29,673 bases of DNA, taken from contig CATNEU010000001.1 in assembly GCA_950097605.1 (NCBI GenBank), positions 1 to 29,673 of the forward strand, in the 5' to 3' direction. Position numbers and translations under genes: made by a program. The notes beneath the pieces are model-generated. The model made no database searches and had not been told where the DNA came from. It was given only the letters and a program-made list of their open reading frames with translations. Numbering within the stretch: position 1 is the first letter of the stretch; every line of letters starts with the position of its first letter. Of this stretch, positions 1 through 29,673 are shown one piece after another. This stretch comes from an uncultured Oscillospiraceae bacterium. Its GTDB lineage: Bacteria; Bacillota; Clostridia; Oscillospirales; Ruminococcaceae.

Positions 1-1455
1 CCAAAGGTTATCGCCGATTCTGAAAGAGTCGAAAAAAAGATCAGAAAGCTGCATTACCAGCTCTACTTCCGCACCAAAAAGGCCTTGCGGGAACTCGAAA
101 ACTGCGATCTGAACAATGTGCACTATACCAAGGTATTCGGAGAAGATCGAACCGGCGGGACATTGAAAAATGAAGTAATCAGCAATTTGAGGAAAATAAT
201 TACGAATCTGGAAACCAAAGAATACGAATATAACTGCGGAAACCACAATGAGTGTGCGACGTCCGGATTAGTGGCGTTCGTATACTCTGGCCGCGACACG
301 ATTTATCTTTGTCCCTTATGGATAAACAAGCCAGCTACAGAAAATTACTCTCAAATAGGCGTTCTCTTTCATGAATTTACCCACGCCGTATGCGGTACAA
401 AAGACAAAAAATACGGCCGGGAAGCCTGCATTCAGCTTGCACGCCAGTCTCCCGAAGACGCAATCGTAAATGCCGATAACTACCGTATCTTTTTGGAGTT
501 TCAATTTCTGCATTGGCAGGGCAACCAATCCATTGTCCTGAATCCGGAATCCAACTATGCGCCGGGTATGGTGACATTTCAAGATACAATTTATAGCTTT
601 TATAAGGGCAAAAAATCAAACACCCTCTATTTCATGACCTACAACGGGGCAAGCTGGCGGAAAAATGAAAAAATAGCGGATCAGCCCAACACGTCCATGT
701 CCCCGGGCACAAGCACAACGCCGTCTCCCGTCGTCTACCGGAATTGCATCTACCTGTTCTATAAAGGCGGCAGCAACAACAACCTCTATTATCTGTGGTT
801 CGACGGCACAAATTGGAAGGGCAATACCAAAATCAGCGACTCCGATCCCAAGACAGACGCAGCTCCATCCGCCGTCTTTTTTAACAACCGCATCTATGTG
901 TTTTTCAAAGGGTCTGGAAACAACAATTTATACTACCTCACCTGCGAATACAACCGCGATTGGGTCGTGCAGCACAGCTTTTATTCGCAGAAGATTGCCG
1001 ACGCACCCAATTCCAACATTTCTCCAAGGTCCGATTGTGCGCCGTCCGCCGCCGTGCTGGGCGACAAAATCTATGTCGTATACAAAAGCGACAGCGGCAA
1101 CGATTTGTTTTACCTCACGTTTGACGGGACCAATTGGGAAGGTGACAAGCGGATCTCCCAATTTAGCGATTTTGCGCCCAAAACAGACAAAGCGCCCACG
1201 GTAAGCGCTGTCGATGATATGCTGTATATCACCTATAAGGGGGAGAGCAGCAACAGTATGTATCAGATGTATTACAACCGCGGAACCGGTTTAGAAGACG
1301 GCATCTGGTACGGAAATCAGACGGTGGCGTCCGTATCCACCATAGAACCGCTCACAAATCAGCCCTATGGCGTCGTTTCCCTTGGAAACTACAACTACAG
1401 CATTTACAAAGGACAGAAGTCGGATCAGCTATACTTTATGTACCAATCAAAGTAG
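1..1455 (+). CDS. M35 (lysine-specific/aspzincin-type) zinc metalloendopeptidase fused to a C-terminal six-repeat beta-propeller; 5' end lies outside the window
   Basis: Frame 1 is open from base 1 (PKVIADSERVEKK...). Motifs IYLCPLW, HEFTH..GTKD..YG and A.VNADNY match the M35 HExxH+D pattern. They are followed by six repeats of P..V...IY.FYKG..NN.LYY..FDG..W. Confidence 0.8.
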   Translation, partial: PKVIADSERVEKKIRKLHYQLYFRTKKALRELENCDLNNVHYTKVFGEDRTGGTLKNEVISNLRKIITNLETKEYEYNCGNHNECATSGLVAFVYSGRDTIYLCPLWINKPATENYSQIGVLFHEFTHAVCGTKDKKYGREACIQLARQSPEDAIVNADNYRIFLEFQFLHWQGNQSIVLNPESNYAPGMVTFQDTIYSFYKGKKSNTLYFMTYNGASWRKNEKIADQPNTSMSPGTSTTPSPVVYRNCIYLFYKGGSNNNLYYLWFDGTNWKGNTKISDSDPKTDAAPSAVFFNNRIYVFFKGSGNNNLYYLTCEYNRDWVVQHSFYSQKIADAPNSNISPRSDCAPSAAVLGDKIYVVYKSDSGNDLFYLTFDGTNWEGDKRISQFSDFAPKTDKAPTVSAVDDMLYITYKGESSNSMYQMYYNRGTGLEDGIWYGNQTVASVSTIEPLTNQPYGVVSLGNYNYSIYKGQKSDQLYFMYQSK

Positions 1456-1500
1456 ACACCGCAAACGATAAAAAACGGACTTGCCGCGTTTTTTCACTAT

Positions 1501-1535
1501 GATAAAGGGCAGCGCCCAAGGCGCTGCCCTTTATC
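1501..1535. terminator. Bidirectional intrinsic terminator
   Basis: Perfect 16-bp inverted repeat gataaagggcagcgcc-caa-ggcgctgccctttatc between convergent genes. Confidence 0.8.
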
Positions 1536-1588
1536 AATTATCCATTTTCTATTGAAAACCGCGCCCTTTGTGATTTACGGCGGACCTT

Positions 1589-2854
1589 CTACCACCCAAA
1601 CAAGCTGGCCGCCTTGCGCACCACTTCCGACAGGGCGTTCGTACTGGTAAGCACTGTCACCGCGACTACGGCAAAGGCCAGCAGATTGCCCAGCAGCCTG
1701 TTTTTGTGCGCGCCCATTCTTTCGCGGCTATTCAGTGTAACCGTTAAAAAAAACGCGATGACCGGCAGCACCAGCGCGTTGGCCGCCTGGGAAAGCAGGA
1801 TGACCTCCACCGGGCTGGATTGCCCCAGCGCGGCAAGCGTTACGCCAATGGCCAGCACAAAGCACCAGACCCCGCGAAAGCGTTTTCCACGCAGGTTTCC
1901 AGGCCAGCCCAGCATGCCGCGCACGGCAAAGGCCGCCGCAAGCGGCGCGGTCACTGTGGAGGAAAAGCCCGCCGCGAAAAGGCCGGCTGCAAACACATAT
2001 TTTGCCCAGCTTCCCAAAAGCGGCTCGAGCTGGTGCGCCATGTCGCCCGCGCCGTTTACAGGCGCGCCCGTTCCATAGAACGCCGCGGCGGCGCCGATGA
2101 TCACGGCGGCTGAAATCAGTCCGCCGAGCCCAACGGAGAGAATGGTGTCGAACCGCGCGGCTGGAAGGTCCTCTTTGCTTTGAAACCGTTCCCCCACCGC
2201 CGAAGCGTGTAAAAACAGGTTATACGGCACAGCGGTGGTGCCGATCAATCCAACAACGGTGAACCAGGCGTTGCCGCTTTCCGGCATGCGGGGCACAAAC
2301 AGGCCGTGCAGCACCGCGCCCCAATCGGGCCTGGAGACGATGGCAGTCGCCAGAAACGTGACGCTCATGAGCAGGACCAGGACCACCAAAAACTTTTCGA
2401 TGCGCCGGTAGCTTCCCGACCAGAGCAGCGCGAACGATACAAAACCGAGCAAGATCGCCAGGGCCGCTCCCCAGCCCCGTCCGGAAAGCGCCGGAAACGC
2501 GCTCCCAATCCCCATCAACCCGCCCGCGATGTTGCCGGTTTCATACGCGGTGTTGCCGATAAAAATGGCCGCGATCACCAGAACGGCCGCAGCGCCGCGC
2601 AGCACTGGGTTCCGGATCGCGCCACGCAGGTTTTCGCCCAGCCCCTTTCCCGTCACAACCCCGAGGCGGGCGGACATCTCCTGCAGCACCATTGTCGCAA
2701 GCACCGAAAACAGCATGGCCCATAGCAGCGAATAGCCAAAGCTGGCGCCGGTCACGGTGCAGGTTGTGATGGTGCCGGGCCCGATAAACGCGGCGGCGAC
2801 CAGCGCGCCCGGCCCAATATGCCGAAATCTTTCCGTCAATCTGCTCATATGCAT
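1589..2854 (-). CDS. Nramp-superfamily (YcsG-like) membrane transporter
   Basis: About 11 hydrophobic helices, with AFIGPGTITT, QEMSARLG and YNLFLH motifs. Start placed at ATG 2854 after GAGGT; 2848 and 2860 are alternatives. Confidence 0.8.
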   Translation of the reverse strand: MHMSRLTERFRHIGPGALVAAAFIGPGTITTCTVTGASFGYSLLWAMLFSVLATMVLQEMSARLGVVTGKGLGENLRGAIRNPVLRGAAAVLVIAAIFIGNTAYETGNIAGGLMGIGSAFPALSGRGWGAALAILLGFVSFALLWSGSYRRIEKFLVVLVLLMSVTFLATAIVSRPDWGAVLHGLFVPRMPESGNAWFTVVGLIGTTAVPYNLFLHASAVGERFQSKEDLPAARFDTILSVGLGGLISAAVIIGAAAAFYGTGAPVNGAGDMAHQLEPLLGSWAKYVFAAGLFAAGFSSTVTAPLAAAFAVRGMLGWPGNLRGKRFRGVWCFVLAIGVTLAALGQSSPVEVILLSQAANALVLPVIAFFLTVTLNSRERMGAHKNRLLGNLLAFAVVAVTVLTSTNALSEVVRKAASLFGW

Positions 2855-2991
2855 CCCCATACCTCTATCCAAAAAGTCAGGCGCTGCGGCGCACGTCCGC
2901 GGCTGCTGTTAGTATCCTGCACAAAATCCTGCAAAATAAACCTGCCAAGCGGACGTTAGATCCTCCAGAACCGGCCCAGACTTTACATAGA

Positions 2992-3008
2992 TTTTACACA
3001 CAGCGCCG
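2992..3008 (+). promoter_or_regulatory. Possible Pho-box-like direct repeat
   Basis: TTTACA-N5-TTTACA (11-bp period) upstream of a phosphate transporter. It resembles the Firmicute PhoP TT(A/T/C)ACA repeat, but only two units are present. Confidence 0.3.
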
Positions 3009-3113
3009 GTTTCCCTCTTGACATCCGCCGGTTGTAAGCATTTTTGTGTAAAAAAACCGTATATTCGCCGTAATATTTTCTGAAATAGTGTGTATACACG
3101 CCGATTCACAAAA

Positions 3114-3122
3114 TGGTATAAT
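3114..3122 (+). promoter_or_regulatory. Extended -10 promoter for the Na/Pi cotransporter
   Basis: TGgTATAAT in an AT-rich context about 140 nt before the ATG. Confidence 0.55.
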
Positions 3123-3259
3123 AATTAAAATGGCATAAGTCGGGTCCTTGCGCGGAAGACACGCCTGCGCGGCCTGTTTCGAGCGGAAGAACCCGGACAC
3201 ACGCCTGTTATGCAACCCGGCGATACAAAAATACATGCGAATGTAGGTGGAGGTTACAA

Positions 3260-5035
3260 ATGGAGTTTGATATTTTCAATGTCATAACCCTGTTGGGAGG
3301 GCTTGCGTTCTTCCTCTATGGTATGTCCACAATGGGCGCGGGGCTGGAACGGCTTTCGGGTTCTAAAATGGAGAAAATCCTGCAAAAACTCACGAACAAC
3401 ATCTTTCTGAGCATCCTGTTCGGCGCGGCCATCACCGCAGCGGTCCAGAGTTCCTCGGCAACCACCGTCATCGTCGTGGGCCTTGTCAATGCCGGTATCC
3501 TCAAGCTGCGGCAGGCGGTCGGCGTGATCATGGGCGCCAACATCGGCACCACGATCACCTCCCAAATCATCCGTCTGGGCGATTTGCAGGATACCAATAT
3601 CCTAATGCGGCTGCTCAAGCCCACCTCGCTTGCCCCCATCGCCGCCGTGATCGGCATCGCGCTGTTTATGTTTGCGGCCTCCAAAAAGACCAAAAATGTC
3701 GGCAGCATTCTGCTGGGCTTCGGCGTATTGTTCTCGGGCATGAACATCATGACCGAAACGCTCAAGCCGCTCGGCGAGCTGCCGCAGTTTGCGGAGATGT
3801 TTGCAACCCTGTCCAACCCGGTGCTCGGCGTGCTGGTGGGTGCGGTCGTCACGGCACTGATCCAGAGTTCCTCTGCGTCAATCGGCATCCTGCAGGCACT
3901 CAGCGCAACGGGCGCCATCACCTATTCCTCCGCCATCCCGATCCTGCTGGGCCAGAACATCGGCACCTGTATCACGCCGCTGCTCTCGAGCATCGGCGCC
4001 AATAAAAACGCCAAGCGCGCCGCCATGGTGCACCTGTATTTCAACATCATCGGCACCGCGGTGTTCCTCGGCGGCATTTATCTGATTCAGTACACCATCG
4101 GCTTCCCGTTCTGGGACGACGTGGTGGGCATGGGCGGCATCGCCAACTTCCACACGATTTTCAACGTAATCACCACCGTGCTGTTTATCCCATTTGTCGG
4201 GGCGCTGCAAAAGCTTGCGGAGCTCACCATTCGCAAACAAAAGGACGGGGAGGCCACACCCGAGGTTGCGGTGCTCGACGAGCGTTTTCTGGTTTCCCCG
4301 GCGCTCGCGCTGCAGCAGTGCCAGAGCACGGTTGAGGTCATGGCGCAATATGCGTTCCAGAACTTCCACGCGGCGCACAAGCTGTTTAAAAAATTCGACG
4401 CCAAAGCGGTGGTCCGCATACGAGAGCTGGAAAACTCGATCGACATGATGGAGGACAAGCTCAACAGCTACCTGCTGATGCTGGCCGACCGCGAACTGAC
4501 CGAAGTGGAAAGCCACGGCGTGACCACCATGCTACACATCGTCAGCGAATTCGAGCGCATCGGCGACTACACCATCAACCTCGTGGAGGCTGCCGAATCC
4601 CTGCACGAAAAGCAGGTTTCGTTCTCCGACTCTGCAATTGGGGAGCTCAACGCGATTGCGGACGCGGTATATGAGATCATCGGCTATGCGCAGGAGTGCT
4701 TTAAGCAGCACGACATTGAAATCGCCTACAAGATCGAGCCGCTGGAGGAGACCGTGGACGACATGGAGGACTATCTCAAGCTCAAGCACATTGACCGCTT
4801 GAAGGACGGCAAATGCACGATCGACGCAGGCGTGATCTTCCTCGAGGTGCTCAACAACCTCGAGCGCATCTCGGACCACTGCTCCAACGTTGCGGTCTAC
4901 ATCATCGGCAACGACCGCGAGGACGGCCCGATGGAGCGCCACAACTACCTCAAGGAGATCCACGAGGGCCAGTACGGCGAGTACGCGCAGCTCTACGAAG
5001 CGTATAAGGCCAAGTATATGAGCCGCATCATATAA
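3260..5035 (+). CDS. Na+/phosphate cotransporter family protein with C-terminal PhoU domains
   Basis: Repeated QSSS motifs (VQSSSATT, IQSSSAS), GANIGTT/GQNIGTC, and PhoU-like EFERIGD and NLERISDH. RBS GGAGGT. Confidence 0.92.
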   Translation: MEFDIFNVITLLGGLAFFLYGMSTMGAGLERLSGSKMEKILQKLTNNIFLSILFGAAITAAVQSSSATTVIVVGLVNAGILKLRQAVGVIMGANIGTTITSQIIRLGDLQDTNILMRLLKPTSLAPIAAVIGIALFMFAASKKTKNVGSILLGFGVLFSGMNIMTETLKPLGELPQFAEMFATLSNPVLGVLVGAVVTALIQSSSASIGILQALSATGAITYSSAIPILLGQNIGTCITPLLSSIGANKNAKRAAMVHLYFNIIGTAVFLGGIYLIQYTIGFPFWDDVVGMGGIANFHTIFNVITTVLFIPFVGALQKLAELTIRKQKDGEATPEVAVLDERFLVSPALALQQCQSTVEVMAQYAFQNFHAAHKLFKKFDAKAVVRIRELENSIDMMEDKLNSYLLMLADRELTEVESHGVTTMLHIVSEFERIGDYTINLVEAAESLHEKQVSFSDSAIGELNAIADAVYEIIGYAQECFKQHDIEIAYKIEPLEETVDDMEDYLKLKHIDRLKDGKCTIDAGVIFLEVLNNLERISDHCSNVAVYIIGNDREDGPMERHNYLKEIHEGQYGEYAQLYEAYKAKYMSRII

Positions 5036-5048
5036 CCATTTGTATAGC

Positions 5049-5080
5049 AAAGGGCCGTCCCTGCCGGGACGGCCCTTTTT
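5049..5080. terminator. Intrinsic terminator (probably bidirectional)
   Basis: aaagggccgtccc-tgcc-gggacggccctttt(t). Confidence 0.85.
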
Positions 5081-5098
5081 GTTATGCGTTTTATCGTT

Positions 5099-5782
5099 TT
5101 AAGACGCCACTTTTTTGACATGGTCCTGCTTGATGAGCTTGTCCGCGATTTTTTGCAGATACTCGTCCCAGCCTTCCCAGGCCTCATTGTCCGCGGGCTG
5201 TAGACCTTTTTCCTCTGCATAGGCTTCGCGTATTGGTTCGGTATAGCGCGAGATGATCAGTTCTTTTTTAAACAGGCCGTGCTGTGCCTGCCAGTACGCC
5301 TCGTCGGTCAGTTCAGCTTCTTCCAAAAATGCCTGGAACTCATCATAATTTGTAGACATTTTTCCGGTTTCCAGTTCACTATCCACAATCTCCTGTGCTT
5401 CCTCGTCCGTCGCGGAATACCCCTGCCGGAGCGCCTCGTGATACAGCGCCTCGCGTTTGAGCAGATATTGGGCGGCGCGCTCCTCAGCGTCCTTGTAACC
5501 GGAGACGGCCCAGCGGCCTGCAATCAGGTCCACTTCGCTTTTATAGATCACAATGTTGTCTCCCCGCATATAGACATCGTTTCCGGAACGCAGGCTCTGT
5601 TGCTGCCTGAATTGCTTTTCAAGCTTTCCATTTTCACGAAGCTCCGCCTTAATTGCCTCCGGAGAACGCGGGACCGGATGGCCCTGTCCTTTGGAACATG
5701 GCGCGGACACGGTCAGCAGACAGGACATACAGACGAGTATGGCCACACACATAACCCCGCATCTTTCCACCATACGGTTCAT
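5099..5782 (-). CDS. Exported/membrane-anchored protein with a SurA/PrsA N-terminal-like helical domain
   Basis: N-terminal hydrophobic segment, then LLKREALYHEALRQGYSATDEEAQEIV...FLEEAELTDEAYW resembling SurA_N. No PPIase motif seen. RBS GGGAAGG before ATG 5782. Confidence 0.55.
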   Translation of the reverse strand: MNRMVERCGVMCVAILVCMSCLLTVSAPCSKGQGHPVPRSPEAIKAELRENGKLEKQFRQQQSLRSGNDVYMRGDNIVIYKSEVDLIAGRWAVSGYKDAEERAAQYLLKREALYHEALRQGYSATDEEAQEIVDSELETGKMSTNYDEFQAFLEEAELTDEAYWQAQHGLFKKELIISRYTEPIREAYAEEKGLQPADNEAWEGWDEYLQKIADKLIKQDHVKKVAS

Positions 5783-5949
5783 CAACATCCCTTCCCACAA
5801 GCATGCAGAACAAACCATCTTCTTCCGCCTCTATCCTACCACAAATCGACAAACGATGCAATCCGTTCCGTAATATATGGTGAGGCTCGATGTATAAAAC
5901 CGCAATGCGACCGCATTTTTGCGTAACATCACAAAACAACGCGGCAGCT

Positions 5950-7689
5950 TTATAGCTCCACCCTGCAAACCCCCGCGCGTCCCAGAATGTCCCGGTCTCT
6001 GTAATGAAACAGCACGCAGGTTTCGCACGGCGTCCCATAGTCTCCGGACAGGACGTCGAATGGGAATACCTCAATGTGCGCGAGCTTGCTCACGCGCTTG
6101 GGGTCCTCCGCTGCGTACGCCGGCAGATATTTCTCGATGTTGCCGGGTTTTTCATAAAAGGCAAAGATGCGCGCGCGGTTTTCGCGCGTGCGGTCGGCTG
6201 TCAGCCAGTCCGGCAGCTTTTTGGCGTTCTCGTGGTGGTAGAGGTCAAATTTGAGCAGCCAGGCCAGCGTGTCCGCCCGCGCGCCGTCCATCCTTTCGGC
6301 ATAAAACCTCCAAAGAAACGTGTAGGCGTCGAGCTTGGCGTGCGGTGCTGCGTATAGCCCGCTTTCGCGGTACCAGCCGCCGAGCGCCTCGAAAAAGTCA
6401 AACGGCGTTGCAAACTGTCCCGCCAGCCACCGCACCGACCGGTCGAACCGCGCGCTGTTGTAATACTGCTCGACCATCTCCTCCACATCCTTGAGCCGGT
6501 CCAGCGCGTCATAGGGCAGCGCGTGGGTGCAAAGCACCTCATAGGGCGCTTTTTCGCGGTACCGAATGCCGTATTTCCCACTGTCCCGCCGCAGGCCGGA
6601 GCCTTTCAGCAGCTTTAAAAACCCGAGCTGCAATTGGTCCGGCGCAAGCGCATACACGTCGTTAAACGACTGCCGGAACGACGCATAATCCTCGCCGGGC
6701 AGCCCGGCGATCAAGTCCAGGTGCTGGTGGATGTTTCCGCCCTGTTGCAGCGCGCGGGAAACCTCCGCAATGCGGGAAAAGCGCATGCCGCGCCGGATGA
6801 TCCCGGTTGTTTCGGGATTGGTGGTCTGCACGCCGATTTCAAACTGGAACTGTCCGGGGCGCACCTGCCGCAGAAAGTCCAGCGTTTCACCGTCGAGCAG
6901 GTCGGCCGAGATCTCGAAGTGAAAATTCGTCGCACCGTTGTCGTGCGCGTGCAGATAGCGCCAGATTTCGAGCGCAAACGCCTTGTTGCAGTTAAACGTG
7001 CGGTCCACAAATTTAACCTGCCGGACGCCTGCGTCCAAAAAGCGCTGCAGCTCCCGCTTCACGAGCGGCAGCGGTTTGAACCGCACGCCTTGCTCCACCG
7101 AGGACAGGCAATATTGGCACTGGTAGGGACAGCCGCGCGACGCCTCGTAATACAAAATCCGGTCGGCCAGCGCCGCAAAGTCCTCGTACACAAACGGAAG
7201 CGCCGCGAGGTCCAGCGGCGGCTGTGGCGGGTTTTCCACAATCCGGCCGTTTCTGCGCGCCGCTATTCCACAAACGCCGGTGTAATCGGTGGAATCCGCA
7301 AGCCTGCAAACCAGCTCTGCAAACGCGGCCTCCCCCTCGCCGCAAATCACACAATCCACCGCAGGGTTTTCCAGCAGCACCCACTCCGCATCATAGGACA
7401 CCTCCGGCCCGCCCAATACAATTTTCATCTCCGGGCGCACCTGCTTCAAGTCGGCGAGCAGCCCTTTCACCAGCTCGATGTTCCAGATATAACAGGAAAA
7501 CGCCAGCACGTCGGCTTGCAGCGCGCACAGCTCCCTGAACAAAAAGTCCGGCCGCTGGTTGATCGTGTACTCCGCGATGGAAAGCCGCACGGAAGCGGGA
7601 ATTCTTCCCCGCGCATAGCCCGCCAAAGAGCGTACCGCCAAATTCACATGGATATACTTCGCATTTACGGCGCACAAGACAACCTTCAT
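5950..7689 (-). CDS. B12-binding radical SAM protein with a DUF4080-like C-terminus
   Basis: N-terminal cobalamin-binding fold (FSCYIWN, IVLGGPEV, GEGE), CxxxCxxC motif GCPYQCQYC, and HLDLIAGLP. Start at ATG 7689 or TTG 7698. Confidence 0.88.
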   Translation of the reverse strand: MKVVLCAVNAKYIHVNLAVRSLAGYARGRIPASVRLSIAEYTINQRPDFLFRELCALQADVLAFSCYIWNIELVKGLLADLKQVRPEMKIVLGGPEVSYDAEWVLLENPAVDCVICGEGEAAFAELVCRLADSTDYTGVCGIAARRNGRIVENPPQPPLDLAALPFVYEDFAALADRILYYEASRGCPYQCQYCLSSVEQGVRFKPLPLVKRELQRFLDAGVRQVKFVDRTFNCNKAFALEIWRYLHAHDNGATNFHFEISADLLDGETLDFLRQVRPGQFQFEIGVQTTNPETTGIIRRGMRFSRIAEVSRALQQGGNIHQHLDLIAGLPGEDYASFRQSFNDVYALAPDQLQLGFLKLLKGSGLRRDSGKYGIRYREKAPYEVLCTHALPYDALDRLKDVEEMVEQYYNSARFDRSVRWLAGQFATPFDFFEALGGWYRESGLYAAPHAKLDAYTFLWRFYAERMDGARADTLAWLLKFDLYHHENAKKLPDWLTADRTRENRARIFAFYEKPGNIEKYLPAYAAEDPKRVSKLAHIEVFPFDVLSGDYGTPCETCVLFHYRDRDILGRAGVCRVEL

Positions 7690-7710
7690 ATTTATCAAAT
7701 TCCCTTCCTG

Positions 7711-7719
7711 TGGTACAAT
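7711..7719 (+). promoter_or_regulatory. Extended -10 promoter toward the smr gene
   Basis: TGgTACAAT. Confidence 0.4.
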
Positions 7720-7812
7720 ATAGAGTACAGCTTACGATTCCGTCGCTCGAAACGACGGAACAAACTGGAGACGCGGTTCAAAACGCTCTATAAAAGCCGT
7801 TGCAACGCATCC

Positions 7813-7841
7813 ATTATCCCGCACGGCCGGGGAAATGTCAA
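7813..7841 (-). promoter_or_regulatory. Sigma-A promoter toward the radical SAM gene
   Basis: TTGACA-17 bp-GATAAT on the minus strand. Confidence 0.5.
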
Positions 7842-7862
7842 TGACAGAGGAGGTGGCAAGGC

Positions 7863-8207
7863 ATGCCCTATACAACCGTGAACCTGGAGGCGGGGCTTCC
7901 AACGGTGGACGCGGCAATGCGTCTGCTCCAACAGGCGGTCGTCACCTGCAAAAGCAGGCGTACCCGGGTGCTGAAAATCATACATGGCTACGGCTCGTCC
8001 GGCACGGGCGGCAGGATCAAAACCGCCGTAGCGCAAAACCTGCGTGCCAGACAGGCCAAAGGAGAGATCCGCGCCTTTGCGCGCGGCGAGGAGTTCGACC
8101 CGTTTTGCGACGCCGCCAGGCAGATCGTCAGCGCCTGTCCGGCGCTTGCGAAGGACCGGGATTATGGAAGGTGTAACCACGGCGTGACATTTGTGCTGCT
8201 GTTTTAG
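7863..8207 (+). CDS. Stand-alone Smr (small MutS-related) domain protein
   Basis: VLKIIHGYGSSGTGG motif, NHGVTFVLL C-terminus, 114 aa, RBS GAGGAGG. Confidence 0.85.
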   Translation: MPYTTVNLEAGLPTVDAAMRLLQQAVVTCKSRRTRVLKIIHGYGSSGTGGRIKTAVAQNLRARQAKGEIRAFARGEEFDPFCDAARQIVSACPALAKDRDYGRCNHGVTFVLLF

Positions 8208-8234
8208 GCAGATTCCCAAAATTTCCGGTTGGGT

Positions 8235-8263
8235 TTGATAACGGCGCCGGGCTGGGGTATAAT
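8235..8263 (+). promoter_or_regulatory. Sigma-A promoter of coaX-panT
   Basis: TTGATA-17 bp-TATAAT. Confidence 0.7.
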
Positions 8264-8383
8264 AGCATACGGGCACTACTCCTTTTGTTCTTCTCTTGAT
8301 GCTGTCTGCGCATACATACTCTCCCTGCCGGTTCACTGCCGCCGGGAGCCCGGCGCAACCAAAAACGAACGGGGGTTATCAAG

Positions 8384-9160
8384 ATGATTTTGGCAGTCGA
8401 CATCGGCAATACCAATATTTCTGTAGGCGGATTTAAGGATGAGGGGCTAATCTTTGCCGCAAGGATCGCTACCGAGCTCTGCAAATCCGACCAACAGTAT
8501 GCCTGCGAACTGGCGAACATCTTCGGCCTCAACCAAATCAGCCACGAACCCCGCGGAGGCGCTGCGATTTGTTCGGTCGTACCCTCTCTGACAGACGTGC
8601 TGGCAGACGCCGTGCAACTGCTCGGATACGGGCCGGTCGTCAAGGTGGGGCCCGGTGTGAAAACCGGCCTCAACATCAAGCGGGACAATCCCGCCAGCAC
8701 CGGCTGCGATATGGTCTGCAGCGCCGTCGGTGCGCTCGCCGCGTATGCGCTGCCCTGCATCATCATCGACATGGGGACCGCAACCACCATCTCGGCGCTC
8801 GACCGCACCGGCACGCTTGCCGGCGCTTCGATCCTGCCGGGCGTGCGGATCTCCCTGGATGCACTGCGGGGCCACGCCGCCCTGCTGCCGGATGTGGAAA
8901 TCGAGCCGCCGTCCCAGCTCATCGGCAAAAACACCGCCGATTCCATGAAATCGGGGATCGTTTACGGCGCCGCCAGCATGCTCGACGGCATGGTGGCCCG
9001 CTTTGAGCACGAGCTGGGCGGCCCCTGCACCGCCGTGGCGACGGGCGGCCTTGCGGGCCGGATCGTCCCCTACTGCAAGCGGGATATCCTGCTCGACGAA
9101 ACCCTGACGCTGCAGGGGCTCCACCGCATCTTTTTAAAGAACAAAGGACATCGGGAATAG
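8384..9160 (+). CDS. coaX: Type III pantothenate kinase
   Basis: AVDIGNTN, CSVVP, IIIDMGTATT, GASILPG and ATGGLA motifs. Confidence 0.93.
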   Translation: MILAVDIGNTNISVGGFKDEGLIFAARIATELCKSDQQYACELANIFGLNQISHEPRGGAAICSVVPSLTDVLADAVQLLGYGPVVKVGPGVKTGLNIKRDNPASTGCDMVCSAVGALAAYALPCIIIDMGTATTISALDRTGTLAGASILPGVRISLDALRGHAALLPDVEIEPPSQLIGKNTADSMKSGIVYGAASMLDGMVARFEHELGGPCTAVATGGLAGRIVPYCKRDILLDETLTLQGLHRIFLKNKGHRE

Positions 9161-9215
9161 CGCCGCATAATACGCTGCATCCTGCCATACAGGAGCGGCA
9201 GTAGGAGGAATTCTC

Positions 9216-9857
9216 ATGTCAAACGCATCTCAAAAGACCAGAAAGCTTGTCATTCTGGCGCTCTTCACAGCCATCATTGTGCTGTTCTCGTTCACCCCGC
9301 TGGGCTATATTCCGCTGGGGTTCATGCGCGCAACCACCATCCACATTCCGGTCATCATCGGCGCAATCCTGATGGGGCCTGCGGCGGGCGCGTTTCTGGG
9401 CGGTGTTTTCGGTCTGACCAGCTTCATCAACAACACCTTCAATCCGATCATCACCTCGTTTGTATTCACCCCGGTCTACAGCCTGGGCGATTACCAGGGC
9501 AATTTCTGGAGCCTCGTGATCTGCTTTGTGCCGCGCATTCTGGTCGGCCTGCTCGCGGGACTTGCGTTCCGCTGGTTTGAAAAGCACAGGGTTAATCGCA
9601 CAGTCTCCTATACGATCTCCGGGCTGCTCGGCTCGTTTGTGAACACCTTCCTGGTCATGGGCGGCATCTATGTGTTCTTTGGGGATAGCTACGCCGCCGC
9701 GAAGGACGTCGCGTCCGACGCCATTTTCGGCGTGATCATGGGCGTTGTGGGCGTCAACGGCACAATTGAAGCCGTTATCGCCGCCGTGCTCACCACGGCG
9801 CTCTGCATCCCGCTCATGTCGGTTTCCAAGAAGCTCGGGTTTACCCCCACGCGCTGA
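9216..9857 (+). CDS. panT: ECF transporter S-component, pantothenate (PanT-like)
   Basis: FTPLGYIPLG, TTIHIPVIIGAI and VPRILVG motifs; adjacent to coaX. Confidence 0.8.
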   Translation: MSNASQKTRKLVILALFTAIIVLFSFTPLGYIPLGFMRATTIHIPVIIGAILMGPAAGAFLGGVFGLTSFINNTFNPIITSFVFTPVYSLGDYQGNFWSLVICFVPRILVGLLAGLAFRWFEKHRVNRTVSYTISGLLGSFVNTFLVMGGIYVFFGDSYAAAKDVASDAIFGVIMGVVGVNGTIEAVIAAVLTTALCIPLMSVSKKLGFTPTR

Positions 9858-9873
9858 GGGCAAGCCCTATAGA

Positions 9874-9929
9874 TAACAAAAGGAGAATACCCGGACTGCT
9901 GCAGTGGTCCGGGTATTCTCCTTTTGTTA
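9874..9929. terminator. Bidirectional terminator, 23-bp perfect stem
   Basis: taacaaaaggagaatacccggac-N10-gtccgggtattctccttttgtta between convergent genes. Confidence 0.85.
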
Positions 9930-9944
9930 GCAATCTCGTGCCGC

Positions 9945-10412
9945 TCATCCAACCGTGAATTCCGCGGTCAGCGTCAGCGCCTCTCCCTTTTCGGGATACA
10001 GCGTCTTGACCGCGCGATATTTGCCGTTGGTAAGCTTGCCGTAATAATATGCAATGTTAAACACGTTTTCTCTTGTGTTGCCCGGATACAGCAGATAGCC
10101 GATATCCGTCCAGGCGGCATCGTCGAGCATCGGGACCGCGTACCAGGTCCCGTCCCGATACGTCTCCAGACCGGTCTGCTCTCCATAGGTATACTGTGTT
10201 TCGGATTGATTTTGCAAAACCAGCGTCGCGCAGGCCGCGCCCGCAGAAACGCTCTCCTCCGGGATTGAAAGCGCCACGCCGCCCTCCTGCGGCTGGGCGG
10301 AGGAAAGGCTGGACTTTTGCAGGCTGCTCGTGTCCGTGTCGCCCGCGGCGGCGCAACCGGTCATCGCGGCCGCCAGGCAGAGCAGAACGGCTGCAAGAAA
10401 CCAATTTTTCAT
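9945..10412 (-). CDS. Lipoprotein with a bacterial Ig-like domain
   Basis: Lipobox-like AMTGC after a hydrophobic stretch, a Ser-rich linker, then a beta-rich domain (TLVLQNQS..YTYG...LE...G.WY...Y.AVK). Confidence 0.65.
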   Translation of the reverse strand: MKNWFLAAVLLCLAAAMTGCAAAGDTDTSSLQKSSLSSAQPQEGGVALSIPEESVSAGAACATLVLQNQSETQYTYGEQTGLETYRDGTWYAVPMLDDAAWTDIGYLLYPGNTRENVFNIAYYYGKLTNGKYRAVKTLYPEKGEALTLTAEFTVG

Positions 10413-10558
10413 TCCAACATCCCCTTCCCCATTTGCTATCCACAGGGCCGCTCCTGCAAAGCCAGACAGTCCTGTACTGTTTGTAGTGTACCACAGGCGG
10501 TTGGATTATATGTCAAGATTCTCTGAACAATGAGGCCCTATTTTATGACGAGTACACG

Positions 10559-10603
10559 AAAAGCCGCATCATGTCCGGAATCTTCCGGCCATAATACGGC
10601 TTT
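10559..10603 (-). terminator. Probable terminator of the fru operon
   Basis: aaagccg...cggcttt(t) arms with an inner ccgga stem, just after the HPr stop. Confidence 0.5.
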
Positions 10604-10622
10604 CTGGTGCATCCATTGCACG

Positions 10623-10886
10623 TTAAAGGTTTTCTGCAAAAAATTTCTGCAACTCCTCGCAGGCCTTCTGCTCGGTATCGCCCTCGATCACAATGCGGAC
10701 TTCCTCGCCCTGCTTCACACCAAGGCCCATGACGGCAAGCAGGCGTTTTGCATCGGCGCTTTTGTCGCCCTTCCAGATGGTGATTGAGTCGCCGTACGCT
10801 TTGGTCTGCTTGACCAATAGGCCCGCCGGCCTCGCATGCATGCCCTGGCTGTCCGTGATCGTATAGGTAAATTCTTTCATGTCCAT
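10623..10886 (-). CDS. HPr-family phosphocarrier (fructose-operon paralog)
   Basis: GMHARPA His15 motif, 87 aa, last gene of the fru operon. Confidence 0.92.
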   Translation of the reverse strand: MDMKEFTYTITDSQGMHARPAGLLVKQTKAYGDSITIWKGDKSADAKRLLAVMGLGVKQGEEVRIVIEGDTEQKACEELQKFFAENL

Positions 10887-10928
10887 TCTCCTTTTTGTTG
10901 GAATCCTGTCATCCGGAGGGGCGCGTTT

Positions 10929-12849
10929 TTACGCCTTCTGCCGGATCGGACGTTTTAAAATGGCGAGCAACGCCATGCCCACAACGGAACCGATGACCAG
11001 CGCCGCGAGATACAGCATGGGATGGCCGATGACCGGCGTGACGAAAATGCCGCCGTGCGGCGCGCGAAGCGTGCACCCAAAGAGCATCGACAGGCCGCCG
11101 GCCACCGCCGCGCCCGCGACGCTCGCCGGGATCACCCGCAGCGGGTCTGCGGCGGCAAACGGGATGGCGCCCTCTGTGATAAACGATAGTCCCATTATAT
11201 AGTTGGTCAGACCGGATTGTCTTTCTTTTTTTGTGAACCGATTTTTAAAGAATGTCGTACAGAGTGCGATTGCAAGCGGCGGAACCATGCCGCCAATCAT
11301 CACGGCGGCCATAATCTCAAACTGGCCGTTTGCAATCGCCGCCGTGCCAAATACATACGCCGCCTTGTTAAACGGCCCGCCCATATCAATCGCCATCATG
11401 CCGCCCAGCAGGACGCCCAGCAACACCCGGCTGCTCTCGCCCATGCTGCCAAGCGCCCGGCTCATCCAATCGTTGAGCGCGCTCACAGGCGGGTTGATGA
11501 TAAACACGCAGAGCGCGCCGATGAGCAGGATGCCGATAACTGGATAGAGCAGCACCGGTTTGATGCCCTCCAGGCTGGCCGGCAGCTTGTCGAACAGCTT
11601 CCGCAGCCCGGCCACGAGATAGCCCGCCGCGAAGCCCGCGAGCAGCGCGCCCAGAAAGCCCGAGCCGCCGTTTGCGCACAGCATGCCGCCCACAAAGCCG
11701 ACTGCAAGCGCCGGGCGGTCCCCAATGCTCATTGCGATAAACCCGGAGAGCACCGGCAGCATGAAACCGAAAGCCGTATCCCCCACCGTCTTGAGAAACG
11801 CCGCAAACGGCGTGTTCTTACCGAAGTTGGCGGGGTTGATTTCATAGTTGTCGAATAAAAACGCCAGCGCGATCAGGATGCCGCCGCCGATGACGAACGG
11901 CAGCATATGCGAAACGCCGTTCATGAGGTGCTTGTAAATCCGGCGGCCGGCGCTCTCGTGTTCACCGGTTCCGCTGTCCGCCGCGTCTCCGCGTGTCCGG
12001 CTGTGGTAGACCGGCACGCCGCCGCTGGCCGCCTCCTCGAGCAGCGCGCCGGCTTTGTTGATGCCGTTTGCGACCTTGGTAATCAGCACCGGTTTGCCGT
12101 CGAACCGCTCCATCTCAATGTTTTTGTCGGCTGCGACAATGATGCAGTCGCAGTCCGCAATCTCCTGTTTGGTCAGCACGTTTTTGGCGCCGCCCGAGCC
12201 GTCGGTTTCCACCTTGATCGAAATTCCCAGCTCCCTCGCTTTGCTTTCCAGGCTCTCGGCGGCCATATAGGTGTGCGCGATGCCGGTTGGGCAGGCCGTT
12301 ACGGCGAGCAGGCGGTATCCGCCGTTTTGTTCCGGCTTCTTTTGCGCCGCCGTTCCCGTCTGCCCGGCGGGCGCCTCACCGAACTTTGCCTGCTCCGCCT
12401 CGTCCACCGCGCGCAGGAACGCACGCTTATCGGGCGCGGCAATCAGTTTGTTCCGGAAATCCTCGTCCATCAGCAGCACGCTCAGCCGGGCCAAAACGTC
12501 AAGGTGCACGTTTTCCTTTGTGTCCGGCGCGGCGATCAGAAAAATCAGATAGGCCGGTTCGCCGTCTAGACAGTCGTAGTCCACACCGTCTTTCACGACC
12601 ATCGCGGCAAGCCCCGGCGCTTTGACCGCATCGGTCTTGGCGTGCGGAATCGCAACGCCCTCGCCGATGCCCGTCGAACCCTCCTCCTCGCGCGCGAGCA
12701 CCGCCTGTTTATACCGCTCCACATCGCTCAGTTTACCGGTTGCGTCCATCAGCGCCACCATCCGGTCGATGGCCTCCCGTTTGTCCGCCGCCCGTCCGTT
12801 TAATGCAATACCGTTTTCCTGCAACAAATCGGTGATCCGCATCGTCATC
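10929..12849 (-). CDS. fruA: PTS fructose-specific IIABC
   Basis: IIA GVAIPHAK, IIB TACPTGIAHTYMAAE, IIC HLMNGVSHMLPFV and DMGGPFNKAAY. Start at ATG 12849 or 12843. Confidence 0.95.
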
Positions 12850-12861
12850 CGTCTCCTCTCC

Positions 12862-13770
12862 TCATGCACCCAGTGTTTGCAGCAACTTCAAAACTTCCTC
12901 TTTGGTGGCCAATTGCTCGGAAAAGGCGCTCGCGCTTCCCGCCGCAAGCCCCATCCGGAATGCGTGCCGGTAGTCCTGCGTTTCCAAATAGCCCGCCAGG
13001 AATCCCGCGACCATCGAATCTCCCGCGCCGGTGGAATTGACCACCTTTCCGCGCGGCGGCAGGCTGTACAGGGTCTGCCCGTCCTCGGTCGCCAGCAGCG
13101 CGCCGTCTCCCGCCATCGAAACCAGCACGTTGCGCGCACCCTTCTCCTGCAGCCGCTTTGCGTGCGCGGCAATTTCCTCGGGCGTGCGCAGCGTCTTGTC
13201 AAACAGCTCTCCGAGCTCGTGGTGGTTTGGCTTGATTAAAAACGGGCGGTAGGCCAGCGATCCCAGCAGCAGTTCCCCCGTCGCGTCCACAACCGCATCG
13301 ACCCCGCGCCCTGCCAGCCGTTTTTGCATGGTCTGGTAGAGATCCGGCGGCAGCGAGCCCGGAATGCTGCCCGCCAGCACGACGATGTCCCCGCCGGTCA
13401 GCCTGTCGAGCTTTTCAAACAGCGCCTGCAGCGCGTGCGCGGGAATCTCGGGACCCGCGCCGTTGATCTCGCTCTCCTGGTCGGATTTGAGCTTGACGTT
13501 GATGCGTGAGCATCCGGTTTCAAGGCGGATAAAGTCGGTTCTGCACCCATATGCCCGGACGCCCCGTTCGATCTCACTGCCCGTGAAGCCCGCGACAAAT
13601 CCCAGCGCCACGCTTTCGACTCCCAGATTTTTGAGCACCCAGGAGACGTTGACGCCCTTTCCGCCATAGAGCACCTCCTCCGACCGCGTCCGGTTCACAG
13701 CGCCGGGAACAAAGTGCTCCACCCGGACAATATAATCCAGCGAAGGGTTGCATGTTACGGTGTATATCAT
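12862..13770 (-). CDS. fruK: 1-phosphofructokinase (PfkB family)
   Basis: MIYTVTCNPSLDY, GGKGVNVS, IKPNHHEL and NSTGAGDSMVAG motifs. Confidence 0.95.
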   Translation of the reverse strand: MIYTVTCNPSLDYIVRVEHFVPGAVNRTRSEEVLYGGKGVNVSWVLKNLGVESVALGFVAGFTGSEIERGVRAYGCRTDFIRLETGCSRINVKLKSDQESEINGAGPEIPAHALQALFEKLDRLTGGDIVVLAGSIPGSLPPDLYQTMQKRLAGRGVDAVVDATGELLLGSLAYRPFLIKPNHHELGELFDKTLRTPEEIAAHAKRLQEKGARNVLVSMAGDGALLATEDGQTLYSLPPRGKVVNSTGAGDSMVAGFLAGYLETQDYRHAFRMGLAAGSASAFSEQLATKEEVLKLLQTLGA

Positions 13771-14519
13771 GTGCGGTCAACCTCCCATACATTGGTATAG
13801 CCCTGTAGTTCCTGTTCCTCCAGCCTGGTGGTGATCACCGTTGCGTCCGCGAGCTGCCCGAACGTCACGGGGGCAATCCGGCCGAACTTGGCCGCGTCGG
13901 CCAGCACAAAGCACGCACGGCATTTGCGCATCGCCTCCTGCTTGACGAGGGCCTCGGGCACGTCGGGCGTGCTATAGCCCATCTCCAGGTGGACGCCGTT
14001 GGTTCCGAAAAAGCCCTTGGTGAAGTTGTATTTCCGCAGACTTTCCAGCGCTTCGGTCCCAACGACGGCTTCGGTCGCGAGCTTGATCTCGCCGCCGAGC
14101 ACAAACGCGCGGCAGCCGTGCTGCACCAGCTTTTTGGCATGCACCGTCCCGTTTGTCACAAATACGGCGCGTTTTTCGGTGATAAACGCGAGCATCGCCT
14201 CGGTTGTGGTGCCCGCGTCGATGTACACAAAATCGTCCTTTTCGATCAGCGAAGCCGCAAACCGGCCGATGCGCTTTTTTTCGTCGGCGTGCAGCTCCTG
14301 CCGGGACGCGACGTCGTCGTCCTTTGCGGCATAGTCCGCGTCGATTGCCGTCGCGCCGCCATGCACTTTGTGGAGCTTGCCCATATTGTGCAGCGCCGCC
14401 AGGTCGCGCCGGATGGTGGACTCCGAAGTGTCCAGCAGCCCGGTCAGCTCGGCAACCGTGACGGCGGGTTTCTCCACCAGTATTTTTAGTATGGCCGCAA
14501 ATCTTTCTTCCATCAGCAT
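13767..14519 (-). CDS. fruR: DeoR-family fructose operon repressor
   Basis: SESTIRRDL helix-turn-helix, VHGGA and YIDAGTT motifs; stop overlaps the fruK start; RBS GGAGAGGTG. Confidence 0.93.
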   Translation of the reverse strand: MLMEERFAAILKILVEKPAVTVAELTGLLDTSESTIRRDLAALHNMGKLHKVHGGATAIDADYAAKDDDVASRQELHADEKKRIGRFAASLIEKDDFVYIDAGTTTEAMLAFITEKRAVFVTNGTVHAKKLVQHGCRAFVLGGEIKLATEAVVGTEALESLRKYNFTKGFFGTNGVHLEMGYSTPDVPEALVKQEAMRKCRACFVLADAAKFGRIAPVTFGQLADATVITTRLEEQELQGYTNVWEVDRT

Positions 14520-14546
14520 CCGGATCACCTCTCCTGTTCTATTTTG

Positions 14547-14575
14547 ATGATACCACCACTTTCAGCTAAAATCAA
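14547..14575 (-). promoter_or_regulatory. fru operon promoter
   Basis: TTGATT-17 bp-(TGg)TATCAT; the -35 overlaps the last operator repeat. Confidence 0.6.
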
Positions 14576-14608
14576 TCATATTCAATCAAAAACATTCACA
14601 AATAATCA
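14569..14608 (-). promoter_or_regulatory. FruR operator: four contiguous 10-bp direct repeats
   Basis: TGATTATTTG TGAATGTTTT TGATTGAATA TGATTGATTT, matching the known Firmicute FruR TGAWWGWTTT x4 array. Confidence 0.85.
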
Positions 14609-14814
14609 TCTGCATTTTTGGGCAAACGGAACACCCACCCGGCTTGCGGCTGGGCCGCTTTTGCATAATACGGAGACCGCACGCGGTTTCCACCACCGCT
14701 TGCACACAACCCCGCGCAAAACCAGTCAAACAGCCCCGCAAATTCCATCATCCCCACAGGTAAAGCCTGCACGGATTTGACCCAAACCATGCAAAGCAGC
14801 CGCCGACAATACGC

Positions 14815-14864
14815 AAAAAAGCCGCGAAATCCACCGGGCCGCACCCGGTTGACACGCGGCTTTT
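14815..14864 (-). terminator. Terminator after arsC
   Basis: aaaagccgcg...cgcggctttt arms with an inner accggg/cccggt stem and a T-tract on the minus strand. Confidence 0.6.
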
Positions 14865-14889
14865 CGTCTTTTGATGGATGTGGGCCGGT

Positions 14890-15252
14890 CTATTCGCCCT
14901 TGCACCGGGCCTCCCACTCGTTTTGCTTGAACCCGACCAGCACGAAGTCCTCTCCCACTGCAAGCGGCCGTTTGACCAGCATGCCGTTCGAGGCCAGCAG
15001 CGCGAGTTGCTCATCCTCGCTCATTCCAGGCAACCTGTCCTTGAGTTCCAAGGCGCGGTAGACCTGCCCGCTCGTGTTGAAAAAGCGCTTGAGCGGCAGC
15101 CCGCTGCGCGCCTGCCAGTTGCGCAGTTCCTCGACGGTGGGCGGCTGCTCCACAATGTGCCGGCCGTCAAATGCAACGCCCTGCGCCTCCAGCCAGCCCT
15201 TTGCCTTGCGGCAAGTGCTGCATTTGGGGTATTCCACAAACAAAATCCTCAT
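14890..15252 (-). CDS. ArsC/Spx/MgsR-family protein (CxxC)
   Basis: YPKCSTCRKA, FFNTSG and GMLVKRP motifs; RBS AGGAGG before ATG 15252. Confidence 0.88.
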   Translation of the reverse strand: MRILFVEYPKCSTCRKAKGWLEAQGVAFDGRHIVEQPPTVEELRNWQARSGLPLKRFFNTSGQVYRALELKDRLPGMSEDEQLALLASNGMLVKRPLAVGEDFVLVGFKQNEWEARCKGE

Positions 15253-15467
15253 GACGGTTCCTCCTTTTCGTCCGGCAGAACGGCCTGCACCCGCCCCACC
15301 TGGTCCCCCTCGCACAGCATCACCTTAATGCCGTGCGGATGGGTGGCGCTGTTGGTCAAAATCCGTTTTACATGGCCGCGCGTGCGCTTGCCGCTGCGCT
15401 GGTCCGCTTTGAGAACGATGTCCACGCAGGCGCCGATCCGGATGTCGCTCCGATTTTTTCCGTCCAA
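15249..15467 (-). CDS. ywbE: YwbE (DUF2196) family protein
   Basis: VDIVLKADQRSGKRTRGHVKRILT.SATHPHGIKVML..G.VGRVQ; TTG start 7 nt after GGAGGT. Confidence 0.85.
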   Translation of the reverse strand: MDGKNRSDIRIGACVDIVLKADQRSGKRTRGHVKRILTNSATHPHGIKVMLCEGDQVGRVQAVLPDEKEEPS

Positions 15468-15471
15468 GCCG

Positions 15472-16098
15472 TTACCTCCCGCTTTCATGCGCGCTAGGAC
15501 CGCAGCCAAACACCTTTACCCGGTTCTGAATCGGCTCGAAGGACTTAGGACCCGGCGCGGCTTCCGGCGTGCCGAACGGCATTTGGGCAATCATCCGCCA
15601 GCTCTCGGGCAGCTCCCAGCGCGCACGCACCCGCTCGTCGATCAGCGGATTGTAGTGCTGCAAGGTGGCGCCCAGCCCCGCTAGTTCCAGCAGAGTCCAA
15701 ACCGCAAACTGCAACATCCCGTTTGCCTGCTGGGCCCATACAGGGAAGTGATCGCTGTATTGGGCATACTGTGCCGCAAACGACCGCGTGACCGAATCGT
15801 CATCGAAAAACAGCACGGTGCCGTGCCCTGCCGCAAAGCCCGCGAGCTTTTGCGCCGTTTGGGCAAACTGCTCCGCGGGTACGACCTCGCGCAGGCAGTC
15901 CTCCGCAATTTTCCAAAGTGCATGGTGCTCGTCCCCCAGCAGCAGCACGGCCCGGCTGCTCTGCATGTGGAACGCCGAGGGCGTGTATTGCACCGCCTCC
16001 TGCACCAGCCTGCGCAGCGCCGCGTCGTCAACCGGGGAACCGCCGCCGATTGCATAGATGCTCCGGCGTGTTTTGATCGCGTTTAAAAAATTTTCCAT
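15472..16098 (-). CDS. Nitroreductase-family protein (Frm2/Hbn1-like)
   Basis: RRSIYAI, TPSAFHMQSSRAV, GTVLFFDD, LGATLQHYNPLID and AQMPFG motifs. Confidence 0.88.
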   Translation of the reverse strand: MENFLNAIKTRRSIYAIGGGSPVDDAALRRLVQEAVQYTPSAFHMQSSRAVLLLGDEHHALWKIAEDCLREVVPAEQFAQTAQKLAGFAAGHGTVLFFDDDSVTRSFAAQYAQYSDHFPVWAQQANGMLQFAVWTLLELAGLGATLQHYNPLIDERVRARWELPESWRMIAQMPFGTPEAAPGPKSFEPIQNRVKVFGCGPSAHESGR

Positions 16099-16314
16099 AA
16101 TTTTGCCTCCTCGCTATGCGCTTGCATCGCCGGCCGCTTTGACAGGCCGGGCAATGCACTGTATACTCTATCAGTATGCACGGACGGATGCTGCCCATGC
16201 ACCTACCGCCGGTTTCATTTATACTACCACTGTCCACTTTCTGTGTCAATCGTGTGCGTATGCACGGCCTATCCACGCCGCAATACGCCGCAGGAAAAAA
16301 TATTGATTTCCCTC

Positions 16315-16345
16315 TTGACTTTCCCCTTAGGGGAACGTGTATAGT
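16315..16345 (+). promoter_or_regulatory. MerR-type promoter/operator (19-bp spacer with dyad)
   Basis: TTGACT-19 bp-TATAGT; the spacer contains TTCCCCT-T-AGGGGAA. Confidence 0.85.
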
Positions 16346-16427
16346 GGATACATGGACAGGGGGCGCCCAACCTGCCCGCACACAAGCATGTTGTTCCTGC
16401 CATACCGCAGGAGAAATGGAGAATTGT

Positions 16428-17240
16428 ATGTACAGTATCGGAATGTTTTCCCAGATCTGCCGCGTGACCACCAAGACGCTGCGCCACTACGATGAAATCG
16501 GTCTGCTGCGGCCCTGCCATACCGACGAGCAAACGGGCTATCGCTACTATACCAGCGCGCAGCTCGCGCCCATGCACCGCATCCTCTCGCTCAAGCAGAT
16601 GGGTTTTTCGCTGCAGGAGATCCGGGCGATTTTAGAGGGCGGCCCCGCCGTGGAAGCCATGCTCGCCGCCAAACAGCGCGAGCTTTCCGCCCAGATCGAC
16701 GACGCGCGCCACCGGCTGCTGCTGATCGAAAACTTTCTGAGCTGTGGGAAAGGAGCCGCTATGAACAACCGCTATACCGCAACCATCAAACAGCTTCCCG
16801 AAGTCACCGTTGCCTCGATCCGCCGCATCCTGCCGGACTACAGCGCCTTAAACGACGTGTATCCAAACGTGCTGGGCCCTGAAATGGAGCGCCTCGGCTG
16901 CCGCTGCGCGCAGCCCGACTACTGCTTCAACCTCTATCACGACGGCGAGTATAAAGACCACGACATCGACGTGGAAATCTGCCAGGCCGTCACCGAGAAG
17001 AAGGCGGACAGCGAACTTCTAAAGTTTAAAACCCTCGCCCCCGTCACGGCTGTTTGCGTGCTGCACAAGGGACCCTATGCCCTGCTTGGCGACGCCTACG
17101 CCTTTGCGCTCGACTGGGTCCGCCAGAACGGCTACCGCGTGTGCGGCATCCCGCGCGAGAGCTATATCGACGGCATCTGGAACAAGGAGTCGGAAAACGA
17201 CTATCTGACCGAACTACAGTTCCCGGTTGAGACCGCCTGA
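16428..17240 (+). CDS. MerR-family regulator with a GyrI-like effector domain (BmrR/BltR type)
   Basis: MYSIGMFSQICRVTTKTLRHYDEIGLL.P...D..TGYRYY, LKQMGFSL.EI, and C-terminal HKGPY and PRESYIDG. Confidence 0.92.
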   Translation: MYSIGMFSQICRVTTKTLRHYDEIGLLRPCHTDEQTGYRYYTSAQLAPMHRILSLKQMGFSLQEIRAILEGGPAVEAMLAAKQRELSAQIDDARHRLLLIENFLSCGKGAAMNNRYTATIKQLPEVTVASIRRILPDYSALNDVYPNVLGPEMERLGCRCAQPDYCFNLYHDGEYKDHDIDVEICQAVTEKKADSELLKFKTLAPVTAVCVLHKGPYALLGDAYAFALDWVRQNGYRVCGIPRESYIDGIWNKESENDYLTELQFPVETA

Positions 17241-17260
17241 CCGCCGGAAACAACCTCCTG

Positions 17261-17300
17261 AAAAACAGCCCAAACGCATGACAGCGTTTGGGCTGTTTTT
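17261..17300. terminator. Bidirectional terminator
   Basis: aaaaacagcccaaacgc-N6-gcgtttgggctgttttt. Confidence 0.85.
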
Positions 17301-17314
17301 CTGTGCCGGCTTTT

Positions 17315-17935
17315 TTAAAATACGGCGGGCAGCTTGACGCCGCGCGCCGCAAGCGCCGCCTCGAGCTTGCCCAGGTCGCCGTCAAACACATGCCCCTCCA
17401 TGCCGCAGGCGCGCGCGCCTTCCACATTGGCGGGCAGATCGTCGATAAAAAAGCAGGTGGAGGGCGACAGACCAAATTTCGCGAAAAGCCGCCGGTAGAT
17501 CGCCGGATCCGGCTTCACGCATTTCTCAAACGCTGAAACAAGCAGCCCGTCGAACCGGCCGAACACCGGAATCCGGTGCTGATAGGCAGTAAACCGGACA
17601 CCCGCGTTGGAGCACAGCCACAGCTTGTAGCCGCTGTCTGCAAGCCGCGCCGCAAACGCGCACATCTCGGGTTTGACCGGCATGAAGTCCGGCCAGCGGT
17701 CAAATACTGTCCGGCAGCTTTCGCGCAGCCGCTCCGGCAGACGGGCACAGGCCACGCGCAGGATCTCCTCCTCCGAAATCGCGCCCGCGTCGAGCAGGGC
17801 CCACTCCTCCGACCGGAACAGTTCGGTGTAAATGCGCTGCGCGTCCTCCTCGTTTTGGGCATAGGCTCTGCAGGCTTCGAGCGGCTGATAGTCCACCAGC
17901 ACGCCGCCCATGTCAAACACAATATTGCAAATCAT
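17315..17935 (-). CDS. HAD-family phosphatase
   Basis: FDMGGVL, LCSN, KPDPAIY and FFIDDLPANV motifs. Confidence 0.9.
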   Translation of the reverse strand: MICNIVFDMGGVLVDYQPLEACRAYAQNEEDAQRIYTELFRSEEWALLDAGAISEEEILRVACARLPERLRESCRTVFDRWPDFMPVKPEMCAFAARLADSGYKLWLCSNAGVRFTAYQHRIPVFGRFDGLLVSAFEKCVKPDPAIYRRLFAKFGLSPSTCFFIDDLPANVEGARACGMEGHVFDGDLGKLEAALAARGVKLPAVF

Positions 17936-17967
17936 AGGGCCCCTCCTTGTCCTCTTTTCGCTTGCCC

Positions 17968-18522
17968 CTACAGCAAGCGTTCGTCATAGTGCGCCCGCGC
18001 GCCTCCCACAAATTTGAGCCGCGTGCGCGCGCAGACCACCGGGGCCTCCCCGATTCTGTCGGCGGCGATCCGCACCGGGACCGCCACCCGCCGCAGATGC
18101 ATGCCGATCAGCGTGCTGCCGATGTCCATTCCCGCATGGGCGGCAACCTGTTCGACCGCGACGGGATGCGCAAACGCCGCATAGGCAGCCGTGGCAAACG
18201 ACCCGCCCGCCTTGGGCTGCGGCACCACGTTCACGCACTCCAGCCCATACCGCTGGGCGGCCTCCCGCTCGAGAATCAGCGCGCGGTTGAGATGCTCGCA
18301 GCACTGCGCAGCCAGGTAGATCCCCCGTTCCTTCAGCAGCGGATAGATGCCCGCAAACACCGCCTCGGCCACCTCGCTGCTCGAGAAGGTGCCGATTTTG
18401 CGACCTGCAACCTCGCTGCTCGAACAGCCCACCACAAACATGTCCCCGGCGGAAAGACCCGCCGCCGCAAGCAGCTCGCGCGTCGCGTCCGCCGCCTGTC
18501 CTGTAATTTCCGTCAGCATCAA
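17968..18522 (-). CDS. ywlG: TIGR01440/YwlG (DUF436) family protein
   Basis: VVGCSSSEV.G.KIG, AAQCCEHLNRAL, PQPKAGGS and DIGSTLIGMHL motifs. Confidence 0.9.
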   Translation of the reverse strand: MMLTEITGQAADATRELLAAAGLSAGDMFVVGCSSSEVAGRKIGTFSSSEVAEAVFAGIYPLLKERGIYLAAQCCEHLNRALILEREAAQRYGLECVNVVPQPKAGGSFATAAYAAFAHPVAVEQVAAHAGMDIGSTLIGMHLRRVAVPVRIAADRIGEAPVVCARTRLKFVGGARAHYDERLL

Positions 18523-18534
18523 AATGACCTCCTT

Positions 18535-19590
18535 TTATCGTTCATAGGGCGTGACGGCCCATTTGATGCAGCCGTCCAGCCTGTTTGCAAATGTGTGATA
18601 GCCCTCCAGAATCCGGTTGAGCGGTGCGGTGTGCGTGAGCATCCAGCGGGTATCCAGCCGTCCCTGGGCGATCCATTCCACAAGCGCCGCACAGTGCACC
18701 GCGTCCACACCGCCGGTCCGGAAGGTCAGATTTTTGCCGTACATCCGCTCCAGCGGCAAGGTTTGCGCCTTTTCATACATTGCAACAATCCCCACCGAGG
18801 CGTTTGGCCGCGCGAGCTGCCAGGCCAGCGAAAAGGTGCCCTCTCCGCCGGCGGCCTCGACGACGCCGTCCGCGCCGCGCCCGCCGGTCCATGCGCGCAC
18901 GGCGCGCACCGCGTCCTCCTCCCGGGGATTCACGGCGAGGTCGCAGGCGGCATGCGCCCTGGCAAACGCCAGCCTGTCCGGGTCTATGTCGAGCAGCGCG
19001 ACGCCCGACGCCCCAAGCAGTCGCGCGCACTGCGCCGTGCAAAGCCCCACCGGTCCCGCCCCAATCACCGCCACTCGGTCGCCGGGGCGCACCTCCGCGA
19101 GCTGCGCGCCAAAATACCCGCTGGAGAGCACGTCCCCCACCAGCAGCGCCGCCTCGTCCGATACGCCGCCGGGCAGTTTGGTCAAGCCGGCGTCGGCAAA
19201 CGGCACCCGTACATACTCGGCCTGACAGCCGTCGATCCGGCAGCCCAGCTCCCAGCCGCCGCGCGCACAGTTGTTGATATAGCCGCGGCGGCAAAACCAG
19301 CAGTCCCCGCAAAAGGTGATACAGTTTGCGCAAACCCGGTCGCCGGGCCGCAGGGAGCGCACGGCGTCCCCCACCTGCACCACCTCGCCCACAAACTCGT
19401 GCCCCAACACCACGCTGGGAACGGCGCGCGGCACCGCCCCCTTCCGGATGTGCAGGTCGCTCGTGCAGATCGTGGAGAGCGTCACGCGCACCAGCGCGTC
19501 GCGCGCATCCCGCAGCAGGGGTACCGGCCTTTCCTCCAGCGCAAGCGCGCCGCCCTCCTTGCAAACCAGCGCCATCATGGTTTCCCGCAT
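18535..19590 (-). CDS. Zinc-dependent (MDR) alcohol dehydrogenase-like protein
   Basis: ICTSDLH, GHEFVG, CGDCWFC...NNC, DGCQAEY and GAGPVG motifs; ATG 19590 after GGAGGAAGG. Confidence 0.9.
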   Translation of the reverse strand: MRETMMALVCKEGGALALEERPVPLLRDARDALVRVTLSTICTSDLHIRKGAVPRAVPSVVLGHEFVGEVVQVGDAVRSLRPGDRVCANCITFCGDCWFCRRGYINNCARGGWELGCRIDGCQAEYVRVPFADAGLTKLPGGVSDEAALLVGDVLSSGYFGAQLAEVRPGDRVAVIGAGPVGLCTAQCARLLGASGVALLDIDPDRLAFARAHAACDLAVNPREEDAVRAVRAWTGGRGADGVVEAAGGEGTFSLAWQLARPNASVGIVAMYEKAQTLPLERMYGKNLTFRTGGVDAVHCAALVEWIAQGRLDTRWMLTHTAPLNRILEGYHTFANRLDGCIKWAVTPYER

Positions 19591-19633
19591 TTCGCCTTCC
19601 TCCTTTTTCCGTTCTTCCCGCTCATTTGCAGGC

Positions 19634-19993
19634 TCAGGAAACGCTTGCGCCAAACGGCATCAGCGCCAGCTTTGCCAGCTTGAAGCACTGCAGCCCAAAC
19701 GGGATGCCCACCACCGTGATGCAGAACACGCAGCCGATCAGCGCAGCTTCTATCGCCAGCGGAATTCCACTGAGCAAAATCCAGAGGATATTCAGCAACA
19801 GCGAACCCACGCCGCCGCCATAACGAACCTCCTTCCCAAACGGGAAAAACGCAAGCGACGCAAACTTAAAGCACTGCAGCCCAATGGGGATACCCACAAT
19901 CGTGATACACCAGAGCACGCCCGCAAGCACCCAGCCAAGCCCCAGCAGCAGACCTCCGAAAATAAACCAAAGCGCATTGCCCAAACAACCCAT
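19634..19993 (-). CDS. yccF: YccF-domain inner-membrane protein
   Basis: Duplicated CITIVGIPIG.QCFK.A.LA..PFG motif. Confidence 0.88.
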   Translation of the reverse strand: MGCLGNALWFIFGGLLLGLGWVLAGVLWCITIVGIPIGLQCFKFASLAFFPFGKEVRYGGGVGSLLLNILWILLSGIPLAIEAALIGCVFCITVVGIPFGLQCFKLAKLALMPFGASVS

Positions 19994-20297
19994 TCTCCTA
20001 CCCCTTCCTGTACAGGCCGCAAACGGCCTTCTGTTTCTATTATAGCACGATCCACCGGCCCGCGACACCCGGGACACCACCGGTTTTGCCCCTGAATATA
20101 CTGTTCTGTAGCCGCCATCACCGCATCCGGCCGCGCACCTGCGCGCCGGGCCGTGTGCGGCGGCTTATTGTTCTTATCCGCGCCGAAATTTTCGATTCGC
20201 ATGCGCCATGGGCGCAAACCCGCGCGTTTTTGCGCGGTCCGGCGCACACCCTCCGGCTTTTACCGCCGGATCACTCCGCAAGAAAGGCGGTCTTATT

Positions 20298-21206
20298 ATG
20301 GTACCAATTTATAAACCCATTGGGGAAGAGCAGAAATGCCGCATGGTTCCGATTTCATTTCCCGCACAGCACCAGGATTGCCAGCCGGGTCTGGAATACC
20401 GCATGCAGCCCCAGCCCCTCTCCGAAAACCCCGCGGCAAAGGGCAGCGGGAAGCTCTGCGGCAAAGTCGCTGTGATCACCGGCGGCGACAGCGGCATCGG
20501 CCGCGCCGTCGCCTACGCGTTTGCCAGGGAGGGGGCCGACCTCGTGCTCTCCTATCTCTGCGAACACGAGGACGCCCGGAAAACCAAGCGCCATGTGGAA
20601 AGCCTGGGACGGCGCTGCGTGCTGGTCCCGGGCGACCTGAAACAGGCGTCCATGGCAAAGCAGGTAATCGCGAGAACCATCGACGTCTTTGGCAAACTCG
20701 ACGTCCTCATCAACAACCTCGGCGTCCAATTTGTTCAAAACGATATCCGGGACATTACCGAGGAACAGCTCGACCTCACCTTCCGCACCAACCTCTATTC
20801 GTTCTTCTTCATGATTCAGGCGGCGCTGCCCTATCTGAAGCCCGGCAGCAGCATCATCAACACCACCAGCATCACCGCTTACCGCGGCGAACCCGAGCTG
20901 ATGGACTACAGCGCAACCAAAGGCGGAATCATGGCGCTGACGCGCTCCCTCTCCCTTTCGCTTAAAAACAAGGGCATCCGCGTCAACGGAGTTGCGCCCG
21001 GCCCAACCTGGACGCCGCTGATCCCCGCTTCCTACAGCGCCGAACAGGTGCGCACCTTTGGAAGCGACACCTCCCGCGTGCCGATGAACCGCGCCGGACA
21101 GCCGTTCGAGATCGCGTCCAGCTATGTTTTTCTGGCGTCGGACGACGCCAGCTACATGTCAGGGCAGGTGCTGCATCCAAACGGCGGGGAGATCGTCGGC
21201 TCCTGA
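20298..21206 (+). CDS. SDR oxidoreductase (YhdF/YdaD general-stress type)
   Basis: QHQDCQPGLE..M.PQP, TGGDSGIGRA, DYSATKG and NGVAPGPTWTPLIP motifs. Confidence 0.9.
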   Translation: MVPIYKPIGEEQKCRMVPISFPAQHQDCQPGLEYRMQPQPLSENPAAKGSGKLCGKVAVITGGDSGIGRAVAYAFAREGADLVLSYLCEHEDARKTKRHVESLGRRCVLVPGDLKQASMAKQVIARTIDVFGKLDVLINNLGVQFVQNDIRDITEEQLDLTFRTNLYSFFFMIQAALPYLKPGSSIINTTSITAYRGEPELMDYSATKGGIMALTRSLSLSLKNKGIRVNGVAPGPTWTPLIPASYSAEQVRTFGSDTSRVPMNRAGQPFEIASSYVFLASDDASYMSGQVLHPNGGEIVGS

Positions 21207-21227
21207 CTGCCGGTTTTCCCGGGAAAA

Positions 21228-21259
21228 CAAAGGCGGGGGACATCGTTCCCCCGCCTTTG
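21228..21259. terminator. Bidirectional terminator between SDR and rtcB
   Basis: caaaggcggggga-N6-tcccccgcctttg. Confidence 0.8.
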
Positions 21260-21262
21260 CCG

Positions 21263-22321
21263 TTATCCCTTATAGGTGAGCAGCGGCCGCAGCGTTGCAA
21301 TCACACGGGCCAGGCCGTGCTCCTCCAGCGCCCGGATCACCGGCGCAATGTTTTTATAGGCGTCGGGCGCCTCCTCATAGAGCAGCGGCTGTTCCTGACA
21401 GACCACTCGGCTGCCAAGCGCCGTGCGGTACAGCTCCTCCCGGCTGTACCGCTCCCGCAGGCGGCCCCGGCAGGAGGCGCGCGGCCATTTGCGCCCTGCG
21501 CCGTGGGAAAGCGACCAACAGGACGCCTGGGTTTCCCGTGCGGGCTGCACAAGATAGGCCAGGCTGCCGCGCGAGCCCGGTATCACCACCGGGCCCCGGC
21601 GGGCGCTGACCGCCCCTTTGCGGTGCAGAAAAAAGCCGTCCGGCAGCGCTTCTACAAAGTTGTGGCAACTGTCCAGCACGGCGCGCGGCGGCCCGGCAAA
21701 CCCAAGTGCTGCAAGCAGCTTATCCGCAACCGCCAACCGGTTTTTCTCCGCCCAGGATACCGCTTGGTTGTGCACCCGCAGATATGTCTCGATCTGCGCG
21801 GGACCACATAGCCCCTCCGCGCCGGGATACTCCCGCGCAATCCGCTGGCCAAAGTCCCGCGAGCCGCTGTGCATCAGCAGATAAACTTGGTCCCCCTCCA
21901 GGCCCATCTGCCGCACGGCCTGCCCGTCGAGCACCTGGTCGAGCTGCTGGAACTCCGCGAAGTGGTTGCCGCCGCCCAGCGTGCCAAACGCTGCGAGCGG
22001 ACATTCGCCGCCGGGGGACTCCGCCGCGAGCGGGCCCAGCCGCTCGAGCTTCGCGGCCCACCGGTCCTGCTTGCAGCGGCGGCGTCCAACACCGGTGGCA
22101 AACAGCGTCATGCCGCAGCCGGTATCCCCGCCGGTCAGGTGGGGGTAGAGCACGCCCCGCGTCATCAGCGCCATGCCAACAGGCGTCTTGCCCGCGTGCA
22201 GGTCGGGCAGCCCCACGGTGCGCACCGCACCCGGCAGCGCCGCCGCCTGCGCGAGCTGCTCCACGGCGTCCGAAGACATCCAGTTCTTTTCTGTGGTAAT
22301 CAGTGTATACTCTGTATGCAA
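21263..22321 (-). CDS. rtcB: RtcB-family RNA ligase, release-factor-H-coupled (RtcB2-like) subfamily
   Basis: N-terminus TEKNWMSSDAVEQL...LPG..RTVGLPDLHAG. Catalytic motifs GGDTGCG, GGGNHFAE, HSGSR, CHN, HRKGA, PGSRG, SHGAGR and EEAPDAYK. TTG start after AAAGGAG. Confidence 0.88.
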   Translation of the reverse strand: MHTEYTLITTEKNWMSSDAVEQLAQAAALPGAVRTVGLPDLHAGKTPVGMALMTRGVLYPHLTGGDTGCGMTLFATGVGRRRCKQDRWAAKLERLGPLAAESPGGECPLAAFGTLGGGNHFAEFQQLDQVLDGQAVRQMGLEGDQVYLLMHSGSRDFGQRIAREYPGAEGLCGPAQIETYLRVHNQAVSWAEKNRLAVADKLLAALGFAGPPRAVLDSCHNFVEALPDGFFLHRKGAVSARRGPVVIPGSRGSLAYLVQPARETQASCWSLSHGAGRKWPRASCRGRLRERYSREELYRTALGSRVVCQEQPLLYEEAPDAYKNIAPVIRALEEHGLARVIATLRPLLTYKG

Positions 22322-22385
22322 AATACGCTCCTTTGTTGGTTGGAAAGCCCTCTGCGCGGGCAGCAGCCCGGGAAATTCGGCGCAG

Positions 22386-22417
22386 AAAAGCCGCGGCTCG
22401 AAAAAACCGCGGCTTTT
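22386..22417 (-). terminator. Intrinsic terminator in the rtcB leader (putative attenuator)
   Basis: aaaagccgcgg-N10-ccgcggcttttct on the minus strand, between the promoter and the rtcB RBS. Confidence 0.75.
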
Positions 22418-22511
22418 GGTGGTCCTATCTGCATGCAGCAGCGAGGCGGTGCGGCGGCGCAAAGCGCCAGGCACGGCCTGTATCCACCGGGCTTCGGTTG
22501 TCCGGTCCGAT

Positions 22512-22550
22512 CTATAAAATTGTCTTGCCTCTTCTCGTTTCTGTCAACAT
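22512..22550 (-). CDS. Putative leader peptide MLTETRRGKTIL
   Basis: AAAGGAG, then 8 nt, then ATG TTG ACA GAA ACG AGA AGA GGC AAG ACA ATT TTA TAG, directly after the promoter. Too short for the ORF track. Confidence 0.65.
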   Translation of the reverse strand: MLTETRRGKTIL

Positions 22551-22587
22551 ACCGGACACTCCTTTCCATTGATGGGCTGCTTTTTTC

Positions 22588-22616
22588 AGTATACCGGCCG
22601 CGCCGGCTGCTGTCAA
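22588..22616 (-). promoter_or_regulatory. Sigma-A promoter of leader-rtcB
   Basis: TTGACA-17 bp-TATACT. Confidence 0.8.
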
Positions 22617-22627
22617 GCCGGTTTGCC

Positions 22628-22656
22628 TTGCACCGGGGCGCGCCGAGCGCTATAAT
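22628..22656 (+). promoter_or_regulatory. Sigma-A promoter of yjdF
   Basis: TTGCAC-17 bp-TATAAT. Confidence 0.75.
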
Positions 22657-22756
22657 AGAACTCCAGACCGGCATGCAGGCGGCTCCCCGCCCCTGCCGGG
22701 GAGCCGCCTGCCGCAGCCGGTCCGCCGCGCTGCAACGCGCGGCAACCCGCAAACCA

Positions 22757-22844
22757 GCAGAGATCAAAACACGGCCCGGTTGGTAGTCCGGGCGCGGAGA
22801 CGCCTCCGTCAGTAACCTGCCTCCTAAGGTTGTCCGTTCTCTGC
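22757..22844 (+). ncRNA. yjdF (azaaromatic) riboswitch
   Basis: P1 gcagaga/tctctgc encloses AAAACAC-G..CGGTTGGTAGTCCGG...GTCAGTAACCT.CC.CC...GG.TGTCC, the conserved yjdF core, directly 5' of a yjdF gene. Confidence 0.88.
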
Positions 22845-22872
22845 CACAAACCCATTTTTAGGAGGATTTTCT

Positions 22873-23286
22873 ATGGACGTGCAGGCAGAAATCACCGTGT
22901 TTTTCGAGGACCCGTTTTGGGTGGCCGTTTTCAAACGGCACGAAGAGGGAAGGCTTTGCGCCGCAAAGGTCACGTTTGGGCCGGAACCCACCGAGGCCAT
23001 GCTTTACCCCTTTTTTCTGGAACATTTTAAGGAGCTGCGGTTTGGTCCCGCCGCAGACGGAGAGCGCCAGGCTTGCTGCCGCAATCCCAAGCGGCTGCAG
23101 CGGCAGATTCGGCGGCAGCTCGGTGGGAGCGGCGCGGGCACCAAGGCCCAGCAGGCCATCCAGGCGCAGCAGCAGCTTGCAGCGGCGCAGCGCAAGACCG
23201 AACGGCGCGAACGCACCCAAAGCGAAAAGCAGCAGGCTTTCGAGCGGCGCCGTCAAAAACGCAAGGAAAAACACAAAGGGCACTAG
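22873..23286 (+). CDS. yjdF: YjdF (DUF2992) family protein
   Basis: ITVFFEDPFWVAVF, KVTFGPEPT, NPKRLQRQ, GTKAQQA and C-terminal K.KEKHKGH; RBS AGGAGG. Confidence 0.9.
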   Translation: MDVQAEITVFFEDPFWVAVFKRHEEGRLCAAKVTFGPEPTEAMLYPFFLEHFKELRFGPAADGERQACCRNPKRLQRQIRRQLGGSGAGTKAQQAIQAQQQLAAAQRKTERRERTQSEKQQAFERRRQKRKEKHKGH

Positions 23287-23389
23287 CCACGCCCTGCATA
23301 CCGTCCCGAACGCAGGGGAAGCGGGCGGTATGCAAGATGTCCGCAGCCTTATCTCCGCGGGCATCCCGCAATATTGGTTTTTATAGCAG

Positions 23390-23423
23390 CACAGGCCGCG
23401 TTTTCTAGAAAACGCGGCCTGTG
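23390..23423. repeat. 34-bp perfect palindrome, probable terminator between convergent genes
   Basis: cacaggccgcgttttct|agaaaacgcggcctgtg. Confidence 0.7.
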
Positions 23424-23468
23424 TCTTTTATTATCCCTCATCGCGGGACTGCAAAACACGCTGAAAAT

Positions 23469-23891
23469 TCACCGTCTCCACACCATCCGCCATTCCGGCT
23501 CTCCTGTATGCTCGTCTATCTGCCGGGATTCGGCTGCAAACTGCTCCCGTCTGTAAAACCGCACGGCGCGCTCGTTCTTTTGGTACACCCGCAGCGTCAG
23601 GGTCTCGTGCGTCTGCTTGACAAAATCCAGCAGCCGTCTTCCGATACCTTGAGACTGCGCGCCAACGGCAACGAAAAGGCCCGCAATATAGGAATCCTCC
23701 AGCCCGATGAACCCCAGTATGCCCCGTTCGTCCTCGTATACATAAAGGGCCGACTGCGGCAGCAGTTTCCGCACGGCGGCGATATTCCCTTTCCAGTAGC
23801 TTTCCGGAATAAACCCGTGCGCGCTGCGGTTGGCAGCCAACCAGATCTCCATGACCCGGTCTGTGTCCTCCTGCGCAAACGCCCGTATCAT
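23469..23891 (-). CDS. GNAT N-acetyltransferase (YjaB-like)
   Basis: IWLAANRSAHGFIPESYW, YIAGLFV...QSQGIG..LL and NERAVRFY motifs; ATGA overlap with the upstream gene. Confidence 0.88.
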   Translation of the reverse strand: MIRAFAQEDTDRVMEIWLAANRSAHGFIPESYWKGNIAAVRKLLPQSALYVYEDERGILGFIGLEDSYIAGLFVAVGAQSQGIGRRLLDFVKQTHETLTLRVYQKNERAVRFYRREQFAAESRQIDEHTGEPEWRMVWRR

Positions 23892-24424
23892 AGCCGTTCG
23901 CCGCCCCACAGGCGCGAGAGAATCCACTTGTCGATTCTCTCCGCGGCTTGGTCCGGCGCCAAAGCAGAGGTATCCAGCAATTTGATGGACGGGGTGGTGC
24001 CAGCGGCGTTTTCCACCAGCCAACGGTTAAAATCCAGGGACGACTGCACCCAGGTTTCATCTGTTACGCCTCTGCCGGCCGTCATCCTCTGCCGCAGCGC
24101 CTGGTCGCTGCAAACAACGGCGAGATAGTGGATATCCGTAAACAGCGAACGTTCCGGCAGCGGCTCGAGCTGTTCGGGCGTGTTGCAGCCGCACAGGACA
24201 ACGGGTTTTCCAATTTGCGAGATATTCGCGCACACCGTCATCCACAGTTTGCGATAGGCTTTGTAGTGGTCCTCGGGCGTGTTGTAAATATCATTCCATA
24301 GCAAATCGCTTTCCATTACAATATAGTCTTTCTCATTGGCAAAGAGCGCCGCGCATATGGTCGACTTCCCCGCACAGGAAGCGCCCGTGATGATAAAAAG
24401 AGGTTGTTTATTGGTTGGCTGCAT
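23888..24424 (-). CDS. P-loop small-molecule/nucleoside kinase-like (AAA_33-type) protein
   Basis: Walker A GASCAGKST and ESDLLW; ATG 24424 after GGAGGAG. Confidence 0.75.
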   Translation of the reverse strand: MQPTNKQPLFIITGASCAGKSTICAALFANEKDYIVMESDLLWNDIYNTPEDHYKAYRKLWMTVCANISQIGKPVVLCGCNTPEQLEPLPERSLFTDIHYLAVVCSDQALRQRMTAGRGVTDETWVQSSLDFNRWLVENAAGTTPSIKLLDTSALAPDQAAERIDKWILSRLWGGERL

Positions 24425-24490
24425 AGGGTTCTCCTCCACAGGGGCGCTCCTCTGGCTTTCCAAGGCCCGGCAGTGCGGCCCCCGCTTTCT

Positions 24491-24775
24491 CTATGTATTT
24501 TCTTGCGCGTATAAATTGATCAGTGCCAGCTTCTGTATGCGGCTCATCCGCTTGATTTCGCATTCGCGGCGCAGCGCCTGCGATTTATCCGCCAGTTTTT
24601 CGCAATAGACAAGCCGCACCGGCAGCCTCGACCTTGTGTATTTCGCCCCGCGGCCGCAACTGTGCACCCGCAGGCGCGCCGCAATATCATAGGTCCAGCC
24701 CGTATAGAGCGTGCCGTCCGCGCAGTGCAGCATGTATACAAACGCGCAGGGCGGCGCGCCGTCCTCTAGTCCCAT
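24491..24775 (-). CDS. GIY-YIG nuclease (YazA/UPF0213-like)
   Basis: FVYMLHCADGTLYTGWT.D...RL..H..G.GAKYTRSRLPV.LVY and E..IK motifs. Confidence 0.88.
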   Translation of the reverse strand: MGLEDGAPPCAFVYMLHCADGTLYTGWTYDIAARLRVHSCGRGAKYTRSRLPVRLVYCEKLADKSQALRRECEIKRMSRIQKLALINLYAQENT

Positions 24776-25101
24776 TCCTTCCAGACCTCCGGACGGTACC
24801 CAACCGTTGCCTGCCTGCCGTTTCGGACCACCGGCGTTTTCAGAAGCACCGGTTGTTCCAGCAGTTTTTCGCACCGGTCGTCCTCGTGGGCGAGGTACCG
24901 CACAAGCGCTGCGTCGGGGTGCTTTTCATCAAGCAGCGCATCCAGGCCGCCGCATGCTGCCGCAACCGACCGCAGTTCGCCGCGGCTCAACCCCTTTTTC
25001 GCAAGGTCCACTTTTTGAAATTTGACCCCGCGCTCCTTAAAATAGCGTTCGGCCTTTTTGGTGTCAAAGCATTTGGCCTTTCCAAATATCTGAATGTTCA
25101 T
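24766..25101 (-). CDS. Second ArsC-family protein
   Basis: IQIFGKAKCFDTKKAERYFKERG and LLKTPVVRNG motifs. Confidence 0.85.
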   Translation of the reverse strand: MNIQIFGKAKCFDTKKAERYFKERGVKFQKVDLAKKGLSRGELRSVAAACGGLDALLDEKHPDAALVRYLAHEDDRCEKLLEQPVLLKTPVVRNGRQATVGYRPEVWKEWD

Positions 25102-25637
25102 GCCTGTTCCTCCAGCAGTGTGTGATAGAGCGGGGTATAGGTCAGCTTTCCCTGGAGCCTTTCGGACTTCATCAGGGTGATCCGCTCCACCCGCATTTCC
25201 ATCGGCGGGACCCGCTTTGCAAGCGCATTTTCATCGGGCGGGTCGGACAGGCGCACCTCGCGCGCAAGTGTCAAATGCGGCTTAAAGGGCTTATCGTCCA
25301 GCGAAAAGCCCTGCTTGCGCAGCGCGTCTGCAACCTGCGCCTGCAAACCGGCAAGCGGCGCGCTCAGTTCAGCGCCCGCCCAGTAGAGGTCGCCGCCGCG
25401 CCGTGCAAACCGTCCCATACCGCCGATTGTCAACGAAAACGGCGCGGCCCGCACCGACGCCATGGCGCGCTTTGCGTCGGCCAGCCGCGCGGTCTCTCCA
25501 ATAAACGCGAGGGTGAGATGCAGGTTATTCCGATGGGTAAACCTGCCGAACTGCGCCTGCTCCCGCAGCGCGCCGGACGCGCGGCAGAGCGCGTCCCGTA
25601 TGGCGTCTTCGAGGCAGATAGCCACAAACAAACGCAT
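25098..25637 (-). CDS. thpR: RNA 2',3'-cyclic phosphodiesterase (2H family, LigT/ThpR)
   Basis: MRLFVAI, two 2H motifs (NLHLTLAFIG, FKPHLTLAR), and LMKS.L....YTPL. Confidence 0.9.
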   Translation of the reverse strand: MRLFVAICLEDAIRDALCRASGALREQAQFGRFTHRNNLHLTLAFIGETARLADAKRAMASVRAAPFSLTIGGMGRFARRGGDLYWAGAELSAPLAGLQAQVADALRKQGFSLDDKPFKPHLTLAREVRLSDPPDENALAKRVPPMEMRVERITLMKSERLQGKLTYTPLYHTLLEEQA

Positions 25638-25643
25638 ACCAAG

Positions 25644-26399
25644 TCACTTCCTTTCCTCTATCTCGCCGCCAAACAGCCAGGTCAGCGCAAGGCGGTAGCG
25701 TTCGGGAATCTCATAAAAATGGTCGCCGGGCACGCGCCGCAAAACCGTCTGCGCGGTGCTTTTCAGCTCCCGCCGCAGCGAGGCGAACACCTGCTCCGCC
25801 GCCTGCTCGACGCACTTCATGCGCGGCGTGGCGCGCCGGCTCTCGGCCTTGCCCAGGGAGAGGTAGACCCGCGCCGCCGCCGACGCGGGCGCATGCTCCA
25901 GCGCATATGCCGCAAACCCATCGTACCACAGCGAACCCGATATCCCTGCAAACAGGCCGAAAACCCCGGTCCGGTAGACCGCATACACCGCAAACAGCCC
26001 GCCCAGGGAGTAACCGGCCAGCGCTGTGTCCGCAGGACCGGACAGCGTTCGGTACGCCCGGTCCACGGCGGGCTTGATCAGTTCAGTCAGCCGCGCAAGG
26101 CAGGCGTCGGCCCGGCCGCCAAACGGCCGCCCGTTTTTGGAAAGCGGCGGGGCCGGCCAGGGGGTATAGTCGTCGTCGCGCCGCTCATCCAGCGGTGAAA
26201 CCAAAATAAACGGGCGGCAGCTCCCCGCAGCAAAGCCGGGCTCCAGCAGCTCGATGATCTCCGCAAGCCCCGTTTCGAGCATCCGCCCGTCGGCTGCATA
26301 CACCACCGGATAGCGCTCCTGCCCGCTTGCATACTGCGGCGGCAGATACACCAGGCAGGGCACGCCGCCCAGCTCCGCACGCAATACGTTCCCCTGCAT
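25644..26399 (-). CDS. Alpha/beta-hydrolase esterase (IroE/Fes-like)
   Basis: VYLPPQY....RYPVVY..DG, R..DYTPWP, nucleophile elbow GYSLGG, SGSLWY, and YLSLG.AE; ATG after GGAGGAGG. Confidence 0.85.
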   Translation of the reverse strand: MQGNVLRAELGGVPCLVYLPPQYASGQERYPVVYAADGRMLETGLAEIIELLEPGFAAGSCRPFILVSPLDERRDDDYTPWPAPPLSKNGRPFGGRADACLARLTELIKPAVDRAYRTLSGPADTALAGYSLGGLFAVYAVYRTGVFGLFAGISGSLWYDGFAAYALEHAPASAAARVYLSLGKAESRRATPRMKCVEQAAEQVFASLRRELKSTAQTVLRRVPGDHFYEIPERYRLALTWLFGGEIEERK

Positions 26400-26427
26400 C
26401 CGTGCACCTCCTCCCTGTTGGCTGCGG

Positions 26428-27387
26428 CTAGTCCGCCTGATCGAGCAGCGCTCCATAGCCAAGCGCCTCCATCTGTGATTTGGGAACAAACCGCAGCGCG
26501 GCGCTGTTGATGCAATAGCGAAGTCCGCCCCGGTCCGTGGGGCCGTCGTCAAACACATGTCCAAGGTGCGCGTCCCCCACGCGGCTGCGCACTTCCGTGC
26601 GCAGAATGCCGTACGACCGGTCCTCCGATTCCCGTGCAACCAGCGGGTCAACCGGCTTTGCAAAGCTCGGCCAGCCGCAGCCCGCGTCAAACTTGTCCCG
26701 GGAGGAAAACAGAGGCTCGCCCGTCGTGACGTCCACATAGATTCCGGGCTCGTAGTGGTCCCAGTATTCCCCCGTAAACGCCGGTTCGGTCGCGCCCTGC
26801 CTGGCCACGGCATACTGGCGTTCCGTAAGCGCTTCCCGCAATTTGCCGTCGCTCTGCCGCTGATAGCGGGTGGGGTCCACAACGGCCCGCGCGGCCCGCC
26901 TGACCAGCGCCGGTCCTATGTGGCAATAACCGCCCGGATTTTTCTCGAGATACTTTTGATGTTCGTCCTCCGCCGGGGCATAGTTGAGAAGCGGCGCCTG
27001 CTCGATGGCCAGCGGCTTCGCATACCGCTTTTGCAGCGCGCGCAGCGACGCCGCAATCACCGGCGCGTCGGCTTCGGCCGTGTAGTAAATGCCCGTGCGA
27101 TACTGCGTCCCGCGGTCGTTTCCCTGCCGGTTGACCGAAACCGGGTCAATCGCCTCATAAAACAGTTCCAGCAGGAACGGCAGCGGCAGCCGTTCGGGGT
27201 CGTATTCGACCCGCACCGCCTCCGCATGTCCCGTATCCTCATAGCACACCTGCTCATAGGTGGGATTTTCCGTACGCCCGTTGGCATAGCCCACCTCGGT
27301 GCGCACAACGCCGCGTATTTTCGATACATAGTTCTCCAATCCCCAAAAGCAACCGCCGGCCAGATAGATTTCTTTGTTTTGCTGCAA
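26428..27387 (-). CDS. msrAB: Bifunctional peptide methionine sulfoxide reductase MsrA-MsrB
   Basis: MsrA GGCFWG, GYANG, TGHAE, QYRTGIY, AED.HQ.YL. MsrB GCGWPSF, RTEVRS, HLGHVF.DGP, RYCINS. TTG start 8 nt after GGAGG. Confidence 0.95.
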
Positions 27388-27585
27388 TCCAATTGCCTCC
27401 TTTTGCAAATACTCTTTCTAGCATACCCGGAAAAGGCGTTTCTATAGAGCCCGGCATGGACAGTTGGGCGGGCAGCGGGTTGATTTTAGGAACGTTGCCG
27501 CAAGCCAGGCTGGAGCGGGCACTTTGTATACCCGATTTTTCCCCCGCGACTCTGCATGGAGCGCACCATACCAAATGCTATTCGT

Positions 27586-27614
27586 ATTATAATGCATGCC
27601 GTCCGTTTTCTCAA
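27586..27614 (-). promoter_or_regulatory. Sigma-A promoter of the msrAB operon
   Basis: TTGAGA-17 bp-TATAAT. Confidence 0.65.
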
Positions 27615-27659
27615 CAGAAAGCGCATAGCCCCTTTTTTCTGCTTGCCGCCCGACCAAAC

Positions 27660-27827
27660 AGCTTATACAAATATGCAATGCATATTTATCTAGATCTATA
27701 AAATTATATCATAAATAGAAATATAAGGTTGACTTTTGTATGGGCTTGGACTATATTGAAATCAGAAAAAAGGGATTCCCTTCATTTTGGAAAACAACAG
27801 GACAAAAAACAGAGGAGGTTTTGACTT
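27660..27827 (+). promoter_or_regulatory. Upstream cassette, copy 1 (palindrome + promoter + RBS)
   Basis: aaatatgca-a-tgcatattt (27669-27687); TTGACT-17-TATATT (27729-27757); GGAGG RBS. Confidence 0.7.
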
Positions 27828-28922
27828 ATGCATCATCATCAGCTTCGCAGAACTCTCAAGAAAGCCGCCGCCATTCTGTGCGTCGCAGCTCTAGCGGTCA
27901 CAGCGGTCCCGGCAGGCGCCGTATCCGCCGCTTCGGCTTCCGCAGCCCAGGCTGCTTCCGACATTTCGGATTACCAGATGTATCTGGAGAGAAACGTCGG
28001 CGTGGACGGCGACAGCGTGCGTCCAATCGCGCTCGGCCAGAATACAACGGGATACATCAACCACGCCTCCGGCAACATGGCGCTCAAAATCGACATCCTC
28101 GACGGCCTTTCCCTGGTCTACAACTCCCAGACCGACGCGGATAACCGTATGGGGCTTGGTGTCACCTGCAACTACCTGCAAACGGTCGAACGGGTGGACC
28201 GCGATACCTTTGTGCAGACCGAATGGGACGGCAGCCGCCACTATTTCAAACGGCTGCGCGGCGAAATGTTCCGCGACGACCGCAATTATATGATGACAAA
28301 CTCTTTTGACAGCTCCAACTCCACGCTCGGCTGCATCATCAGCCGCGAAACCGACCAGGGCTCGCGCAATCTGTTCTTCGACCGCAACGGCTATCTGATC
28401 CAGGAGGAGCTCGGTGAAAACATAACCAACATCACCTACGACTATTCCTACGAAAACGAATACCATGTGATTGATACAATTGAGAGCAGCAAATTCGGCA
28501 AAGTGAAGTTTGGATATGCGCGCCCCATACGCGGACAGTTGCGTCTGGCTGGTATCGAATTGGTTCAGGAAGACGGCACAAGCCAGCCAATCTGCGCTAT
28601 CAACATTACGGATACAAGCTTGTTTACCAGCGGAACCCTGAATTCAGTAAAATTCGCAGACGGCAACGAAGTTTCGTTGCAATACGATTACAACACCCAT
28701 CTGCTGTCCAGCGTGCGGGACCCGAGCTATCCGTCCAGCAGCCTCTTCTTCTATGGCGAGACCGGTGGGCTGACGCGTATCGGTTCTTTCCAATGCAAGG
28801 ATACGAGCTATCCTAACAGGCCTCCGTACGACGGTGCGACTTTCTATTATGAATCCAATTCCACCGTTGTCTATAATGCGGATGGTTCCAGCTATACGGT
28901 CGACGTTTGGTCCGGCCAGTAA
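27828..28922 (+). CDS. Secreted protein resembling the start of an RHS/YD-repeat (WapA-like) protein, without RHS core or toxin
   Basis: Sec-type signal peptide (KKAAAILCVAALAVTAVPAGA). GYINHASGNM, LSLVYNS, MGLGVTCNYLQTV and WDGSRHYF resemble the pre-RHS (DUF6531-like) segment, followed by a few YD-like repeats. Confidence 0.6.
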   Translation: MHHHQLRRTLKKAAAILCVAALAVTAVPAGAVSAASASAAQAASDISDYQMYLERNVGVDGDSVRPIALGQNTTGYINHASGNMALKIDILDGLSLVYNSQTDADNRMGLGVTCNYLQTVERVDRDTFVQTEWDGSRHYFKRLRGEMFRDDRNYMMTNSFDSSNSTLGCIISRETDQGSRNLFFDRNGYLIQEELGENITNITYDYSYENEYHVIDTIESSKFGKVKFGYARPIRGQLRLAGIELVQEDGTSQPICAINITDTSLFTSGTLNSVKFADGNEVSLQYDYNTHLLSSVRDPSYPSSSLFFYGETGGLTRIGSFQCKDTSYPNRPPYDGATFYYESNSTVVYNADGSSYTVDVWSGQ

Positions 28923-28979
28923 AGCCTTCTACATGAATCCTTCTTAATAATCCCTTCTTATCGTTCTTCCCATCTTTCA

Positions 28980-29027
28980 ACCGGAGAGGCGGCTGCGGAG
29001 ATTTTCGCAGCCGCCTTTCCGGTTTTA
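28980..29027 (+). terminator. Intrinsic terminator between the paralogs
   Basis: accggagaggcggctgcg...cgcagccgcctttccggt followed by a T-tract. Confidence 0.8.
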
Positions 29028-29090
29028 TATACAAACGCAATGAGATCGCAAGCGCATATGTCCATTGTTTTTAAACCGCCAAGGCCGGGT

Positions 29091-29257
29091 CAGCTTAGAC
29101 CAATATGCATGAGCATATTTGTCTAGATATATAAAATATTCTCATATATTCTAAATACAGGTTGACTTTCCAATGCGTCGGTACTATAGTCAAGGTGATG
29201 AAAGAAGCTCTCTTTCATATGGAAAACAACAGGACAAAAAAGAGGAGGTTTTTACTT
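29091..29257 (+). repeat. Upstream cassette, copy 2 (diverged duplicate of 27660-27827)
   Basis: aatatgc-atga-gcatatt; TTGACT-17-TATAGT (29162-29190); identical ggaaaacaacaggacaaaaa; GGAGG RBS. Confidence 0.75.
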
Positions 29258-29673
29258 ATGCAAAACAGTCAACTCCGCAAATGTCTCAAAAAAGCGGCGG
29301 CCATTGTGTGTGTTGCGGCTCTCGCCGTCACAGCCGTCCCGGCAGGCGCCGTACCCATCGCGTCGGCTTCCGCGGCGCAGGCCGCTTCGGCTGTCTCCGA
29401 TTATCAGATGTATCTGGAGAGCAACGTGGGCGTAACCGGTGATGGCGCGCGCGATTTCAATATCGGCCGGAACACAATGGGATACATCAACCACGTCACC
29501 GGCAACATGGCACTTAAAATCGACGTAGCCGACGGCCTTTCCCTGGTCTACAACTCCCAGACCGGTACGGATCTCCGCATGGGGCTCGGCGTAACCTGCA
29601 ACTACTCCCAGACCGTAGAGCAAGTGGACGAAGATACCTATGTGCAGACCGATTGGGACGGCAGCCGCCACTA
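29258..29673 (+). CDS. Tandem paralog of 27828-28922, truncated by the window end (not in the ORF track)
   Basis: Translates as MQNSQLRKCLKKAAAIVCVAALAVTAVPAGA...SDYQMYLESNVG...GYINHVTGNMALKID..DGLSLVYNSQ...MGLGVTCNYSQTVE...WDGSRH, collinear with copy 1. Confidence 0.85.
   Translation, partial: MQNSQLRKCLKKAAAIVCVAALAVTAVPAGAVPIASASAAQAASAVSDYQMYLESNVGVTGDGARDFNIGRNTMGYINHVTGNMALKIDVADGLSLVYNSQTGTDLRMGLGVTCNYSQTVEQVDEDTYVQTDWDGSRH

Follow-up and report, generated by a model that had tools for sequence, protein, structure and literature searches.

A probable leader-peptide transcription attenuator before a solo rtcB2 RNA ligase gene, a Gram-positive relative of the PA5471.1 attenuator

What switches on an RNA ligase gene of the release-factor-H-coupled type that stands without prfH? 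The question is raised by rtcB2 of an uncultured Oscillospiraceae bacterium, which we analysed within a window of 29,673 nucleotides (contig CATNEU010000001.1), and our answer is that the region between its promoter and its start codon is probably a ribosome-dependent (leader-peptide) transcription attenuator that gates the gene (Table 1). The encoded RtcB matches PF01139 and scores above the cut-offs of both NF007153 (PRK09588; 412 bits against 407) and TIGR03073 (347 bits against 272), with the RtcB catalytic columns invariant in alignment A1. This type of RtcB is rare and patchy, occurring in 2 of 61 relatives' genomes, 8 of 401 of the class and 3 of 401 of the phylum. A convergent SDR gene follows rtcB2, with prfH not downstream, and the organism's own genome (72.6% complete) yielded no prfH and only two full-length release factor genes, both of RF1/RF2 size. 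Most relatives with the leader do carry prfH; the window leader is unusual in controlling a solo rtcB2. The elements listed by a first-pass annotation of the leader all lie on the minus strand where it had placed them, apart from the rtcB TTG, which is one base away from the implied 22320.

Table 1. Features of the rtcB2 leader, listed in the direction of transcription
Feature	Position	Strand	Remarks
sigma-70-type promoter	22588..22616	-	TTGACA 22616-22611, 17-nt spacer, TATACT 22593-22588
uORF Shine-Dalgarno AAAGGAG	22559..22565	-	8 nt before ATG
segment 1 (P1 5' strand): SD-AUG spacer UGUCCGGU	22551..22558	-	GG of the SD pairs with CC of the post-stop box
12-codon leader ORF MLTETRRGKTIL + TAG	22512..22550	-	ATG 22550, TAG 22514-22512
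purine-rich SD-like tract AGAAGAGG inside the uORF	22528..22535	-	13 nt before the stop
segment 2 (P1 3' strand): ACCGGACA + conserved 'ACAACC' box	22496..22506	-	6-17 nt after the stop
candidate antiterminator strand GAAGCCCGGU	22486..22495	-	would pair with terminator 5' arm + loop, or with GGGCUUUC
clade-specific structured insert (68 nt)	22418..22485	-	hairpins 22479-22444 and 22438-22429, closed by GGUGG/CCACC
intrinsic terminator (segments 3, 4): AAAAGCCGCGG, loop, CCGCGGCUUUU	22386..22417	-	followed by U-rich CUUUUCU and by CUGCG
post-terminator hairpin CUGCGC...GCGCAG + GGGCUUUC closing the leader domain	22343..22385	-	predicted fold
rtcB2 Shine-Dalgarno AAAGGAG	22328..22334	-	sequence reading
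rtcB2, release-factor-H-coupled-type RNA ligase, 352 aa	21263..22321	-	TTG start 22321-22319

The leader is transcribed. Its promoter matches the consensus at 11 of 12 positions and is the top-scoring promoter-like site within 3.5 kb, with a predicted transcription start at ~22581 (minus strand) and a leader of ~260 nt; the promoters of the nearest relatives, L105 and L106, have the same hexamers at the same spacing. When Logan contigs from four mouse-gut metatranscriptomes were mapped to 21000-23400, RNA contigs from three of them covered the leader (22342-22553, 22342-22517 and 21959-22537). No RNA contig of the four metatranscriptomes, whose depth of just 2-6x makes this evidence weak, covers 22554-22765, and this gap at the promoter agrees with transcription beginning shortly after the predicted promoter. 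One RNA contig runs across the terminator into rtcB, pointing to some read-through: either termination is not absolute or the contigs include DNA. Contigs of two independent runs (X8 and X11) both stop exactly at 22342, just upstream of the rtcB2 Shine-Dalgarno sequence (SD), a shared end that may reflect RNA processing, a break between strains or an artefact of assembly. Divergent from the rtcB2 promoter, a 137-aa DUF2992 gene (22873-23286, plus strand) follows an azaaromatic (yjdF) riboswitch (Rfam RF01764, 90.4 bits; 22753-22853, plus strand), and a GC-rich inverted repeat (GGCGGCUCCCC...GGGGAGCCGCC, 22675-22711) lies between the two divergent promoters; the back-to-back DUF2992/rtcB2 arrangement is also kept in L105.

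The layout of the leader is real and conserved beyond chance. Gathering loci from genome and metagenome scans and from exact-protein look-ups gave 80-odd for comparison, among which L105 and L106 are nearest to the window, with 82% RtcB identity, ~86% leader identity and the same divergent DUF2992 neighbour. Both keep the promoter, the SD, the 12-codon leader ORF (uORF), the helix, the terminator and the second SD, and their uORF, although it differs at 6 of 12 residues, has the same start and stop, length and frame. More distant carriers among the Firmicutes (Faecalispora, Enterocloster, Petroclostridium, Formimonas, Acetonema, Sporomusa and several MAGs) repeat the order of promoter, SD, uORF of 10-14 codons (mostly with an ATG TTG start), one or two terminators, SD and rtcB2. 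Of 23 Firmicutes leaders, 19 contain an SD-led ATG uORF of 9-25 codons, against 2.06 expected and at most 7 in 200 dinucleotide shuffles, and some 20 orthologous leaders have a uORF of 10-14 codons; for the window leader taken singly, 5.5% of dinucleotide shuffles contain a comparable SD-led uORF. In every case a whole number of codons separates the ATG from the conserved GAGGUR motif (15, 18, 21 or 27 nt).

Beyond the uORF, the window terminator is an 11-bp GC hairpin with A/U flanks, and at least one intrinsic terminator lies between uORF and gene in 20 of 22 Firmicutes leaders, its stem covarying widely (GCCGCGG, GCCGUGG, CACGAU, CUGCGGC, GUCGCGGCA and others). The post-terminator hairpin is kept in L105 with small compensations. 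Two tandem terminators (T1, CACGAU/AUCGUG, then T2) stand in L168, L180, L182, L183, L188, L170, L174 and L187, and the T2 loops (GGUUG) of such leaders are complementary to the post-stop CAACC box. The central proposal of the first-pass annotation, a leader-peptide-type transcription attenuator before an RtcB2-type ligase gene, is supported; the annotation had also named conservation among orthologs as a check, which is borne out by the uORF (19/23) and by the terminators with their covarying stems (20/22), but not by the peptide sequence.

The whole window leader folds somewhat better than its shuffles (z -2.6), and the helix that links this fold to the uORF, which we call P1, joins the post-stop ACAACC box and its upstream flank to the 3' end of the uORF's SD, the spacer and the start. 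The complementarity between the SD-AUG spacer and the bases after the leader stop had been noticed in the first reading of the sequence: UGUCCGGU (22558-22551) and ACCGGACA (22506-22499) are complementary at every base, and comparison establishes this pairing as part of a real, covarying helix. P1 reaches -24.6 kcal/mol in the window (p=0.053 against shuffles) and has z<0 against shuffles in 18 of 22 leaders. When cognate pairings were ranked against non-cognate ones, the window came 1st of 21 and the mean rank was 6.0 of 21 (P ~5e-5); within the GC-rich subgroup the mean rank was 1.57 of 7 (P ~6e-4). The spacers are wholly different between leaders, yet each is matched by its own box. The post-stop box, as 'GACAACC', recurs in orthologous leaders, and most of segment 2 falls within the footprint of a ribosome at the uORF stop codon. 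Since P1 targets the uORF's own ribosome-binding site (RBS), it ties the fold to translation.

As regards this window, the model is weakest at the candidate antiterminator strand. Here GAAGCCCGGU would pair with GCCGCGGUUUU, the terminator 5' arm and loop (-14.1 kcal/mol), or after read-through with the alternative partner GGGCUUUC (22350-22343). Across leaders, the pairing of the post-stop segment with the terminator 5' arm (2:3) has z<0 in 20 of 20 (mean -1.45; cognate test P ~0.003); in the window its z of -1.09 is not significant alone, its cognate rank is 5 of 21, and it has to close around the 68-nt insert. That insert is missing from the shorter leaders of other relatives and from most orthologous leaders, and in L105 its inner hairpin GGCGC/GCGCC is replaced by CGUUU/AAACG through compensatory changes. 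In equilibrium folding with ribosome masks the terminator forms at every ribosome position, and because it always wins, such folding reveals no switch. In truncated transcripts of L177, L005, L169, L174 and others, the terminator 5' arm is captured more when a ribosome is placed on codons 1-4; in the window's own truncated transcript the mask changes nothing. Rfam covariance models gave no leader match for the window and 8 relatives, either at the gathering threshold or at E up to 10. Mimicry of the 16S decoding site, suggested by a likeness of the L005 leader to helix 44 (GGUGAA..GUC..UAACAA), was also considered and rejected, as the resemblance failed in other leaders.

Within the uORF, position and base composition are conserved rather than residues. 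Peptides among the relatives read RRGK (window), IKGE, RGSK, RKGT, RRGT, or E-V plus three codons, and they form two subgroups: an 'E-V' group, with E, Q or K before V, then exactly three codons, then the stop, and an 'R/K-G' group made up of the window, L105, L177, L179 and L189. The window encodes R-R-G-K as AGA AGA GGC AAG, in which the first-pass annotation had seen an R-G-K (+X+) arrest motif and a tandem AGA-AGA of possible sensing function. Although the window has the motif, the compared Firmicutes leader peptides do not conserve it, and the tandem codons fare no better: the nearest ortholog, at 82% RtcB identity, has the peptide MLAGKIKGETIL, with K-I-K-G-E and with ATA AAA where the window has AGA AGA. 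AGA-AGA is restricted to the window and L189 (AGA AGA GG); every Arg codon of the five R/K-G-type leaders is AGR, and the E-V group has no Arg. Nowhere in the compared Firmicutes uORFs is a series of codons for a single amino acid conserved. A codon-for-codon alignment of L193, L189 and L179 sets GAG GUG, AGA GGA and AAA GGG at the same positions, and homologous codons swap among E-V, K-V, Q-V, R-G and K-G, yet a purine-rich, SD-like tract persists 9-16 nt before the stop. Different residues thus share one purine-rich, SD-like string, which argues that R-G-K and AGA-AGA are not the conserved features. A positional scan of 22 Firmicutes uORFs places the strongest anti-SD pairing (-7.2 kcal/mol) in 8-mers that begin 15-16 nt before the stop, with energies of ~0 elsewhere, and 37 uORFs from other phyla show a weaker peak (-3.7) at that offset. 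No downstream pairing partner of the tract beyond chance was found in Firmicutes (mean z -0.12; window -0.31), and with z near 0 we rejected the tract as a helix strand there, a role that holds for Proteobacteria. We likewise discarded an overlapping second ORF started from the internal SD-like tract, which appears in L168 only and is not conserved.

From this anatomy we propose that four segments compete: the uORF RBS with its spacer (1), the ACCGGACA-ACC box with its flank (2), and the two terminator arms (3 and 4). A constitutive promoter would supply the ~260-nt leader, on whose strong SD a ribosome would load to translate the 12-codon uORF. In healthy cells, by analogy with PA5471.1 and trpL, the ribosome would quickly reach the stop and, perhaps held there by the SD-like tract AGAAGAGG, would mask segment 2, so that 3:4 could form and transcription would end at ~22386. 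Were no ribosome to load, 1:2 (P1) would form and 3:4 would terminate transcription again. Under stress, a ribosome that is slow or stuck early, owing to a damaged decoding centre, damaged tRNA or inhibitors, would cover segment 1, and the free segment 2 would capture the terminator 5' arm, allowing RNA polymerase to read through and RtcB2 to be made. General ribosome stalling is a plausible cue on the same analogy. This trp-like model, built from the anatomy of the window, coincides with the one published for PA5471.1.

That published system is the closest precedent. PA5471.1 of P. aeruginosa is a 13-codon leader peptide that controls armZ (PA5471) by transcription attenuation, armZ being described as an 'RtcB-like RNA ligase' gene in an operon with prfH (PA5470); full translation of the leader lets the 3:4 terminator form, and stalling, whose reported causes include aminoglycosides, chloramphenicol, suhB or cca mutants, and an amber codon at position 3, abolishes it, as reviews tracing the attenuator to Morita et al. 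2009 set out (PMC3516279, PMC12057347, PMC13041342). PA5471 has been placed in cluster PRK09588 (PMC3516279), the family to which the window RtcB belongs, so the earlier statement that no attenuator had been described for RtcB2-type ligases is wrong: PA5471.1 before armZ-prfH is one. The window leader is a Gram-positive relative of the PA5471.1-type attenuator and not a new kind of regulator. The MexXY literature views the PA5471.1 leader as peculiar to armZ ('unique to MexXY' in one review), and the RtcB2/PrfH literature, as searchable, does not address leaders or the switching-on of the module. The two leaders share an SD-led ORF (13 codons there, 12 here) before a PRK09588 RtcB-family gene and one or more terminators between ORF and gene. 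They would also share a four-segment logic, in which full translation gives termination and stalling gives read-through, and a cue in general translation trouble, both attributed to the window by analogy. They differ in that the window leader has no peptide or RNA sequence similarity to PA5471.1 and lacks both prfH and a MexZ-type function. They differ further in architecture, since the 3' part of the proteobacterial uORF is a helix strand with a covarying partner downstream, whereas the Firmicutes leader lets the uORF's own RBS compete (P1) and leaves the 3' part of the uORF free as an SD-like tract; we regard this use of the RBS as segment 1, together with an SD-like tract positioned before the stop, as an architectural variant.

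Other leaders resemble the window in part. As in trpL of E. coli, the segments would pair as 1:2, 2:3 or 3:4, a ribosome at the leader stop would mask segment 2 and favour the terminator, an early-stalled ribosome would permit the antiterminator, and lack of translation would give super-attenuation; unlike trpL, the rtcB2 leaders have no family-conserved runs of regulatory codons and use the RBS rather than codons as segment 1, and they presumably sense ribosome competence or speed, not one amino acid. The erm, cat and ABC-F leaders (ermC, vmlR, msrD, lmo0919) likewise have a short uORF on which a stalled ribosome remodels the leader of a gene that helps translation, but they depend on specific nascent-peptide or drug arrest motifs, whereas here the peptide is unconserved and the gene encodes an RNA ligase. 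The frameshift site of prfB (RF2) also has an SD-like element inside an ORF at a fixed short distance before a stop, in a gene of the termination and rescue system; the window has no slippery site or frameshift product, and its spacing is 9-16 nt rather than 3 nt.

Outside the Firmicutes, an SD-led uORF precedes rtcB2(-prfH) in 44 of 63 loci, in conserved families, and the Pseudomonas loci L033 and L038 have 13-codon uORFs of the PA5471.1 type. In these loci the uORF 3' part (UUUGCAGGUC and variants) is conserved across different reading frames and pairs with a covarying box (GACCUGCC and variants) ~35-55 nt before rtcB2; L033, L034, L119, L120 and E. coli show this proteobacterial architecture. 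The helix made by the uORF 3' part has a mean z of -1.46 in this outgroup against -0.12 in Firmicutes, and the two architectures therefore differ. A third type of leader (L109, L150, L172) lacks a terminator and forms a three-segment switch that sequesters the SD. In these leaders (L172:1381-1497, L150 and L109) the uORF 3' end UGAGAGAA is nearly identical in sequence to the rtcB2 SD region GGAGAGAA; a lone anti-segment UUCUCUCA between the two is able to pair with either, as a translational switch. Elsewhere, a second, distant RtcB-family gene (31% identity) lies ~1.4 kb upstream of a uORF-controlled rtcB2-prfH in the same genome (L020/L005; G010 contig 6, ~35469-35891 and 37248-38309).

E. 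coli, too, has an SD-led uORF of 15 codons between yafP and rtcB2/ykfJ (L190:1291-1338; L191:640-687). Its peptide is MKNPLSMTLCRPFQD, or MTNPLSMTLCRPFQD in K-12 (NC_000913.3 253239-253286), and it is unannotated even in that strain. The 3' part of this uORF (GCAGAC..CCAGG) pairs with a downstream CCUGG..GUCUGC that is followed by a U-rich tail, and K-12 carries an extra REP-like insertion further down the rtcB2 leader. A megablast search of the L119 leader against E. coli gave no match; the coding sequence matched in a more distant search mode. Searches for the E. coli uORF peptide gave no hit, nor did searches for ykfJ/yafP in a small-protein ribosome-profiling preprint; ykfJ has been reported to be inducible by 4-azaleucine.

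Several other readings of the leader have to be weighed against ribosome-dependent attenuation. That the uORF is a chance ORF beside an ordinary or leaky terminator, with no regulation at all, might be suggested by its mere 12 codons and by the RNA contigs that run through the terminator, but is strongly disfavoured by its recurrence in ~20 divergent leaders where ~2 are expected, by the cognate specificity of P1 and by the positioning of the SD-like tract. A peptide-specific mechanism would have R-G-K (+X+) bring about drug-dependent arrest, as in erm and ABC-F leaders, or the tandem rare AGA codons sense the supply or cleavage of tRNA-Arg. The AGA AGA GGC AAG of the window, the AGA AGA GG of L189 and the exclusive use of AGR for Arg in the five R/K-G-type leaders would suit it; the K-I-K-G-E of the nearest ortholog, with ATA AAA in place of AGA AGA, the exchange of E-V, K-V, Q-V, R-G and K-G at homologous codons around a constant purine-rich string, and a downstream gene that encodes a ligase and not a drug-resistance protein make it improbable. 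We consider it more improbable still that the switch is worked by RNA or protein, with the leader, and especially the 68-nt insert, binding a ligand, a damaged RNA fragment or a protein while the uORF just loads ribosomes for mRNA stability. The canonical rtcBA operon, which senses RNA fragments through RtcR, provides a precedent, and both the conserved structure of the insert, with compensatory changes between the window and L105, and the stability of the leader fold relative to shuffles agree with it; yet the leader matches no Rfam family, most orthologous leaders lack the insert while keeping the uORF, P1 and terminator, the uORF frame survives indels in multiples of 3, and P1 targets the uORF's own RBS.

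A further reading takes the SD-like tract as a direct lesion sensor: a ribosome cleaved by a colicin-E3-type rRNase (at 16S A1493, with loss of the anti-SD tail) would not be held at the tract, or would fail to terminate, and the fold would change. RtcB2-PrfH repairs exactly this colicin-E3-type cleavage of 16S rRNA at A1493 (PMC9304027, PMC9223846), and the tract, which is without an RNA partner in Firmicutes, is the most conserved feature of the uORF across the two peptide subgroups and, weakly, across phyla. We nevertheless think this reading unlikely: it is purely inferential, PA5471.1 responds to many unrelated translation insults, and the equivalent proteobacterial tract forms one strand of a helix and covaries with its partner, so that the shared offset may have different causes. 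A broader proposition, which we regard as doubtful, joins two claims, that SD-led uORFs are a near-universal, cross-phylum control of RtcB2(-PrfH), with PA5471.1 as one instance, and that the SD-like tract of Firmicutes makes the anti-SD tail, cut off by colicin-E3-type toxins, a part of the sensor. If it were true, the operon would read out the specific 16S lesion that its product repairs.

Ribosome-dependent attenuation thus remains the reading that we consider probable. The leader annotates an otherwise blank 300-bp region of this genome, and the window, together with the 80-odd compared loci, links the literature on RtcB2-PrfH repair with that on MexXY and PA5471.1. As short translated leaders precede rtcB2 in Firmicutes, in Proteobacteria and in E. 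coli, the repair module seems to be generally induced by failing translation, and we predict that the solo RtcB2 of this mouse-gut Clostridia MAG would be a translation-stress gene.
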